Shown: piece after piece, positions 1-64,000 of the stretch
How the letters are laid out: each line of letters opens with the position of its first letter
How positions within the stretch are numbered: position 1 is the stretch's first letter
Source of the DNA: Terriglobia bacterium
GTDB taxonomy: Bacteria > Acidobacteriota > Terriglobia > 20CM-2-55-15
NCBI GenBank assembly: GCA_965218585.1
Contig: CBDCLE010000024.1
Coordinates: 224,001 to 288,000 of the forward strand
Direction of reading: 5' to 3'
DNA: 64,000 nt
Made by a program: the position numbers and the translations under genes
Notes under the pieces: generated by a model
Told to the model about the DNA's origin: nothing
Database searches by the model: none
What the model saw: the letters and a program-made list of their open reading frames with translations, nothing else

Positions 1-357
1 ATCGACAAGCCGAATCGCATCTTCACGCCCGATGACGCGAGCCGCATAACCCGCGGTAACTTCGAACGGGATGCGTCGGACTCGCCCCTGTTCAAGGCCG
101 GCGACCGCGTCAGGACACGGAACATCAACCCGGAAACTCACACGCGTTTGCCGCGCTACGCGCGGGACAAGGTGGGAGAGGTCGAAGCCGTTCGCGGTTG
201 CCACGTCTATCCCGACTCGGTCGCCATGGGCGAGGGCGAAGATCCGCAATGGTTGTACACAGTGGTGTTTCCCGGTCAGGTGCTGTGGGGAGAGGATAGC
301 GATCCATCGGTGAAAGTCTCTATAGAGGCGTTCGAGCCCTACCTGGATTCGGCATGA
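1..357 (+). CDS. nthB: Nitrile hydratase beta subunit, C-terminal part (runs off window start)
   Basis: Frame 1 is open from base 1: ...FKAGDRVRTRNINPETHTRLPRYARDKVGEVEAVRGCHVYPDS...PQWLYTVVF...LWG...EPYL, the typical NHase beta C-terminal motifs. Confidence 0.93.
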   Translation: MDKPNRIFTPDDASRITRGNFERDASDSPLFKAGDRVRTRNINPETHTRLPRYARDKVGEVEAVRGCHVYPDSVAMGEGEDPQWLYTVVFPGQVLWGEDSDPSVKVSIEAFEPYLDSA

Positions 358-743
358 GCGAGATCAACACTGAGGCCGCGCGCCAGGCCATGGAAGCCGT
401 TCCTAGTATTCCGCGCGACCGAGACGGGCCCCTCTTCAGGGAACCGTGGGAAGCGCAGTCCTTCGCCATCACCCTGGGACTTTACGATCAGGGCCTGTTC
501 TCCTGGAAAGAGTGGACGGCGGCGCTTGTCGTGGAGATCAAACGCGCACAGGAAGCGGGCGATCCCGACACAGGCGAAACCTATTATCTGCATTGGCTCG
601 CCGCCCTGGAATGGATCGTTCGGGAAAAGGGCGTGGCAGACGATGCTACGCTTGGCCGGTATCGCGATGCGTGGCGTCGGGCCGCAGACCGAACGCCGCA
701 TGGTCAGCCAATCCTTCTTGATTCCAAGGATATCGAGGCCTAG
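354..743 (+). CDS. Nitrile hydratase accessory/activator protein (P14K-like)
   Basis: PLFREPWEAQSFAITLGL...FSWKEW...YYLHWLAALE...TPHGQPI; ATGA overlap with nthB. Confidence 0.9.
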   Translation: MSEINTEAARQAMEAVPSIPRDRDGPLFREPWEAQSFAITLGLYDQGLFSWKEWTAALVVEIKRAQEAGDPDTGETYYLHWLAALEWIVREKGVADDATLGRYRDAWRRAADRTPHGQPILLDSKDIEA

Positions 744-994
744 GAGTCTGCGCGGCAGAACGTTTTTACGCCATTAGGCCCACAGTATGTTGTGGGTATA
801 CAGCGCTTAGCGTCGATATGTAGTGCCACCTTTCTTCCGTCGCGCAGACTCCTAGGCACTCATATCTCAAGATTTGACCTTTTTCTTGCCTATAACTGCA
901 ATCTGTACTTAGATTTACTCAGATTGGGGGGGGACGGCGCTTCAGCAGAAGGTTTCAAGGGGAGCGGAGCGTTTCTGTGGGACGACCAAGGAGA

Positions 995-1999
995 ATGAAG
1001 ATGCGATTGGTGAGGGTTATCGGATTGGTGGATCTGTCCGTTTTCATCGTGCTGGCAATCGGGCTGACCACCCCGCTCTGGGCCCAGGGCCCTATCGACG
1101 AGGCGACCGGCGACCACTGCCGGGAGGAACGCGGTGAGGCCGCTTGTTCTTTCGCGGCAATTGATTTTTCGGGAGAGTGGATCGACAACTCGTTTGAGGA
1201 AGACGATCGAGGAGGACCGCTGACCGCAGGTCGGAGTCGATCGGACGGACTGCAACCCGACGCGATGCTCGGCAACTACCTCGGCATTCCGTACAACGAC
1301 GCCGGACGACAGAAGGGCGCCGCTTTCGACCTGGCCATTTATTCCCATCCGGCCTGGATGTTCAGACCGCATCCGGTCCAGTATTCCATGCGCGGAGTCA
1401 TCCGCAACTGGAGAATGAGCAAAGAAATCCATCCGCAGACAGGAAATCTGGTGGCATACAGAATCACGGGAGGGTACAACCTGGACCGGATCATCTGGAT
1501 GGACGGCCGTCGGCATCCACCCGACTATGTGGAACACACCTACGATGGCTTTTCGACGGGCCTGTTCGAACGCAACATGCTGGTCGTGACGACCACGCAC
1601 ATGAAGCATGGATACCTCAGGCGGAATGGCGCACCGGCGAGCGACCAGGCTACGATGACGGAGTACTTCATCCGCCACGGCGACCAACTGACGATCGTCC
1701 AGTTCACGGACGATCCGGTTTACCTGGAAGAACCTCACATCCGCACCGGAGATCATGTTCTGTCCCAGAACCGTCATGCTGGAAGTGTCGCTGCGCGTCG
1801 AAACGTTTGGAACACCGCCGAAGAGGTCGAGTGGGACGACGGCTACCTCCCGCATCATCCGCTCGGTACGAGCCACACACAGATTTCGGATTTCCTCGGC
1901 ATTCCTTTTTTGACGACTCAAGGGGGCAGCGAAACGCTCTATCCTGAATACCGGGAGAAGTTGAAGCAGTTGATGAGTGAATCCGAAGCCGCCCGATGA
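995..1999 (+). CDS. Secreted conserved hypothetical protein
   Basis: Signal peptide ending LWA-Q; DFSGEW, RIIWMDGRRHPP, GFSTG, HMKHGYLRRNG, DDPVYLEEP motifs of a common uncharacterised family; AAGGAG RBS before ATG 995. Confidence 0.75.
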   Translation: MKMRLVRVIGLVDLSVFIVLAIGLTTPLWAQGPIDEATGDHCREERGEAACSFAAIDFSGEWIDNSFEEDDRGGPLTAGRSRSDGLQPDAMLGNYLGIPYNDAGRQKGAAFDLAIYSHPAWMFRPHPVQYSMRGVIRNWRMSKEIHPQTGNLVAYRITGGYNLDRIIWMDGRRHPPDYVEHTYDGFSTGLFERNMLVVTTTHMKHGYLRRNGAPASDQATMTEYFIRHGDQLTIVQFTDDPVYLEEPHIRTGDHVLSQNRHAGSVAARRNVWNTAEEVEWDDGYLPHHPLGTSHTQISDFLGIPFLTTQGGSETLYPEYREKLKQLMSESEAAR

Positions 2000-2114
2000 A
2001 TCCCCTTGCCGGGAGTTGAAAACTGGGGGGACCCTTCCGAAGAACGGACGTCTCGATTGCTTCTGACCATTCTTGTCAAGTATTGTCTACCGAACCCTTT
2101 CACTGGAGGAACGC

Positions 2115-3041
2115 ATGTCGTCTGAACAAGAACCTGTCTGGGATGGTAATAAGGTCGAACTTCGGTCAGAGAAGCTGGATGATGGCGTTTTTGCCTATTA
2201 CCCGAGTGACGCGAAAGAGTTGGAGAGTCAGGGGCGACCCGTGGCCACCAGCGGAGGCTTCGTCGTCGGCGAAAAGGGCGTCCTGATCATCGACACGATG
2301 CTCAATAAGCGCCTGAACATGCAGGTACAGGCCCTGGTGTCAAAGGAGACGGACAAACCGATCGCTTTTGCCCTCAACACGAGCTTTCACGGGGACCACT
2401 CTTACGGGAACATGTACCTACCTGACGAAACGGTCATCATTCAGCACGCCAACACCAAAAAATACGTCGATGCCCACTTCGAAGAGGATACAGAATTCAT
2501 GATCCAGAATCTGGGTCAGGGCCGCGGTATCGAAGAGATTGTGCCGAAGACTGGCGACATTCTGGTTTCCGAAGGTGGGCGGCTCGAGGTGGATCTCGGT
2601 GGCCGGTCTGTGGAGATCATCGACTTCGGCTTCGCCCAAACGGGTGGAGACCTCTTTGTCTGGGAGTCTGCGGCCAAGGTGTTGTGGACAGGTAACCCTG
2701 TGATAACGATCAAGCCATCACTGCCCTGGCTTCTGGACGGCCATCTGGTTGAAACCCTGGATACGCTCGAACGAGTCTACGACTTTCTACCGAAAGACGC
2801 TCGCGTGGTTCCGGGCCATGGGTCAGTCATGGTACCCGAAGATATTCGTTGGCACATTGACTATCTCGAAACTGTCAAGAGACAAGTGCAGGAAGCTGTC
2901 GATGGCGGCCTGACGCTAGAGCAAACCGTCGATAAAGTGAAAATGCCCGAGTTCGAAGGTTATGCCTTGTTTGGCTGGGTTCATCCGGCCTTGAACGTGT
3001 CGGCAGCTTACAGAGACCTCAGTGGCCAGGCGGACAGCTGA
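2115..3041 (+). CDS. MBL-fold metallo-hydrolase (cyclase-like subgroup)
   Basis: LIIDT, SFHGDHSYGN, QTGGD, VPGHG motifs; GGAGG RBS. Confidence 0.85.
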   Translation: MSSEQEPVWDGNKVELRSEKLDDGVFAYYPSDAKELESQGRPVATSGGFVVGEKGVLIIDTMLNKRLNMQVQALVSKETDKPIAFALNTSFHGDHSYGNMYLPDETVIIQHANTKKYVDAHFEEDTEFMIQNLGQGRGIEEIVPKTGDILVSEGGRLEVDLGGRSVEIIDFGFAQTGGDLFVWESAAKVLWTGNPVITIKPSLPWLLDGHLVETLDTLERVYDFLPKDARVVPGHGSVMVPEDIRWHIDYLETVKRQVQEAVDGGLTLEQTVDKVKMPEFEGYALFGWVHPALNVSAAYRDLSGQADS

Positions 3042-3261
3042 AAGCCCGTCTCGGTTGTCGTACATGAAAAATGATTCTCGGGTTCCCGTAAATCCCCTGG
3101 TCGGAAGCTCGGAATCGAACCTACCACTTTCGATCAATCGGCAATACAGCCATTAGGTCGGCCCGACGTCCAGCGTCTCTAGATAACGATGGTGACCGAT
3201 TGCCAGCTTGCAAGATGTCAATCGCACGCTTCGATCCAAGTCAATGACACAAAGGAAAGAT

Positions 3262-3627
3262 ATGACTCCCAGACCAATCAACTTCACCCAGAAGCTCTCC
3301 AAATTTGCCGAGCACTGGTCGCCGCGCGTCGTCGCGGCAATGAACGACTATCAGTTCAAACTGGTCAAGCTAAAGGGTGAGTTCATATGGCATGATCACA
3401 AAGACACTGACGAAGTCTTTATCGTCCTGAAGGGCAAGATGGAGATCGGATTTCGCGATCGGTCTGTCGCTGTCGAAGCGGGAGAAATGTTTGTAGTGCC
3501 GAAGGGAGTGGAACACATCACCCGAGCCACGAGCGAATGCCACGCGCTCATCGTGGAGCCACAAGGTGTCGTAAACACAGGAGAAGCTGGGGGTGCCTTA
3601 ACCGCCGCGAACGACGTGTGGGTATAG
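3262..3627 (+). CDS. Cupin domain protein
   Basis: [35 protein letters not shown]...[12 protein letters not shown]. Confidence 0.9.
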
Positions 3628-3834
3628 ATCCTGACCGACATATGAAACAGAAGAGCAGAGGTAGGCGATGAAAAGGGCTGTATTCACCACGAATAGCCGC
3701 GGTTGGCTTAGCAACTTTCGGGCTAAACCGCTGTTAAATCATCTGTCGCCGTCGACTAATTCCGGACCCACAGCCGTGAAAACAGTTTGTTTGTGCGATC
3801 CTACTTTCCCTCATTGACACCGGAGAGCAATAAG

Positions 3835-5280
3835 ATGGAACAGCAGAACTATATCGACGGCACCTGGGTCGGCGCAGCCGACGGGCAGACGTTCGAGCAG
3901 CGCAATCCGGCCGACCTCGAAAAGGTGACCGGGCTCTGGCCCAAGGGCACCCGCGATGACGCAAAAAAGGCGATCGAATCCGCGCACGCGGCTTTCCCCG
4001 AATGGTCCGGGATCGGGGTCTACAAGCGTGCGGAGTATCTGTCGCGGGCGGTCGCGGTGCTGAAGGGCAGGATTGAAGAGGTCGCGGCAACGCTGACCCA
4101 GGAAAACGGCAAGACCCTGGCCGAGTCGCGGGCCGAGGTGGGGTCGGCGGTGCGCGAGATGGAGTATCAGATCGCGCAGGGGGTGTCGATGTGCGGCGAG
4201 ACCGTGCCCTCGGCCGAGCCCGGGGTCTTCGCCTATAGTGTGCGGCGGCCGCTGGGGGTGGCGTCGATTATCAGCCCGTGGAATTTTCCGTTTAACGTGC
4301 CGGGCCGCAAGTGCACACCGGCGCTGATTAGTGGCAATACCATCGTCTTTAAGCCCGCGAGCCTGACGCCGGGTGCGGGCAAAGCCTTTGTCGATGTATT
4401 TGTCGAAGCTGGCTTGCCGCCGGGGGTCCTGAATTTCGTCTGTGGCGGGGGGAGTACGGTCGGGGACGAGATGATCGCGAATCCGCTGGTGGAGTCGGTG
4501 TCCTTTACGGGATCGACGGGCGTCGGCAGGGGCATCCAGCAGAGCGTGGCCCAGACGCTAATCCGCACCCAACTGGAAATGGGCGGCAAGAATCCGGTGG
4601 TGGTCTTAGAAGACGCCGACCTTGACAAGGCGGCGGATGCGGTGGCCACGGCGGCCTATGCCTGTGCCGGGCAGTGGTGCACGTCGACGAGCCGGGCGAT
4701 CGTGGTCGAGGAGGTGGCGGAGGTCTTTACCGAGAAGGTGTTGGAGCGGGTGCGGGCGATCCGGGTGGGGGAGGGTCGCGGGGATGTCGATATGGGGCCG
4801 GTGTGCGGCTCGGACCAGCTGGAGACGATTATGGGATATATCGAAATCGGGCAGGGTGAAGGGGCCGAACTGGTCGAGGGCGGACAGCGGCTGACCGACA
4901 ATGGCCTGGGCCAGGGGTGTTTTATCGCGCCGACGGTTTTCGCCGGAGTCAAACCGGAGATGCGGATCGCGCAGGAGGAGATCTTCGGACCGGTGTTGAG
5001 CGTGATGGCGGCGCGGGATTTTGGCGAGGCGCTCGAGATGGCCAACCATGTGGAATTTGGGCTGTCGTCGTCGATTTTTACCAAAGACATTTCGCGCGCG
5101 TTTCAGTTTCTGGACCAGACCGAGGTGGGATTGACGCACGTGAACATGATGACGGCCTATCGTGAGCCGCAGTTGTCCTTTGGCGGAGTGAAGTCATCGG
5201 GGCACGGGATCCCCGAGTCGGGCAAGACCGGGATCGAGTTTTTTACCGAGCACAAGGTGGCTTTTATCAAGTATCTCTGA
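3835..5280 (+). CDS. NAD(P)-dependent aldehyde dehydrogenase (KGSADH-like)
   Basis: ISPWNFP, FKPAS, FTGSTGVG, LEMGGKNP, GQWCTS (catalytic Cys), EEIFGPV, FGGVKSSG. Confidence 0.93.
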   Translation: MEQQNYIDGTWVGAADGQTFEQRNPADLEKVTGLWPKGTRDDAKKAIESAHAAFPEWSGIGVYKRAEYLSRAVAVLKGRIEEVAATLTQENGKTLAESRAEVGSAVREMEYQIAQGVSMCGETVPSAEPGVFAYSVRRPLGVASIISPWNFPFNVPGRKCTPALISGNTIVFKPASLTPGAGKAFVDVFVEAGLPPGVLNFVCGGGSTVGDEMIANPLVESVSFTGSTGVGRGIQQSVAQTLIRTQLEMGGKNPVVVLEDADLDKAADAVATAAYACAGQWCTSTSRAIVVEEVAEVFTEKVLERVRAIRVGEGRGDVDMGPVCGSDQLETIMGYIEIGQGEGAELVEGGQRLTDNGLGQGCFIAPTVFAGVKPEMRIAQEEIFGPVLSVMAARDFGEALEMANHVEFGLSSSIFTKDISRAFQFLDQTEVGLTHVNMMTAYREPQLSFGGVKSSGHGIPESGKTGIEFFTEHKVAFIKYL

Positions 5281-5468
5281 CGGTTGTTGCGGAAACGTTG
5301 GATGAACATTCCATCCGGATAGCAGATGGTTTCGACCGCCGAAGAGCGGCGATCCCGCTTTATTCTGTTGACTGTTCCATGCCACCGCAGTACATAGCAC
5401 CCAACGTTCTCAGACGATTCGAAACATTCACCACAAAGGGAGGCACAAAGCCTTTCGAGGGGGTTCTT

Positions 5469-5963
5469 ATGCGCAGTTTTGTTGCTGTCGGTCTGTTGGT
5501 GGTCATGTGGGCGTTCGTCCCTCGAGCCGGAGCTCAGTCTGGCACGCATCCGATAATCGGGAACTGGGTGCAATCCATGGTCGATGCGCCGCAGACAGCA
5601 GTGCACACTTATGCAGTACGTGAGGATGGGTTCATGGTCTGGAATCGCGCCACTGTCAGCGCTCAAGGGGTTGCTGGATTTATCCAGGTGGTTCTCAAGT
5701 CGGACGGTGCCGACTATCCCATCTACCAGAATGCCACCTTAGCTAATATGTCGGCGACTGGAACGCCCATCACTTTCACGGGTTCATTCACGCTCACCAA
5801 TGATGCTCTTGAGATGGTGACTAAGAACAGCGGAGAACCGGACGGAACAATCCGAACCTGGACAGTTTCCAGTGACGGCCAGACTTTGACGCAGATTGCC
5901 AGAAGCACAAACGACCAAGGCGAGACTACTGAGGCTGAAACCATCTACAAGAGGGCGCAGTAG
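5469..5963 (+). CDS. Secreted hypothetical protein (beta-barrel/lipocalin-like)
   Basis: Signal peptide ..RAGA-Q, IIGNW, C-terminal TVSSDGQTLT...IYKR. Confidence 0.65.
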   Translation: MRSFVAVGLLVVMWAFVPRAGAQSGTHPIIGNWVQSMVDAPQTAVHTYAVREDGFMVWNRATVSAQGVAGFIQVVLKSDGADYPIYQNATLANMSATGTPITFTGSFTLTNDALEMVTKNSGEPDGTIRTWTVSSDGQTLTQIARSTNDQGETTEAETIYKRAQ

Positions 5964-6050
5964 CGGGAGCCCAGCGAGGGGAAACAACCGAGCCGGTCGC
6001 CTCACGCTGGCCTTAATGATTGAAGGTTGCCTGCGAGATTGTTGAAGAGC

Positions 6051-6449
6051 CTAACCGACCTGATAGGTGCCGGCAGAGAAGTTCAGCTTCACGTTGACTG
6101 TGCCTTCGTTGACCAGCCATGGACGGACTGTAAACTTGCGCGCGCCGCCCGAGTGCATTGGATCGTTCTCAGCAACCTGACGTGCTCGGGCCAGGTTCCC
6201 TGCCCGTAGGACGATCATGCCATCGCCTTTCCAGGTTTCTTCATCGTCCTCCCAGTGCGGACCGGCACCAACGTAGACACCCGTCCGTTCCATTTCCTGC
6301 TGGTAGGCGAGATGTGCCTCGAGGTTGGCCATAACGGGTCCCATTCCGCCGGTCGGCGTCGTATGAATGACGTACAGCTGCAATTGCAGCATGTTCTGGG
6401 TGGCTTCAAGGATCTCGGCACGTGTGATCTGCGGCTCGTCAGCACTCAT
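6051..6449 (-). CDS. YciI family protein
   Basis: HLAYQ..GAGP..GMIVLRA..AENDPMH..VRPWLVNEG. Confidence 0.85.
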   Translation of the reverse strand: MSADEPQITRAEILEATQNMLQLQLYVIHTTPTGGMGPVMANLEAHLAYQQEMERTGVYVGAGPHWEDDEETWKGDGMIVLRAGNLARARQVAENDPMHSGGARKFTVRPWLVNEGTVNVKLNFSAGTYQVG

Positions 6450-6514
6450 GGGAGCGACTCCTTAACGAAATAATTTGGAAACGAGTAGTTTCGGACCTCG
6501 CCCAGATCCGCACG

Positions 6515-6561
6515 GTAGAATGCGGCGTGAACGTGGTAACGTTCACGCCGTGTGGACCTAC
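6515..6561. repeat. GTAG...CTAC-bounded palindrome (REP-like)
   Basis: Perfect 12-bp arms CGGCGTGAACGT (6523-6534) / ACGTTCACGCCG (6539-6550), flanked by GTAG (6515) and CTAC (6558). Confidence 0.55.
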
Positions 6562-6593
6562 AAGATTAGATTTCGCTCGATGATGCGATGTCT

Positions 6594-7208
6594 CTAGCCG
6601 GGTGCTCCCGCGTTGTGCGCGCCCACAAGCCACGCCGCGCCTTCGGCGTACAGCCGTTCGACTTCCGGACCTTTCAATCCCGGCATTCGCTCCTTCACCT
6701 TGTGGCCAACCTGCGTCTGCAGGTAGGCAAGGTGCTTGTAACCTTCGGGAAAGCGATTGAGCACCGCCGGGTCGAGCTTCAGACTGGCACCCGGTTCGAC
6801 CGGATCGATGCGGTCCTTCTCGTAGATGGCCTGACGCCGCACCAGTCCCCACTTCCCGGCTCTTTTCTCGAAGAAGTCGTAGAACCGGCCGGTACAGACG
6901 ACGTCACACAAGACATCATGCACAGGTGCGCGCTGACTGATGGTCATCTTAGTCTGTGCAATTGCGCGGTCGCCGGCGATATCCGAGGTGTGCGCGCCAT
7001 GAGAGTGAATGATGCTGACACCCTTCTCCCACCCCTCACGCCGGGCCTTCGTGAAATCCATTGCCGATGCCTGAAACCAGGTCGCCGTCATCCAGCCGTC
7101 CTCATGCCACAGTTGGGCGAAGCGTTGCCAGTCACCGCTGTCACTGTAGATGATCCACTTATCGACGATTTCACGAATCGCATCGGCGTCAGCTCTATTG
7201 TCCTGCAT
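6594..7208 (-). CDS. SnoaL-like / NTF2-family protein
   Basis: DSGDW..F..LWHEDGWMTATWFQ...AIAQTKMTISQRA..DVVCTGRFYDFFEKR..IYEKDRIDPV; GGAGGGAG RBS. Confidence 0.85.
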   Translation of the reverse strand: MQDNRADADAIREIVDKWIIYSDSGDWQRFAQLWHEDGWMTATWFQASAMDFTKARREGWEKGVSIIHSHGAHTSDIAGDRAIAQTKMTISQRAPVHDVLCDVVCTGRFYDFFEKRAGKWGLVRRQAIYEKDRIDPVEPGASLKLDPAVLNRFPEGYKHLAYLQTQVGHKVKERMPGLKGPEVERLYAEGAAWLVGAHNAGAPG

Positions 7209-7397
7209 CTGACTCCCTCCTCTGTGGCTGGTCTTGGGCGCTTCGTCAAATACGAAGCCTGGCAAGTATAGCTCGCCGAAACAACGAAACCCTGACAGCG
7301 GGCGCACTTCTAGTCGCCGAACAGATCAGACAGTACTCGAAAATGATCTTGTCGGAAATCGGGAGTTGAACCGAGTGTAGTTCGCGTGGGAAAGAAC

Positions 7398-8003
7398 CTA
7401 AAATTCCGACTGTTGCAGAGCGAGGTTTAGCTCCTCGGTGATGGCCAGGTCGTCGCGAATCTGATTCAGCAGATCCACATCGATGGATTCACCACCTGCA
7501 AGAACAATAATGTTGGGAACGAGGCGGCGGCTTACGTTCACCAACCGCTGTACTCTCCGTTCGAGGCTTTCTTCGGGAAGCGGAGCAACATTTATTTGAG
7601 GCGGATCGGTCCCGAAATTGACGATGTCCCGCAGTTGGTCAGTTGATTCGTCTATGTCTCTTGACCGCCGATCCAGTTCCGGCTGTGACCAATCTTCGGA
7701 AAGGGAAGCGAAATAGATTTCTTCTATCTGCAGGGCAAACTCTCGGGTCAGCCTCAAGAGGGATTCTAAACGCGACTGGAAAGCCCCATCGCGAAAGGCG
7801 GAACTCTGCTCGAGGGTTAAGGGTAGGGCGTCTTCCAGAGCTCGGAAGCCATTTCGCCTTTGCTCTTCCAGTTGACGCTCGGCGTTCTTTCTGATCTCGA
7901 ACTGCGTTCTCCGACCAGTTCTTGAGTCCTCTTGAGCATGGACAGGTATCGTGCTGATAGAGAACACAAACGCAAGGACGATGAATGTAACCGTGACTCT
8001 CAT
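7398..8003 (-). CDS. Secreted hypothetical helical protein
   Basis: 201-aa ORF with signal peptide (..VHA-Q). Confidence 0.65.
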   Translation of the reverse strand: MRVTVTFIVLAFVFSISTIPVHAQEDSRTGRRTQFEIRKNAERQLEEQRRNGFRALEDALPLTLEQSSAFRDGAFQSRLESLLRLTREFALQIEEIYFASLSEDWSQPELDRRSRDIDESTDQLRDIVNFGTDPPQINVAPLPEESLERRVQRLVNVSRRLVPNIIVLAGGESIDVDLLNQIRDDLAITEELNLALQQSEF

Positions 8004-8156
8004 TGCTCTAAAGACAACATAGACTTACCGACGTTGGATCGTAAAGAAGAATCGACTGGTGCCCGAAATTCGTGGTTTGACCCTTTCCTTGCCAATCCTT
8101 CCTCGTGTAGATAGACTTACCGGAATTTTGCCGTCCTTTTGGCGATGTACGAATAC

Positions 8157-8252
8157 ATGATATCAGGCATCAAACTCGGCCACTACAAGATCCTGTCTGC
8201 AACCGCCACAGGGTGCAGACAGAGAATCTACCCTTCGGAGTGGCCCCGATGA
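8157..8252 (+). pseudogene. 5' remnant of a Ser/Thr protein kinase gene
   Basis: MISGIKLGHYKILSA resembles the typical bacterial Hanks-kinase start (..LGHY.IL..LG.GGMG) and then loses similarity; stop overlaps the amidase ATG. Confidence 0.4.
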
Positions 8253-9967
8253 CTGACAACCGCCTCGCCGTGAATCGCCGTCGATTCCTCAGTTGCCTTT
8301 CGGCTGCCGGGCTCGGGGGCACCCTTCTTCCGGGCGCGCTCGACGCGGTTGCGCAGGACGCCGAGACCATCACGTTCCAGATGCTGGATGCCGCCCAGGC
8401 TATAGCCGGAATCTCGTTCACGCGTGATGAGCAGGAACGGATCCTCGACCGACTCAACGGAGGCAGGAGTCCAATCCCCGCCTTCACTTTGATGAAGGAC
8501 GCCGGGCTCGGGAACGACACACAGCCTGCCTTCGTCTTCAATCCCGTCCCACCGGGCAAGGTGCTGCCCACTCGGCGGAGGCCATTGCTGCGCCAACCCC
8601 TCGATGTAGTGATGCCCGCTTCAGACGAGGAATTGGCATTCCTTCCCCTCACGCACCTCTCTCGGCTTGTCGAGACCCGACAGGTCCGGTCGATAGAGCT
8701 CACCGAACTCTATCTGGCGCGATTGAGGGAGCACGACCCGAGACTTTTCTGCGTCGTCAACCTGACTGAGGACATTGCCCGGCGTCAGGCGAGGCAGGCC
8801 GACACCGAGATCGCGGCTGGAGATTACCGGGGCCCGCTGCACGGAATCCCGTGGGGATTGAAGGACCTGCTCGCTGTGCGCGGCACAAAGACGACCTGGG
8901 GGATGACGCCGTTTCGGGATCGGGTGATCGACGTGGACGCGACGGTCTACGAGAAGCTGACCGAAGCCGGTGCGGTTCTGGTGGCGAAGCTCGCCACCGG
9001 TGCGATAGCCGTCGGGCCTCGATGGTATGGAGGACTTACACGGAACCCCTGGAACACCGAACAGGACGCGGCTGGGTCCTCGGCCGGACCGGGGTCGGCG
9101 ACGGCCGCCGGACTCGTGGGCTTCTCCATAGGGACCGACACCGGCGGGTCGGTCATCGGCCCTTCGGCCCGCAATGGCCTTACCGGTATGCGGCCCACTT
9201 TCGGAAGGGTCAGTCGATATGGGGGCATGGTGCTGGCCTGGACCCAGGATACGGTGGGTCCAATGTGCCGATCGGCAGAAGACTGCGCGCTCGTTTTCGA
9301 CGCGATCCGCGGACCCGACGGGCGGGATAACACTGTTACAGACATGCCGTTTAACTGGGACGCCATGGCGGACCCGACCCGGCTTCGTGTCGGTTACCTG
9401 CGCAGCCAGTTCGAGGGTGAGGTCGAAGACACCGGTGACGCTGAGCGCACGGCGCTTGCGCGCCAGACCCGAAGCAACAACCTGGAGGCCTTGAACCTCA
9501 TCCGGTCCCTCGGGATCGAGGTCGTCCCCTTCGACTTGCCTGATGTGCCGGTCGAGACGATCGACTTCCTGCGGTACGTCGAGACGTCCGCGGCCTTCTA
9601 TGAAATTACGATGAACGGCCAGCTCGCCGAGACCGAGCGTGGACCCGAGCAGAGCGTTCGGCCCATCGAGATCCGCGCCGGCCACTTCACGCCGGGGGTC
9701 GAATACGTCCAGGGAAACCGAATGAGGATGCGCATCATGCAACAGGTCGACGAAGCGCTGGGCGACCTGGACCTCTACCTCGGTCTCGACCTCTCGCTCA
9801 CGAACCGCACCGGGCATCCCGCCCTCAGTGTGCCGAGCGGCTTCCATCGTGGCTCGCCGACAGCGCTCCAGATGACTGGAAAGCTGTTCGGTGAAGCCGA
9901 GCTCCTGCTGCTTGCCCATGCGTTCCAGGCAAACACCGATCATCACTCGCAGCACCCCGTGCTTTAG
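8249..9967 (+). CDS. Amidase signature family enzyme, Tat-exported
   Basis: NRRRFL Tat motif; GPLHGIPWGLKD, GSSAGPGSA, IGTDTGGSV (Lys/Ser/Ser triad). Confidence 0.92.
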   Translation: MTDNRLAVNRRRFLSCLSAAGLGGTLLPGALDAVAQDAETITFQMLDAAQAIAGISFTRDEQERILDRLNGGRSPIPAFTLMKDAGLGNDTQPAFVFNPVPPGKVLPTRRRPLLRQPLDVVMPASDEELAFLPLTHLSRLVETRQVRSIELTELYLARLREHDPRLFCVVNLTEDIARRQARQADTEIAAGDYRGPLHGIPWGLKDLLAVRGTKTTWGMTPFRDRVIDVDATVYEKLTEAGAVLVAKLATGAIAVGPRWYGGLTRNPWNTEQDAAGSSAGPGSATAAGLVGFSIGTDTGGSVIGPSARNGLTGMRPTFGRVSRYGGMVLAWTQDTVGPMCRSAEDCALVFDAIRGPDGRDNTVTDMPFNWDAMADPTRLRVGYLRSQFEGEVEDTGDAERTALARQTRSNNLEALNLIRSLGIEVVPFDLPDVPVETIDFLRYVETSAAFYEITMNGQLAETERGPEQSVRPIEIRAGHFTPGVEYVQGNRMRMRIMQQVDEALGDLDLYLGLDLSLTNRTGHPALSVPSGFHRGSPTALQMTGKLFGEAELLLLAHAFQANTDHHSQHPVL

Positions 9968-10019
9968 CGTTCCTTCTTTCTGGGCTAAAGACGATCGAAT
10001 TGCGGCAGAAGGATAGAGT

Positions 10020-10567
10020 GGGACCCACACGCCGCTACAGGCCGACGTCTCAGGATGGGTTGTCCAAGTCTCGAAATCCTCGCCCGCCGCAGACAGCCGA
10101 ACTGAGGTCGAGGCTCCGGACCGGAGATCCGTTCGCTCAGTCGGGCCTAGCTCAGGGCCATCTCCCAAATGGACCTCGACTCGAACCCCGCACAACGTCT
10201 GGCCGGTCGTGTTCTCGACCGTCCCGACGAAGGCGCCTGCGGCGTCATCGAACGACAAGACAAGTTTTACGCCTCTTCGCGTGAGGTCCCAGGTGTCCTC
10301 GCGGCCGATATACAAACCGGATTCTTCTCCTTCCTCACCCTCCTCACCGTGCTCGCCTTCTTCTTCCTCTCCCTCACCACGGTGTTCCCCTTCTTCGCCT
10401 CGCTCACGTTCGCGCCCGGAGCGGGCCTGTCCGCTCGAGGCTTCTTCGATCTCAAAGGTTGATTCACTCGCCGCTTGGGAAATAGGCTCTTTTGAGAACA
10501 CGGCCATGCCAAAAGCGGTGACCATCGCAGCGACGATCACGAGCCATGTATAAGTTTGTTTCGACAT
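10020..10567 (-). CDS. Membrane-anchored/secreted protein with Glu-Gly-rich linker and small beta-sandwich domain; 3' end uncertain
   Basis: N-terminal hydrophobic helix, GEEGEHRGEGEEEEGEHGEEGEE tract, FVGTVENTT..LCGVRVEVHL..HPETSACSG; frame continues antisense through the amidase, so the true stop is probably lost. Confidence 0.6.
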
Positions 10568-10629
10568 ACAGATTTATCCCTCATTTTCGTGATGAAACAG
10601 TATGGATTGAGCTCGCCATCTTCACAACT

Positions 10630-10770
10630 CCGATGTTTTCCCCGGCGCCGCGCCGACCGATCAGCGTGTCGTTCGGCGGCCCGGACGAAAGGAAGCTTTT
10701 TGGAGTGGGCATCCGGGACGTGGAGATCATGTCCATCCCGCCCCCCGCCGCCGGAAAGAATATCTGGTAA
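10630..10770 (+). pseudogene. C-terminal remnant of an SMP-30/gluconolactonase-type beta-propeller gene
   Basis: PAPRRPISVSFGGPDERKLFGVG...IMSIP matches the last-blade motif of this family; no upstream part present. Confidence 0.45.
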
Positions 10771-10869
10771 CCAATGGCGCGGGACTGCGTCTTATATGGG
10801 AATTGTTTAAATCAAAATGCGGCAGTGCGCGGTTTGTCTGGCGTGAAGGATTTCAAGAGGGAGGGACCG

Positions 10870-11757
10870 ATGAGGACTTGGCGAATCTGTTTAATGCTAT
10901 GCATAACCCTGTTGATCAGCTCGGTAGAGGGCGAGGCCCAGGTGAGAAACATGAATCCAGTCTGGTCGCCAGACGGGGCCCGATTGGCGTTCGTCAGCAA
11001 CCGCGACGGTAACCCCGAAATATACATCATGGATGCGACTGGAAAGACTCCAGAGAATGTAAGCCAAGATGAAGGACTCGACCTGAGTCCAGCGTGGTCG
11101 CACGACGGCACCCGGATCGCATGGGTGTCCAATCGCGATGGGCAGAACGACATTTATGTTCTCGAATTGACCGGCATGAACGTCCGTCGACTGACCGACA
11201 ATGGTGGCATACTGACGTCCTCCCTCTCCTGGTCACCCGATGACGAGTGGCTCGCACACGGTGTGGGCACGCACAGTGGCGCGAATCTGCACATCCAGCG
11301 GCTCGATCAAACTGAAACCGTCCAGCTCACAGACACCGTAGAGTTGGATGCCGCGCCGGCCTGGTCGCCTGACGGGACGAAGATCGCGTTTGCGTCCAAT
11401 CGTGAAGGAGACCTGGATATTTACGCACTCGATATTTACAGTCGAGCCGTCACCTCGATTGCCGGCTCCGCGGAAGAGGAAGGGTGGCCCAGTTGGTCAC
11501 CAGACGGTACGGGGATTACATTTTTCAGCGGGCGGGACGGAAACCTCGAGATCTATCTGTCGACTGGGGACGGATCGCAGCCCAGTAATCTCACGCTCGA
11601 TCCAGCCCGCGACTACGGGCCGGCATGGTCTCCTCTGGGCGATCAGATTGCGTTCGTGTCCGACCGCAATGGAAGTGAAGACATCTATTTAATAAGTCCG
11701 GATGAATTGACAAGTCCGGATGAGGAGAGCGTCGTTCAAGTTGACGTTCGGAAGTGA
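10870..11757 (+). CDS. TolB-like PD40-repeat beta-propeller, secreted
   Basis: Six P.WSPDG..(I/L)AF.S.RDG..DIY repeats; signal peptide. Confidence 0.9.
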   Translation: MRTWRICLMLCITLLISSVEGEAQVRNMNPVWSPDGARLAFVSNRDGNPEIYIMDATGKTPENVSQDEGLDLSPAWSHDGTRIAWVSNRDGQNDIYVLELTGMNVRRLTDNGGILTSSLSWSPDDEWLAHGVGTHSGANLHIQRLDQTETVQLTDTVELDAAPAWSPDGTKIAFASNREGDLDIYALDIYSRAVTSIAGSAEEEGWPSWSPDGTGITFFSGRDGNLEIYLSTGDGSQPSNLTLDPARDYGPAWSPLGDQIAFVSDRNGSEDIYLISPDELTSPDEESVVQVDVRK

Positions 11758-11823
11758 GAGTGCCCCCGAGTGAACCTCGAGGCCTGACCGGCGTGTCTGA
11801 AGAGGCTGGGGGATCGAACGAAC

Positions 11824-13662
11824 CTATCCTCCCCGACCTGCTGGTGTCGGCTCTTCTTCCTGCTCCGGCGTAAAGTCCTCGCCTGGATTGATGAACTGGT
11901 TCGTCTCGAACTGATACTGCCTGTCGTGTAGCTCTTTATAGCGGCCGTCCAAGGCCATGAGCTTGTCGTGACTGCCATGCTCGACGATCTCCCCGCCCTC
12001 CAATACCAGAATCTGATCCGCGCTACGAATTGTCGATAGCCTGTGAGCGATGACGAAACTTGTGCGGCCCCTTCGCAGCGCCCGCAACCCGTCCTGGATC
12101 ATCGCTTCGCTCTCTGAATCGAGACTGGACGTGGCTTCGTCGAGAATGAGAATGCGGGGATCGGCCAGGATCGCCCGGGCGATGGCCACCCGCTGCCGCT
12201 GGCCACCGGAGAGCTTTACTCCGCGTTCGCCGACGATCGTATCGTAGCCATTCTCAAAGCGGTCGATAAACTCCGCGCAATGGGCGATGCGGCAGGCAGT
12301 GGCCACTTCTTCCTTGCTCGCCGACGGATTCGCGAAAGCAACGTTCTCGCCGATCGTTCCATCGAACAGGAAGTTGTCCTGAAAAACAGCGCCAAGAAGG
12401 GTCCGGTACTCTCGCAACTTGAGGCCTGACAGATCCTTCCCGTCGATTAGCACCTGGCCTTGACGCGGCTGATTGAAGTTCAGTACGAGGCTGATGAGCG
12501 TGCTCTTACCGGAGCCGCTCGAACCCACCAGGGCAGTCGTCGATCCGGCCGGAGCCTCGAACGACACGTCCTTGAGAACCGGCACGCCTTCCTCATACTC
12601 GAACCAGACGCCCTGGAACTCTATGTCGCCAGCCAACTCGCCGATTGGAGAGCGCTCGGCGTCTTCGTCGTCCTCGGTCCGCATTGCCATGATTTCCCGG
12701 ATCCGGTCCAGCCCGGCGAAGGCTTCGGTGATCTGTGTTCCGATGTTGGCCAACTGCGCAACGGGCATCGCCATGGTGCCTGTGAAGGCGACGTACATGA
12801 ACAGGTCACCGACCGTCATGTCGCCGCGGACAACGGCCCGGCCGCCAATTACAAAGATCACCAGGCCGATCGTACCGATAACAGCGGAAGAAAACGCCAT
12901 CACGAAAGACGTCCCGGTCATCGATTTGGCAATGTTTCGGAACAGCTTGTGAACGAGTCGCGCAAACACCAGGTCTTCGCGCCGCTCTGCCGTGTAGGTC
13001 TTGATGACCCGGACGCCCGAGAGGGATTCCGATAGCCGCCCCGTGACATTTGCGTTCAACTCGCCTCGCATCCGAAACAGGGGACGCAAGCGCTTGAAGG
13101 TAGCCGCCAACACGGCGCCGAACAGTCCCAAAACTGCGATCGTGATCAGCGTCAGATACCAATTCAGATAGAACAATACGCCCATTGCCAGCAGAGCCGT
13201 CAGAACACCGCCTGTCAATTGAACAAGTCCTGTGCCGACGAGATTGCGGATGCCCTCGGCGTCAGTCATGATTCGTGAAATCAATTGGCCCGTCTTCATC
13301 GAGTCGAAGTAACTGACAGGCAACCGGCTGACATGTTCGAAAACGCGTTTGCGCATCTCCGTGATCGCCCGCTGCGCGGCCACGCCCATGATTTGCGACA
13401 ACGCGAACGTCGTAATGGCTTGAAACAAGGTGGCGCCAGCGACGACAAAGGCGACAGTCAGGAGAAGTTCCGTCCGTCCATTGCCGATCACCTCGTCAAT
13501 GACGTACTTGGTCGATGCCGGCATGACCAGGCCGAGCACTCTGTTGACCAGCATGAGGCCCAGTCCAAGCATCAGGCGCCGCCGGTGCCGGTGTACCAGG
13601 GACCTGGCTTCGATCATCGCGTTGGAGTAATCGACTTTCTTTTTCGGCTTCTCTTCGCTCAT
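11824..13662 (-). CDS. ABC exporter, fused TMD-NBD (MsbA/Sav1866-like)
   Basis: TM domain plus GSSGSGKST, LSGGQRQR, LILDEATSSLD, IAHRLST. Confidence 0.95.
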   Translation of the reverse strand: MSEEKPKKKVDYSNAMIEARSLVHRHRRRLMLGLGLMLVNRVLGLVMPASTKYVIDEVIGNGRTELLLTVAFVVAGATLFQAITTFALSQIMGVAAQRAITEMRKRVFEHVSRLPVSYFDSMKTGQLISRIMTDAEGIRNLVGTGLVQLTGGVLTALLAMGVLFYLNWYLTLITIAVLGLFGAVLAATFKRLRPLFRMRGELNANVTGRLSESLSGVRVIKTYTAERREDLVFARLVHKLFRNIAKSMTGTSFVMAFSSAVIGTIGLVIFVIGGRAVVRGDMTVGDLFMYVAFTGTMAMPVAQLANIGTQITEAFAGLDRIREIMAMRTEDDEDAERSPIGELAGDIEFQGVWFEYEEGVPVLKDVSFEAPAGSTTALVGSSGSGKSTLISLVLNFNQPRQGQVLIDGKDLSGLKLREYRTLLGAVFQDNFLFDGTIGENVAFANPSASKEEVATACRIAHCAEFIDRFENGYDTIVGERGVKLSGGQRQRVAIARAILADPRILILDEATSSLDSESEAMIQDGLRALRRGRTSFVIAHRLSTIRSADQILVLEGGEIVEHGSHDKLMALDGRYKELHDRQYQFETNQFINPGEDFTPEQEEEPTPAGRGG

Positions 13663-13926
13663 GCTCAACCTATAGTACACGGTGCCTAGCGTGTCGCGCT
13701 ATTGCCGCGCCAATTCGGCCGGTACTGTAATTCCTGAGGTCAATTCGGGACAGATTCTATTAACGGAAGCTCGGAAGCGGACCCACACCTCAGCAGAAAC
13801 CGACAAGCGGGCCCGGGACGAGACCATCCCGAGGCTGTGCGGCGGCCTCAAGATGGTTAAGATCATCGTGATCCCGACGTGTAAAATATAGCTCTCACAA
13901 AACCAACATCAGAAAGGTGATCCAGC

Positions 13927-15150
13927 ATGGAAATCTCTTCGAGCACTTCTGTCCCGACGGTATGGCCCAGGTCGATCCGCGCCATCGCAGTCCTTGGCGC
14001 AGTAGCAATATTGGGCCTTGCCAATTCGATCCAGGCGCAGCTGCCACCTCCACCGGGCGAGACTTTCGACGTAGTTAGCATCGCCGGCGGGCTCTCCAAC
14101 CCGTGGAGCGTGACCTTTCTGCCGGGCGGTGACATGTTAGTTACTGAAAGAGGCGGCCAGCTACGCATTATCAGGGACGGGAACCTGCTACCCGACCCCG
14201 TGGGGGGCGTCCCCGCGGTGCGCGCTGTAGGTCAGGGCGGCCTGCATGATGTCGTGCTCCATCCCGATTTCGAATCCAACCGGATGATCTATCTCAGTTA
14301 CGCTAAAGGGAATGAGGACGACTCGCTGGGCACGACTGCACTCGCTCGAGCCCGCTTCGAAGACGACCGCCTGGTCGATCTCGAGGAGATCTTCGAAGCA
14401 GACGCATGGTCAGACACACCCGGGCATTTTGGGGCCCGAATCGCTTTCGGTCCGGAGGGGTATCTGTTCATGTCGGTCGGTGACCGGATGGCCGGCCTTT
14501 CCGAAAGTGGCATGGACCCGGACCTCGAGGGTCATCCCTCGCAGGACAACCGAAACCATCAGGGAACGATAGTGCGTCTGAATGAAGACGGCAGCGTTCC
14601 CGCTGACAACCCGTTCGTTGGGCGAGCTGGGATGCGCCCGGAGATCTGGAGTTCCGGCCACCGAAATCAGCAGGGTCTGGCCGTTGATCCCGAAACCGGA
14701 GAGCTGTGGGCGACAGAACACGGGCCGCAGGGCGGCGATGAGCTCAACCTCATACGTCGCGGTGCCAACTACGGGTGGCCAGTTGTCGGGTACGGCGTCA
14801 ACTACTTTATCGGCACGGAAATCCATGCTTCTCGGTATCGTGGTGGGATGGAACAGCCGACGGCATTCTGGGTGCCATCGATCGGATCCTCAGGCCTGGC
14901 CTTTTATCAAGGGGACGAATTTCCCAACTGGCAGGGCAACGTGTTTGTCGGCGGGATGGCGGCGGATTATCGGCGTCTGGTCAGACTTTCCATAGACGGT
15001 CAGACGGTGACGACCAGGCAACCGCTGCTGGTGGGAACTTATCGCATTCGTGATGTGCGTGTCGGTCCGGACGGTTTAGTTTATCTGGCTCTCGACGACA
15101 CTGATGGTCAACCGGGCGAAGTTGTTCGGTTGGAACCTACTGAAGAGTGA
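13927..15150 (+). CDS. PQQ-dependent soluble aldose sugar dehydrogenase (YliI/sGDH family)
   Basis: LSNPWS, GQGGLHDV.LHPDF..N..IYLSY, HFGARI, GHRNQQGL, EHGPQGGDELN, RIRDV. Confidence 0.92.
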   Translation: MEISSSTSVPTVWPRSIRAIAVLGAVAILGLANSIQAQLPPPPGETFDVVSIAGGLSNPWSVTFLPGGDMLVTERGGQLRIIRDGNLLPDPVGGVPAVRAVGQGGLHDVVLHPDFESNRMIYLSYAKGNEDDSLGTTALARARFEDDRLVDLEEIFEADAWSDTPGHFGARIAFGPEGYLFMSVGDRMAGLSESGMDPDLEGHPSQDNRNHQGTIVRLNEDGSVPADNPFVGRAGMRPEIWSSGHRNQQGLAVDPETGELWATEHGPQGGDELNLIRRGANYGWPVVGYGVNYFIGTEIHASRYRGGMEQPTAFWVPSIGSSGLAFYQGDEFPNWQGNVFVGGMAADYRRLVRLSIDGQTVTTRQPLLVGTYRIRDVRVGPDGLVYLALDDTDGQPGEVVRLEPTEE

Positions 15151-15231
15151 GCGAGGCAGCCGCGTTCCTGATCCTTTCCTGATGATGGATATGTTCCCTA
15201 CAACGCTGCTGCAGCGTATAATCGTCACATC

Positions 15232-15951
15232 GTGAAGAAGCTCATCGGTCTCGCCTTACTACTAGTCGTGTTTGTGTTGCAGGGAACGGCCGACGTGCGT
15301 CAATCGGAGTCGGAGTTTGTGTTTGCCAGGGTTCAATTCAACATGAACTTCGAAGCGGTTTTCGAAAGCGAGGCTCCCTGGCACCATGACTATCCGTATT
15401 CGGAAAACTTCTTCTTGGGAATAATCCGGGAGCTCACTGCTGTTCACGCGTTGGCAGATGCTTACCAGATTGTGCAACTCGACAGCCCGGACATCTTTCA
15501 CTACCCGTTCCTGTACGCTTCCGAACCCGGCTACATGGCTTTGACGGACCAGGAAATTGAGAACCTCCGTGAATATTTCGATCGGGGCGGATTTCTGATG
15601 TTCGACGATTTCCGTGGACGGGATCTGGGAAATCTTCGAGCACAGATGGAGAAAGTGTTCCCGGAGCGGGAAATGTTCCAATTGGATCCTGGCCAACCGA
15701 TCTTCAATAGTTTCTTTTCGATCGAGTCACTGGAAATGCTGCCGCCGTACTATGACGCGCGCTTTCTGGGTGAAGCCGCCCAGTTCTGGGGCATGCAGGA
15801 CGATTATGGCCGCCTGATCATGATCGCGAACCAGAACAACGATTTTGGCGAATACTGGGAGTGGGTCGACCGGGCTGAAATGCCCTTCCAGCCGGCTGCG
15901 TTGTCGGTCAGGTTCGGTGTCAACTACCTGATCTACGCCCTGATGCACTGA
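15232..15951 (+). CDS. DUF4159 domain protein
   Basis: W..DYP.SE, YPFLYASEPG, LREYFDRGGFLMFDDF, NNDFGEYWE, GVNYLIYALMH. Confidence 0.85.
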   Translation: MKKLIGLALLLVVFVLQGTADVRQSESEFVFARVQFNMNFEAVFESEAPWHHDYPYSENFFLGIIRELTAVHALADAYQIVQLDSPDIFHYPFLYASEPGYMALTDQEIENLREYFDRGGFLMFDDFRGRDLGNLRAQMEKVFPEREMFQLDPGQPIFNSFFSIESLEMLPPYYDARFLGEAAQFWGMQDDYGRLIMIANQNNDFGEYWEWVDRAEMPFQPAALSVRFGVNYLIYALMH

Positions 15952-16089
15952 CCGCAGAGCGGTTGGCTACTTCCGACTGAGTTGAGATTTCGCTGCCTCC
16001 CGAACGACTCCTCTCTTAAAGTCGCACTCAGCCCCAGGGAAGTGCGGGGGAATGGCGAACCGGAGACCCAAAGGCCGGCATGACCGGCA

Positions 16090-17451
16090 TCAGGGGTTTC
16101 GAAGTTCCCTGAACAGTATCTCGACTCTTTCGTTCAATCTCCTGGTTTCGGGATCGTCGTTTGAAGCGATGGGGCGTGTTGTGCCGAAGCCCTCGGCCTG
16201 AAGGTTGTCTTCCAGGATGCCCAGGTCCAGAAGATAGACTCTTACCGCTTCGGCTCTTTCTTCCGACAGGGTGAGGTTTCTCGATGCAGGTCCTGAATCG
16301 CTCGTGTGGCCCTCGATTCGAATTTCGGGCGTCTCGTCCAGGCCAATGATGCCGGCCAGAAGCGCCAGGAATTCACGGCCTTCCGCCTCGAACTCTTCGC
16401 TGTTGGTTTCGAAGTAGCGCGCGGGCAGGGTCACCATCAGACCGCGAGCTGTTTCTCTGGCGCCGGCTCCTATCATCAACGCATCTCGAAGAGGGGGCCA
16501 CCGATCCCCCAGACGCGCGACCTCGGCTTCGAGCGAGCTCACCAGCCGGTTGGCTTCCGTGATTTCGAGGTCCAGCGAGCGGTTGTCATTCTGTGCCGCC
16601 CGAAGGTCAGTTTGTAATTCGGTCATGCGAGCGCCTGTCTCTTCCTGACGTCGATCGAGCCGGGCGAGTTCCTGCTCCATCTGCCGGTTTTGTTGTTCAA
16701 GCAATTCCGCACGACGTGCCATCTCGGCCAACTGATTCGAGACGACCTGATCCCGGGCCGAACGAGCGGCGAGGGCCGAGAGGCGGATCGAGTCGTTCAC
16801 GTAAGGCAGGAGCACCTCCATCGGCATGTTTCGCCTTAGGAGTTCTTCCATCGAGTCCAGTGCCACCCGGGCTCTTCTGTAGTCGGGCTCGGCCAACTGG
16901 GCTGCGTCCGCAGATTCCGCTACGAGGAAAGCCATTCGGGCCTCGGTGATCCGTCGAGGCAAGGCACCCTGGGGCGGCAGAGAGATTGAGGAGTAATCGT
17001 GAGCTCCGACCTCTACGTTGAGCGGTTCGACACGGATATCATCGTCTCGCGGGGGCTGGCTTCTGAAACCGACGATCTGGCTGGGTGTGGCGACCATGAA
17101 GTGGGGTTCGGCCGTGACAATGATCCCGAAACGCTGCAGGGAAGTCGTAGTGTCCAGCTCCGCTTCGCGTCCGTCCACTTCGAGCTCTCCGAGGTTTTCG
17201 AATTCGCCTTCCGGTGAGATCGCCCAGACGACGTAAGAACGCATCATCGGATCGAGGTTCGAGAGAGTTTCGATCCGGTCAATCCGCACCTCAAGCCGGC
17301 TGATTGTCTCTTCCCGGCGAACCTCGACCTCTCCGTTGGGTGACAGCGGCACGTCGACCCCGGAGTCTGGGGGAAAGGTGACCAGGCTCAGGTCGATGGC
17401 GCCGGATTGCGCTGCGACGAGAATAAGAGTGAGGAAAACGTTTGAAACCAT
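16090..17451 (-). CDS. OmpA-family peptidoglycan-binding protein with coiled coil
   Basis: C-terminal IEGHTSD..NLTLSEERAEAV..L..GFGTTRPIASN..NERVEI; central coiled coil; YVVWAISPEG N-domain. Confidence 0.88.
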   Translation of the reverse strand: MVSNVFLTLILVAAQSGAIDLSLVTFPPDSGVDVPLSPNGEVEVRREETISRLEVRIDRIETLSNLDPMMRSYVVWAISPEGEFENLGELEVDGREAELDTTTSLQRFGIIVTAEPHFMVATPSQIVGFRSQPPRDDDIRVEPLNVEVGAHDYSSISLPPQGALPRRITEARMAFLVAESADAAQLAEPDYRRARVALDSMEELLRRNMPMEVLLPYVNDSIRLSALAARSARDQVVSNQLAEMARRAELLEQQNRQMEQELARLDRRQEETGARMTELQTDLRAAQNDNRSLDLEITEANRLVSSLEAEVARLGDRWPPLRDALMIGAGARETARGLMVTLPARYFETNSEEFEAEGREFLALLAGIIGLDETPEIRIEGHTSDSGPASRNLTLSEERAEAVRVYLLDLGILEDNLQAEGFGTTRPIASNDDPETRRLNERVEILFRELRNP

Positions 17452-17771
17452 TCGCCTATTGAACAATCGGACATGCTTCGATTTCAACTAGTTTCCCCAC
17501 TTGGAACCCGATCTCCTGGGCGGTGGCGCATGTGATATCGCCTGGATTCGCAGATCGGTCCGCGTGTTCTGGGGGGCTCTGGTTTACACATAACCTGTTC
17601 ATTATAAGAATGTTAGATCCTGTGCGAACTTGTTTCGCTGGACTGCCCTGGCCGGAATATGTATCCTGATACCGCCTCCCCGCTCAGGTAACCTTTGTTT
17701 CGAGAAATCGTTCCGGCTGGATTTCAATCACGTTCTCATATGTTGGGGTGTTGTCGGGGCAAGGAGTAACG

Positions 17772-18203
17772 ATGAATCTTCTCAAAGTAGGAAAGAAACC
17801 CGTGGTGATCGCCTCTAAGGCGACCGTGATGGATGCCCTCGAGGCAATGGAAAAAGCCACTGTCGGCGCAGTCCTGATCATAGATGGCGAGCAGCTGAAC
17901 GGAGTTTTTACGGAGCGTGACCTGCTCCTGAAGGTCGTCCTGAAGAAGAAGGACCCCGAATCGACTCCGGTGACCGAAGTCATGACGGCACCTGTCCTTA
18001 CGATTCAGAAGGACAAGGAGCCGGATGATGTGTTGAAAGTTATGCAGGATAAACACATTCGACACCTCCCGCTCGTCAACAGTGAAGGAAAGGTCGAAGG
18101 CATGATCTCAATCCGCCATCTGCTGACCGAAAAGATAGAGCACCTGACCCAGGAACTGGATTCGCTTGAAGCTTATATTTCGGCTGACGGCATCGGCGGC
18201 TAG
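17772..18203 (+). CDS. CBS-pair protein
   Basis: GVFTERDLL, EVMT, IRHLPLV, GMISIRHL; AAGGAG RBS. Confidence 0.9.
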   Translation: MNLLKVGKKPVVIASKATVMDALEAMEKATVGAVLIIDGEQLNGVFTERDLLLKVVLKKKDPESTPVTEVMTAPVLTIQKDKEPDDVLKVMQDKHIRHLPLVNSEGKVEGMISIRHLLTEKIEHLTQELDSLEAYISADGIGG

Positions 18204-18406
18204 TGTGTCCGACTGCCACTTGCGATCACAGCCCTGCCTCTGGTGGCGAGCCGAGATGCCGCCCGAGCAGGACTTTGTCTATCACTGCCTGACTTAATCG
18301 ATTCCTGTCCTTCTTAAATTCGCTCGAGTACTCACCACTGGTCGTTGACTGCGATATCTTCAACAGCTAAAGTGCCTCAGCAACTCTTCTTCTGACGGAG
18401 GCATGA

Positions 18407-20083
18407 ATGGCGCTGTACGCTCTGGCCGCACTCGTTCCGGTTCTGGCAGTGATGTTCTTTTTGGTCGTTCTGCGTTGGCCCGCGACCCGGGCGATGCCCG
18501 TTGCCTATGTGTTGACCGTTGTGGTCGCGTTGTGGATATGGGGCGTTCCCGTGATCCATATCATCGCGGCAACGTTCCGGGGTGGGGTAATTGCGCTCAC
18601 GCTGCTGTGGATCATTTTTGGTGCAATCCTGCTCTTGTTTACGCTGCGGGAGAGCGGCGCGGTCACGACTATACGGCGAGGGTTCATGGGAATATCCAAG
18701 GACCGCCGTGTTCAGCTTATTATCGTGGCTTGGCTCTTCGGTTCCTTCATTGAAGGAGCGGCCGGATTCGGTACGCCAGCCGCAGTAGCATCCCCACTCC
18801 TGTTGGCTCTCGGTTTCCCAGCGCTGGCGGCCGTTATGGCGACGCTGATTATTCAGAGTACGCCGGTCAGCTTCGGTGCCGTCGGCACGCCGATCATGGT
18901 CGGAATGGGACAGTCTCTCAACGTGCCGTTGGTCGAAGAGGCGCTCTCGGCGGAAGGTATCGCGTACGCTGATTTTCTTTACCAGATCGGTATGTTCACG
19001 GCGATTCCCCATGCGATAGCCGGAACGTTGATTCCTCTGATCATCGTGTGTATGACCACACGATTCTTTGGTGAGAACCGATCGTTTCGAGAGGGACTGG
19101 GGGCCTGGAAGTTCTGTCTGTTCGCCGGCCTTAGCTTCGTCGTTCCGTACGTCTTGGTCGCCATATTCCTGGGTCCGGAATTCCCCAGTCTCCTCGGTGC
19201 ACTGATCGGTTTGGCGATCGTCGTGACCGGTTCCCGTGCCGGGTTGTTTCAACCGAAAGGCGAGCCCTGGGATTTTCCGCCCAGAAGTCAGTGGGAGGCA
19301 GGCTGGATCGGGAACATTGTTGCGGACGCCGGTGAGGAGCGTCGTCACATGACGCTCTTTCTGGCCTGGGTACCCTACCTGCTCGTGGCTGCGCTTCTGG
19401 TCGTCACGCGTCTGCCCTTTTTGCCGTTCCAGAGTTATTTGAGTTCCGTGAGTTGGAACTGGGCGAACATTTTGGGGACAAGCTTGTCCCAGAGTGTTGA
19501 GCCACTCTACTCTCCCGGTACGATCTTTATTCTGGTTGCGCTGGCGACGATCGTTCTCCACAAGATGACCCGCAAAGAGACGAGCTTTGCGTGGACGGAC
19601 GCGGCTCACAAGATGGCTGGTCCAGCCCTGGCTCTGGTCTTCGCGGTGGGTTTGGTCCGGGTGTTTATCGATTCCAATACGAACATATCGGGTCTGGACA
19701 GCATGCCGCTTGTCCTAGCTGAGTACGTAGCTGGAATCGCGCAGGGTACCTGGCCCTTCTTCGCGCCGATTATTGGTGCTATGGGTGCGTTTGTGGCTGG
19801 AAGCAATACAGTCAGCGATCTGATGTTTGCGCTGTTTCAGTACGGGGTTGCGGACAACATCGGGACATCGCGCATCGTGATCCTGGGTCTACAAGCTGTT
19901 GGGGGAGCCGCGGGTAACATGATCTGCGTGCACAACGTTGTGGCGGCCAGTGCTACTGTGGGTCTTGTCGGTAAGGAGGGTGCTCTGATTCGTCGGACGA
20001 TTCTGCCGATGACTTACTACGTGGTGGTTGCCGGGGCGCTCGGACTTCTCTTTTCCTACGTCCTGTTCCCGAACATGTTTTGA
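18407..20083 (+). CDS. lldP: L-lactate permease (LctP/LldP family)
   Basis: [53 protein letters not shown]. Confidence 0.9.
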
Positions 20084-20177
20084 ATCGTTCAGGGCTTTTA
20101 GCCCTCAGCCCTCAGCTGTGAGTCTTGATGCAGGCTCGGCTTCGAAACCGATAGCTGACAGCCTGACGCCGTCCAGC

Positions 20178-20528
20178 TTAACTTGCCTTCTTATGCATCG
20201 CCTGGTGCTTTGCGGCCAGGTGTATTTTCTTGATCTGCCGCTTCAGGTCATGGACCTTCCGTCGCAGTTCTCTTAGATTCTTGTGGTCATTGGCCTCGAT
20301 CAGCTGGGCCCGCTGAGTTTTCAGCTCCTGGATCTGTTTCTTGAGATCGCTCTTGCTGTGGACCGTTGCGTCAGCCAACTCTTCGTGTGGTTTTTCGATG
20401 CCCAATACTCCGGCCAATTCTTCGATCAGCTGGGCTTTGTTCTTTCCGCTGACTGCACTGAGTCCCTTCTCGTGCGCTTCTTCGCGAAGCTTCACGACCG
20501 TCATTTTCTCCAGATCATGCCATTCCAT
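20178..20528 (-). CDS. Small basic protein with Rho-N-like (HeH) N-terminal domain
   Basis: LEKMTVVKLREEA...GLSAVSGKNKAQLIEEL followed by a basic coiled coil. Confidence 0.7.
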   Translation of the reverse strand: MEWHDLEKMTVVKLREEAHEKGLSAVSGKNKAQLIEELAGVLGIEKPHEELADATVHSKSDLKKQIQELKTQRAQLIEANDHKNLRELRRKVHDLKRQIKKIHLAAKHQAMHKKAS

Positions 20529-20749
20529 TTGAGGAAACCTTTCTCCCGGGCGAGCAAAAACCAGGGTCCAGACTGCCCGGGCCGTGACAGCTTATCGAAC
20601 GGAATGTGTGCAGGTCAAATATCGGCCGGTGCGGCCTATGACCACACGTCGTATTCATTTGACTGTGCGCCGATAGAGCGCATCTATCAGAAGAAGGTAC
20701 AATTGCAAGGACTGTACCTGGAGAGGGGGCCTTTGGCTGAAAGAGTGTC

Positions 20750-21571
20750 ATGTCCGGACCACTGGAAAACCGAACCGTAGCGATCACAGAGCATCGTTTT
20801 GAGAATGAATTGATGACTCTGATCGAAAGACATGGTGCCCGGGTTCTTTCCTGTCCGCTGCTGGAAGAGCGTCCGGTCGGGAACCGGTTTGAGTTACAGG
20901 TCTTTATAAGAGAACTCATCGCGGATGGATTCGACTTCATGGTGTTTTTCACGGGAGTCGGTGCCCGGTTTATTGCCCAAGAGGCCGATACGATGGAGCA
21001 GTCGGATCAATACAGGCAAGCGCTCGGCGGAATGAAAGTCGTGGCTCGGGGCAACAAACCCAGATCAGCGTTGGCGAAGCTGGGATTAGGTGTAGATCTG
21101 GCGCCAGAAAAAGCGACTTCTGAAGGTTTGCTCGAACTGCTCGCGGAGGAAGGGATCGATGGAAAACGCGTCGGGGTTCAGCTCTACGGCAGCCCGAACC
21201 CGGATTTCATCGCGGGCCTGGAAAACCTTGGGGCTCGGATCACAGTCGTTCAGGTCTACAACTATGGCCCGGCTTCGGATTCGGAGCGGGTGGTCGGTTT
21301 TATCGATACACTACTTTCCGGCGAAGTTGACGTGATCACCTTTACCAGTGCGCCGCAGGTCGAGTCTCTCTTCGACACTGCCAATACGGCGGGCCGAGCA
21401 GGGAAACTCGGTGTCGCTTTGAACGAGAAAATCTCTGTTGCAGCAGTGGGCGAAGTAACCGAGCGGGCGTTGGTTGGCTACGGGATCACCGTGCGGATTC
21501 TTCCCAGGGCGCCAAAGATGGGCCCTCTGGCGGATGCGATTGCTCAGTATTTCGACAAGAGACAATGGTGA
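20750..21571 (+). CDS. hemD: Uroporphyrinogen-III synthase
   Basis: LENRTVAITE, FFTGVG, ARGNKP, QLYG, ITFTSAPQV, AVGEVT; directly upstream of cysG. Confidence 0.85.
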   Translation: MSGPLENRTVAITEHRFENELMTLIERHGARVLSCPLLEERPVGNRFELQVFIRELIADGFDFMVFFTGVGARFIAQEADTMEQSDQYRQALGGMKVVARGNKPRSALAKLGLGVDLAPEKATSEGLLELLAEEGIDGKRVGVQLYGSPNPDFIAGLENLGARITVVQVYNYGPASDSERVVGFIDTLLSGEVDVITFTSAPQVESLFDTANTAGRAGKLGVALNEKISVAAVGEVTERALVGYGITVRILPRAPKMGPLADAIAQYFDKRQW

Positions 21572-22979
21572 AGTATTTTCCGATTTCGTTGAACGTGAAG
21601 AGCCGGGACGTGACGGTGATCGGGGGTGGTCTGATCGCCGAGCAACGGGTCGAGACGTTGCTCGAGTGTGAGGCGCGCGTGAAGGTCATCAGCCCGGAGG
21701 TGACGGAAAGGCTAAAGTCTCTTGCCGAGGACGGTTCCATTCGCGTTCAGTTGCGCGGCTACGCGCCCGGGGATCTTGACGGCGCGTGGGTGGCGCTGGC
21801 TGCCGCCGATGATTCATCTGTCAATGACGCAGCCTGGGGTGAGGCGCGAGAGCGTGACATTCCTATCAATGTGGCGGACGATGCTTCCCGGTGTGATTTC
21901 ATCATGCCCGCGCTCGTGCGCCGAGGCGATCTGACAATTGCGATATCCACGGGTGGCACGAGCCCTGCTCTGGCAGCTCGATTGCGGCGCCGTATATCCG
22001 CGATCGTGGGACCCGAATACGGGAAGCTGCTCCGGGTCTTGAGCCGCGTTCGGTCCCGGCTGAAACAGTCGGTGCCCGACGATGAAGAACGCAAGAAACT
22101 GCACTACCGGATCGTGGATTCGAAGATCCTTGGGAGAATACTCGAATCAGAACGCGAGATAGTCGATTCCGAGATCGATGAAATCATCAGGGATGCTTCC
22201 CGAACAGAACCCGAGGCAGAAGGTGTTGTGTATATCGTCGGCGCCGGTCCAGGGGACCCGGGTCTGATCACCTGGCGCGGTCTGGAGTGTGTGCGCCATG
22301 CCGATGTGATCTTGCACGATCGTCTCACGGACCCACGCCTGCTGGAGGAGTCGGGTCCGGGTGCAGAGGTCATCGACGTCGGAAAACGCGCCGGAGATCG
22401 CGGCCGCATGCAGGATTTCATCCATGAAACGATGGTCGAGCGGGCTCGGCGTGGTCAGATAGTCTGTCGTCTGAAAGGGGGAGATCCTTTTGTATTTGGG
22501 CGGGGCGGGGAAGAGGCGATGGCGTTGACCGGGGCCGACGTTCCCTTTGAAATCATACCCGGAGTGACCAGTGCGATCGCAGCGCCGGCTGCTGCCGGAA
22601 TACCGTCACGCACCGTGGTGCGGCGCATTCTTTCATGGTGATGACAGGTTCCCGGGCCGACGATGCCAGTCCCGAGGAATGGGCGGGAGCGGGAAGCATT
22701 CTTGCGGGAGGAGGAACGTTGGTGGTCCTGATGGGGCTGTCCCGTCTGGATGTCATCGTGAAACGGCTCAGTGAAGCTGGTTGTTCAGGTGAGACGCCTG
22801 CTGCTGTGATTTCTCGTGGAGCCTGGACCGAACAGGATGTTCGTATCGGGACACTGGAAGACATCAAGACTCGATCGGGAGGAATCGCGTCGCCCGCGGT
22901 AATCGTTTTCGGTGTGACCATCGAGGAGAGAGGCCGGCTCCGAGAGGTACGTGCCGCTATGTCGAACAGAAAAGCGTGA
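21565..22979 (+). CDS. cysG: Siroheme synthase CysG (dehydrogenase/ferrochelatase + SUMT); frameshift at ~22605
   Basis: VIGGG, NVADD..CDFIMP, IAISTGG.SP; VGAGPGDPGLIT, RLKGGDPFVFGRGGEE, PGVTSA; adding one base restores GIPVTHRGAAHSFMVMTG and joins ORFs 21565-22641 and 22635-22979. Confidence 0.9.
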
Positions 22980-22993
22980 GGCGGAACCGAGTC

Positions 22994-23275
22994 TTAGATT
23001 CGCCCGCCGGAGATCGCTGGAATAATCGCAACTTCCGCTCCTGTTGGAACCTTTGTCTTCAGGTCGTCCAGGAAACGTACATCTTCGCCATCGACGTAGA
23101 TGTTGAAGAAGCGTCTTAATTCTCCCGTGTCTTCACACAGGCGGTCTTTGAGCCCCGGATATTTCTGATCCAACTCATCGAGAATGTCCGAGATCGTCTC
23201 GGCCTGGACATCGATCTGGGAATCCTCTGCGGTGAAATGCCTGAGGGGTGTAGGGATGGTGACCCGAGTCGTCAT
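22994..23275 (-). CDS. MoaD/ThiS/CysO-family ubiquitin-like sulfur carrier protein
   Basis: VTIPTPLR..LRRFFNIYVDGEDVRFL..IIPAISGG followed by a two-residue extension RI. Confidence 0.9.
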   Translation of the reverse strand: MTTRVTIPTPLRHFTAEDSQIDVQAETISDILDELDQKYPGLKDRLCEDTGELRRFFNIYVDGEDVRFLDDLKTKVPTGAEVAIIPAISGGRI

Positions 23276-23300
23276 CGAATTCCTCCGTTCTTAATTTGAC

Positions 23301-24539
23301 TTACGCGGTTAGGCCCAGTTCGTTCACGGCAGCATCGAATGCTCCAAGTTTTGCTTCGATCACTCTTGGAGACTGAAGGTTTAGAGCATCTTGCGTCTTC
23401 AGGCCGTTTCCGGTGATCGCAATAACTGTCTGGTCATGAGGCTTTATCTTTCCCTGTGCAACAAGTTTTCGAGTCACTCCTAGAGCGACTCCCCCGGCAG
23501 TTTCGGTGAAGATGCCTTCGGTTTCAGCCAGCAATTGAATGTTTTCGACTATCTCTTCGTCTGTAACGTCTTCGCCCCACCCACCTGAAGTGGTCATGAT
23601 TTCTGCTGCATAGTATCCGTCTGCGGGCGACCCAATTGCGAGTGACTTGGCGATAGTCGCCGGTTTTACGGGTCGAATGTTCCGGGTTCCGTTTTTGACT
23701 GCTGCCGTTATTGGATTGCAGCCGGTTGCCTGAGCACCGTAAAGCTTGGTTTGAACCGGTGCCTCCAGCAATCCCAGGTTTTCGAATTCTTTCATTCCCA
23801 TGTGAATTTTCGTAATCAGGGATCCTCCGGCCATGGGGACAACGACCGCGTCGGGCGCGCGCCATCCGAGCTGCTCGGCGATTTCGTACCCGAACGACTT
23901 TGACCCGTCACCATAGTAAGGCCGCAGGTTGACGTTGACGAACCCCCAGCCATAACTGTCGGCAACCTGGCTACAGAGGCGGTTGACGTCGTCGTAGTTG
24001 CCGGCAACGGCGATGACGTGGGAGCCATATATAGAAGTAGCGATGACCTTGGCTGTCTCCAGATCCTCAGGAATCAATATCCAGGCGGGCAGTCCGGCTG
24101 CGGCGGCATTAGCCGCGACTGAATTTGCGAGGTTTCCGGTGGAAGCACAGCCGACGGCAGGTAGTCCGAATTCCAGAGCCTTGTTGATCGCGACGGCGGT
24201 GACGCGGTCTTTAAAAGACAGTGTCGGGAAGTTTACGCCCTCGTTCTTGATGTAAAGCTCATCGATGCCGATTTCACGTCCCAGTCGCTGGGCATGAACC
24301 AGAGGTGTGCCTCCCGTCGCCAGTCCGATCTGAGGGTCGTCGTCAATCGGCAGCAGTTCGCGGTAACGCCAGATGGAATTGTCGCGCGAGCGGATGACCT
24401 CTCGCGTTAAGACCCTACCGATTGCTTCGTAGTCGTATTCGACCTTGAGAGGGGCGAAACACTCCTGACACCCGGCAATCGGGGTCTTAGGGTACTGATG
24501 GCCGCATTCTCGACAGCTTAGCCCCGTAACGAAGCTCAT
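23301..24539 (-). CDS. Threonine synthase-like fold-II PLP enzyme (candidate O-phosphohomoserine sulfhydrylase)
   Basis: N-terminal CxxC..CxxC, PTLSFKDR (PLP Lys), CASTGNLA, NVNLRPYY, KSLAIGSPADG, ITGNGLKT; co-oriented with the sulfur carrier gene. Confidence 0.88.
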   Translation of the reverse strand: MSFVTGLSCRECGHQYPKTPIAGCQECFAPLKVEYDYEAIGRVLTREVIRSRDNSIWRYRELLPIDDDPQIGLATGGTPLVHAQRLGREIGIDELYIKNEGVNFPTLSFKDRVTAVAINKALEFGLPAVGCASTGNLANSVAANAAAAGLPAWILIPEDLETAKVIATSIYGSHVIAVAGNYDDVNRLCSQVADSYGWGFVNVNLRPYYGDGSKSFGYEIAEQLGWRAPDAVVVPMAGGSLITKIHMGMKEFENLGLLEAPVQTKLYGAQATGCNPITAAVKNGTRNIRPVKPATIAKSLAIGSPADGYYAAEIMTTSGGWGEDVTDEEIVENIQLLAETEGIFTETAGGVALGVTRKLVAQGKIKPHDQTVIAITGNGLKTQDALNLQSPRVIEAKLGAFDAAVNELGLTA

Positions 24540-24576
24540 TCATCTCTCCTGGGCGCGTACCAGCGGGTTCCACAAT

Positions 24577-24614
24577 AAAAAAAGAACCCCGCGCCATACA
24601 GCACGGGGTTCTTT
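24577..24614 (-). terminator. Intrinsic terminator of downstream riboswitch unit
   Basis: Minus strand AAAGAACCCCGTGC-TGTATG-GCGCGGGGTTCTTT followed by a T run, ~40 nt before the start codon. Confidence 0.85.
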
Positions 24615-24626
24615 CGAAATCCGCCG

Positions 24627-24678
24627 GACTGTTTAGCACATTTTTAACGTGGAGCAATTTGTCTTTAAATCGCCACGC
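24627..24678 (-). ncRNA. SAM-II-like riboswitch aptamer, copy 2
   Basis: CGUGG-CGAUUU-AAAGACAAA-UUGC-U-CCACG-UUAAAAAUGU-GCUAAA-CAG; has the SAM-II pattern (P1 stem, GAUUU, UUGC, A-rich linker, GCUAAA). Confidence 0.78.
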
Positions 24679-24688
24679 TGCCCATACT

Positions 24689-24716
24689 AAAAACCCTACG
24701 CCAACGGCGCAGGGCT
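24689..24716 (-). terminator. Intrinsic terminator of upstream riboswitch unit
   Basis: Minus strand AGCCCTGCGCC-GTT-GGCGTAGGGTT-TTT. Confidence 0.8.
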
Positions 24717-24731
24717 TCAGTGGGACACCTG

Positions 24732-24782
24732 AGCTGTTTAGCACATTTTTAACGTGGAGCAATTTGCGTAAATCACCACGCC
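24732..24782 (-). ncRNA. SAM-II-like riboswitch aptamer, copy 1
   Basis: CGUGG-UGAUUU-ACGCAAA-UUGC-U-CCACG-UUAAAAAUGU-GCUAAA-CAG; 33 nt identical to copy 2 (24734-24766 = 24629-24661). Confidence 0.8.
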
Positions 24783-24796
24783 TAACCAGCCCAGTG

Positions 24797-24826
24797 AGAA
24801 TAGCCCGGTGCAGTCTGCACCGTCAA
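24797..24826 (-). promoter_or_regulatory. sigma70-type promoter for the riboswitch leader
   Basis: TTGACG-18nt-TATTCT on the minus strand, predicting a start ~10 nt before aptamer 1; palindrome CGGTGCAG-T-CTGCACCG (24806-24822) in the spacer. Confidence 0.6.
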
Positions 24827-24862
24827 CTTATCTTTTCGTCGGACCCCGCGAAGAAAGTGGCG

Positions 24863-24950
24863 AAAAAGTGGGGACAGGTCACTCTTTTTGCGTCTGTGCC
24901 GCACTCGAAGACGAAGAGCGGGCAAAAAGAGTGACCTGTCCCCACTTTTT
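24863..24950. repeat. Long perfect inverted repeat (REPIN/MITE-like)
   Basis: 29-bp arms AAAAAGTGGGGACAGGTCACTCTTTTTGC (24863-24891) and its exact complement (24922-24950), 30-nt spacer. Confidence 0.85.
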
Positions 24951-25055
24951 TAAAGACGCCGGCTTCCAGGCTGAAGGGCTATCATAAAGATAGGACGGAA
25001 AGGGGTTTAGATCGTTGTTGAAGGCTGCAAGGACGCAAGAAGTGGGGGTTCTGTA

Positions 25056-26978
25056 GTGGGCGAGTTGATGGTCAAGCGCTTGAAGACCGACCAGCTGAGG
25101 CACTTCGCCAAGACGCTTTTACGTGATGTGCGGGCCCTGGAGCGAATGCTTTCGGAAGGCTTGATCCAGTCGGGCCAGCGCCGGATAGGCTGTGAACAGG
25201 AAATGTTTCTCGTCGACAGGGCGTGGCGGCCGTTTCCGGTAGCGCTGGAGATACTCGACCGGCTGGGGGATGCACATTTCACGACCGAACTCGGGCGCTT
25301 CAATCTGGAAGCGAATCTCGACCCTCAGGCGTTCGAAGGGGACTGCCTGTCGCGGATGGAAGCAGATCTTCTGGCCAAGCTTGCCGCCGTACGCGAGGTT
25401 GCCCATGGGATGGGCGGAGAGATCGTTCTGACGGGTATTCTTCCAACGCTGCGGAAGTCGGACCTCGTTCTTGACAACCTGACTCCCAAGCCACGTTATT
25501 ACGCGCTCAACGAAGCCATGAATCAACTTCGTGGCGGCGATTATGAGTTTAGGTTGCGGGCTTCGGATGAACTCATCGTCAAACAGGATTCCGTCATGCT
25601 GGAATCCTGCTGCACCAGTTTTCAGATCCACTATCAAACCGATCCGGAAGATTTTGTCCAGCTCTACAATGGGGCGCAGGCGTTCACAGCGCCGCTTCTT
25701 GCAGCAGCTGTCAACTCTCCGATGCTGTTCGGCCGGCGTCTGTGGTTCGAAACCCGCGTACCTCTGTTTCAGCAGGCTATCGATACGCGCCGAGCAACGG
25801 CATCACTGAGAGAGCGTTCGTCGCGCGTAAGTTTTGGGGAACGTTGGTTGGAAGGTTCTGTTGTGGAGTTGTTCCGTGAAGACATTGCCCGATTCCGCAT
25901 TCTGCTGGGTGTTGAAGTCGACGAAGATTCACTTGCCACCCTCAAACAGGGGGAGATTCCCGATTTGAGGGCACTTCAGGTACACAACGGAACAGTTTAT
26001 CGATGGAACCGCGCCTGTTACGGCTCGAACGGCACGACGCCGCACCTAAGGATTGAAAATCGTGTTCTGCCCTCAGGTCCGACAGTTCTGGATGAGGTGG
26101 CAAACGCTGCGCTGTTCTTCGGACTGATGCATGCCATGCCTGACGCATACCCGAACCTCTCCAATGTGATGGATTTTGACGATGCACACGTGAACCTCAT
26201 GGTTGCCGCACAGACGGGATTGAAAGCGCGCTTTCGGTGGATTCACGGAAGAGCCATATCCGCAGGGGATCTGATCCTCGAAGAGTTGTTGCCGATTGCA
26301 CGGGAGGGTTTGAAGTCTGGGGGAATCACCCAGGCTGATGTAGACCGGTATCTGGGCGTCATTGAAGAACGGGTGTCGGCGGGCCGAACCGGAGCACAGT
26401 GGATGTTGAAGTCGTTTGCCGACACTCGGGGGCTTCGTCGGGATGCTGCGCTCACGGCTTTGACGGCGGCGACAGTCCAGCGACAGTGGAGTGGAGAGCC
26501 GGGCTATCGGTGGAAGCCTGCAACATTGGAGGAAGGTATGACCCTCGAACGCCAGAAATTGCGGATCGAAGAATCGATGAGCACAGATCTGTTTACGATT
26601 CATCCGGACGAACCCATCGACCTAGTGACGAATCTGATGGACTGGAAGCGCATTCGCCACGTTCCCGTTGAAGATGACGACGGACGGTTAGTGGGACTCG
26701 TGTCTTATTCTGAGGTGCTCCGATACTTCAACCAGGGTGGAAAGGAAGAAGGCCTTCCGGTATCTGCGGATTCTATTATGGATCCTGAACCAGTGACCGT
26801 ATCACCGGAAACACCGGTGTTGGATGCGATCTCGTTGATGACCGAAAAGAAAGCTGATTGTCTGCTTGTGGTCAAGGATGAGCGGCTTGTGGGGATTGTG
26901 ACCGAACATGACGTGCTGAGTCTGGCAGCGCACCTTCTCGCTGAAGGCCAGAATGGTGCCGGGGTTCGGAACGGATGA
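25056..26978 (+). CDS. Glutamate-cysteine ligase family 2 (GCS2/YbdK-like) protein fused to a C-terminal CBS pair
   Basis: IGCEQEMFLVD, TTELGRFNLE, TSFQIH, ETRVPLFQQAID, HNGTVYRWNR, HLRIENRVLPSGPT; IRHVPV and LVGIVTEHD CBS motifs. Confidence 0.88.
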   Translation: MGELMVKRLKTDQLRHFAKTLLRDVRALERMLSEGLIQSGQRRIGCEQEMFLVDRAWRPFPVALEILDRLGDAHFTTELGRFNLEANLDPQAFEGDCLSRMEADLLAKLAAVREVAHGMGGEIVLTGILPTLRKSDLVLDNLTPKPRYYALNEAMNQLRGGDYEFRLRASDELIVKQDSVMLESCCTSFQIHYQTDPEDFVQLYNGAQAFTAPLLAAAVNSPMLFGRRLWFETRVPLFQQAIDTRRATASLRERSSRVSFGERWLEGSVVELFREDIARFRILLGVEVDEDSLATLKQGEIPDLRALQVHNGTVYRWNRACYGSNGTTPHLRIENRVLPSGPTVLDEVANAALFFGLMHAMPDAYPNLSNVMDFDDAHVNLMVAAQTGLKARFRWIHGRAISAGDLILEELLPIAREGLKSGGITQADVDRYLGVIEERVSAGRTGAQWMLKSFADTRGLRRDAALTALTAATVQRQWSGEPGYRWKPATLEEGMTLERQKLRIEESMSTDLFTIHPDEPIDLVTNLMDWKRIRHVPVEDDDGRLVGLVSYSEVLRYFNQGGKEEGLPVSADSIMDPEPVTVSPETPVLDAISLMTEKKADCLLVVKDERLVGIVTEHDVLSLAAHLLAEGQNGAGVRNG

Positions 26979-28129
26979 CCTTGCGAGTGGACGACCGGGT
27001 GATCGGGCGATGGGGCGACTCGGTGACCGGCCCTCTTGTTATTGCGATTGCCGGATTGCACGGTAACGAGCCCGCCGGAGTTACTTCCGCATGGCGGGTT
27101 CTGGGCAAGCTTGCGGAATATTCACCGGCGTTTTCGGGAAGGCTGCTGATCCTGGCGGGTAACCTACCGGCTCTGGCTCATGGTCACAGGTTTGTCGATG
27201 AAGATCTGAACCGTATCTGGTTTCCGGAGCGGCTTCGCGAAGAGGATTTCCGAATCCATCCTCCCGGAACAGTAGAAGAAGCGGAGCAGCGGGAAATGCT
27301 GCACGAGATCAATCGGGTGCTGGATGGTTTCAATGGAACGGCCTACTTCCTGGATCTCCACACGACGTCGGCTTCGGGAGCGCCGTTTTCCGTCTTGGCC
27401 GACACGCTGTCCAACCGCGAACTTGCAGAAAGACTACCCGGCACGATGGTTCTCGGTCTGGAAGAACACCTCGACGGGACCCTACTCAACTACGTGAATG
27501 ATCTGGGGCATGTTGCGATTGGTTTTGAAGGAGGCGAGCACGATTCCCCCGACTCGCTCGAGGCCCAGGAGTTGGCGGTGTGGGAGACACTGGTTCTGGC
27601 CGGATGCGTTCGCCATTGGGAGGTGCCCGGCCTAGATCTGCTGATCGAAACTGTGGAAGCGCGGGCCAAGGGAACGCCAAGGGTTGTTGAAATCAGGCAC
27701 AGGCATCATGTCGTGCCGGACGATGATTTCGAGATGAAGGCCGGATTTCGGAACCTGCAACCGATCGGCCATAGCCAGGTGTTAGCCAGGGACCGGAACG
27801 GAGAGATATTGGCCACCGAAGACGGGCGGATACTGATGCCTCTGTATCAAAGTCAGGGCAGCGACGGATTTTTCATCGTTCGCGAGGTCCGTTCATTCTG
27901 GTTGGCCCTGGCTGTCTGGATGAGGAGGTTCCGCTTAGACAGGCTTCTCCCTCTCATGCCCGGAGTGGCGCCACACCCGGGGGCCGCGGACAGCTTCGTG
28001 ATCAATAACAGGGTCGCCCGTTGGTTCGTCGTTGAGGTATGTCACCTGCTGGGCTTTCGCCGGAAACGCCTCGAAGGCGGGCAGCTGATCGTCAGCCGCC
28101 GTAGAGAGGCGCCCGTGAGAAGTGCCTGA
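26975..28129 (+). CDS. Succinylglutamate desuccinylase/aspartoacylase (M14-like Zn hydrolase)
   Basis: GLHGNEPAG, DEDLNRIW, LDLHTTS, FEGGEH; ATGA overlap with the ligase. Confidence 0.9.
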   Translation: MTLRVDDRVIGRWGDSVTGPLVIAIAGLHGNEPAGVTSAWRVLGKLAEYSPAFSGRLLILAGNLPALAHGHRFVDEDLNRIWFPERLREEDFRIHPPGTVEEAEQREMLHEINRVLDGFNGTAYFLDLHTTSASGAPFSVLADTLSNRELAERLPGTMVLGLEEHLDGTLLNYVNDLGHVAIGFEGGEHDSPDSLEAQELAVWETLVLAGCVRHWEVPGLDLLIETVEARAKGTPRVVEIRHRHHVVPDDDFEMKAGFRNLQPIGHSQVLARDRNGEILATEDGRILMPLYQSQGSDGFFIVREVRSFWLALAVWMRRFRLDRLLPLMPGVAPHPGAADSFVINNRVARWFVVEVCHLLGFRRKRLEGGQLIVSRRREAPVRSA

Positions 28130-28180
28130 GTGCTCCCGCCGCCTAAAAGAGTACGGAACAATCTGAGGAAATGCCCTTGG

Positions 28181-28242
28181 GCCCGCAGTCAGGAAACTGC
28201 GGGCGGCGAGGCCGCTCGGTCAGGATGACCGTCTGAGCGGCC
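28181..28242. terminator. Two GC-rich hairpins between convergent genes
   Basis: GCCCGCAGT/ACTGCGGGC (28181-28204) and GGCCGCTCGG/CTGAGCGGCC (28210-28242); no clear U tract. Confidence 0.4.
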
Positions 28243-28298
28243 GCTGCAAGTCTTCGTCAGCAGTCGAGGGGAAGAGTCTATCGGGGGTCGGGATAGAC

Positions 28299-28985
28299 CT
28301 ACGTTTCCTCATCCGTTTCAGCCCGAAATCCGATGCGTTCGAAAGGATTAAAGATGCTCGAAGCAATGTTCATGAGGTGTGCCGCAATCCGTTTAAGGTA
28401 TCGCGTGTAAAGGGCAGTCGCTACTGCGTCAGTCGGCGTGATGTCCGGGTCTGGAGAGCCGATTAGTTCAGTGACGATTTCGTCGCACTTTCGAAGAATC
28501 CACCAATGACCTTCCATCAGCTGGCGGGCTCCTTCGGCGTTTGAGGACTTGAGCATGGGAAGGATTTGTTCGTATACCTCTCCCACGCCCGTTTCGATTT
28601 TAATAAGATCCGTTTCGTAGCGGCCGGCTGTCAGGCGGGTCGGGTGATGGGAGGCAAGATCCTTGATGTTCTTGGTGTAGTCTCCAATCCGTTCGATGTC
28701 GATCACGATACTCGTCAGGATCAGTCCCGGAATCACGTTGGTTCCACCGGTAATCGCCAGGTGCTTTAGCACCTTTCGCCGCACGTCCTGTTCGTATTGA
28801 TTGATTTTTTGATCCATCGCATAGATGTCGATATCGACCTCAGCGGAATCGCTCTGGCGCAACGACTGAACGGAGGCGGCAAACATCTTGCTCGTGTTGT
28901 CCAGCATCACGTGGGATTCTTCCAGCGCCTGTGTCATCGAGTTTGCTGTGCGCCACAGTTCGATCAATTCTTTGAATCGGAGCAT
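28299..28985 (-). CDS. PhoU-domain protein
   Basis: DQKINQYE..VRRKV, DIERIGDYTKNI, RYLKRIAAHLMNIA; downstream of Na/Pi symporter. Confidence 0.85.
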   Translation of the reverse strand: MLRFKELIELWRTANSMTQALEESHVMLDNTSKMFAASVQSLRQSDSAEVDIDIYAMDQKINQYEQDVRRKVLKHLAITGGTNVIPGLILTSIVIDIERIGDYTKNIKDLASHHPTRLTAGRYETDLIKIETGVGEVYEQILPMLKSSNAEGARQLMEGHWWILRKCDEIVTELIGSPDPDITPTDAVATALYTRYLKRIAAHLMNIASSIFNPFERIGFRAETDEET

Positions 28986-28992
28986 TCCTAGG

Positions 28993-30090
28993 TCACCCCA
29001 TCAGATAGATTAGAGTCAGCGGTATCAGAAAAAACATCGCCGCGACATAGACAAACGGAATCAGTCTCGAGCGTATCGCTAAATCCGCCATCATGTTTGC
29101 ACAATAGAGCGGAATCGAGCGTATCGGCCAGACGATCGCGATACCGAATACATTAAAGAGAACATGCGCGAACGCTACCGTCACGGCAGCGGAGTTCCCT
29201 GTGACCAGGGCTGCCAGCATTGCCGTAATAGTTGTTCCCAGGTTCGCTCCCAGAGTCATCGGGAAGATCTGACGAAGAGTCAGGATGCCGGCGCCAGCCA
29301 ACGGCACAGCAAGTGACGTTGCAATCGAACTGCTTTGAACCATGATTGTCAGGACAACACCGAAGAGGAACGCACGAGTTGCGGTCCTGAAGAGAATCGT
29401 ATCGAAAAAGGCTTCGACGCGCGCGACTACAAGAGCTTTCAAGTTGATGATGATATAGCGAAGCGCAAGAAAGAGGAGCACGATTGATATCAGCAGCATC
29501 ACCGTCCCGGACTCGCCCGCCGCCGCGGCGATGAAGGCGGCCATCGGATCGACGATCAATTTGATCGGGTTAACGAGGGTAAAGCCTCCGGAATTCCGGA
29601 GCCAGCCTTCAAGAACTGTCGACAGGCGCCCCAGGAAATTTGTCGTGAGCTGGAGAGGGAACAGGATCAATACGGCCAGGATATTGAAGAAATCGTGCAC
29701 GGTCGCAGCGGCGAAAGCGCGGCGGAACTCTGAGGGGCGCGACACGTGACCCAACGACACCAGGGTATTTGTTACGCTGGTTCCGATATTGGCTCCGATG
29801 ATGATCGGTATGGCTCCGGGAACCGTCAGCGCCCCCCCGGCAACGAGGCCCACGGTCATCGACGTCGTCGTTGATGAGCTCTGCACAAGGCTTGTGGCCA
29901 GGACACCGATAAAGATCCCGACAAAAGGATTTGATGTCGTTGTCAGCAATTGTTCGGCGAATCCCTGTCCGAAGAACTGAAAAGAATCACCCATCAAGGC
30001 GATGCTCACAAAGAACGCATACATCAGCAGGAGAAGCAGTCCGAGCCGGACCAGGCGTGGGACGTCTTTCTTATCTAGGGTCGATGACAC
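28993..30090 (-). CDS. Na+/phosphate cotransporter (NptA/SLC34-like)
   Basis: Duplicated VQSSS and GAN(I/L)GT motifs; AFAAATVHDFFN. Confidence 0.92.
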   Translation of the reverse strand: MSSTLDKKDVPRLVRLGLLLLLMYAFFVSIALMGDSFQFFGQGFAEQLLTTTSNPFVGIFIGVLATSLVQSSSTTTSMTVGLVAGGALTVPGAIPIIIGANIGTSVTNTLVSLGHVSRPSEFRRAFAAATVHDFFNILAVLILFPLQLTTNFLGRLSTVLEGWLRNSGGFTLVNPIKLIVDPMAAFIAAAAGESGTVMLLISIVLLFLALRYIIINLKALVVARVEAFFDTILFRTATRAFLFGVVLTIMVQSSSIATSLAVPLAGAGILTLRQIFPMTLGANLGTTITAMLAALVTGNSAAVTVAFAHVLFNVFGIAIVWPIRSIPLYCANMMADLAIRSRLIPFVYVAAMFFLIPLTLIYLMG

Positions 30091-30251
30091 CGGTGATAAA
30101 CGCCCTCTTAATTAGGTTCCGTTTCGCTCGTGCGGATCGTCTGGAAGTCCACAGTGATAGTTGATCCCTACGGGGGAGTCAACCATATTTCTGACCATGT
30201 TAACGGGGGTGTTCCCAAGAGTGGTCCACGCACCTGGCGGAGAGGGATCTG

Positions 30252-31076
30252 ATGGGTTTCGCCGAGTGGCTCAGCCTTGTATTTTTCGGTTCGCTTACAG
30301 GTCTGGCGTGCGGGATTTGGATTGAACCCAAGCGTCGCCGACAAGCTGTCGGGCTTGGTTTTTTGGGAACATCGGCGACGCTTTTTCCTCTGCTCCTGGT
30401 CCGAATTGTTGATTCGGAGTGGGCCGCTGTATTTCGCGACTGGATGCCTGCATTGCTCCTGCTGTTAGCGTATTGGCAGGCGGGCCGATTTTTCGTCGGA
30501 CCGAACAAGGAGTTGCAGAACAGGTTGCGAAAGATTGACGAAAGCTTCGGAGAGCGCCTGAGGCTGCTTCGAGCGTTTAGCGAGTGGGTCTGGATCGGGC
30601 GGATTCTGGAGCTGGCGTACCTTCTCGCCTACCCCATCGTTCCACTGGCCCTGGCCTTCCTTTACCTGTCTGGCCTGTCTCACCGTACCGATTATTTCTG
30701 GGCGGTGGTGTTGGGAGCTACATATCCGTGCTACGGCGCTCCCGCATTCTTCCCGACCCTGCCGCCACGCTTCAAGGACGGAGCCATGGTGGATACTCTT
30801 CGAGCAAGAAATGGAGTCTCGAGAAAGCTGAACTTGTGGATATTGGATCGTTTCGGGATTGGAGCCAATACTTTCCCGAGTGGTCACGTTGCCGCGACGT
30901 CGGCATGTGCACTTGTCCTCTTACGCGAAATACCGCAGACAGGCATCCTGTTTGTGATCCTCGCGATAAGTGTCGCCTTGAGTGTCGTCGTCAGGCGCTA
31001 TCACTATGTCCTGGATGCTGTTCTGGGGATTCTTTGGGCTACAGCGGTGTGGTTCTTTGTCGGGATCGTTTTCTGA
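30252..31076 (+). CDS. PAP2-family membrane phosphatase/phosphotransferase
   Basis: PTLPPRF, NTFPSGHVA, RYHYVLD; multiple TM segments. Confidence 0.85.
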   Translation: MGFAEWLSLVFFGSLTGLACGIWIEPKRRRQAVGLGFLGTSATLFPLLLVRIVDSEWAAVFRDWMPALLLLLAYWQAGRFFVGPNKELQNRLRKIDESFGERLRLLRAFSEWVWIGRILELAYLLAYPIVPLALAFLYLSGLSHRTDYFWAVVLGATYPCYGAPAFFPTLPPRFKDGAMVDTLRARNGVSRKLNLWILDRFGIGANTFPSGHVAATSACALVLLREIPQTGILFVILAISVALSVVVRRYHYVLDAVLGILWATAVWFFVGIVF

Positions 31077-31092
31077 TATAGACAGACTTCTT

Positions 31093-31196
31093 CTGTAGGT
31101 GCGGTGGCCGCCGCCCGGAGCCGGCGACTGTAGCATGCCTTAGCATGGGGCCCACCGTCCCCTGGACGGTCCTCCCATGCCCGACCGCACCTACAG
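31093..31196. repeat. GTAG-type REP-like element between convergent genes
   Basis: Perfect 13-bp terminal inverted repeat CTGTAGGTGCGGT / ACCGCACCTACAG with internal hairpins (GCATGGG..CCCATGC; ACCGTCC..GGACGGT). Confidence 0.65.
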
Positions 31197-31205
31197 TCGG
31201 ACATC

Positions 31206-31445
31206 TTAGCGTACGGATCCGATCAGAAAGCCCTTCAATATCTGGAGTCCAACCAGAAGAATCATCGGTGAAAAGTCCAGACCGCTCATGGGAGGGAGTG
31301 CGCGCCGGATGGGGCCCAGCAGCGGTTCCGTCACGCTGTCGACGAACTGGGCGATGGGGTTGTCGTGTGGCAGCTGAACCCATGAAAGAATCACTGCAAC
31401 AAACACGATCAGCGAATACAGATCGATGATGTTGATGAGGATCAT
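31206..31445 (-). CDS. yggT: YggT family membrane protein
   Basis: ILSWV..NPI..VTEPLLGPIRR.LP..GLDFSP. Confidence 0.92.
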   Translation of the reverse strand: MILINIIDLYSLIVFVAVILSWVQLPHDNPIAQFVDSVTEPLLGPIRRALPPMSGLDFSPMILLVGLQILKGFLIGSVR

Positions 31446-31452
31446 GTCCCGC

Positions 31453-33066
31453 TCAGACCAGTGACGTCAGAAATCGTGGCGCGCGCCGGTGTCCGGTTGC
31501 CTGTTCATAAGCGAACGCGAGTCCCAGGAGCAGAGGTTCTGTCCATGCCCGCCCGATGAAGGAGATGTTAACGGGCAGCTCTCCGAGAAATCCCATCGGT
31601 ACGGTGACGCTTGGGTAGCCCGCCACGGCCGCCGGGGTGCTGCTGGACCCGGTGCCCGAGTCGCCGCTGACATGGTCGGTAACCCATGCGGGTCCGCCTG
31701 TCGGTGCGATGATAGCGTCCAGGGTGTTCTCGTCCATCACCTGATCGATACCTTCGCTTTGCGAGAAACGAAGGTTGTTTCTGAGCGCGTCTATATACGC
31801 CTGTTCGGTCAACGGCCCTTTTGCTTCGGCTTCGATCAGGATGTCCTGTCCGAAGTAGGGCATTTCGCGGCTGGCGTTTGCGGAGTTGAATTCGATGATC
31901 TCGGCCAGGCTTCCTACGGGCGCATCTGGTCCGAGAGAGTCCAGGTAGCTGCTAAGTCCGTCCTTGAATTCGTAAAGCATGACCTCAAAACGAGTGTCTG
32001 CGTATCGGTCCAGGTTGGGAATGTCGGCAGGATCGACGATCTGGGCACCCGCATCGCGAATAACCTGGATCTGGGACTCAAACACTTCCATGACAGCTTC
32101 ATCAAAGTCGAAGTTGCGGGCTACGCCGATGCGGGCTCCTCCGAGGCTCCCGGGATCGAGAAACTGTGCATAGTCGGTTTCGGAGGGTCCGTCGCTTGAA
32201 TTGGTGGCCGGATCACGCGGATCGACACCGGTCAGTGCGCCCAGGACCAGCGCAGCATCCGTCACGGTTCGGGTCATCGGTCCTGCCGTGTCCTGGGTCG
32301 CCGATATCGGGATGATTCCGGAACGGCTCACGAGCCCGACCGTCGGTTTGATGCCGACGATTCCGTTTCGCGACGCCGGGCAGACGATCGAGCCGTTGGT
32401 TTCGGTACCGATAGCCAAGGGGGCCAGATTTGCCGAGACAGCAACGGCCGAACCCGAGCTTGACCCGCACGGGTTGTGATCCAGCACGTAGGGGTTTCTG
32501 CACTGTCCGCCGCGACCACTCCATCCACTGGAGGAGTCACGGGACCTGAAGTTGGCCCATTCACTCAGGTTTGCCTTGCCGAGGATGACGGCGCCGGCCG
32601 CTCTCAGTTGCTGGGCAAGGAAAGAATCCCGAAGCGGCGTGGACCCTTCGAGGGCTAGCGACCCGGCGGCGGTCGTCATCTGATCTGCCGTATCGATATT
32701 GTCTTTCAAGACAATGGGGATGCCGTGGAGTGGGCCGCGCGGCCCCGTGGTTCCGCGCTCCTGGTCCAACGCGTCGGCAATTACGAGCGCTTCCGGATTC
32801 GTCTCGATCATCGACCGCAGTTCCGGTCCGGAGGTGTCGAGTTCGGCGATCCGATTCAGGTAGAGTTCAGTGATGGAGACCGAAGTCATCTGACCCGATG
32901 CCAACTGTTCCCCAAGCCCGGACACAGTGAATTCGTCCAGTTGGAAAGGGGAAACCGCGACCGCATTCTGGGAGCCGTCTGTCTCGGGCTCCTCGGTCCC
33001 GCAGCCGGCGGCGATAGCCGCGCTGCCTAATACTGTGGAAACGATGAATCGGCGGCGATTGATCAT
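31453..33066 (-). CDS. Amidase signature family enzyme (peptide amidase-like), Tat lipoprotein
   Basis: NRRRF..IAAGC; GPLHGIPIVLKDNIDT, GKANLSEWANFRS, GSSSGSA, IGTETNGSIVCP. Confidence 0.93.
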   Translation of the reverse strand: MINRRRFIVSTVLGSAAIAAGCGTEEPETDGSQNAVAVSPFQLDEFTVSGLGEQLASGQMTSVSITELYLNRIAELDTSGPELRSMIETNPEALVIADALDQERGTTGPRGPLHGIPIVLKDNIDTADQMTTAAGSLALEGSTPLRDSFLAQQLRAAGAVILGKANLSEWANFRSRDSSSGWSGRGGQCRNPYVLDHNPCGSSSGSAVAVSANLAPLAIGTETNGSIVCPASRNGIVGIKPTVGLVSRSGIIPISATQDTAGPMTRTVTDAALVLGALTGVDPRDPATNSSDGPSETDYAQFLDPGSLGGARIGVARNFDFDEAVMEVFESQIQVIRDAGAQIVDPADIPNLDRYADTRFEVMLYEFKDGLSSYLDSLGPDAPVGSLAEIIEFNSANASREMPYFGQDILIEAEAKGPLTEQAYIDALRNNLRFSQSEGIDQVMDENTLDAIIAPTGGPAWVTDHVSGDSGTGSSSTPAAVAGYPSVTVPMGFLGELPVNISFIGRAWTEPLLLGLAFAYEQATGHRRAPRFLTSLV

Positions 33067-33078
33067 CTTTTCTCCGTG

Positions 33079-33666
33079 TCAGCGGAGGGAATCGACCTGG
33101 AGTTTTGAAGCAATAGTGTCCAGGCTGCTCACTCCTTCTGCGTGGATGGCAAAGCCGTAACGGCGTTTCGGATCAGCTTCGCGAATCAGTGTGTGGTCAG
33201 AGCCCAGGAGCCGTTCTATAGTGGACTCGATCGCCGGCCGGAGCTCACGATCGGTCTCTTCGGTATTGGGCATGTTCAGCCGGTCGTTAAAGGAAAGTTC
33301 CCAGAAGCCCGGCCGGGGTGAGAGATCGGACGGATATTCCGGCTCCCCCATGAGCGCTGCTGACAAGGCGAGACACCGCCGGAAGGTTTCCATCAGGCGC
33401 TCTTCGATAGTCCCTTCCAGATCGCGCTTGTTGACATAGAGTATGCCGGGTCCCGGGTCGGCCAGGTCGAGTGCCAGGTTCCCCTGTTTACCGATGATCA
33501 TGATTCCGGGTCCTTTAGCTACGTGGGCGTAATCGGCCATGTCAATCCAGCCCGAAGGGTGTCCCCCATCCTCGCGCCAACGAGCGAAAACGTCGAGCAG
33601 CGGCTCCAGTACGATCTGGTCTCCTCTGTCAGTGAACAGTTTGAGGTTGATTCTTTGCAGTTCCAT
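33079..33666 (-). CDS. Conserved hypothetical protein co-transcribed with sulfite reductase
   Basis: 195 aa, starts 7 nt after the reductase stop; IDMADYAHV..GPGI, FNDRLNMPN motifs. Confidence 0.75.
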   Translation of the reverse strand: MELQRINLKLFTDRGDQIVLEPLLDVFARWREDGGHPSGWIDMADYAHVAKGPGIMIIGKQGNLALDLADPGPGILYVNKRDLEGTIEERLMETFRRCLALSAALMGEPEYPSDLSPRPGFWELSFNDRLNMPNTEETDRELRPAIESTIERLLGSDHTLIREADPKRRYGFAIHAEGVSSLDTIASKLQVDSLR

Positions 33667-33673
33667 TCAGGTT

Positions 33674-35812
33674 TCAGGCTTTCGTGTAGACCGTCTGCGC
33701 CTGTTCGAGGAAGAGGGCCGCCTCTTCTACACGACGCCTGGAATCATCGGCCGAGAATTCCTTGCCGTTTCCTTCTTTCGCCCTGAAAAAGTTTTCCGCG
33801 AAAGGCTTGTAGAACTGACCTGTGTCATAAAACCTTTTCCGAAATTCGCCGACACTGTCGTAGTTGTCCGACAAAAGGAGACCCTCGGTCGACAGCAGGG
33901 CATCGGCAGCTTTCATGGTTGCATCCATCGCCCCTTCGGCGGCTTCCTGATAGCGTTCTTCATCCAGGGCCAACGTGGCTTCGAAAACCAGACGGTCCGC
34001 TTCCTCCAGCATGAACTCGGCCTGATCCACCATTGCACCGGCGCACTCCCCGACTCCGGTTTCCTTGTGGTACTTCCACGTTTGCCGGCTGTCGAGGTAG
34101 AGTTCGGGTGTCTCCTCGAAGCGGGGGAGCGTAAGATCTTCGATCGCGGACTTCAGACGGGCCTTGCCGAGCCGTTCCACGAATTGGGAGAACGTCTCGT
34201 CTTCCTGTTTTTCTACGGAATACAGGTCGGTCAGGCGTTGGACCACTCGCGTCGCGTTACGCGCAGGGACTTTCGCGGTGACCAGTCCGTAGGACGCCGC
34301 ATTGCCTTCCCCGGTGCCGCCAAGGACCACCTGAAAGACCGGGGCCGTATAGGCGCCCTTGCGTTGGACTGAACCGAGGAATCCGATGTCGGCGATGTGG
34401 TGCTGACCGCAGGAGTTGAAGCACCCACTGATCTTGATCTTGATGTCCTCCCGACGGGCTATCTCTGCCATGCCACTGTTGAACTGTTTATCGAAGTCCG
34501 CAGCCAGGCCGCGGGAGGATGTAATGCCGAGCTTGCAGGAATCGGTGCCGGGGCAAGCGGTGATGTCTGCCATGCGGTTAGCTCCCGCACGGTCGAGCCC
34601 GATGCGTTTGAGATCGTCGTAGAGAGCAGGCAGATCTCTGTTTGAAACCCAGCGGAGAAGCAGGTTCTGGGTAACCGTCGTGCGCGCCGTATCACTGATG
34701 TAGTTGGTGCAGACGCTCGCCAGTTCCCGAAGTTGGTCTGCAGTGATATCCCCGAGAGGAAGAAACACTTCGACCATTGAGTAGCCGTCCTGAACCTGGG
34801 GCCGGACGTTTGTTTCGAACCAGGCCTTAAACCGAGAATCGGTCTGCGCCTCGGGGTCGAGCGTGGATCCGGGTTTCAGCGGCTGTTCAATATAGGTAGA
34901 CGCTTTGGCGATCGCGCCCTCCCACTCCGGGTCGTCGGGTAGCTTCGCGCGCTCTTCTTCAACCAGGCGCCTAAACTCGTCTATCCCCAGAATGTTGACC
35001 AGGAACTTCATTCGTGCCCGATTTCTGTCGTCTTTCTCTCCGAGGCGTGCGAACACGCGAGACATCGCCTGCGCTAGGGGTAGCATCTCGTCGGCGGGAA
35101 CGAACTCGCTATAGAGTTTCGCCTGGTGGGGAATTGCGCCGAGGCCACCCCCGACGTAGACCTTAAAGCCCTGGACCTTCTGTCGGCCTTCCTCGCGCAC
35201 CATCGCCACTGCGCCGATGTCATGCATTTTGGCTAGGCCACAGGGTTTGTCCTGGCATCCGGAGTATGCAATCTTGAACTTCCGTCCGAAGTTCTGCGCA
35301 TCGGGATGGCGCAGGAGGAAAGCGGCCATCGCCTGGGCGTGGGGCGTTGGATCGAATTCTTCGGTAGAGCACACACCCGCTTCCGGACAGCCCGTTACGT
35401 TGCGGACGACATTGCCGCAGGCTTCCCGGGTCGTAATTCCAACCTCTGCCAGCCTCCGCATGAGGTTGGGTGTGTCGTCGATGTCCACGAAGTGGTACTG
35501 AACATCCTGGCGGGTCGTGATGTGGCTGATGCCGTCAGCGTATTCCTCCGACAGATCAGCCAGTTGAATCATCTGTTCGATGGTCAGCATCCCCAACGGT
35601 ATCTTTATGCGTTGCATTTGGACGCCATCCTGACGCTGTCCATAGACGCCGTGCCTGAGCCGGAACTCCAGAAAGACCTTTTCCGACATCTGGCCGGTCT
35701 GGACGCGTTTGAGTTGCGTCTCGAAGACGTCAATCTCGTCGCGGATATCTTTAGGCAGATGGGCCCATCGATCTTCGGGCTGCGGTTCGGTGGGTGTTTC
35801 AGTTGTTGCCAT
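33674..35812 (-). CDS. sir: Siroheme-[4Fe-4S] sulfite (nitrite) reductase with C-terminal HEPN-like extension
   Basis: FRLRHGVYGQRQ, HITTRQDVQ, ACGNVVRNV, RKFKIAYSGC, ACPGTDSCKLG, KISGCFNSCGQH, GVGECAG; divergent from cys operon. Confidence 0.9.
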   Translation of the reverse strand: MATTETPTEPQPEDRWAHLPKDIRDEIDVFETQLKRVQTGQMSEKVFLEFRLRHGVYGQRQDGVQMQRIKIPLGMLTIEQMIQLADLSEEYADGISHITTRQDVQYHFVDIDDTPNLMRRLAEVGITTREACGNVVRNVTGCPEAGVCSTEEFDPTPHAQAMAAFLLRHPDAQNFGRKFKIAYSGCQDKPCGLAKMHDIGAVAMVREEGRQKVQGFKVYVGGGLGAIPHQAKLYSEFVPADEMLPLAQAMSRVFARLGEKDDRNRARMKFLVNILGIDEFRRLVEEERAKLPDDPEWEGAIAKASTYIEQPLKPGSTLDPEAQTDSRFKAWFETNVRPQVQDGYSMVEVFLPLGDITADQLRELASVCTNYISDTARTTVTQNLLLRWVSNRDLPALYDDLKRIGLDRAGANRMADITACPGTDSCKLGITSSRGLAADFDKQFNSGMAEIARREDIKIKISGCFNSCGQHHIADIGFLGSVQRKGAYTAPVFQVVLGGTGEGNAASYGLVTAKVPARNATRVVQRLTDLYSVEKQEDETFSQFVERLGKARLKSAIEDLTLPRFEETPELYLDSRQTWKYHKETGVGECAGAMVDQAEFMLEEADRLVFEATLALDEERYQEAAEGAMDATMKAADALLSTEGLLLSDNYDSVGEFRKRFYDTGQFYKPFAENFFRAKEGNGKEFSADDSRRRVEEAALFLEQAQTVYTKA

Positions 35813-36145
35813 GGTCGGCTTCTCCGTCGTTTTTGATTTAGCTGCCTATTCTATATTAGATTGGTCCAGTTTATCTACAATCAGCCAGGATTGCACGATC
35901 GCATGGGTGATTCTGGCGGTTTGAGATCGCCGAGTAAACGAATAAATATCTGATTATAAATACATTATTCAGGCCGGTGATATGAGGTCGGGCGGTCACG
36001 TATTCTTGACTAATCTTATAAAGTAACTATAGAATCTACTAATCGCCAGCCGTCCCCAATCGGCACTGGCGGAAACGGGGAATTGTTCCTCCAGTTGAAC
36101 TGATAGCCGAAAGTCGGTCGCTGACACCAAAAGGAACTAATAGTC

Positions 36146-36916
36146 TTGGAATTCAATATTCTACTACCGGTTGCAGGTTTCGTAGTCGGAGTTGTTGTGG
36201 GCATGACGGGCGTCGGTGGAGGCGCACTGATGACACCCGCTCTGATCTTCGGGTTGGGCGTGCCGCCAGTCGTTGCCGTTGGGACAGATCTGATTTTCGC
36301 CGGCATCACTAAATCGATTGGAGTCTGGGCCCATCGGGTTGAGGGCAACATTGACTGGTCCGCGATGCGTTTGCTTGCGTACGGCAGTATCCCTGCAACA
36401 ATCATGTCGATAGTGATTCTGAATCGGGCGGGGTCTCGAGAAGGTTTGAATGCAGCCGTTTTGCCGGTCCTGGGGGGCGCTCTTCTGCTGACCGCGCTTG
36501 TCGTTGCCTTGCGTGGCCGAGTTGCTGCGGTTGCCCAGCGCTTATCCCGAGAATCAGATACGCTGGCCCCCGGTTGGATCGTTTTCTCCGGCGTGATCCT
36601 GGGGTGCCTGGTGACGCTCTCCTCCGTCGGAGCGGGGGCACTGGGGATTGCGGTCCTTTTGGTCTGCCGGCCAGCAATGGAGTCGAAGCGCATCGTGGGC
36701 ACGAATCTTGCGCATGCATTGCCCCTGGCATTGGTAGCCGGTGTCGGGCACTGGACTCTCGGGACTGTTGATTTCGGTTTATTGGCCGCGTTGCTGATCG
36801 GGTCGATTCCCGGCATCTACATGGGGAGTTCGTTGACCGGAAAGGTCCCGGAACCGGTGTTGCGTGGCGTGCTGGCAACGGTCCTTGTGGCCGCCGGCTT
36901 AATGTGCATTCTCTGA
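36146..36916 (+). CDS. TauE/SafE-family sulfite/sulfate-related permease
   Basis: VGMTGVGGGALMTP, AVGTDL, SSVGAGALG, VGTNLAHA, GSIPGI. Confidence 0.9.
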   Translation: MEFNILLPVAGFVVGVVVGMTGVGGGALMTPALIFGLGVPPVVAVGTDLIFAGITKSIGVWAHRVEGNIDWSAMRLLAYGSIPATIMSIVILNRAGSREGLNAAVLPVLGGALLLTALVVALRGRVAAVAQRLSRESDTLAPGWIVFSGVILGCLVTLSSVGAGALGIAVLLVCRPAMESKRIVGTNLAHALPLALVAGVGHWTLGTVDFGLLAALLIGSIPGIYMGSSLTGKVPEPVLRGVLATVLVAAGLMCIL

Positions 36917-36940
36917 AACTATCTGAATCCATCTGAAGAG

Positions 36941-37651
36941 ATGACAAACGCAGACGTTTCCAAAGAAATAATGTCCCAGCGGGTAGAGGGCGTCATAGCT
37001 GTTTTGAGGGATGTCGTCTCCTCGTCGGCTCCGGCTGCGTTTGCTTCCAGTTTCGGTGTCGAAGACATGGTTCTTCTCGACCTGATCGCCACCCATGCCC
37101 GCGAAATAGAAGTGTTCACCCTCGACACAGGCAGGTTGCCCGAAGAGACATACCGATTGATGTCCAAGGCCAGGGAGCGCTATCCGGTTCCTGTTCGCGT
37201 GTATTGTCCCGAAGGGCAAGCCCTCGGAACATACATCGAGCGGAACGGTCCGGACGCCTTCTATCAAAGCGTCGCGCAAAGACGCGAGTGCTGCCACATT
37301 CGCAAGGTGGAACCTCTGGGACGTGCTCTGGAAGGAAAAAAGTCGTGGGTGACAGGTTTGAGACGAGACCAGTCGCCGACGCGTGAAAACCTCGACATCA
37401 AACTCTGGGACAAGACCAACGGTATTTTCAAGTTCAATCCTCTTCTAGAGTGGGGCGTAGACGAGGTGTGGGCCTACATTCGTACCAACGATGTTCCCTA
37501 TAACAGTCTCCACGACGCCGGCTATCCCAGTATCGGTTGCGGACCGTGCACGCGTGCGGTCGAGCCAGGTGAGGATATCCGCTCCGGCCGCTGGTGGTGG
37601 GAGAGTGCCGATTCCAAGGAGTGTGGCCTGCACGCGGCCAAACAATCGTGA
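36941..37651 (+). CDS. cysH: APS reductase ([4Fe-4S]-type CysH)
   Basis: [43 protein letters not shown]. Confidence 0.93.
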
Positions 37652-38559
37652 TCATGGATGTGAAAGCGCACTCGAGCCACCTCGACGTTCTTGAAGACGA
37701 GTCGATCTTCATTCTTCGGGAGGTTGCGGCAGAATTCCGGAACCCGGTCATCCTGTATTCGATCGGTAAGGATTCCAGTGTCCTGGTTCACCTTGCAAGG
37801 AAAGCGTTTCATCCCGCGCCGATCCCGTTTCCCCTGTTGCACATCGATACGGGATACAAGTTCCAGGAGATGATCGAGTTTCGCGACCGGTTCGCGGCAT
37901 CGATTGGCGCCCGCCTGATCGTACATCGGAACGAGGAGGCTATTGCGTCCGGAGCGCACCCTCTGAAACTCGGCGTGGCTCGATGCTGCGGGCAGCTGAA
38001 GACTGAAGCGTTGCTCCAGGCACTTGAAGAACATGAGTTCGATGCGGCGATCGGAGGTGCCCGCCGAGATGAGGAGCGCTCCCGGGCAAAGGAGCGCGTT
38101 TTCTCTTTCAGGGACGCGTTTGGTCAGTGGGATCCCAAGAATCAACGCCCTGAACTCTGGCATGTGTTCAACACACGTGTTTTCGAGGGCGAGAGTATGC
38201 GCGTGTTTCCGCTGTCGAACTGGACCGAAGCCGACATCTGGCACTACATTCGCAGGGAAGAGATTCCGATTGTTCCTTTGTATTTTGCCAAGGAGCGCCT
38301 GGTCGTCGAGCAGGGACCAAATCTCATTCCGGCCGACGACGCCGGGAACGTCAAGGAAGGGGAGGTACCCAGGACGATGTGCGTCAGGTTTCGGACACTG
38401 GGCTGTGCTCCCTGCACAGGGGCCGTGGCTTCGGAAGCGACGACGTTGGATGAGATTGCCATTGAAGCAGCCGCAGCTATTCGCAGTGAACGTGGGACGC
38501 GCGTGATCGATCATGGGGCCAACACCATGGAAGACAAGAAGAAGGAAGGCTACTTTTGA
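37648..38559 (+). CDS. cysD: Sulfate adenylyltransferase subunit 2
   Basis: [54 protein letters not shown]. Confidence 0.96.
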
Positions 38560-39890
38560 CCTCGACAACGACTCCGATTGGCATCGATCAGATAAAACTG
38601 CTGAGGCTGACGACGGCCGGCAGCGTGGACGACGGGAAGTCCACATTGATCGGCCGCCTTCTTGTGGACACGAAAGGAGCTTTCGAGGATCAGATTGCGG
38701 CCGCCACCGATTACAACGAACAGCGCGGCGGGCGGGGAATGGACTTTGCGCTTCTGACCGACGGCCTGCGCGCGGAGAGGGAGCAGGGCATCACGATTGA
38801 TGTAGCCTACCGATACTTCGCGACACCCAAGCGAAGATTCATCATCGCCGATACTCCGGGACACGAACAGTACACGCGCAACATGGTGACGGGCGCCAGC
38901 ACGGCAGACCTGGCGCTGATCCTTGTCGACGCGAGAAACGGTATGGTGACCCAGTCCCGCCGCCACATCTGTATTGCCCATTTGCTCGGGATCACCGACT
39001 TCGTTATCGCGATCAACAAGATGGATCTGATGAACTATTCCGAGTCCATTTACGCCGAGATCAGGGATCAGTTTACCGATTTCTTCGAGCGGCTCGGTGT
39101 CCGCCATGCGCGGGCGCACAAGGCCTGGTACGTTCCCATGTCTGCATCCGAAGGAGATATGGTCGTGGAACGTGGCGATCAGATGGGATGGTATCGGGGA
39201 GAAACATTGCTCGAACTGCTCGAATCTGTAGAGCCGGCCACAGATGTTTCCACCGCCGGTGTCCGCTTTCCGGTGCAGATGGTCTCCCGCCCCCAGACCA
39301 AAGAGCTTCCGGATTTCCGGGGGTACATGGGACGTATGGCATCGGGGAGTCTCTCGGTTGGAGACACGGTCCGCGTCCTCCCTTCGGGACTATCGAGCCG
39401 GGTGAAGAGCATCGTTACTTTTGATGGGGAGCTTGACAGTGTCGAGGCGCCCCGATCGGTGACAATCACTCTGGAAGACGACATCGACATTTCCAGGGGG
39501 GACACGATCGTGGGTGAAGGTGACGATCCCCGGATCACCAAGGAATTTGCAGCCACGATGTGCTGGATGTCGGACGCTTCGCTGGAGAGTGGTAAGAAGT
39601 ATTTGATCAAGCACGGTTCACGGACGACCAAAGCTCTCGTTTCACGGGTCGACCACCTCATCGACGTCAACTCGCTCAAGACAACGCTCGAGACCGATGC
39701 CGAGGACCGAACGTTCGAGAAGAACGATATCGGTCGAGTCCAGATCAAGACACTACAGCCGTTGGTCTGTGACGCCTACCGGTCGAATAGGGAAACCGGA
39801 GCGTTTATCCTCATCGACCCCGTCAATCACGACACGCTCGCCTGTGGCATGATCGACCTGCCTCGCGACGGTTTCGCACCCAACATTTAA
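38556..39890 (+). CDS. cysN: Sulfate adenylyltransferase subunit 1 (no APS-kinase domain)
   Basis: [45 protein letters not shown]. Confidence 0.96.
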
Positions 39891-39960
39891 GAGTCTGTCC
39901 CCTTAATTGCAGTATAGTTTGCTCTTGTTGCAGATTCTGCAGGTTTGGAGACCGTACGCG

Positions 39961-40803
39961 ATGAAACATAGATCGATCGGCAATGAAACCCCAGCGCGAC
40001 TGATCCTGTCCGGACTGGTTTTGATTCTGGCCCTCGCCGCATTGGGAGGCGTTTCCGGATCGCGTGCCGCGCAGGAGCCGCCTTCGGCCGGGCCCGCTGA
40101 TCCGTTGCTTATCGAAGACCTGGTTGCGGCAAATCACATTCTTTATCAGGAAGGCATCGTCGATGCCTTCGGTCATGTCAGCGTCCGCCACAACCTGGAC
40201 CCGAATCGCTTTCTACTTTCCCGATCGACTGCGCCTGAACTTGTAACCGCAGATGACATTCTTGAATATGACCTCGATGCCAACCCGATTAACCTGGGTG
40301 AGCGCAGGCAGTATCTGGAACGCTTCATTCATTCCGCGATCTACGCGGCTCGGCCCGACGTACAGGCGGTCGTGCACAACCACTCGCCCGGTCTTGTTCC
40401 ATTTGGAGTCAGCACTGTGCCGCTTCAGCCGATTTACCATATGGCGGCGTTTATCGGCGAAGGCATCCCTGTATTCGACATTCGTGACGCTTTTGGTATC
40501 ACCCAGATGCTTGTAAGCGATCCGATGCGGGGGCGTGTCCTGGCCGAGACCCTAGAGGATCGACCGGCGGTCCTCATGCGGGGACACGGTGTGGCCGTCG
40601 TCGGGCCTGACCTCAAGTTTGCCGTCGGACGCAGCATCTACCTGGAAGTCAACGCACGGCTTCAGACCGAGGCCATGAGTCTCGGTGGAGATATTACCTA
40701 TCTGAATCTGGGCGAGAGTGAAGCCTATTTGGATGAAGCCGGGGAAAACCAAGGTTACCAGCGACCCTGGGAATTGTGGAAACGGCAGGCGATGGAAAGG
40801 TAA
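39961..40803 (+). CDS. Class II aldolase/adducin-family protein with signal peptide
   Basis: DAFGHVSVRH, ERFIHSAIY..RPDV.AVVHNHS, LMRGHG; hydrophobic N-terminal leader. Confidence 0.88.
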   Translation: MKHRSIGNETPARLILSGLVLILALAALGGVSGSRAAQEPPSAGPADPLLIEDLVAANHILYQEGIVDAFGHVSVRHNLDPNRFLLSRSTAPELVTADDILEYDLDANPINLGERRQYLERFIHSAIYAARPDVQAVVHNHSPGLVPFGVSTVPLQPIYHMAAFIGEGIPVFDIRDAFGITQMLVSDPMRGRVLAETLEDRPAVLMRGHGVAVVGPDLKFAVGRSIYLEVNARLQTEAMSLGGDITYLNLGESEAYLDEAGENQGYQRPWELWKRQAMER

Positions 40804-40813
40804 GCGGCTTTAA

Positions 40814-41578
40814 GTGTTCAACTTAAACGCAGTATCTTCATCTATTAAATTTGTTTTGGCAATGGGCATATCTGTGTTTTCATTCGCCTATGTGCCTGGG
40901 GCGATCCTTGGCCAGGAGACTCCCTCATTCCCCGACACGCCATACGAAAACCTTCAGATCCTCACGGGTGCACCACCCGACCAGCTGGAACAGATCATGG
41001 GAGCGATCGCTCTTTCCCTCGGGGTGGAATGCGAATACTGCCATGTCACCGGAAACTGGGCGTCGGATGAAAGGGGGGCCAAGGAAACGGCCCGCGAGAT
41101 GATGCGGATGTCGGCAGAGATCGGCGAAACCTACTTCGGAGTCCTCGAAGCGCCCAGCTGCTGGACTTGCCACAGAGGTTCACCCAGACCTGAGACCCAA
41201 CCCTTTCCGGCTCTACCAGCGGGAGCACTCGGTCTTCCTGTTGGGACCGCAGGCGCCCTCGCGTTTGCGAATGAGGACACCGCGTCGGGTGAAGTCTATG
41301 TGAACATCCAGAACTATACAGACCTGCCGGCCAGCGGGCTTCGAGGTGTCATGGAGACATACACCCGTGATCTGGGCGTGGGCTGCGACCACTGCCATGT
41401 CGAGGGCGACTGGGCAAGCGACGAGGTGTTGATGAAGCTGGTCGCGCGCCGGATGTTTGAGATTCAGCAAGGATTGGAGGGCGAGTACCTGCCTGAGGGC
41501 GCGTTATCGTGCTGGACCTGTCACAGGGGAGAGACGCTGCCCGAGACGAACCTGCCACCCGGGTTGCTGCCGCAATAG
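40814..41578 (+). CDS. Tetraheme c-type cytochrome, photosynthetic-RC cytochrome (PufC)-like
   Basis: Duplicated unit N(L/I)Q..M..LGV.CxxCH..WASDE..AR.M..SCWTCHRG; hemes CEYCH, CWTCH, CDHCH, CWTCH. Confidence 0.85.
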   Translation: MFNLNAVSSSIKFVLAMGISVFSFAYVPGAILGQETPSFPDTPYENLQILTGAPPDQLEQIMGAIALSLGVECEYCHVTGNWASDERGAKETAREMMRMSAEIGETYFGVLEAPSCWTCHRGSPRPETQPFPALPAGALGLPVGTAGALAFANEDTASGEVYVNIQNYTDLPASGLRGVMETYTRDLGVGCDHCHVEGDWASDEVLMKLVARRMFEIQQGLEGEYLPEGALSCWTCHRGETLPETNLPPGLLPQ

Positions 41579-41638
41579 GTCACCCTCGAATACGAAGATC
41601 GGTGTGTCTTAAGCAGATCGCCGACTGCTGATCGTTAT

Positions 41639-42618
41639 CTATTCGATATTTCCCGCGACTTCTTCCCACACCCTGGCAAACGCCAACGGTGCGAACAGGC
41701 CGGACGTGCCGCGTTCTCCCGACGGTCCGAAGTCTGCTTCCTCGAATGCTTCTTCGGCTGTGCGTTCCGGATCATAGAGACGTGTGGCTTCGGAGAGAAC
41801 AGCCTCTACAGCCGCTCTGAACTCGGGCACGTCGGCCGCAAGCGTCCGAGGGTCGTCGACAAAGCCGTGTCCGGGGACGTAGTGCGACACGTCCATGGCT
41901 TCCGCCGCCTCGAGCGCTCCGATCCACTCGTTTGCAAAGCCGCTCCGGAGAGCAGGGAATTGTCCGGCAAAAAAAGATTCGCTCATGAACAGGACGCCTG
42001 TCGCGGGCAGGTGGACCATATCAGGTCGCCCCCGGTGTGTGACCGTCCCAGATGCAATATCTGAACTTCCGTAGCGCCCATCGTCAAAGTCCGGTTGTCC
42101 GTGACGGTTTCGGCCGGGACAATGATCGGAGCATCGTCCGCTTCCCGGTCGGGCGAATTGGCTGCCCGCTCGAGAGCAGCCTGAGAGTTGGGGTGGGCGA
42201 AGAAGGTCGCCTCTTCAGGAAACGCGGAGTTGCCGCCTGTATGGTCGCCGTGTTCAGATGCGACGACGACGTTGGTGACGGATTGGTCGGTCACCCGGGC
42301 GATCTCTTCGAGCATCAATGTGACCGTATCGGGGTTCCCCTGGCCACCGGCGACGAGGACACCATCGGACGTCACGACGACGAGGCTGTTGGTCGCGTAG
42401 TTTCGTCCGAGGGTTTCAAATACATAGACGTTTTCGGCGATCTCACGGAGCCGTGGAAACTCGTCCCCGGTCAGTCCACGCTCGGCCAGGCCGGGCGTGG
42501 ACGGCCCTTCAGAGGCTGGCGGGGGCGTTTCGGCCGGAGCCATCTCGGCCGGTTCGCTGGCGCAACCGGTGAAGATCAGTAAAACGATTGTCAAGAGACT
42601 GTACTTCCAGAACGGCAT
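41639..42618 (-). CDS. MBL-fold metallo-hydrolase lipoprotein; frameshift at ~42020
   Basis: FTGC lipobox, SEHGDHTGGN, SHTGGDL|VHLP, VPGHG; ORFs 41983-42705 and 41639-42019 join. Confidence 0.82.
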
Positions 42619-42788
42619 AGTTCCTCCTCGGCTGTAAGGGCCTTCGGTCAGGAGCGTCACGATACCACTCGGGGAAAATCTGTCCAAGCATCGTTCATTG
42701 CCCATCCACCTGCGAAATCGTGCGAGGAAAGAAACCGGATCACTTCCTTGATGTCGGCAGTAACATAGGCGCAGTGGGTGTAACAGGG

Positions 42789-44069
42789 ATGTATCGAGCC
42801 ATTGCCGTTATCTTGCTTTTGGTGGCCACATCGGTGGCCGTCTTTTCGCAACTCGGCCGGAGCGTGTTTTCACCGGGCGCGGACCATCCGGCCGTCCGAT
42901 ATTTTGAAACGACCTCCGATCCGATCGTGGGTCTGAATCGCCGGTTGATAGGCGGGGCAGACACACTCGAGTCTAACGGGCCGCTCGGCTATCTCGAATC
43001 CGTCCTGGACGTCCTGGATGTCCCGGTCGAATCGCAGGTGGTCGCATATTCCAAAAACAGCCTGCAGAGCCTATATATCAGTCCAGAGAATCCGAGACTG
43101 ATCTATTTCAATGATGCGGTTGTGGTAGCCGCGATTCAGGGTGCACCTTTGATCGAGGTGACAGCGATCGACCCGGAAAAGGGCGTGATCTTCTACTCGT
43201 TCGAGCAGGAAGCTCCTTCGCCGCTACAGTTTTCAAGAGAGAACGCAACCTGTCTTCGATGCCACGAATCGTTGAACAGTTTGGGAGTGCCGGGGTTGCT
43301 TGTCCGCAGCGTCATGCCTTCCCGGGAGGGCTGGCCGAATCCGCAACTGGGCAATTTTGTAGTCAATCACGAGAGTCCGTTCGAAGAGCGCTGGGGCGGC
43401 TGGTACGTGACCGGGAGCCACGAAGGAATCCGTCATCTGGGAAACGGGTTCATCACCGATCGGTTGGACGAAGAATCGATCCGTGAGAATCAGAAACTCG
43501 TCTTGGATTCCATAGCGGACCGGGTGGATGGTGGAGCCTACCTGGTTCCTTCCAGTGATATTTCGGCCCTGATGGTGTTTGATCATCAGATGCACATGAC
43601 GAACCTGCTGATCCGGTATGGATGGGAAGTTCGTTATGCCCTGGCCTTTCCGGAAGGTGTTTTCGATCTGAGCGATCGGGCTCTCGAACATGCCGTCAAC
43701 GAAGTTGTGGATTACATGTTGTTCGTCAGCGAACCCGAACTGTCGTCTCGTCTGTCGGCGGGCTCGGGTTTCCGCGAGATATTCGAACAAAAGGGGCCCC
43801 GTGACGGGCAAGGACGCTCGCTGCGGCAATTGAATCTCGATCAGCGACTGATGCGGTATCCGCTGAGTTACATGATCTATTCCACGGCGTTTGACGGCCT
43901 CCCCGTCGAAGCGAAGAGCGCCATCTACGCCCGCCTGTGGCAGGTTCTCTCTGGAAACGATGACAATGTCCGATACGGCCGGCTTTCGCCCGAAGATAGA
44001 CGTGCCATTGTTGAGATTCTTCGGGAGACGAAAGAAGGTCTGCCAGATTATTTTGAGCCGACCCTCTGA
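42789..44069 (+). CDS. Secreted conserved protein with one CxxCH heme motif
   Basis: Signal peptide; SQV..SK.SLQ..ISPENPR.IYFND, CLRCH, EERWGGWYVTG, SDI.ALMV.DHQ, SYMIYS.AFD.LP. Confidence 0.75.
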   Translation: MYRAIAVILLLVATSVAVFSQLGRSVFSPGADHPAVRYFETTSDPIVGLNRRLIGGADTLESNGPLGYLESVLDVLDVPVESQVVAYSKNSLQSLYISPENPRLIYFNDAVVVAAIQGAPLIEVTAIDPEKGVIFYSFEQEAPSPLQFSRENATCLRCHESLNSLGVPGLLVRSVMPSREGWPNPQLGNFVVNHESPFEERWGGWYVTGSHEGIRHLGNGFITDRLDEESIRENQKLVLDSIADRVDGGAYLVPSSDISALMVFDHQMHMTNLLIRYGWEVRYALAFPEGVFDLSDRALEHAVNEVVDYMLFVSEPELSSRLSAGSGFREIFEQKGPRDGQGRSLRQLNLDQRLMRYPLSYMIYSTAFDGLPVEAKSAIYARLWQVLSGNDDNVRYGRLSPEDRRAIVEILRETKEGLPDYFEPTL

Positions 44070-44115
44070 CGGCCAAGAGTTCAGGGTCTAGTCAGGTCAT
44101 GGTATCGTGACCCTT

Positions 44116-44379
44116 ATGCCGATCTACGAATACGAGTGTCAGGAGTGCGATAACGAATTCGAATTGTTGATACTCCCGTCGACGAAGGACACGCCTCGGT
44201 GTCCGGAGTGCAAGAGCAAGAAGATCGAACGGACGATCTCCCGTTTCGCAATGAGTTCGGAGAGCATTCGGGATGCAAACTGGAAGTCGGCCCGGAAGAA
44301 GGGAATGAAGGTGGGTCTCGACAAGCAGAGAGAAGAAGTCAAATACCAGAAGAAGGTTCTGGACGAAACAGACCGATAG
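44116..44379 (+). CDS. FmdB-family zinc ribbon protein
   Basis: MPIYEYECQEC..FE..CPECKS. Confidence 0.9.
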   Translation: MPIYEYECQECDNEFELLILPSTKDTPRCPECKSKKIERTISRFAMSSESIRDANWKSARKKGMKVGLDKQREEVKYQKKVLDETDR

Positions 44380-44485
44380 TTCCAAACGGCTTTCCCGGCA
44401 TCCATTTGACCGTTACTGGTTCTCTTCGTAATATCTAGCAGTTCGAGGCTCGAAGCCACCAGGTTCGTTTCAGGAGGTATCTCAC

Positions 44486-46063
44486 ATGCGTTCTCTCACA
44501 TGGATCATGACAACCGCGCTCTTTATGGCGGGCACCCCGTCTTTTGCAGCCCAGGACGTCGCCCAGTTGAACGAGCTGAAAGGCGAAGCCGTCGAGACGG
44601 TGGATACGCTGGCGACGTTCACGCAACAGATGGTGGACATGATCTTCAGCTTCGGTGAACTGGGATTCCAGGAAGTTGAAACCTCTGCCTATATCACTGG
44701 AATCCTTGAAGAGAACGGGTTCGAGGTAGAGCGCGGCATCTCGGGTATGCCGACGGCGTGGATGGCGACATGGGGTTCGGGTGAACCTGTGATCGCGTTG
44801 GGAAGCGACCTCGATGGTATTCCGAAGGCGTCACAGAAGCCGGGTGTCGCCTACTACGATCCGATCATCGAAGGCGCTCCAGGTCACGGTGAAGGACACA
44901 ATTCGGGACAGGCAGTCAACGTTACGGCCGCGTTAGTCGTAAAAGAAATCATGGAACGCGAGGGCATATCCGGCACGTTGAAGGTGTGGCCGGGTGTGGC
45001 TGAAGAGCAGCTCGGTTCGAAAGCCTATTTTGTTCGCGACGGTTTTTTCGAGGATGTCGATATCGTCCTGTATTCCCACGTCAGCAATAACCTGTCTGCG
45101 ACCTATGGTCCCAGGGCGGGAAGCGGGTTGGTCTCTGTAGAGTTCACTTTTCACGGTGAGGCGGCTCATGGTGCCGGTGCCCCCTGGCGCGGCCGCAGCG
45201 CTCTGGATGCTGTCGAACTGATGAACATTGGCTGGAACTACCGACGGGAACACATGCGGCTTCAACAGCGATCGCATTATGTCATTCCGAACGGTGGCGA
45301 TCAGCCAAACGTCGTTCCTTCCGAGGCATCAGTCTGGTATTTCTTCCGCGAAACCAGCTATCCAAGGATTTCGGACATGCTTGAGGCGGGCCAGACCATG
45401 GCCGAGGCGGCGGCGATGATGACGGGAACGGACGTGGAACACCGAATCCTCGGGTCGGCGTGGCCTGCGTATTTCAACAAGACGATTGCCGAGACGATGT
45501 ACGCCAATATCGAGACGGTGGGGTTGCCCGAATGGAGCGACGATGACCAGGCGCTGGCCCAGGCGGTGCAACGAGAACTGGGTAACGAAGAGCAGGACGG
45601 GTTGGCCACGAGCATCGATCCGATGCCTGAACCCATCGAGGAACCTCAGGGTGGAGGATCGGACGACATCGGAGACATCTCATGGAACGTGCCGACTGTC
45701 ACGCTCCGATTTCCCTCCAACATACCGGGACTGCCAGGACACCACTGGTCGAACGCCGTGGCGATGGCCACACCCATCGCGCACAAGGGCGCGACTGCCG
45801 GCGCCAAGGTGCAGGCGATGACGCTGCTGGACTTCCTGCTGCGGCCCGAGCTGAGGGATGAAGCCTGGGAATACTTCAGGGACGTTCAGACACCGGAGAC
45901 GAGGTACACGCCGTTGATCAGTGCTGACGACACTCCGGCAACGCATCTGAACACCGACATCATGGAGCAGTATCGGCCGCGGATGCGGGAGTTCTATTTC
46001 GATCCAACACGCTACGACACGTATCTGGAGCAGTTGGGTGTCGAGTATCCAACGCTAAGGTAG
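44486..46063 (+). CDS. M20 amidohydrolase (AbgB-like), secreted
   Basis: ELGFQE, GHGEGHN, PGVAEE, HGAGAPWRGRSALDAVELM, GGDQPNVVP, GSDDIGD. Confidence 0.9.
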   Translation: MRSLTWIMTTALFMAGTPSFAAQDVAQLNELKGEAVETVDTLATFTQQMVDMIFSFGELGFQEVETSAYITGILEENGFEVERGISGMPTAWMATWGSGEPVIALGSDLDGIPKASQKPGVAYYDPIIEGAPGHGEGHNSGQAVNVTAALVVKEIMEREGISGTLKVWPGVAEEQLGSKAYFVRDGFFEDVDIVLYSHVSNNLSATYGPRAGSGLVSVEFTFHGEAAHGAGAPWRGRSALDAVELMNIGWNYRREHMRLQQRSHYVIPNGGDQPNVVPSEASVWYFFRETSYPRISDMLEAGQTMAEAAAMMTGTDVEHRILGSAWPAYFNKTIAETMYANIETVGLPEWSDDDQALAQAVQRELGNEEQDGLATSIDPMPEPIEEPQGGGSDDIGDISWNVPTVTLRFPSNIPGLPGHHWSNAVAMATPIAHKGATAGAKVQAMTLLDFLLRPELRDEAWEYFRDVQTPETRYTPLISADDTPATHLNTDIMEQYRPRMREFYFDPTRYDTYLEQLGVEYPTLR

Positions 46064-46111
46064 AGGACTCGATCTCGACGAGTAGCCGATCGGCTTGCCA
46101 AGGCGGACCCC

Positions 46112-46632
46112 TTAGTGGGTTCGGACAGCTTTTCTTACGACCTGGCGCCGTGCAACGATGCTGCCCAGAAGCAGTGGGCCGACCAACAACACCCTTTCCG
46201 CTAAGGCAAGCATCAAATCAGTGACTCCTTCCACGGGGAAATTGATTAATATGAAGACCACTGTCATGATCGGAACAGCCAAGAACGCAACTGCGACCGA
46301 GGCGTAGATCCCTCGCACGGGCGCGGCTCTGACAAAGGCGAATCCAGTCAATAAGGTCCCGAAAACAAATAGGCCGGGGCCGTCGTCGAATTCCGCCAAC
46401 ACGAGCATCAGTAACCACGTGGCGCCGCAGGCAACGGTCAATCCAAGAAGGGCAGTCGGGACTCACTGAACCCCTTCCACCAGAGCGCCAAGGTTGTCCG
46501 AACAAGGTGGGACCAGAACCAGATCCGTCCACGGGATCGGGCTTCTTCCAATAGATCACCCTCTATCGACCGTCCGTGTTCAGGAGACGTAAACAGCGTC
46601 AGCAACATTGCCGACAGCGACCACTTCGACAT
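46112..46632 (-). CDS. PadR-associated membrane protein; frameshift at ~46460
   Basis: SIEGDLLEE..WFW N-terminal motif typical of PadR partner genes; one added C joins it to TM segments of ORF 46112-46441. Confidence 0.65.
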
Positions 46633-46957
46633 GGGTACCTCCCAGGAGTTCCAGCCCCTCGAGCAGACTCTGGTAAGCGTTATGCGCCCTCTTCACCGTC
46701 TTGAGGCCCGCCGCGCTGACCTTGTAGTAGCGCTTGGCCCGTCCACCGCGCTCGGGTGTCGGGTCACCCAGCCGGGAGGCTACGAAACCCTTTTCCTCCA
46801 GGCGTTGCAGTGTCGTGTACAGGGCTCCCGGCGCCACGTTGCGCCCGGTGTGTTCGGTAATCTCCGCCCGGATGCTAACGCCGTACGCGGTGTCATCTAA
46901 ACGGAGAATCGACAGGAGGACGATCTGCTCGAACTCCCCCAGAACGTGCGTGCCCAT
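46580..46957 (-). CDS. PadR-family transcriptional regulator
   Basis: LGEFEQIVLL..AYGVSI..GALYTTLQRLEEKG..TPERGGRAKRYY. Confidence 0.93.
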   Translation of the reverse strand: MGTHVLGEFEQIVLLSILRLDDTAYGVSIRAEITEHTGRNVAPGALYTTLQRLEEKGFVASRLGDPTPERGGRAKRYYKVSAAGLKTVKRAHNAYQSLLEGLELLGGTHVEVVAVGNVADAVYVS

Positions 46958-46974
46958 GGGAGACATTGTCGGTG

Positions 46975-47530
46975 ACTGGATTGTTGGCCGCTTGGACGAT
47001 CTCTTCGTTTGGTTTGTGGGTGTCGCTATGTTAGCAGTGCTGCATCGCTTCTTCTTCAGCAAGAAACTCAAAGAAGAAATCATGGAGTCAGAAACAAAAC
47101 TACTCAAAGCGATTGAACGCAAACAAGATGGATCTGATAGCAAATCCAGGGATGTGCAGTCAAGAGGCGTGATTGAGTTGGAGCGGCGAATCGACAGGGT
47201 TGAATGGGACTGGAATAGGCTTAAGCGGGCAGAGTCCGCGAGAGAAATAGCGAAAGAGATCAAACAGTTAGAGGCCGAAGACGACGCGAAAGAAAGGCGC
47301 TCCAGCGGAACCAAGGGACGCCAGTCCTAGAATGCGCAAAATAATGGGGGCGTATGAAGAAGAAAAAGAAACCGAAGCCACGTCGAAAGCCGCCCAAGAT
47401 GCTCGAATTGGACGACCACGCGCTTATGGAGAAGCTATTCGGTAAGCGCGCTGTCAAGAAACTTGACGAGTTAGCAGCGCAGAAATCGAAATGAATAACT
47501 ATACAGTCAGTTCGTCAAGTGCATAATCAC
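46975..47530 (+). mobile_element. Probable end remnant of an IS (IS1595-like) with passenger ORFs; no transposase
   Basis: Lower-GC segment with a TM/coiled-coil ORF (to 47330) and a 46-aa basic ORF (47354-47494), ending in TTCGTCAAGTGCATAATCAC exactly where the next gene is decapitated. Confidence 0.4.
47354..47494 (+). CDS. Small basic hypothetical protein (46 aa; not in the ORF track)
   Basis: MKKKKKPKPRRKPPKMLELDDHALMEKLFGKRAVKKLDELAAQKSK*. Confidence 0.5.
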   Translation: MKKKKKPKPRRKPPKMLELDDHALMEKLFGKRAVKKLDELAAQKSK

Positions 47531-48499
47531 GGTTTCTTTGGTCGGTTCGACACAGAGACGTTCGTCGAGATGGAAGCTGAAATCCTTGAAGTGTTCTGGA
47601 GAAACCCACATGTTTACGTGATCGTCGAGACCACGGATGCGGGAGATCAAGCCGTCCGCTGGGACCTGGAGACATCCTCGCCGACCCTCCTGACGCGCTC
47701 GGGAATGGGGCCGGAAACCGTGAGCGTTGGGGACCAGGTCCGGATCGCAGGCTTTCCCTCGGTCACCGGCCGCAATGAGATCTTTCTAACGAACCTCCTG
47801 ATTGCAAGCGGCGAAGAATTTATCCTCAGAAGAAACGTCGATTTGAAATGGGCAGACGAGCGAACCGGTGACGATTCGTTCCTGTTTCAGACCGAGGGCG
47901 ACACCACTCAACCGGACCTGGGCATATATCGAACCTGGAGTCACACGAACACGATCCCGTTTCTGTTTCCCGAGGCCACCGATCTCAGCTTCAGTGTGAA
48001 CGATTACCCTATGACCCGGGCGGCGCTCGACGCGTTTGACCGGGCAACGGACAATCCCACCGCCGACTGCACGCCAAAGGGGATGCCAACGATCATGGAG
48101 CAGCCCAACCCTATGGAAGTTGTTGGGCAGGGCGAGGATATACTGCTAAGAATCGAGGAGTACGACACGCTCCGTCTGATCCACATGGAAGAGGCCTCCG
48201 CACCGGTCGGTGAGCCGTTGTCGCCGTTGGGGTATTCGGTGGGCCGCTGGGAGGGAACAACGCTCGTTGTAACGACGACCCGTCTAAACTGGCCGTTCTT
48301 CAACCAACTCGGAATTCCCCAGAGCGAAGACTCGACGATTGTCGAACGTTTCAGCCCGACGCGGGACGGGGGCCGAATGGATTACGAATTGACGGTTACC
48401 GATCCGGTCAATTTCACCGAACCGGTAACTCTCGGGAAGCACTGGCTGTATCTGCCGGACCAGGAAGTCCTGCCCTTCGACTGCGCCGTTCGGAACTGA
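47528..48499 (+). pseudogene. DUF6152-like secreted protein lacking its signal peptide and start
   Basis: Begins at HGFFGRFD..WRNPHV..VGDQVRI.G; C-terminal CTPKGMP, GYSVGRWEG.TLVV, DPVNFTEP; the usual signal peptide before the AHH motif is absent. Confidence 0.7.
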
Positions 48500-48527
48500 A
48501 CTTCCTGTTCCAGAGGTTAACTCGCGG

Positions 48528-49799
48528 TTACTCCGATCCTTCGCCTGTCCACTGGGCGCTCAACCCATCGCGGTCGATCATGTTGCCGCGGAGATAGACC
48601 GAATCGATGAGCCGCGTGTTGGTGATGTCGTCCAGCGGATTGGCATCCAGGACGATGAAATCGGCACTCTTGCCCGCCTCGACGGTGCCGGCATCGTCGA
48701 TCTGTAAGACCGCAGCCGAATTACGGGTTGCCGACACGATGACTTCGGCCGGTGTCATTCCCGCCTCGACCATATCCAGCATCTCGACATGGGGTTGCCA
48801 GTCGGTCGGGCCGTCGGTTCCAAAGGCGATCAACATGCCGGCTTCGTTGAGCCGGGCCAGGTTGCGGGCCTGGATCCCGTGCGACTCCTGAGCCGCCGGC
48901 CGGTCCGTGGCCCCTTCCTGAAGCGCGGCGACCTCTTCAGCAGTGAGTGATCCGCTGAGCCAGCTCATGTCTGTGGCCACACCACGATCGGGCATGTTCG
49001 GAATGAGGAAGAGATCCGGACGTTCCTGGACCATGGCGACGAACTCATCGTCGATATCCATGTCCCGGACACCATGGGCAAAGCCGTCAAGGCCTGCTTC
49101 GACCAGACCCTTCGCATCCTCGAGGGTGAAGATGTGCGCGGCAACCCGGAGGCCGTTTGCATGGGCTTCGTCGATGACAGCGCCATACAGTTCCGGCGTG
49201 AGCTTGGGATAGGCGCCGTTGCGGTCGTCCACCCATATCTTGACCAGGTCGACCTGGCGTTCGGCCAGTTCCTGGATGGCTGTCCGGGCTTCGTCCTCGG
49301 TATCGATCCAGTAAGGTACCTCCGAGCGACCAGGCTCGGGGCGGGTGATCCCGCGGCCTGCCGTTCTCAGGAGTGCAGCGTTGGGGATTGGATTCTCGCG
49401 TACCTCGAAAGCGAGATCGCCATCCTGCCCCATGCTGATAACAGCGCTGATGCCGTAGTAGGCAAACCGCTGCAGCTGTTCTTCGAGTTCTTCCCGGGTC
49501 TGGGCGACATGTTTGTGTGCGTCCACAATGGCCGGCATGACCGTTTTTCCGGTCAGGTCCACAAGCGTGGCTCCCGCGGGAACATTGACTGTGCCGGTCG
49601 GACCGGCTTCGATGATGCGCCCGTTCTGCACGGTGAACGTGGCGTTCTCAATCGGGGCGTTGCCGTCGCCTACGATAAGGCGTCCTCCCTCAAATGCTGT
49701 CATGCCTACGACCGGCGGCGCCTCCTCCGGACCGGCGCACGACGTTGCCAGAAACATGGTGATCGCAATCAGAGTCGTGGTTAACGTTACACGGCGCAT
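48528..49799 (-). CDS. Metal-dependent amidohydrolase (Amidohydro_1), lipoprotein
   Basis: DLTGKTVMPAIVDAHKH, VKIWVDDR, AAH, FAHG, FGTDG, GKSADFIVLDANPL; ATSC lipobox. Confidence 0.9.
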   Translation of the reverse strand: MRRVTLTTTLIAITMFLATSCAGPEEAPPVVGMTAFEGGRLIVGDGNAPIENATFTVQNGRIIEAGPTGTVNVPAGATLVDLTGKTVMPAIVDAHKHVAQTREELEEQLQRFAYYGISAVISMGQDGDLAFEVRENPIPNAALLRTAGRGITRPEPGRSEVPYWIDTEDEARTAIQELAERQVDLVKIWVDDRNGAYPKLTPELYGAVIDEAHANGLRVAAHIFTLEDAKGLVEAGLDGFAHGVRDMDIDDEFVAMVQERPDLFLIPNMPDRGVATDMSWLSGSLTAEEVAALQEGATDRPAAQESHGIQARNLARLNEAGMLIAFGTDGPTDWQPHVEMLDMVEAGMTPAEVIVSATRNSAAVLQIDDAGTVEAGKSADFIVLDANPLDDITNTRLIDSVYLRGNMIDRDGLSAQWTGEGSE

Positions 49800-49973
49800 G
49801 GAATACCTCCTCAGAGCTCGAATTACACGTTGATACGTCGCCCCCAGCCAGGTCGGGTGCCAAGGTCCGAACGCGAGCGTCGATGAACCCGGATAGTCTA
49901 GTATCTTGTTGCCCAGATAGCGAGATTAACGTTGAACCGGACCGTAAAGATCCAAACGGTGGAGGGAGTGACC

Positions 49974-52900
49974 CTATTTAGGCGCTCTACGCTTCTTGAC
50001 TGGCTCATCGGAGCGAGCTTTGAGGAGCCCTGGAACTCGGCCTGGCTCGGCTTTCAGGTTGGGTGAAGATTCAGTAATCACCAGTGAAAGTGCGTCGATT
50101 CGCTGGAGGGTGAGCGAGTAGGCCCCGGTTTCGCCGGAGAAGAACGATGTGGCTTCGATTGAATAGTCGCCGGTTGCGGGGATCGTTGTCGTACCTGAGC
50201 CGGGAATCCGTGAATTCGTTCCGTCGCCGCCATCGTCGTTGGATGTCAGCTCCTGCCCCGAAGGATCGATGAGGTACAGGTAGGTGTCAAAGTCGTCCGA
50301 GCTCATCGATATGACGATCGCGTCATCGGCTGTTGCCGAGAACGTGTAGCAGTCGGCGTTCGAGCCAGTTCGGAAGACGGACGCAGAATCGCCGCTCGCG
50401 AGGCTGCCTTCGATGGTCTGTCCGTAGACAAGAGTCGTACAGTCGGCGGTCTCGGTCCGTGTCAGGGTCAACGAGTACGTGCCAGTTCCACCGAAGTACG
50501 ATGTGGCTTCAATCGTAAACGTGCCCGTGGAGGGCGCCGGGAACGAAACGATCCGTGAGTTGATTCCATCGCCCCCGTCGTCGTCGGACGCAACCACGTC
50601 GCCGAGCGCGTCGGAGAGGAAGACATAGGTGTCGAAGTCGTCCGAGCTGAGGGACACACTGATCCGGTCGCCCTCAACGGCAGAAAACGTGTAGCAATCC
50701 GCACGTGAATCGGTCTGATTCCTGGATTCGTCATCGAACAGTCCCAGTGTTCCCGTCACGGTTTCTCCGTAGCTGATGGGTGTGCACGTCGCACTTTCGA
50801 ACCGGGTCAAGACCAGGGTGTAGTTCCCGGTCGAACTACCGCTGAACGAAGTCGCTTCGATCACGAATGTCTCTGTGGAGGGCAGTTCGAGCGAGGTGAT
50901 CCTGGAGTTGACACCGTCGCCGCCATCGTCATCGTCGGCGACGACATCCCCGTCGGCATTCAGGAGATAGAGGTACGTATCGAAATCGTCCGAGGTCAGG
51001 GAAATATCGACCCGGTCGCCGGCCGTGCCCGAGAAGGTATAACAGTCCGCACGAGACTCGCTCCGGTTCCGAGATTCGGCGTCGCTTTCCTCCAGGACGC
51101 CGGTGACGGCGTCGCCGACCGTGATCGGGCTGCAATCGGTCGACGGAGCCAACGAAACCTGGGACAGTGATATTGTGTAAGCGCCTGTTGCTCCTTCGCC
51201 CCATGAAGTGGCCTCGAACGTGTAAGTGGTGGATGCAGAGACACTGAATCCGCTGATTCTTGAGTCCGTCCCCCTGCCGTCGTCGTCGTTGAAGTCGAGA
51301 ACCTCGCCCGAGGCGTCCTGGATGTAGAGATACGCGTCGAAGTCATCCGAGCTGAGCGACACGGTGATGCGTTCGTCCGAAGGAGCCGCAAACGCATAGC
51401 AATCGGCCTGGGAACCCAGACGGTTCGAAGATGTCCCGTCTGTCGCGGCAAGTTCACCACTGACGGCCTGCCCCAGGCTGATAGTAGAACAGGTCAGAGA
51501 TGTGGAAATGGCTTCGCGCGTCACCGAGAGAGTATAGGTGCCCTCTCCGGTCTCGCTCCAGGAGGTCGCTTCGAGCGTGTACTCCCGGGTTGTGGGGAGC
51601 GTCACCGTCATCCGGGAATCTGTCCCGGCGGGGCCGTCATCATTCGAATCGATGACTTCGCTTTCGGCATCCATCAAAAAGAGGAAGGTGTCGAAGTCGA
51701 GAGAATCCATAGCGAATGTGAGCCGGGAGCCAGCCTCGCCGGAGAAGGTGTAACAATCCGCCCTCGAACCTGACCGGTTTCGGCTTCCGCCGTCACCCAG
51801 ATCCAGAGTCCCTGATACGGTTTGACCCAATGCAATCGTGGAGCAGGTGAGCGCTGTAGAATCCGACGCCCGAGCCAGCGACAGGGAATAAGCGCCCGAT
51901 CCGGAAGAAGTGTACGCTGCGACTTCAATCGTGTGTACGCCTCCATCGGAAAGCGCAAGGGAACCGCTGTCCGGAATCCTGGAGTTGCTGTCTTCCGATC
52001 GGTCGTCGTTGGACGCGATGAGCCGGCCCGCGGGATTTACGAGATACAGGTAGGTGTCGAAGTCTGTAGAGGCTAGGGTAACGGCGACACGGTCCCCCTC
52101 TGCTGCGGAGAACGTGTAGCAATCGCCATAGCTCTGCCGGTGATCCGATCCGGCATCGCTGCCTGTCAGGCCTCCCTCGATCGTTTCACCGAACGCGATA
52201 GGGCTGCACTCGAGCGGTGTGTCGGCCGTAACGGAGAGCGTCAGCGTGTAGCTGCCCGCCGCCGAGTCCGAGAAGGACGTCGCTTCTACGACGTAGGTTC
52301 CCGACGCGGGAAGTATCAGAGACCCCGAGGAGGGAATCGCCGCATTCAATCCTTCGCCCCCGTCGTCATCGAATTCGATGATGCGCCCGACGTTGCTCAT
52401 CAGGAACAGATACGGGTCGATTTCGGTAGAATTCATCTCGATCGCAACGCGGTCACCGAGGGTACCTTCGAACGTGTAACAGTCAGCGAAAACGCCGCTC
52501 CTGTTACTGGAAAACCGATCGGTCGCCTCGAGGCTTCCGGTGAGGGTTTGTCCGGGAGTGATCGTGCCGCATCCCTCGGTCGGAGGTGTGGGGGTGGATC
52601 CGCGAACGCCGCGAATCCTATCGTTCGTGCTGTCGGCGATGTAAACGTTGCCGGTGGCATCCACCAGGAGTGCTCCGGGATCCGCCAGAGCAGCTTCCGT
52701 GGCGGGGACGTTATCGCTGGAAAAACCATAACGCCCGCTTCCTGCGAGCGTTGCGATGAGGCCCGTGACGGCATCGACTCGGCGGATGCGGTCATTGAAG
52801 CTGTCGGCAATGAAGATATTTCCGGACTCATCGACGGCCACCCCCGCCGGGTCCGCCAGGGCTGCGAGGGTTGCAGCTCCTCCATCGCCATCGAAGTCCC

Positions 52901-55900
52901 GCTCTCCGTTACCGGCAATGGTTGTGATCGTGCCTTCCGGTGTCACCTGCCGGATGACGTTGTTCCACGTGTCGGCGATGAGTAGATTTCCTGAAGGATC
53001 CAGAGCCACGCCCTTGGGGTTGTAGAGGGAAGCCTCAGTCGCGGGGCCGTCATCGCCCGAGAACTCGGTCGCGCCGTCGCCGGCGACAGTAGTGATGATC
53101 CCGGTCGTGGTGTTGATGAAGCGAACACGGTAGTTTGTCTTGTCTGCGACGTAGAGGTTGCCGTCGGAATCGAGGGCGAGTCCGGACGGATCGGCCAGAG
53201 CAGCTTCGGTCGCAAGCCCGCCGTCACCTGAGAAGCTGAAGTCTCCGTTTCCGGCGACAGTGGTGATGATTCCGGTTGAGGTGTCGAGGAAGCGGACCCG
53301 GTTGTTGAACGTGTCAGCAATATAAAGGTTGCCGGCGGCGTCGGCCACGACCGCTTCGGGCCATGAGAGCTGTGCTTCGGTTGCCGCACCGGTGTCACCG
53401 GCGTAGCCGTTAACGCCACTCCCGGCAGCGGTGGTGATAATCCCGGTGATGCCGTCGACGCGCCGAATCCGGTGATTGCTGGTATCCGCAATGAACAGGT
53501 TGCCTGAAGAATCGCGGGTGATGCCTTCAGGTTGACTGAGGGAAGCGCCATGGGCAAAGCCGTTGTCACCGGAAAACTGGGTGAACCCGTCACCGGCGAC
53601 TGTCGCAATGACGCTGGTGTCGGGTGCGACACGCCGAATTCTGTGATTGAACGTGTCGGCTATGAAGATATTACCGGAGGCGTCGGCGGCCACACCGTAC
53701 GGCGAAGCCAGACTGGCCGCTGTCGCTAAGCCGCTGTCGCCGGAGAAACCAAACGTCCCCTCGCCAGCGACGGTTGATACCATGCCTGTGGTTGCATCGA
53801 TCTTCCGGACCCGGCTGTTGCCCCAATCCGCAACAAAGATGTTTCCGTCCCGGTCCACACCGACCCCTCGCGGTTGAAAGAACTCGGCTCCGAGAGCCGA
53901 GCCGTCGGCAAACCCTTCCAGGCCATTTCCGGCGATTGTGGTAATCACGCCGGTCCCGACATCGACTCTTCGAATCAAGCTGTTTCCGGAATCGGCGATA
54001 ACGATATTGCCGTCCGGATCGACCCCGACGCCGCCGGGACTGTCAAGATCAGCGCTTGTTCCCGCTCCGCCGTCTCCGGACGAACCCTGCTGTCCCGTTC
54101 CTGCGAAAGTCGTAATCGTGCCGGTGGCGCTGTCGATACGACGGATCCTGTGGTTACCCCTGTCGGCAATGAACACGTTTCCGGATCCGTCCACTGCAAC
54201 GGCTGTGGGAGCCGCAAGGGCCACGCTCGTTGCAGGACCGCCATCACCCGATGAACTGCGTTCGCCTGTCCCAGCCACCGTCGTGATGATCCCGGTCACC
54301 GCATCGACGCGTCGGATCCTGTGGTTACCCGTATCGGCGATATAGAGGTTTTGTCCGACGTCAACTGCGACGCCCTGCGGCCCCGCCAGCGCCGCAACCA
54401 GGGCGCCTTCGTTGTCCCGGGAGAACCCGCGCCTTCCTGTCCCTGCAACCGTACTGATGATTCCAGTGACAGCGTCGATTCGCCGGATGCGGTTGTTGCC
54501 AGTGTCGGCGATGAAAAGATGTCCGGCTCCAAAGGCCAGCGAGGTTGGAAAGGCCACCTGCGCCTGAACGGCCAGGGTCCCGTCACCCGCGAACGTGTTG
54601 CCTCCGGCGATGGTTGTGATCTCCCCGTTGGGGAGCACGCCGAGTGGTATCGGGTCGACCAGAAGGGGTTTCTGAACCAGGCCGCCGCGGGTTTGAACTG
54701 TCACGGTCACCAGTCCGCTGGGCAACTGTGGCGCGGCAAAAGATATGGTCTCGGTGTCGGTTGGGGTTGCGCCACTGACCTGGACGCCGCCGACGATGAC
54801 GACGCTGTTGGATTCGAAATTCCTCCCGCGGATCGTTACCGTATCACCGCCGAGGTTGGATACGCGGAAAGGTTCGATCGTCGTGATGACGGGTTCTCCG
54901 TAGCGGATCTCCTGGATCGAACGTTTCGAGTCCGCAACGAGAAGTTGCCCTTCCGCTCCAATCAAAATACCCTCTGGTTGTTCGAAGGAGTTGGGAGGAC
55001 TGACCGATACGACTTCGCTGCCCGAGAGGATGGCCCGTACCTGCTGACTCCCTGGCTCGGTGACGTAAATCGTCCCGGATGAGTCCACCGCGACACCGGT
55101 CGGGGAATTGAAAGAGAGTCCGGGAAGTCCAGATAAGACCCTGGATGACCAGAGCTTCTTTGATCCAGGCACGATGATTCCAGTGCTGGAAGCCTGGAGC
55201 AGAGTTTCCACTTCGCCTGCGGCCGAAACTCGCCGGATTGTTCCGTTGCCTGTGTCCGCAACGATCATGCGATCCGGTGGTGGTGGAAGACCCAGAAGCT
55301 CTCTCTCGATCCGCTGTGCCTGTGTTTCCGGTTCGAGTGCAATCCCGATCGGCGATCGGAACCGCGCTGCGGCCCCGGTGCCATCCGCCTCTCCCGGGGA
55401 CCCAGCAGTACCGGCAACCGTCGAGACCGTTCTAGACACGAGATCAATCTTGCGGATAGTGTGATTGCCGGAGTCGGCGACCCAGAGGTTGCCGCTGTTA
55501 TCCAGAACCAATCCTCCCGGATTGTTGAAGGATGCCTCAGCGACCAGTCCATCCTTGTCGCCCGGGGCGCCAGTCCCGGCGAGTGTTTCGACCTCGCCCT
55601 GACTGGCCAGAGGGACTTTTCGGATGACGTGGTTCTCCGAGTCGCTGATGTAAAGGCCTCCGGTGTTGTGGTCGATTACCAGCGCTCGGGGCGCCTTGAA
55701 TAGAGACTCCAGGGGCGATGTGTTTCGCAATCCGGGAGTCTGTTCGATTCCCGCAAAAATCTGGGCAGACTGTTTCAGATTTTCAGAGGAACGGATCGTA
55801 TGTTGCTCGGCCGATGCGACGTAAAGGCGGCTTGCCTGGTCCTGGACGATCGCGGTTCCAAACCCGGTGACACCTGAGATCACGTTGACCACGCTGATCG

Positions 55901-57606
55901 TGGCCGTAGCCACCACCTCCCCGGCTCCGACAACGAGCGTTGAAAACCCGGCCTGTCTCCCGAAGACCAGTCCCAGGCTGCTGTCGACTGTGGCGACGTC
56001 AGAACTGACACTGGTCAGTGTGACCGGGAAGTCGTCACGGAGATTCCCCAGGCTATCGACCACGCGAATCTGCGGGCGCCCTGATTCTCCTTCGTTGACA
56101 ACCATCTCGAGGGTTGCTTCATTGGATACCGGATCGATCAGGGAAACCGAGGCCACTGAAGCCGTGTTTCCAGGAAAGAACCGCTGACCTCCGACGACAT
56201 TGAATCCGAACTGACTTCCCGTCGTGCCTGCGACTGGAACGCTCAGAACGGTTCCGTTGGACTGGAAGAAATTCAGATCGCCCACGGAAGGGATCGCTGC
56301 ATTTGCACTCAGAAGAATGAGCTGGGTTGAGAAACCCCCGCCAATTGCGATCTGCGGAAACATTAGAAGGGTCGCATCCGGAGGGGCGTTCAAGTCTGCT
56401 ACAGGCAAGGTTGTCAGAACCAGGGTGCTCGCAGTATTTACGGTCGTGAGCTTCAGGGTCACCGGGGCAATCGGAGCAGTGCTCTGGATCTCCATCAGGC
56501 CGGTAAACCCTTCGACCAGATTCGGAAACAATTCATGGGCAAAGATAGCCAGATGATTCCCTGTAGCGAGTTCCCGCGTAACCGAGGATTCCGGGAAACC
56601 GTTCCGGTCCAATAGCGTGATTACCATGTTCGCTGTCTGGGTCCCCGGATTGGCCACCGCCACGCCCGTCCGCGTTCCGTTGTGATCGACGAAGATCCGG
56701 GCCGAGGTGGTTGTTGCGGTCGCGCCAACGCCCGCCTCGGTCACGAGCTGGCCGTTGATCTTGAAAAGGAAGATGGCTGTGCCGGCGGGGCTGGTGGAGC
56801 CGACCTGGGGCACTGCGAGCGCGTACCCGACGCTCAGCCCCTCCACGCTCTCGAGTTCGGGTTGGAACGTGCCGTTGGGTGGAATTTCATAGGAGAACGC
56901 TGAGGCCGTGGTTTCCGAAACCCGTGCGACCAGTGGCTGGCCATTGGATTGGACGAGCTGGATTGTTCCCCGGATGGTTTCCCCGGTCGGGTTCATCAAC
57001 ACGATCTGCGTTGTAAATCCTTCGCCGACTGCGATGTGGGGGAAGACAACGGTTTCTGTCACCGAGGACGCGTTCAAGTCGACAACGGGCAACGTCGAAT
57101 AGATGGGTTCGTTGGATTGGTTGAGCGTTTGACGAAACGCTATGGCGCCAATGGGTTGGCTGCTGGTAAAGGTCAAGCTGCCTGTAAAGCCTGGCGTCTG
57201 CTCTGTAAACAGTTCAGAGACGAACCGTGCCAGATGTGCGTTGGCCCCAAGAGTCTCTGTCTGGGTAGCGACCTGGGTTCCCGCTGTATCGCGAACGACC
57301 ATGACGACACTGGCCGCCTCAAGGTTTGGATTGGCGATCGCGAGGGCGGTCTGGGTGCCACGTTCGTCAACGAAGATGCGGCCTGAACTCAGGGGTTCGA
57401 CAGCTCCGACGCCGGCCTGACTCACCAAGATTCCGGATCCGTTGGTAAAAGTGAACAACGCGGTTCCGGTTGGAGCTTGCCCCCCCGTCAGGGGTCAGGA
57501 CCGTGTAGCCGACCTGGATCTGGCCCAGCGCCCGGGATGGGGCGAGAAGGAGGCAGATCGCCAGAGTCAGGAGTCCAATTCGCCGATTTGTGAGAATTCC
57601 GGGCAT
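49974..57606 (-). CDS. Giant secreted surface protein (~2540 aa): duplicated N-terminal beta-sandwich module, Ig-like, NHL propellers, IPT/TIG, seven PPC-like repeats; frameshift in G7 run at ~57483
   Basis: Signal peptide in ORF 57367-57606 joins the 2494-aa ORF if one G is removed (TPDGGQAPTGTALFTF); repeated ITTVAG.G..GDGG.A..A.L..P.GVAVD..GN.FIADT.N.RIRR; repeated ADCYTF..FDTYLYL..DDDGG..NSRI. Confidence 0.9.
50100..52571 (-). repeat. Seven tandem ~115-aa PPC-like domains, each with two Cys
   Basis: C(S/T/G)(P/T)I..G....G.L...D......(A/G)DCY(T/A)F repeated 7 times. Confidence 0.85.
52610..54625 (-). repeat. Twelve tandem ~57-aa NHL repeats
   Basis: 12 consecutive units counted in the translation; a further ~6 degenerate units at ~54900-55860. 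Confidence 0.88.
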
Positions 57607-57909
57607 GGGGAGGCGTCCCTATCTTCTTATATATAAACGGGTGTCATGAATTGAGCAATTCCCAATCTTGAATTGAAGAACCTTGGCAATGAAGGGTTTG
57701 GGAGGCGTTTGGCCAACTGAGCAACGTAAATCCGGGCTTTGGGAGCGCCCGGAGGCGTCCCTCCCGGTGGTTTGGGGCCGCCTGGTTTTCCGCTCAAAAC
57801 GCCGGTCCCTCCCTGACACATTGACTGGTTCATGACCAAGTTGTAAAGTTCGGTTATTGAAGGGTTTCAAAGTGTAGCTAGAGCATAACACTAACGTAGT
57901 GCCTCGACG

Positions 57910-60900
57910 ATGAGTGCGAAGTGAAGGAAGGCGGCATGCATTCTGGCCTCTTTCGGCCTGATATCCACTCATTCGGCTGTCACTGCGGGTCCTCGTCAGG
58001 AACCCGATGGGGTTATAGATCCTGAGCGTCTCTGGGCCATAGTCATCGGTGTTTCGAATTACACCCACGCCGAGCCTCTGTTGTATGCCGCTTCCGATGC
58101 GGAGGCTTTCGGGGAGTTTCTCAAGAGCCCGCGAGGAGGAGGAATTCCCGAGGACCACGTCACGATCCTCGTCGAAGACCAGGCGACGCGGTTCGGCGTT
58201 CTGGTTGCACTGGAGGAACTGCAGGGCAGGGTTCAGCGGGGAGACACGGTTTACGTATACGTCGCCGGCCACGGCTTCATCAAGAACCGGGTGGGATATT
58301 TCATTCCCAGTGACGGGGCCTTGAACCTGCCCGCGGCTACGGCCATCAATTTCTCGCATCTCAAGGACATGGTCGAATCCGGCCTGGCCCATGCGAATAC
58401 GCGCATTCTTGTGACCGACATGTGCAATGCGGGACGTATCGGGCCGAACCAGACGGAATTGGCGGCGGGCATACAGAACCTGATCAACGCGAACCTTCTC
58501 GACCTCAACGCGGGCGCGGGAACTTTTCTGAATCTGCTGGCCAGCCGGCCCACGGAGGCGTCATGGGAAAGCGACGAACTCGAGCAAGGAGTGTTCACCT
58601 ACACGCTGCTCGAAGCTTTGAACGGAAGAGGTAGTCCTTCAGGTCAGGCGATCGCCTCAGCCGAGGACGTCGTGAACTATGTCCGTTCTGAAGTCGCCAG
58701 CTATACGGCCAGCCAACAGAACCCGATGGCAAACGAGGGCTTCGATCCTATGTTGCCGCTGGCCTATCTGGACCTGCCCGGGCCGGAGCTGTCACCAACG
58801 GATCCAAGAGCGAGTCTAGTTGTCGTCAACGCCGGTCGGTCCGGTTACAACCGTGTGGAGTGGCAGGAGCCTCTGACCGAATCCCAGGCGCTGTTATTGC
58901 TACCGGAGGATCAGGACAACATCGAGATTTCACCCCTGGAAACGGGCGCACTTGAGCTGGTCTTTTACGGCGACGAAGAACAGGAACGCAACGTTACCGT
59001 CGAGCTCGAATCGGGCGAAAATACGCTCACACTGGATGCCGCTGGGTTCCAATTCCGACCGTCGGGTCCGGTTCAGCTTGCTGCATTGGGGACAGTCGCT
59101 CCTCCTCGGGCCCAGCTCGCAGTTCCGGTTGGAGGATCGATACTGTTCCTGCGACCGGCCGCTGGGACCGATATCTACGTCGACGGGCGATATTTCGGCA
59201 GCAGCGATACGACCGATGAGCTGGTTGAGCTCCGGGGCCTCGAACCCGGCATTCTTAACCTACAGTTGCTCGAAGGAGCAGACAGGGAATATCGCTTCCG
59301 CCTGGAGTTGTTCTCCGGACCACAGGTTCTGGATCTTTCCAGTGGCGAACTGCGCTCCCTTGCCGCGAGACCGCCGGCGCCATCCCCAAATACAGTTCCG
59401 CTGACCCTTCCCGCAGCTACGGTTCAGACGTATCAGGATTTCGAACGGGCGCTCTGGGCTCGCGATCTGATCGAGCCGGACGGGCAATCCGCCTGGGACT
59501 ACTACAACCAGATCGCAAAACCAGGTTCCGGCCGACATCTCCGACGACATGCGCAGCCGCCTGGTTGTTGCCCTCGGAAATGAGGCGCAGCAGACGATCC
59601 TGAAGTATCGCAATGGAGGCGCCATCCGTTGGAGCGCCGATGTCTTCGAGGAAGGATCGCTGTTGATCCAGCGCGTCCTTGATCTGTTCCCGACAAAACC
59701 GGAACTGGAATCTCAACGCCAGTTCTTCGACGGTCGTGCGCTGGCGGAAAACGGTCAGTACGCGGCGGCGGTTCAGACGCTTCAGCAGGCGATCGCGCTG
59801 GACCCGGAAGCAAGCCATGCGCACAACGCGATCGGGCTGAGTTTCTGGCAGCAGGGCCTCCTCGACGCGGCGATCGCGCCTCTCCAACAGGCGATCGCTC
59901 TGACTCCGGAATGGAATTATCCCCGGTACACGCTGTCGCTGGTCTACCTCGAGCAGCGCCTCTACGATCAGGCGGAGCAGGGATTTCAGGATGCGCTGGT
60001 CAATGACGCCGAGGACAGTACGGCCTATCACGGTCTCGGCCAACTCTACCTGCTGGAGGGCAGAAATGACGACGCTCTGGTCCAACTCCAGCAGGCGGTC
60101 CTCTTTAATCCGGGCAATGCGTACGCGCATCACACCTACGGCCAACTGCAGCAGCGACTCGGGATCCTGGACGAAGCAGAAGAGATGTTCCGTCTCGCGA
60201 TCCGTCTCGAGCCCGGCGAGCCCGCTTTCAGGGCCAGCCTGGGGAGCGTCCTGGTGGATGCGGGTCAAGGCGCCGATGCCGATGCTGTTTTTGCCGCAGT
60301 CGCAGCGACCGATCCCGACAATATTCCTTCGTCCAGGCCTACCGTGCTTTTCTGGAATCAGAGAACAGACTCGATGAGGCGGGGGCGCTTCTCGAACGGG
60401 CTGTCGAGTTGAGGCCGGAAGATCCAAACCTGCGCGTTCTCTATGGCGGATTTCTCAGGGAGCGTGGGGAACTTGATGATGCGGAGGACGAATACGAAGA
60501 GGCGATCGATCTGGATGAGGCCAATGCCTTTGCACACCATGACCTGGCCACCTTGCATCTGGAGCGGCAGGATCTGGATGCGGCCGAACGAGAACTTCAG
60601 AACGCGATCGAGGCGGACCCCCGATTTTCTGCACCCAGGCGCCTGTTGGGCCAGATACGATTCGCCCAGGGGCGGTTTGAAGATGCGCTCGAAGAATACG
60701 AAACGGCTCTAGAGTTTTCAGTAGAACCGGAACAGGTGGCCGAGTTCGAAGCGGCGGTTGCCGAAACCCGGACGCTCGTCGTTGCCGACAAACTTGAAGC
60801 TGCGGAAGACGCTTTTGAGGACGAACGTTACGGTGATGCCTGGGATGGGTACCTCGAGGCCGCACGAGTATCTCCCGAGGATGCCGATGTGCGAAACGCG

Positions 60901-61707
60901 ATACTTCAGTTCCAGTACGATCGCCCCGAGGAAAGTGAAACCGGTGATCTGCCCGATTCCGAGTTGGCATCGGTGCTTGCGACCCGGTTCTGGGTCGACC
61001 AGGTTGTTGCCGAAGATCTCTGGAGAGCTGGCAGAGCAGGGGAAGCCTTGACGGCGTTCACCGATGCACTGGAGGGCCTGGACCCCGATGAGAGAAGACG
61101 CATCGCCGGGACGCGTTTTAACCTGCGGAACGAAGAGCACGGCATTCACGAGATCATCTATCGCTGGGCGATGCGGATGATCGGTGAGGGCGACTACGCC
61201 CAGGCCCAGGCCGTCATGGACCGTGCCGAAGCGCTCAGTCTGTATGCTCGGGTTCCCGGTTTCTTGCCGCTCACGATCGATAGCCTGATGTATCCGGAGG
61301 ATGTTGTCGACGCCGAGGTGTTCGCCGACTTCGAGATTTCCCATCATCCGGACGAGCGCGCCCATGAAATCTACGCGATCCTGGAAGCGGTGACCGGAGC
61401 GATCGAAGAAGTCCCAACCTATCTGGAGACTTTCGAAGGGCGTGGGCCCCACATCGGAATTCGGATGTCCGTTGCGGAAATACTGAGACAGGAATCCATG
61501 TTCGAAGACGCGGTGCCCCTGCTCGAAGCCATCGTTGAAGGTCCGGAACAGGATCCGACCGCCGCCCTCCCGTCAGTTTATGTCCTTCTGGCCGATCTGG
61601 AATGCTCGGCCGGGGACTGCGCCGGAGCGCTGGAAACCCTGGAATTGGCGCAGGAACTATTTCCCGCAAGCGACCTGATCCAGGATGCGATTGGGCGGAT
61701 GAGATAG
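57910..61707 (+). CDS. Caspase-like (peptidase C14) + beta-rich/PEGA-like + TPR-repeat secreted protein (~1265 aa), broken at ~57922, ~59518 and ~60329
   Basis: WAIVIGVSNY..LLYAASDA, YVAGHG and TDMCNAG dyad, GVFTYTLLEAL.G; many TPRs; single-base corrections join ORFs 58081-59583, 59549-60412 and 60409-61707. Confidence 0.82.
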
Positions 61708-61709
61708 TT

Positions 61710-63040
61710 TTGACGATCGGATCCACAGAATCGCGACCCCGGCCTCTGTCCATCGTTCTTCTAATCCTTTTGATTGGAATCCCTCTGTTGAACGCAGCCG
61801 ATACGCTCACCGGCGAGGTGCGGGGCGAAGTTCTGGACATTGTCAGCCAGAATCCGATTGAAGACACGACGATGACGCTGACCAACGTGGACCGGGGATG
61901 GTCACGCCAGTTATCCAGCGACAACATCGGAAACTACGTTTTTATTCAGCTTGAACCCGGAAACTATTCGGTGGTGGCGGAAAAGGAAGGCTATTACACA
62001 AGCGAACGCACCGACGTTCTGGTCCGTCTGAATCAACCCAAGGTTGTGATTCCCGCATTCGAGCTTCGAAGCCTGGTGGCTACGCCGACACAGCAGCTGA
62101 CCGTCCAGGGAGAACAGACACGTGTGGCGCTGATCGATCTGACCGCACCGGGACCCAATCCAACGATTCTGGCTTTCATCAACGAGCCGGGCTTCACGTC
62201 GCTGGCCTCTACACTCGACTGGACTCTACGCTACAACTTCGAGGGCGAAATATTGGACCTCCTGCCCATGAGAGGCAGTCGCAGCTTCGACCAGTTGTCG
62301 CTTCTTTCGCCCGGTGTTTTCAGGGTGCCTTTTTCGAGTGGATCCGGCCCGGCAGTAGGGAACGGTGTGGGCGGGACCGGCCAATTCTCGGTCAACGGAA
62401 TGCGGAGCCGAAGCAACAACTTCACCGTCGATGGGTCCGATAACAACGACGAAGACATCGGAGTGCGCCGGCAGGGTTTCGTGGCGATGGTGCCGCAGAC
62501 CGTGGAAAGCGTTCAGGAGTTTCAAATCGTCACCGCAGGTTTCCCGGCGGATGCGGGACGAAACACAGGCTCTATGGTGAATGCTGTGTCACGGTCCGGA
62601 CAGCAGGATGTTCACGGCAGCGTGTACGGATTCTTTACCGGCGACGGTCTTGCAACGCGCAACTACTTCGACAGATCCTTCGAAGATGGTGTGAACGGGC
62701 CGGGCCTTGACGGGGGTCGATACGCGGGAGAAGACTTCAGCCATTACCAATATGGAGGCGTTGTCGGCGGGTCCATCATTCCTGATCGCCTGTACTATTT
62801 CGTATCCGCAGAAAAGCAGAGGAGCCGCGGTACGGCGCTGGGCGACTTTGTCGTTCCGACTCTGGGGCAGCGGGGTTTACGGACTGCGAACGGAGTCGTT
62901 GGAATCGATGATCTCGGAGGATTTCTCCAGGGGCGGGGCATTCCCTATTCCGACCAGGCGGGCAGGGGTGTCTTTTCCCTCTACCCCCTTCCGAACGACC
63001 CATCCGGCCCTTTTGGGGAGAACAACTATGCGGCCGCCCG
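61710..63040 (+). pseudogene. TonB-dependent receptor (Oar/carboxypeptidase-regulatory-domain type), 3'-truncated
   Basis: GEVRGEV.D..G.Y.F..L.PG.Y; LP..SRSF.QL.LL.PGV; FSVNGMRSRSNNFTVDGSDNND; ESVQEFQIVT; GRNTG..VNAVSRSG; ends at ~440 aa, well short of a full barrel. Confidence 0.85.
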
Positions 63041-63120
63041 TCCTGGACCCAAGCGCTGGTGTTGACGTGGCGTTGGGTGCGCAATCGGGTGAGGGCATCG
63101 TGGAGGTCTGGAGGGATGCC

Positions 63121-64000
63121 AACCCGACCGCCACCACCATATCCGGGCGCATCCAGTTGGTCCAGTCCGACGGGACGCCTCTGGAAGTGGCCTGGGATGG
63201 TTTGACGGTCTCCGAGAACACGTATGAGATCGCACCCGACGGTGTGTTCCGGGCGACATTAACCCGGAGTGCGAGCGTAGCTGTAGGCTACGCCGTCCTG
63301 ACACCGGAAGTGGGAGTGACCCCTTCGGGCAGCGTCGTGTTTCAGCTCCTGAACGGCACACAGTTGGTGACCGAAGCTGGTGTGGGCGTGACCCGAGAAA
63401 CGACGACAGCACGGATCTCGCTCGACAACGTCGGACGCCAATCGGGAGTCGCGATTGCTAATCGAGGGGTCACGTCTGCCGACGTCGTATTCATTCTCCA
63501 GGACCGGTTCGGCGTCGAACAAGAGCGGGTTACGGTCACCATACCGGCCGGTGGTCATCTCGCACGAATGGCCCAGGAGTTATTTCCAACGCTCGAACTG
63601 GGTTTCAGCGGGTTGATGAAGATCCAGAGTCCGGTCCCCGTGGCATCGATCACACTGCAGTTGACTGTTAACACACGGGGCGAGCTGGTCATGACAACGC
63701 TCCCTGTGGCGGATCTCACCGACACCCCAACAGACTCGATGCTCGTGTTTCCGCACATTGTCATTGGCAGCGGGTTTGAGACACGCCTGGTGTTTGTGAA
63801 CGGAGATGCCGCAGGGGTGGGCCTCGAATTTTCTATTTCCGATGGTACGCCGATGACCGTACCGCTGGGAGCCGAGACCTCGAACCAGTTCGCTTTCGAC
63901 TTCGCTTCCAATGAAGGCCAACGGTTGTTTCCCGGAGACACAGCGACAGTTGCAACGCTTTCTCTGCGAGATCTGGTGACGAATCAAGCGACTGAGGAGG
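63121..64000 (+). CDS. 5'-truncated paralog of the giant surface protein's N-terminal module (runs off window end; not in the ORF track)
   Basis: NPTATTISGRIQLVQSDG..YEIAPDG..VGYAVL..QLVTEAGVG..GVAIAN..ELFP..GFSGLMKIQS..TTLPVADL..FPHIVIGSGF..GQRLFPGDTATV aligns colinearly with 56100-57000 (-). Confidence 0.85.

Follow-up and report, generated by a model that had tools for sequence, protein, structure and literature searches.

A putative acidobacterial metM–metO operon preceded by tandem SAM-II-like RNA elements

Introduction

In the mycobacterial CysO–CysM–Mec system, a PLP enzyme of fold-type II makes cysteine with sulfur from a thiocarboxylated ThiS-like carrier, and the set is completed by a MoeZ-type E1 and a JAMM hydrolase. 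Homocysteine is reportedly made in a related way by HcyS/MetY of Wolinella succinogenes, which, in work attributed to Krishnamoorthy and Begley in 2011, is said to combine O-acetylhomoserine, a MetY-type (PF01053) enzyme and a thiocarboxylate carrier.

The closest described system is that of Streptomyces albulus, which is credited to Hasebe et al. (Appl Environ Microbiol 2024;90:e0124724) and comprises the homocysteine synthase MetM (UniProt A0A059WBP2), the sulfur carrier MetO (A0A059W7F4), Mec and MoeZ. Excerpts of GapMind 2026 and of PMC12172450 describe this pathway as characterised, its upstream SAM riboswitch included. The MetM/MetO route has been taken up in GapMind 2026, which remarks in the same excerpt that MetM ‘is often misannotated’ as threonine synthase. 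A Microcystis homologue, according to the excerpt of PMC12172450, had threonine synthase/deaminase activity when assayed in vitro, and cellular methionine did not rise with it. SAM-II riboswitches were recorded in alpha- and gamma-Proteobacteria and Bacteroidetes in the summary of Barrick and Breaker (2007); in literature excerpts, their aptamers are often followed by a terminator, and tandem arrangements are known. Judged by titles and abstract openings, none of the papers retrieved seems to deal with SAM-II in Acidobacteria. Here we describe a two-gene locus of an acidobacterial genome, together with its leader RNA.

Results

The window, by which we mean the whole 64,000-nt stretch of DNA analysed (C24:224001-288000), carries metM (23301..24539, minus strand) and metO (22994..23275, minus strand) in the same orientation, separated by 25 nt. 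metM encodes a ThrC-like PLP enzyme of 412 aa with an N-terminal CxxC...CxxC zinc-ribbon, predicted to be a MetO-thiocarboxylate-dependent homocysteine synthase, and an AGGAGAG ribosome-binding site can be seen 5′ of its ATG. metO, which has its own GGAGG ribosome-binding site, encodes a ThiS/MoaD-fold sulfur carrier of 93 aa with the C-terminus ...SGG-RI. The initial annotation had proposed just such a unit of a ThrC-like PLP enzyme and a carrier, and both reading frames were recovered with exactly the boundaries it gave. The siroheme and sulfate-assimilation neighbourhood that it described was also found in the window: hemD (20750-21571) and cysG (21565-22979) were assigned by Pfam/NCBIfam scan, and sir lies at 33674-35812 (minus strand), cysH at 36941-37651, cysD at 37594-38559 and cysN at 38556-39890. 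The claimed absence of cysK, cysM and metY from the window held as well. Pfam detected no second PALP or PF01053 protein among 44 of the 56 window ORFs of at least 90 aa and one extra ORF, and metM is the only genome-wide PF01053 or thrC-family match that falls inside the window. The sequence between 21500 and 24456 recurs in contigs of public runs, the sole difference being one extra C in cysG.

The metO product matches Pfam ThiS (PF02597) with 55.8 bits (cut-off 22.5) and NCBIfam SAMP1 with 64.4 bits (cut-off 60). Since RI follows the Gly-Gly, the carrier would need to be trimmed before activation. Of the homologue tails that were read, 99 end at GG, those of the actinobacterial loci L282-L285 and L287 included; the tail of L286 ends GGC. 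At another actinobacterial locus, L252, metO is fused to the E1 gene.

The metM product is a member of the PALP family (Pfam, E 8.8e-67) and scores 285.4 bits against the NCBIfam equivalog TIGR00260 thrC, whose cut-off is 167.1. Because this cut-off is passed, annotation pipelines name the gene threonine synthase. Its match to a cysteate-synthase HMM is weak (65.5 bits, cut-off 324.9), and that to the cysteine-synthase A model NF007989 (E 4e-10) is far under cut-off. The best-scoring solved relatives are without exception threonine synthases (ThrC of T. thermophilus, for one, at 184.5 bits), and the nearest named relative, at 86% identity, comes from a ‘Terriglobia bacterium’ MAG. Three thrC-family genes over cut-off are present in the genome, metM included; a search for a second thrC thus returned two further paralogues, ThrC2, which is plant-type (479 bits to Arabidopsis threonine synthase), and ThrC3, which is 34% identical to MetM of the window.

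A link to Streptomyces is provided by L282, a Streptomyces-type locus from a 9.2-Mb genome in which a SAM-I riboswitch (77.6 bits) is followed by a 432-aa ThrC-like gene and then by metO. With the window MetM, the L282 ThrC-like protein shares 52% identity, compared with 32.5% for ThrC3 and 29% for ThrC2. When it was used as a query, all 80 loci retrieved bore Streptomyces titles, at 90-98% identity; S. albulus was not among these 80, and the tie to Streptomyces therefore runs via congeneric orthologues. Relatives of an Acidimicrobiia homologue consisted of Acidimicrobiia-like MAGs only, with no Streptomyces, and a search with the motif AGNYDDVN (GC-biased back-translation) gave 36 loci, none of them from Streptomyces.

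A maximum-likelihood tree of 34 rows contains a 22-row clade with 100/100 support, made up of the window MetM, three Streptomyces rows and 18 others. All 18 rows linked to MetO or to a SAM riboswitch fall inside this MetM clade, which includes neither ThrC3 nor the canonical and plant-type ThrC rows, in agreement with the earlier suspicion that the gene does not belong with ThrC. One row, ‘Solirub_G151_ThrC’ (end branch 10), is an artefact and was left out of the residue comparison, which covers 33 rows. At position G113, all 22 MetM-clade rows have V and all eight ThrC rows G; at T137, the letters are L (22/22) and T (8/8). S204/N206/R209 are replaced by N/R/Y and G237 by A throughout the 22 rows, while the eight ThrC rows retain the ThrC letters. 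The MetM clade thus departs from the ThrC-row motifs SFKDxG, STGNT/STGDT, S..N..R and GN.GN, whose positions we take to be catalytic, in the active-site region. We conclude on phylogenetic grounds that the window enzyme is an orthologue of the Streptomyces metM-type genes and does not group with ThrC.

The gene context of metM homologues was compared across phyla. metO lies directly 3′ of the metM homologue in 34 of 36 actinobacterial loci, and it holds this place as well in two near relatives, L023 and L044, and in the planctomycete loci L046, L050 and L058. Many homologues, for instance in Poribacteria and Vicinamibacterales, have no adjacent metO within the fetched flanks. SAM-I riboswitches at gathering score were detected 5′ of metM homologues at 7 of 20 loci in one scan and 10 of 14 in another.

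Searches of the whole genome (95.5% complete) found no metA, metX or DUF39 gene, which bears out the expected absence of the first two. The genome encodes thrB (266 bits), metH (1682 bits), two JAMM (Prok-JAB) proteins, on C1 and C17, as Mec candidates and, as MoeZ candidate, a single rhodanese-ThiF E1 with the rhodanese domain at its N-terminus, which would have to serve four carriers. The E1, JAMM and thrB genes are unlinked to metM–metO. A CysM-like gene (C2:43017) and a JAMM-carrier pair (C1:15913-16609) are encoded separately, and the pair may correspond to a CysO-type system. In addition, the genome has a cystathionine gamma-synthase-like protein barely over its NCBIfam cut-off (517.2 versus 513) and two more PF01053 genes; because of these, plant-like transsulfuration of O-phosphohomoserine is possible as a parallel source of homocysteine.

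Upstream of metM, a consensus scan picked out a sigma-70-like promoter candidate (24797..24826, minus strand; TTGACG, 18-nt spacer, TATTCT). It is the only such site in 22800-25100, which is weak evidence given that shuffled sequences yielded a mean of 1.0; that it lies immediately 5′ of aptamer 1 is fitting. The distal SAM-II-like aptamer 1 (24717..24789, minus strand) scores 26.7 bits with RF00521 (E 1.1e-3) and 73.7 bits with our own model R1, and its core reads GAUUU..UUGC..CCACG..GCUAAA. It is followed by a terminator-like hairpin (24689..24716, minus strand; AAGCCCUGCGCC-GUU-GGCGUAGGGUUUUU), which was recognised from sequence and a ViennaRNA fold and is absent from the list of a simple terminator scan. 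The proximal aptamer 2 (24612..24686, minus strand; RF00521 29.9 bits, E 1.4e-4; R1 77.7 bits) runs into an intrinsic terminator (24580..24615, minus strand) with a 16-bp stem and a U-tract, found by both the terminator scan and folds.

At gathering score, Rfam gives no family anywhere in the window; for RF00521 this score is 36, and both aptamers were found by a permissive scan below it. They are nevertheless the only notable RF00521 matches in the 4.55-Mb genome, the next best having an E of 0.59, so that with genome-wide values of 1.4e-4 and 1.1e-3 the aptamers are more than chance matches, yet under the curated threshold. The SAM-II-like control proposed in the initial annotation is accordingly upheld as to two tandem elements of RF00521 type, whereas neither element reaches the score for formal assignment to the family. 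The alignment to RF00521 covers model positions 1-79 of 79, with agreement at the blocks GAUUU, UUGC, CCACGUUAAA and GCUAAA, and across 27 sequences these blocks vary little or not at all.

RF00521 matches were present in 29 of 151 genomes of the class, and in only two of the 151 did they exceed the gathering score. The match lies just 5′ of a metM homologue in 24 of these 29 genomes and 5′ of a metY-like gene in one; among the exceptions in relatives, a related motif precedes a TonB-dependent receptor-like gene and an HTH_17 (excisionase-like) gene beside an integrase. Tandem like aptamers, each with its own terminator, occur in 16 genomes. Across 44 aptamers, 94.6% of the P1+P2a+P2b cells are paired, compared with 26–53% when partners are slid, in an alignment that is model-fitted to P1. 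Changes on both sides of a pair were seen in four pairs, two in P1 and two in P2a, and two of the four come from atypical sequences; the P2b helix is invariant and shows no covariation. Some of the cells counted as not paired stem from L192, which is partly misaligned in alignment A2. Both alignments, A1 and A2, exclude L197, L208, L213 and L200, the last coming from an unpublished genome. The RF00521 matches of L197, L208 and L213 were treated as false, as they lie inside long ORF-like sequence and the core motif is missing.

Full-length minimum free energy folds of each unit contain the terminator and lack an antiterminator. When folding was stopped before the 3′ arm of the terminator, the 3′ tail of P2 paired with the terminator 5′ arm in both units, a thermodynamic prediction made on one sequence. 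From the sub-threshold RF00521 matches and the comparative support together, the leader RNA appears to be a lineage-specific SAM-II variant whose pseudoknot has some covariation support.

The distribution of the alternative entry enzymes was compared for the same 151 genomes. MetM was found in 99, MetX in 37 and MetA in four. By hand collation, MetM occurs with neither MetX nor MetA in 89 genomes, MetX without MetM in 31, both kinds of enzyme in 10, and none of the enzymes in 21.

Discussion

We consider it very probable, from sequence comparison, that the unit is a metM–metO operon for the synthesis of homocysteine from O-phosphohomoserine, repressed by SAM through a SAM-II-type leader. The gene identities, the orthology to the Streptomyces metM-type genes, the genome inventory and an RNA conservation with partial covariation are observed; the chemistry, SAM binding and the switching mechanism are what we infer. 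Homoserine kinase, encoded elsewhere by thrB, would supply O-phosphohomoserine, and a JAMM peptidase would trim MetO back to its C-terminal Gly-Gly, which the single rhodanese-ThiF E1 would adenylate and convert to a thiocarboxylate. MetM would then eliminate phosphate from O-phosphohomoserine on PLP and add the carrier sulfur, giving homocysteine for MetH to turn into methionine. S-adenosylmethionine would turn metM–metO expression off through a leader that we read as two consecutive riboswitch units of SAM-II type, each of them complete. Binding of SAM to a unit is predicted to fix its 3′ tail in the P2 pseudoknot and so to prevent the tail from pairing with the 5′ arm of the terminator next to it, which would then form.

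This reading agrees with the initial annotation, which had proposed a carrier-mediated conversion of O-phosphohomoserine to homocysteine: the enzyme groups with Streptomyces metM-type proteins, metA and metX were not found, and metM is not the sole thrC-family gene. The Streptomyces precedent to which it alluded exists, and is the MetM/MetO system of S. albulus (Hasebe et al., 2024). Its warning that the gene would be mislabelled is likewise justified by the TIGR00260 score and by the GapMind excerpt on frequent misannotation.

That metM encodes a genuine, redundant threonine synthase beside an unrelated carrier would account for the TIGR00260 score and for solved relatives that are all threonine synthases, and the in vitro activities that the excerpt of PMC12172450 gives for the Microcystis homologue are related to threonine. 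Against this, the genome already has a plant-type ThrC2 and a third paralogue, the MetM clade departs from the ThrC rows at G113, T137 and S204/N206/R209, two classes of SAM riboswitch lie 5′ of orthologues in several phyla and metO is conserved beside the gene, all of which makes a threonine synthase exceedingly improbable. The pair might instead make another sulfur compound by carrier chemistry, either cysteine from O-phosphoserine, in the manner of CysM/CysO, or cysteate. Mycobacteria do make cysteine in a carrier-dependent way, siroheme and sulfate-assimilation genes adjoin the unit and a weak cysteate-synthase match exists. The enzyme is ThrC-like rather than CysM-like, however, and a CysM-like gene and a JAMM-carrier pair are present separately; SAM control points to methionine, the distribution of metM complements that of MetX, and the orthologous Streptomyces system is assigned to homocysteine in the published excerpts. 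We therefore regard a different product as very unlikely.

Equally slight is the probability that MetM uses free sulfide in vivo, MetO being dispensable or serving another client. A metO within 3 kb is missing in many members of the clade and a single E1 must serve four carriers, but 34 of 36 actinobacterial loci have metO beside the gene, one of them, L252, has it fused to the E1, and the GapMind excerpt counts MetO, Mec and MoeZ as experimentally supported in Streptomyces. As for the leader, it could be a SAM-II look-alike pseudoknot with another ligand, or a ligand-independent attenuator. Both aptamers score under the Rfam gathering threshold, the related motif also precedes HTH_17 and TonB-dependent receptor-like genes, which are not obvious SAM genes, and for the S. 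meliloti metA terminator 3′ of a SAM-II aptamer a SAM response was not predicted in the excerpted account. The RF00521 core letters are nonetheless matched and near-invariant across 27 sequences, of the 29 genomes with a match, 24 have the motif 5′ of metM and one has it 5′ of metY, and SAM-I precedes the same gene in other lineages, so that a leader that does not sense SAM seems very improbable.

If metM is annotated as threonine synthase, methionine synthesis looks incomplete, with no metA, metX or metY-type start, and because of this apparent gap such genomes may be falsely scored as methionine auxotrophs. Once metM–metO is recognised, the gap is closed for much of a major soil phylum, and a simple diagnostic is at hand in clade membership, the motifs SFKDRV and STGNL, an adjacent metO and a SAM riboswitch. 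Tentatively, and with somewhat less than even confidence, we propose a wider picture: MetM/MetO may be the principal and in many cases the sole homocysteine route in this acidobacterial class, gated in one family-level lineage by a previously uncatalogued tandem SAM-II variant whose two aptamer-terminator units act as successive checkpoints and give a steeper off-switch; in a congeneric genome, the same aptamer type would have been co-opted at the ribosome-binding site that serves the excisionase-like gene of an integrative element. If so, the aptamer at that gene would couple excision of the mobile element to the cellular SAM level. The leader adds SAM-II-type aptamers that lie under the Rfam threshold, and its natural like-with-like tandems offer material for work on ‘digital’ control by riboswitches.

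As a pathway this has been in print since 2024 and is not new, and the window unit is its acidobacterial copy; the tandem SAM-II leader is modestly novel. As in the excerpted descriptions of S. albulus, a ThrC homologue is followed by a ThiS-like carrier gene with a SAM riboswitch 5′, and the genes for a JAMM peptidase and for an E1 with a rhodanese domain lie at other places in the genome; MetM of the window shares a well-supported clade with the Streptomyces orthologues. The differences are an Acidobacteriota-like host, an E1 with an N-terminal rhodanese domain, a MetO with RI beyond Gly-Gly where L282-L285 and L287 have GG-ending tails, and a tandem SAM-II-type leader in place of the single SAM-I of six large-genome actinobacterial loci (L282-L287, of which L282 is tied to Streptomyces). 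With CysO–CysM–Mec the locus has in common the scheme of carrier thiocarboxylate, PLP enzyme, JAMM protein and MoeZ-type E1, but its PLP enzyme is ThrC-like rather than CysM-type and is predicted to convert O-phosphohomoserine to homocysteine. The HcyS/MetY route resembles it in making homocysteine with a carrier thiocarboxylate and in having a carrier whose C-terminus must be trimmed; here, in contrast, no homoserine acyltransferase was found in the genome and the enzyme is ThrC-like. Finally, the leader shares with known SAM-II riboswitches (RF00521) a predicted H-type pseudoknot, the same conserved core and a position 5′ of methionine genes, and is set apart by scores under the gathering threshold, by its acidobacterial lineage and by two like aptamers in series, each with a terminator.

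A probable metM–metO gene pair

The ThrC-like gene, here called metM (23301–24539, minus strand), is the upstream ORF of a co-oriented pair and encodes a 412-aa fold-type II PLP enzyme (PALP, E = 8.8e-67). Its partner, metO (22994–23275, minus strand), is served by a separate GGAGG ribosome-binding site, 25 nt past the metM stop, and encodes a 93-aa protein of the ThiS/MoaD family (55.8 bits in Pfam; 64.4 bits on NCBIfam SAMP1, cut-off 60) with the C-terminus SGGRI. On one side, hemD and cysG run convergently toward the pair, and sir and cysH-cysD-cysN lie 10–15 kb from it, in agreement with the initial annotation, which had described these two ORFs as a unit of a ThrC-like PLP enzyme and a carrier beside hemD-cysG and ~10 kb from sir and cysHDN. 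The metM product passes the NCBIfam threonine-synthase equivalog TIGR00260 (285.4 bits versus a cut-off of 167.1) and falls below the cut-off of a PRK08197-type model (285.6 versus 303). At its N-terminus it carries a CxxC...CxxC segment to which solved threonine synthases do not align; alignments to the best solved relatives, headed by Thermus thermophilus ThrC (184.5 bits), begin only near residue 55.

The siroheme synthase gene cysG (21565–22979, plus strand) reads as two overlapping ORFs (21565–22641 and 22635–22979). Since contigs of three public runs (two samples, two studies) have one extra C behind position 22602, which puts cysG in a single frame, and since the gene is likewise in one frame in the relative L023, the break at 22602–22641 most likely reflects misassembly of a C run and not a pseudogene. 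Divergent from metM, the interval 25056–28129 (plus strand) holds two translationally coupled genes, one for a 640-aa protein in which a GCS2-type carboxylate-amine ligase domain is fused to two CBS domains and one for an AstE/AspA-like deacylase. The fusion adjoins the metM leader also in relatives L187, L188 and L196; a sulfur or SAM link via its CBS domains would be conjecture. In the stretch that separates the metM promoter from the divergent gene, positions 24863–24891 and 24922–24950 are the two arms (~29 nt each) of a perfect inverted repeat; the same arm (25–33 nt) recurs on at least 10 contigs of the genome, often as inverted pairs, and we assign the repeat (24863–24950) to a dispersed REP- or MITE-like family.

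A tandem SAM-II-like leader upstream of metM

At gathering scores, no Rfam family reached threshold in the window. A permissive scan of 22800–25300 gave two full-length SAM-II matches (RF00521, gathering score 36), a proximal one at 24612–24686 (minus strand, 29.9 bits) and a distal one at 24717–24789 (minus strand, 26.7 bits). Over the whole 4.55-Mb genome, these two had E-values of 1.4e-4 and 1.1e-3, and the next best match had an E-value of 0.59. A weak sigma-70-like promoter candidate was located by sequence scan at 24797–24826 (minus strand). The first aptamer is followed by a hairpin (~24689–24716, minus strand; 12–13 bp, GC-rich, then a U run) and the second by a terminator with a 16-bp stem (24580–24615, minus strand), after which come an AGGAGAG ribosome-binding site and the ATG of metM. 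When folds were ended at the terminator loop, the tail that gives the 3' strands of P2 paired with the 5' arm of the next terminator in both units; in the full-length fold of each unit, the terminator wins over this pairing. SAM would lock the 3' tail into the pseudoknot and free the terminator arm, so that transcription would stop, and the tail-to-arm pairing, as predicted from one sequence, fits such an off-switch. SAM-II aptamers with terminators after them have been described (Barrick and Breaker 2007; Scheuer et al. 2022), and a tandem SAM-II/SAM-V arrangement is known in Pelagibacter.

Among 151 genomes sampled from the window's class, RF00521 matches (E ≤0.01) were found in 29, above the gathering score in only 2, and clustered in two families (f1, 16/20 genomes; f2, 6/6). 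By hand collation, the match lies just upstream of a metM homologue in 24 of the 29. Three matches (L197, L208 and L213) look false because they are located inside coding-like sequence, and one (L200), which comes from an unpublished genome, was set aside. In the remaining genome, G046, the same aptamer type and a terminator (L207:343–415) precede an ORF judged metY-like by eye from its O-acetylhomoserine sulfhydrylase-like N-terminus; a Pfam scan of the neighboring ORF in another frame gave no match, and G046 has two MetX matches and none to the MetM query.

A covariance model, R1, built from 27 aligned aptamers (alignment A1), found 44 copies in 28 of 54 sources and, in the window's own genome, only the two leader copies (77.7 and 73.7 bits). 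A tandem pair precedes metM in 16 genomes (15 by R1, with L023 and L202 merged as the same genome, and G064 by RF00521) and a single copy in 8. In the 44-sequence alignment, the H-type pseudoknot was counted with 6 pairs in P1, 3 in P2a and 4 in P2b, the last with a single bulged U; pseudoknot cells are paired in 94.6% of cases versus 26–53% when the 3' partners are slid by 1–3 columns, in an alignment of related sequences fitted to P1. Both sides change in four pairs, two in P1 and two in P2a, with some changes contributed by the atypical L191, L215 and L209 copies, and P2b is invariant. The GAUUU, UUGC, CCACG and GCUAAA blocks match the letters of the Rfam consensus and are invariant or nearly so among the 27 aptamers. 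We conclude from these comparisons that the leader is a lineage-specific SAM-II variant, predicted to bind SAM; the SAM-II-like element of the initial annotation corresponds to two tandem, sub-threshold matches before metM, which these comparisons support.

Additional matches occurred in genomes already counted among the 29. The congeneric G064 has two SAM-II-like aptamers (L191:1501–1803 and L215:1276–1582; RF00521, 34.0 and 30.7 bits; R1, 54.5 and 49.6 bits), both overlapping the GAGG ribosome-binding site and the start codon (ATG) of a gene for a 79-aa HTH_17 (excisionase/AlpA-like) protein, and their P1 has a compensatory G-C to C-G change. At L191, genes for an Xre-type HTH protein and a tyrosine integrase come next; a mobile-element excision module would be an unusual target for a SAM-sensing switch. 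In G003, a SAM-II-like aptamer at L192:1501–1574 (RF00521, 30.1 bits) precedes a TonB-dependent receptor-like gene, whose product (CarboxypepD_reg, Plug and OMP barrel domains) may serve to take up methionine or a related compound. At L194 (G056, C1:1396448–1400698), the metM behind the tandem riboswitch breaks off after ~19 codons, and its remaining part (residues 17–412, 73% identity) lies ~2.8 kb beyond; an insertion therefore appears to have split the gene.

Phylogeny of the metM product

A 34-row maximum-likelihood tree with E. coli ThrC as root, a check suggested in the initial annotation, groups the window protein with Streptomyces metM-type rows and leaves the ThrC rows outside. Members of the 22-row clade (support 100/100) are the window protein, three Streptomyces rows and every one of the 18 rows that have metO next to them or a SAM riboswitch; four rows with neither in the fetched flanks also fall in it. 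Its sister (96/96) is the clade of ThrC3, a paralogue from the window's genome; canonical actinobacterial ThrC and the plant-type clade of a further paralogue, ThrC2, lie further out. Four ThrC motifs are altered in the MetM clade (SFKDRG to SFKDRV, STGNT to STGNL, S..N..R to N..R..Y and GN.GN to AGG), each change being present in 22/22 MetM-clade rows and the ThrC letter in 8/8 ThrC rows. We take the changed positions to line the active site.

Several Vicinamibacterales-like loci have another ThrC-like gene (29–35% identical) beside the metM homologue, either upstream (L033, L038, L040–L042, L064) or downstream (L059, L081), the downstream type grouping with the plant-type ThrC2 clade. The closest titled relative (G072:C41:293586; L045 and L023 are the same MAG contig) has a second, partial metM (residues 179–412, 85% identity) and a full metO elsewhere on the contig.

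Methionine and threonine genes in the genome

The genome (95.5% complete, 26 contigs) has three thrC-family genes above cut-off, so that ThrC2 and ThrC3 are present beside metM. ThrC2 (442 aa, 479 bits to Arabidopsis threonine synthase) is likely the housekeeping threonine synthase. ThrC3 (G000:C17:103938–104906; L003:1465–2646, minus strand; 393 aa, PRK08197 555.6 bits) is 34% identical to the window's MetM and shares its zinc-ribbon N-terminus, with counterparts in G021 and an Acidimicrobiia genome; no carrier was seen at its locus, and the R1 search found no leader aptamer copy there. thrB lies within an asd-thrB cluster and metH is present (1682 bits). No metE above cut-off and no metX, metA or DUF39/HcyBio gene was found in the 95.5% complete genome, the absence of metA and metX having been one of the points raised for checking.

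There is one ThiF-family E1, with an N-terminal rhodanese domain, and two JAMM proteins, one directly followed by another ThiS-like carrier ending in GGF. Since the remaining ThiS-domain proteins are fusions (MoaD-MoaE and ThiS-ThiG), MetO counts as an additional, dedicated carrier. Of the C-termini read from MetO homologues, 99 stop precisely at GG and the rest have short tails; the RI tail implies that MetO would be trimmed before activation. A plant-like transsulfuration route from O-phosphohomoserine could run in parallel, as one PF01053 protein scores just above the cystathionine gamma-synthase cut-off (517.2 versus 513); the family has two more members, one of them split.

MetM/MetO homologues in the class and in Actinomycetota

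In the class sample, MetM homologues (E ≤1e-90) occur in 99/151 genomes, MetX (E ≤1e-50) in 37/151 and MetA in 4/151. Hand collation of the 151 gave 89 genomes with MetM without MetX or MetA, 31 with MetX without MetM, 10 with both and 21 with none; the split is sharp between families f1 (MetM 17/20, MetX 0/20) and f5 (MetM 0/19, MetX 19/19) and, since related genomes are not independent, is a pattern rather than a test. The tallies take in two unpublished genomes, G075 and G097, and no claim is based on these two alone. By gene content, the MetM/MetO route is apparently dominant in the class.

According to GapMind 2026, four Streptomyces steps have experimental evidence, citing Hasebe et al. 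2024: MetO, Mec, MoeZ and MetM, with MetO a sulfur carrier and MetM a 'MetO-thiocarboxylate-dependent homocysteine synthase'. The Streptomyces pathway half remembered in the initial annotation is therefore already published. A SAM riboswitch lies upstream of S. albulus metM, and homologues are reported in cyanobacteria (PMC12172450). Our search of 301 Actinomycetota genomes found a homologue (E ≤1e-80, identity 45–60%) in 137. In loci fetched from six large actinobacterial genomes (7.7–9.9 Mb), a SAM-I riboswitch (76–81 bits versus a gathering score of 44.4), the ThrC-like gene and metO follow in this order in 6/6. The protein of one locus, L282 (432 aa), is 52% identical to the window's MetM, 32.5% to ThrC3 and 29% to ThrC2, and as a query it retrieved 80 loci, all 80 titled Streptomyces (identity 90–98%). 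In one actinobacterial genome (L252:2741–3775), the MetO carrier directly follows metM and is fused in frame to a ThiF-type E1.

Against this assignment, many clade members (e.g. Poribacteria, Vicinamibacterales) have no metO within 3 kb, and a Microcystis homologue is reported to have acted on threonine in vitro and not to have raised methionine in cells (PMC12172450). We nevertheless consider it highly probable that the pair is metM-metO, with a predicted role in homocysteine synthesis. Streptomyces orthology, the clade and the genome inventory bear out the carrier-mediated homocysteine route first proposed for it, and homology places the pair, from a new phylum, in the published MetM/MetO family. 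What is new is modest, and consists of the sub-threshold tandem SAM-II leader and the route's apparent dominance in the class. Likeness to S. albulus MetM is read through Streptomyces orthologues such as L282 and not from the S. albulus sequence itself. Whereas the loci of the large actinobacterial genomes have SAM-I before the ThrC-like gene, the window has a tandem SAM-II-like leader.

Follow-up and report, generated by a model that had tools for sequence, protein, structure and literature searches.

What does the leader of an operon on the minus strand of this contig from a soil-type Acidobacteriota bacterium sense, given that it carries two RNA elements of one kind, each followed by a hairpin? 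The two elements could be complete riboswitches working in series, one switch accompanied by an idle copy, or a product of sequence assembly. The window, i.e., the whole stretch of DNA analyzed, spans 64,000 nucleotides, and the operon downstream of the leader resembles metM-metO. With a probability of about 85%, we read the leader as two complete, independent OFF switches of the SAM-II class, placed in series and acting on transcription termination.

Leader layout and the two SAM-II-type aptamers

From 24826 to 24537, the minus strand reads in the order promoter, aptamer 1, terminator 1, aptamer 2, terminator 2, AGGAGAG, and the ATG of a 412-codon frame, with one promoter and one start codon flanking two aptamers and two different U-tract terminator hairpins:

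24797..24826, minus strand, sigma-70-like promoter: -35 TTGACG 24826-24821, 18-nt spacer, -10 TATTCT 24802-24797
24733..24782, minus strand, aptamer 1, SAM-II type (RF00521 match, covariation)
24782-24776 with 24757-24751, minus strand, P1 of aptamer 1
24774-24770, 24762-24759, and 24742-24737, minus strand, core of aptamer 1: GAUUU, UUGC, and GCUAAA
24767-24766 with 24734-24733, minus strand, P2a of aptamer 1: 5' GC with 3' GC
24689..24716, minus strand, intrinsic terminator 1: 11-pair stem 24716-24706 with 24702-24692, loop GUU, U5 24693-24689
24627..24679, minus strand, aptamer 2, SAM-II type (RF00521 match, covariation)
24679-24673 with 24652-24646, minus strand, P1 of aptamer 2
24671-24667, 24657-24654, and 24637-24632, minus strand, core of aptamer 2: GAUUU, UUGC, and GCUAAA
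24663-24661 with 24629-24627, minus strand, P2a of aptamer 2: 5' GAC with 3' GUC
24577..24615, minus strand, intrinsic terminator 2: 16-pair stem 24615-24580, loop GUAU, U7 24583-24577
24537..24550, minus strand, Shine-Dalgarno (SD) sequence AGGAGAG 24550-24544 and start codon ATG 24539-24537

This layout agrees with the initial annotation, which had claimed the promoter TTGACG-18-TATTCT, found at 24826-24797, and a ribosome-binding site and ATG after terminator 2, found as AGGAGAG and as ATG 24539; the latter was aligned with residue 1 of the orthologues. The promoter-like site has 9/12 matches and was the only one detected, compared with 0.3 ± 0.6 sites in 50 shuffles. In all five leaders of the window's genus the -35 hexamer is identical and the -10 hexamer keeps TATNNT, and transcription would start from this sigma-70-like promoter. 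Two complete SAM-II-type aptamers thus stand in one leader, each with its own expression platform, which is the arrangement of a pseudo-cooperative tandem.

Both aptamers contain CGUGG/CCACG, GAUUU, UUGC, an A-rich linker, and GCUAAA, and they have an exact 33-nt repeat in common (24629-24661 and 24734-24766, spacing 105), so that the SAM-II hallmarks and the 33 shared nucleotides described initially were all located in the two copies. Family assignment was analyzed with cmscan in E-value mode on the 421-nt stretch 24480-24900, which gave 27 matches at E ≤ 10. The best of these was aptamer 2 against SAM_alpha (RF00521; 24612-24686, 29.9 bits, E 5.5e-5, model 1-79) and the third best was aptamer 1 against the same model (24717-24789, 26.7 bits, E 4.1e-4, model 1-79), the alignment of both copies covering the CGUGG, GAUUU, UUGC, CCACGUUAAA, and GCUAAA blocks. 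The covariance-model match anticipated by the initial annotation was therefore obtained for both copies, at scores (29.9 and 26.7 bits) that lie 6-9 bits under the RF00521 gathering score of 36 bits, and Rfam at gathering thresholds gave no match in the whole 64-kb window. Among the 27 matches, SAM-II long-loop was weak (15.9 and 13.8 bits), SAM-V (RF01826) was absent, and no riboswitch family other than SAM_alpha and SAM-II long-loop was present. In the window's own genome, which is 95% complete, RF00521 gave these two copies plus two 16-bit matches at chance level. The two cmscan E-values, together with the same element before the orthologous gene in many relatives, place the element beyond chance.

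For counting only, a model, R1, was derived from 41 distinct units; P1 was the sole structure it contained. It gave exactly two matches in the window's own genome, namely, aptamer 1 (75.6 bits) and aptamer 2 (76.6 bits), scores to be read with the fact that R1 was built from these sequences. The structure was then evaluated on 63 R1 matches (55 distinct) aligned to the model, in which P1 and the pseudoknot were counted. Across the 55 distinct aptamers, the seven pairs of P1 were 94.8% paired and three of them changed on both sides (CG/GC at 7-42, GC/CG at 10-39, and UA/AU/GU at 5-44). P2a, formed by three loop bases with three bases two positions past GCUAAA, was 86.7% paired, and two of its three pairs changed on both sides, among GC, GU, and AU; since the alignment was fitted to P1 only, the P2a result is not circular. 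The covariation score was 0.158 compared with 0.108 ± 0.007 in 500 shuffles, none of which reached 0.158, a count that is not a probability because the aligned rows are related and the shuffle control overstates significance; six slid controls scored at most 0.042. P2b (UUGC with the GC-AA of GCUAAA) was invariant in the 55 distinct aptamers and counts as covariation evidence neither way. The co-variation of loop and tail first noticed between the two copies (GAC/GUC in copy 2 and GC/GC in copy 1) corresponds to the P2a pairs and holds over the 55 distinct aptamers, and the comparison of homologous leaders supports both P1 and the loop-to-tail pseudoknot.

That this lineage has its own variant of the SAM-II fold, one that senses SAH or another methionine-cycle metabolite instead of SAM, is quite improbable. 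Both copies do score under the Rfam cut-off and their P2a/loop region is shorter than the Rfam consensus, P2a having only 2-3 pairs in the window copies, and close SAM-aptamer variants with a changed ligand exist, as the spermidine class derived from a SAM aptamer in the available text of PMC10853860. However, the blocks that match the SAM-II consensus core (GAUUU, UUGC, and GCUAAA) are invariant or at least 90% conserved in the sets of 41 and 55 distinct sequences and aligned to the model consensus; a binding role is attributed to the U-rich L1 strand, UUGC, and the GCUAAA/P2b nucleotides in the available text of PMC11508383. In addition, the genetic context is that of methionine synthesis, and orthologues elsewhere carry SAM-I. 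SAM is retained here as the probable ligand.

Terminators and the proposed switching mechanism

The two terminators, described initially as differing in sequence, lie at 24716-24689 and 24615-24577 and are unrelated to each other. Terminator 1 has a predicted energy of -18.8 kcal/mol and is conserved in all five genus leaders, and terminator 2 reaches -24.7 kcal/mol. A simple consensus scanner did not list terminator 1 and found one terminator site against a shuffle mean of 1.1, i.e., no excess. In the terminator search over 56 distinct aptamer-plus-flank sequences, a hairpin with a U run was present 3' of the aptamer in 46, and the 10 sequences without it include two downstream copies of genus g3.

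From the observed sequence, structure, covariation, conservation, and gene context of the leader, we infer a mechanism in which SAM is the ligand and acts through termination and antiterminators, with an effect on the dose-response. Binding of SAM would stabilize an H-type pseudoknot in each unit, with P1 closed, the U-rich GAUUU strand and UUGC/GCUAAA forming the binding core, and the bases after GCUAAA, the 3' strand of P2a, paired with the P1 loop. In the SAM-free state, this strand (AAAC-AG(U)C...) would pair with the distal 5' arm and the loop of the downstream terminator as an antiterminator, and polymerase would read through. With SAM, the strand would be held in the pseudoknot, the terminator would form, and transcription would stop near 24689 in unit 1 or near 24577 in unit 2. 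Pseudoknot and antiterminator would be mutually exclusive because the antiterminator uses the P2a 3' strand. Full-length mRNA would require read-through at both sites, so that expression would drop more sharply as SAM increases than it would under a single switch, and this steeper response is the "pseudo-cooperative" tandem design. The pairings proposed as antiterminators are as follows:

24703..24738, minus strand, candidate antiterminator 1: AAC.GC.CAGG 24738-24728 with CCUG.GC.GUU 24713-24703, 9 pairs, 2 mismatches
24598..24632, minus strand, candidate antiterminator 2: ACAGU.CGG.GG..UUC 24632-24616 with GAA CC CCG.GCUGU 24611-24598

Candidate antiterminator 2 is the minimum free energy (MFE) structure of 24637-24597 (-13.4 kcal/mol, z -2.77, 2/200 shuffles as good) and recurs in the prefix fold. 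Such prefix folds stop at the terminator loop, mimicking the moment before the 3' arm exists, and in window unit 2 and most homologues the strand that follows GCUAAA was paired there with the terminator's loop and 5' arm; GUUUGG, which is complementary to the AAAC of GCUAAAC, is the loop sequence of many terminators. Candidate antiterminator 1 is the MFE structure of 24742-24703 (-9.1 kcal/mol, z -0.65, 46/200 shuffles as good), a weak prediction that by itself is indistinguishable from chance, and its pairing was seen again in the prefix folds of the close homologues L019 and L022. Cognate antiterminator duplexes had -8.9 kcal/mol compared with -8.3 kcal/mol for non-cognate ones (22/5000 permutations), a marginal gain. 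The MFE fold of the whole leader placed the aptamer bases in non-pseudoknot pairings and is uninformative, as this fold has no pseudoknots.

A further partner of the switching strand appeared in full-length folds, where the post-GCUAAA strand paired with a stretch 3' of the terminator U tract and the terminator was enclosed:

24557..24629, minus strand, candidate helix around terminator 2: GUCCGGCGG.UUUC 24629-24616 with GGAA.CCGCUGG.AC 24571-24557
24727-24723 with 24683-24679, minus strand, weaker 5-pair counterpart around terminator 1

The helix around terminator 2 is part of the MFE structure of 24632-24540 (-42.5 kcal/mol, z -3.92) and lies 16 nt before the start codon. The enclosing layout was observed in most homologous leaders with differing sequences (e.g., CAGCUCCGAAAGGG with CCCUUGUCGAGGCUG, CAGCUCGACAGGG with CCCUCUGUCGAAGCUG, CCGGUGGUU with AACCAUCGG, and AAUCCACAAG with UUUGUGGGUU), and its 3' strand reads CCGCUGG-AC in the window and CGCCGGA in the rest of the genus, with complementarity kept. 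Cognate enclosing duplexes had a mean of -12.8 kcal/mol compared with -10.4 kcal/mol for non-cognate ones, a value reached by none of 5000 permutations. In only 5 of 19 leaders was the duplex energy matched by no more than 5% of dinucleotide shuffles, and RNAalifold on a MAFFT alignment of 14 single-unit platforms, in which the flanks were out of register, recovered the terminator only (14 pairs) and neither the enclosing helix nor the antiterminator. We regard the pairing as a candidate conserved helix with moderate comparative support, which may reset or insulate the leader after read-through.

A more elaborate version, in which each unit is a three-way switch instead of the usual two-way one, is put forward tentatively and seems to us rather doubtful. 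The post-GCUAAA strand would have a third conserved partner 3' of the U tract, with which, in read-through transcripts, it would form a helix enclosing the terminator. Once the transcriptional decision is made, this helix would keep the aptamer from adopting the SAM-binding fold and would shield the next unit or the ribosome-binding site. If true, this would be an expression-platform design that we did not find described for SAM-II. A general role of the enclosing helix as an "anti-anti-SD" was considered as well. The first 7 nt of the switching strand were blocked and SD accessibility was predicted in 29 leaders; it went down in 11 and up in 11, and the general role was rejected. Predicted accessibility fell in all five leaders of genus g1, the window's genus, and rose in most leaders of g7, and in the window's genus the enclosing helix may add a translational layer.

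Distribution in relatives and age of the duplication

Among named relatives, the one closest to the regulated gene comes from a "Terriglobia bacterium" metagenome-assembled genome (86% amino acid identity), in line with the Acidobacteriota-like genome supposed initially. RF00521 at E ≤ 0.01 matched 33 of 61 related genomes and none of 14 control genomes, the matches being distributed over the window's family (28/34), a second family (4/4), and none of nine others (0/22). Only 2 of the 61 relatives have aptamers over the RF00521 gathering score (37.0 and 36.2 bits), i.e., standard annotation misses the variant.

Within the window's family, R1 matched 30 of 35 genomes, 19 of the 30 with a single unit and 11 with two matches 105-135 nt apart on one strand; the tandems occur in all five genomes of the window's genus, in 4/5 of g3, and in 2/5 of g4. 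In a sample of the class, a match was present in 28/151 genomes (f1, 17/20; f2, 6/6, of which 5 tandem; f6, 4/19; ten other families, 0/105), and in a sample of the phylum in 13/151 genomes, including families f28, f40 (7/7), f43, f48, and f59, with tandem pairs in four genomes of other classes (G179, G211, G247, and G258). Applied to 80 loci that carry metM homologues of other phyla, R1 gave only three real matches, all Acidobacteria; R1 is narrow, and this result says little about other SAM-II variants.

The chance that the tandem duplication is an assembly artefact of the repeated 33-mer is practically negligible, even though in the probable source sample the short-read contigs (X1 and X2) end at the shared core and no listed piece covers both units; that 24672-24722 is uncovered in these contigs proves nothing. 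Against an artefact, the tandem layout recurs in 10 other genomes of the family, including the single-contig G006 and G017. Other families show it as well. Terminator 1 is also bridged from core to core by contigs of a separate study (X3; records 20 and 21) and by one from an RNA library of a relative (X14; record 9), although as contigs they carry no transcript-end information. The bridging contigs and the conserved layout in relatives thus contradict this explanation, which the initial annotation had itself raised.

The tree of the units (53 units, 65 columns) is poorly resolved and contains one split with 100/99 support between two aptamer types, separating all 15 upstream copies, 10 of 14 downstream copies, and 1 single copy from 23 of 24 single copies and 4 downstream copies, the latter all from family f2. 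In genus g1 the upstream copies group apart from the downstream ones, which, with the 100/99 split, indicates that the duplication predates the genus. In the five species of this genus both aptamers and both terminators are nearly invariant, while the promoter spacer and the sequence past terminator 2 differ and carry indels. Near-invariance across the genus together with the tree grouping argues that both units have long been kept, and the initial impression that both look maintained gains from the grouping of the upstream copies across two families. Judging from these alignments, the 33 identical bases are a sign of constraint on the core, not of a recent copy.

These data also bear on whether only one unit works, the other, most likely upstream unit 1, mainly producing a short terminated RNA or being a decaying duplicate. 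We consider this unlikely. Candidate antiterminator 1 is no better than shuffles, the U tract of terminator 1 is U5, in most of the family (19 of the 30 matched genomes) one unit is enough, and Sinorhizobium SAM-II leaders give stable sRNAs according to the accessible portion of PMC9373788. Yet aptamer 1 and terminator 1 are almost invariant in the five species of the genus, compared with the variable promoter spacer and post-terminator region, and on the tree the upstream copies of two families cluster together, which points to long maintenance. Two working units in series are the preferred reading.

Regulated genes and comparison with known SAM switches

The regulated genes behind the leader are the following:

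23301..24539, minus strand, 412-aa ThrC-family PLP enzyme with an N-terminal four-Cys motif, read as a MetM-like homocysteine synthase
22994..23275, minus strand, 93-aa ThiS/MoaD-family sulfur-carrier protein, read as MetO-like

The 412-aa product matched TIGR00260 (285 bits) and PF00291, and the 93-aa product matched PF02597 (55.8 bits) and NF041918 (64.4 bits). A ThrC-family PLP enzyme gene beside a ThiS-family carrier gene is the arrangement of the MetM/MetO route, in which O-phosphohomoserine is converted to homocysteine via a thiocarboxylated carrier and MetM is a ThrC homologue that is often misannotated (GapMind 2026, as far as its available text goes). Three ThrC-family genes of the genome exceed the TIGR00260 cut-off (286, 229, and 176 bits), and the best solved relatives of the 412-aa product are threonine synthases. 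Of 80 orthologue loci covering several phyla, 76 have room for the carrier gene and 25 have it directly downstream. In 27 of the 30 loci examined, the gene immediately behind the riboswitch element was metM-like, mostly with metO next, and the element also preceded a metM-like gene in loci of other classes (L163-L165 and L168). In orthologue loci of other phyla, an Rfam scan revealed a SAM-I riboswitch upstream on the same strand in 5 of 20, four of them within 300 nt, and PMC12172450 implies that a SAM riboswitch lies upstream of Streptomyces albulus metM. By its sequence, the regulated gene pair fits the MetM/MetO homocysteine route; repression by SAM would make physiological sense for a homocysteine synthase and would not for a threonine synthase. 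In the same genome, a SAM-I riboswitch precedes a cystathionine-gamma-synthase-family gene.

The SAM-II class (Corbino et al. 2005, ref. 18 in the text available for PMC2258182; crystal structure 2QWY, cited in that of PMC11508383) shares with the window copies the full-length model alignment, the P1 hairpin, the H-type pseudoknot of P1 loop and 3' tail, the GAUUU/UUGC/GCUAAA blocks, an expression platform formed by a terminator, and a position upstream of methionine-pathway genes. The window copies differ from RF00521 by scores 6-9 bits under gathering, by a P2a of 2-3 pairs, and by a shorter P1 loop. Known hosts of SAM-II are Proteobacteria or Bacteroidetes and known targets are metA/metX/metZ, whereas the host here is an acidobacterium (Terriglobia) and the targets are metM-metO.

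The view of the initial annotation that SAM-II often acts on translation does not agree with the accessible text of Sherlock et al. 2022 (PMC9481103), where SAM-II is usually linked to a terminator. The same text reports 44 examples of tandem SAM-II, some with a terminator after each aptamer, and reads them as pseudo-cooperative; as in the window, two complete SAM-II aptamers share one leader and each has its own intrinsic terminator. Since this arrangement is already in print, the architecture is of a known kind and not unusual as had been proposed; the 44 examples may or may not include Acidobacteriota. The SAM-II/SAM-V "bi-mechanism" of "Ca. Pelagibacter" (Poiata et al. 2009, as reported in the parts of PMC9481103 and PMC11508383 at hand) likewise places two SAM-sensing pseudoknot aptamers one after the other, of which the first has a terminator. 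In contrast, the second unit of the window is of SAM-II type with a terminator and gives no SAM-V match, and the SD sequence lies outside the second aptamer. The metM-metO genes of S. albulus (Hasebe et al. 2024, as presented in the available portions of PMC12172450 and GapMind 2026) resemble the window operon in having ThrC-like and ThiS-like genes behind a SAM riboswitch, but the phylum is different and the window switch is a tandem of SAM-II type.

Literature linking SAM-II to Acidobacteria was not found among the open papers, the available texts of PMC2864571 and PMC5473149 included; the supplements of PMC9481103 or the full hit lists of Rfam may already contain cases. Within this scope, the Acidobacteriota lineage for SAM-II, the metM-metO association for the class, and the candidate helix enclosing each terminator were not found in print.

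The understanding of how riboswitches work is unchanged by these findings. They extend the SAM-II class to Acidobacteriota, a major soil phylum, and the natural single and tandem versions of the leader in this family would make it possible to see cleanly what is gained from a second switch. They also support the annotation of such "threonine synthases" as methionine-pathway enzymes. On the present reading, two SAM riboswitch classes, SAM-I and a SAM-II type, would guard two homocysteine routes in one cell.

Genomic surroundings of the tandem leader

The metM-metO-like operon and its minus-strand leader are flanked by the following features of the window:

21565-22641, plus strand: gene that converges on the operon's end; its product is a siroheme synthase resembling CysG (cofactor for sulfur assimilation)
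24863-24950: inverted repeat immediately upstream of the -35 hexamer, its perfect 29-nt arms separated by 30 nt
25056-26978, plus strand: gene divergent from the promoter; its 640-aa product combines two CBS domains with a glutamate-cysteine-ligase-like domain (GCS2)

The inverted repeat gave 67 BLAST matches in the window's genome (both strands counted) at at least 25 places, which identifies it as a palindromic repeat of the REP or MITE kind, dispersed through the genome. Contigs from metagenomes accumulated and terminated at it.

Atypical tandem leaders in relatives

Departures from the leader-operon arrangement were observed at three loci:

L016 (G017:C1, around 1400504-1400698): tandem aptamer-terminator pair
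L007 1625-1782 and L008, genus g3 of the window's family: downstream units without a recognizable terminator

After the tandem pair of L016, a gene for an IS21-family transposase occupies the place of metM, and no metM-like gene was found within 1.4 kb downstream; an insertion may have separated this leader from its operon. In the two g3 genomes, no recognizable hairpin with a U tract followed the gene-proximal aptamer. This second unit may have a different mode of action, or its terminator may be being lost.

SAM-I and SAM-II-like elements at other genes

Further elements were located in the window's own genome (G000), in G008 and in G001, a genome from the window's genus; R1 denotes our model built from 41 distinct units:

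G000:C2:34095-34204 (L161 1501-1610): SAM-I riboswitch, RF00162 80.9 bits
L012 1507-1573 (G008:C280), minus strand: SAM-II-like aptamer, RF00521 30.1 bits
L009 1504-1572 (G001:C7): SAM-II-like aptamer, RF00521 34.0 bits, R1 47.8 bits
L162 1637-1709 (G001:C5), minus strand: SAM-II-like aptamer, RF00521 30.7 bits, R1 38.4 bits

The SAM-I riboswitch precedes a gene for a 418-aa protein of the cystathionine-gamma-synthase/O-succinylhomoserine-sulfhydrylase family, which places two homocysteine routes in one genome under SAM-I and SAM-II-type switches. About 60 nt downstream of the L012 aptamer, at which no terminator was found, lies a gene for a TonB-dependent receptor, recognized by its CarboxypepD_reg, Plug, and OMP barrel domains.

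In G001, the pseudoknot 3' strand of the aptamer adjoins the ATG of a 79-aa HTH_17/excisionase-like ORF, an arrangement present twice (C7 and C5), and a tyrosine recombinase is encoded downstream of the C7 copy. If the arrangement lies in an integrative element, the presence of a SAM-type riboswitch there would be unusual.
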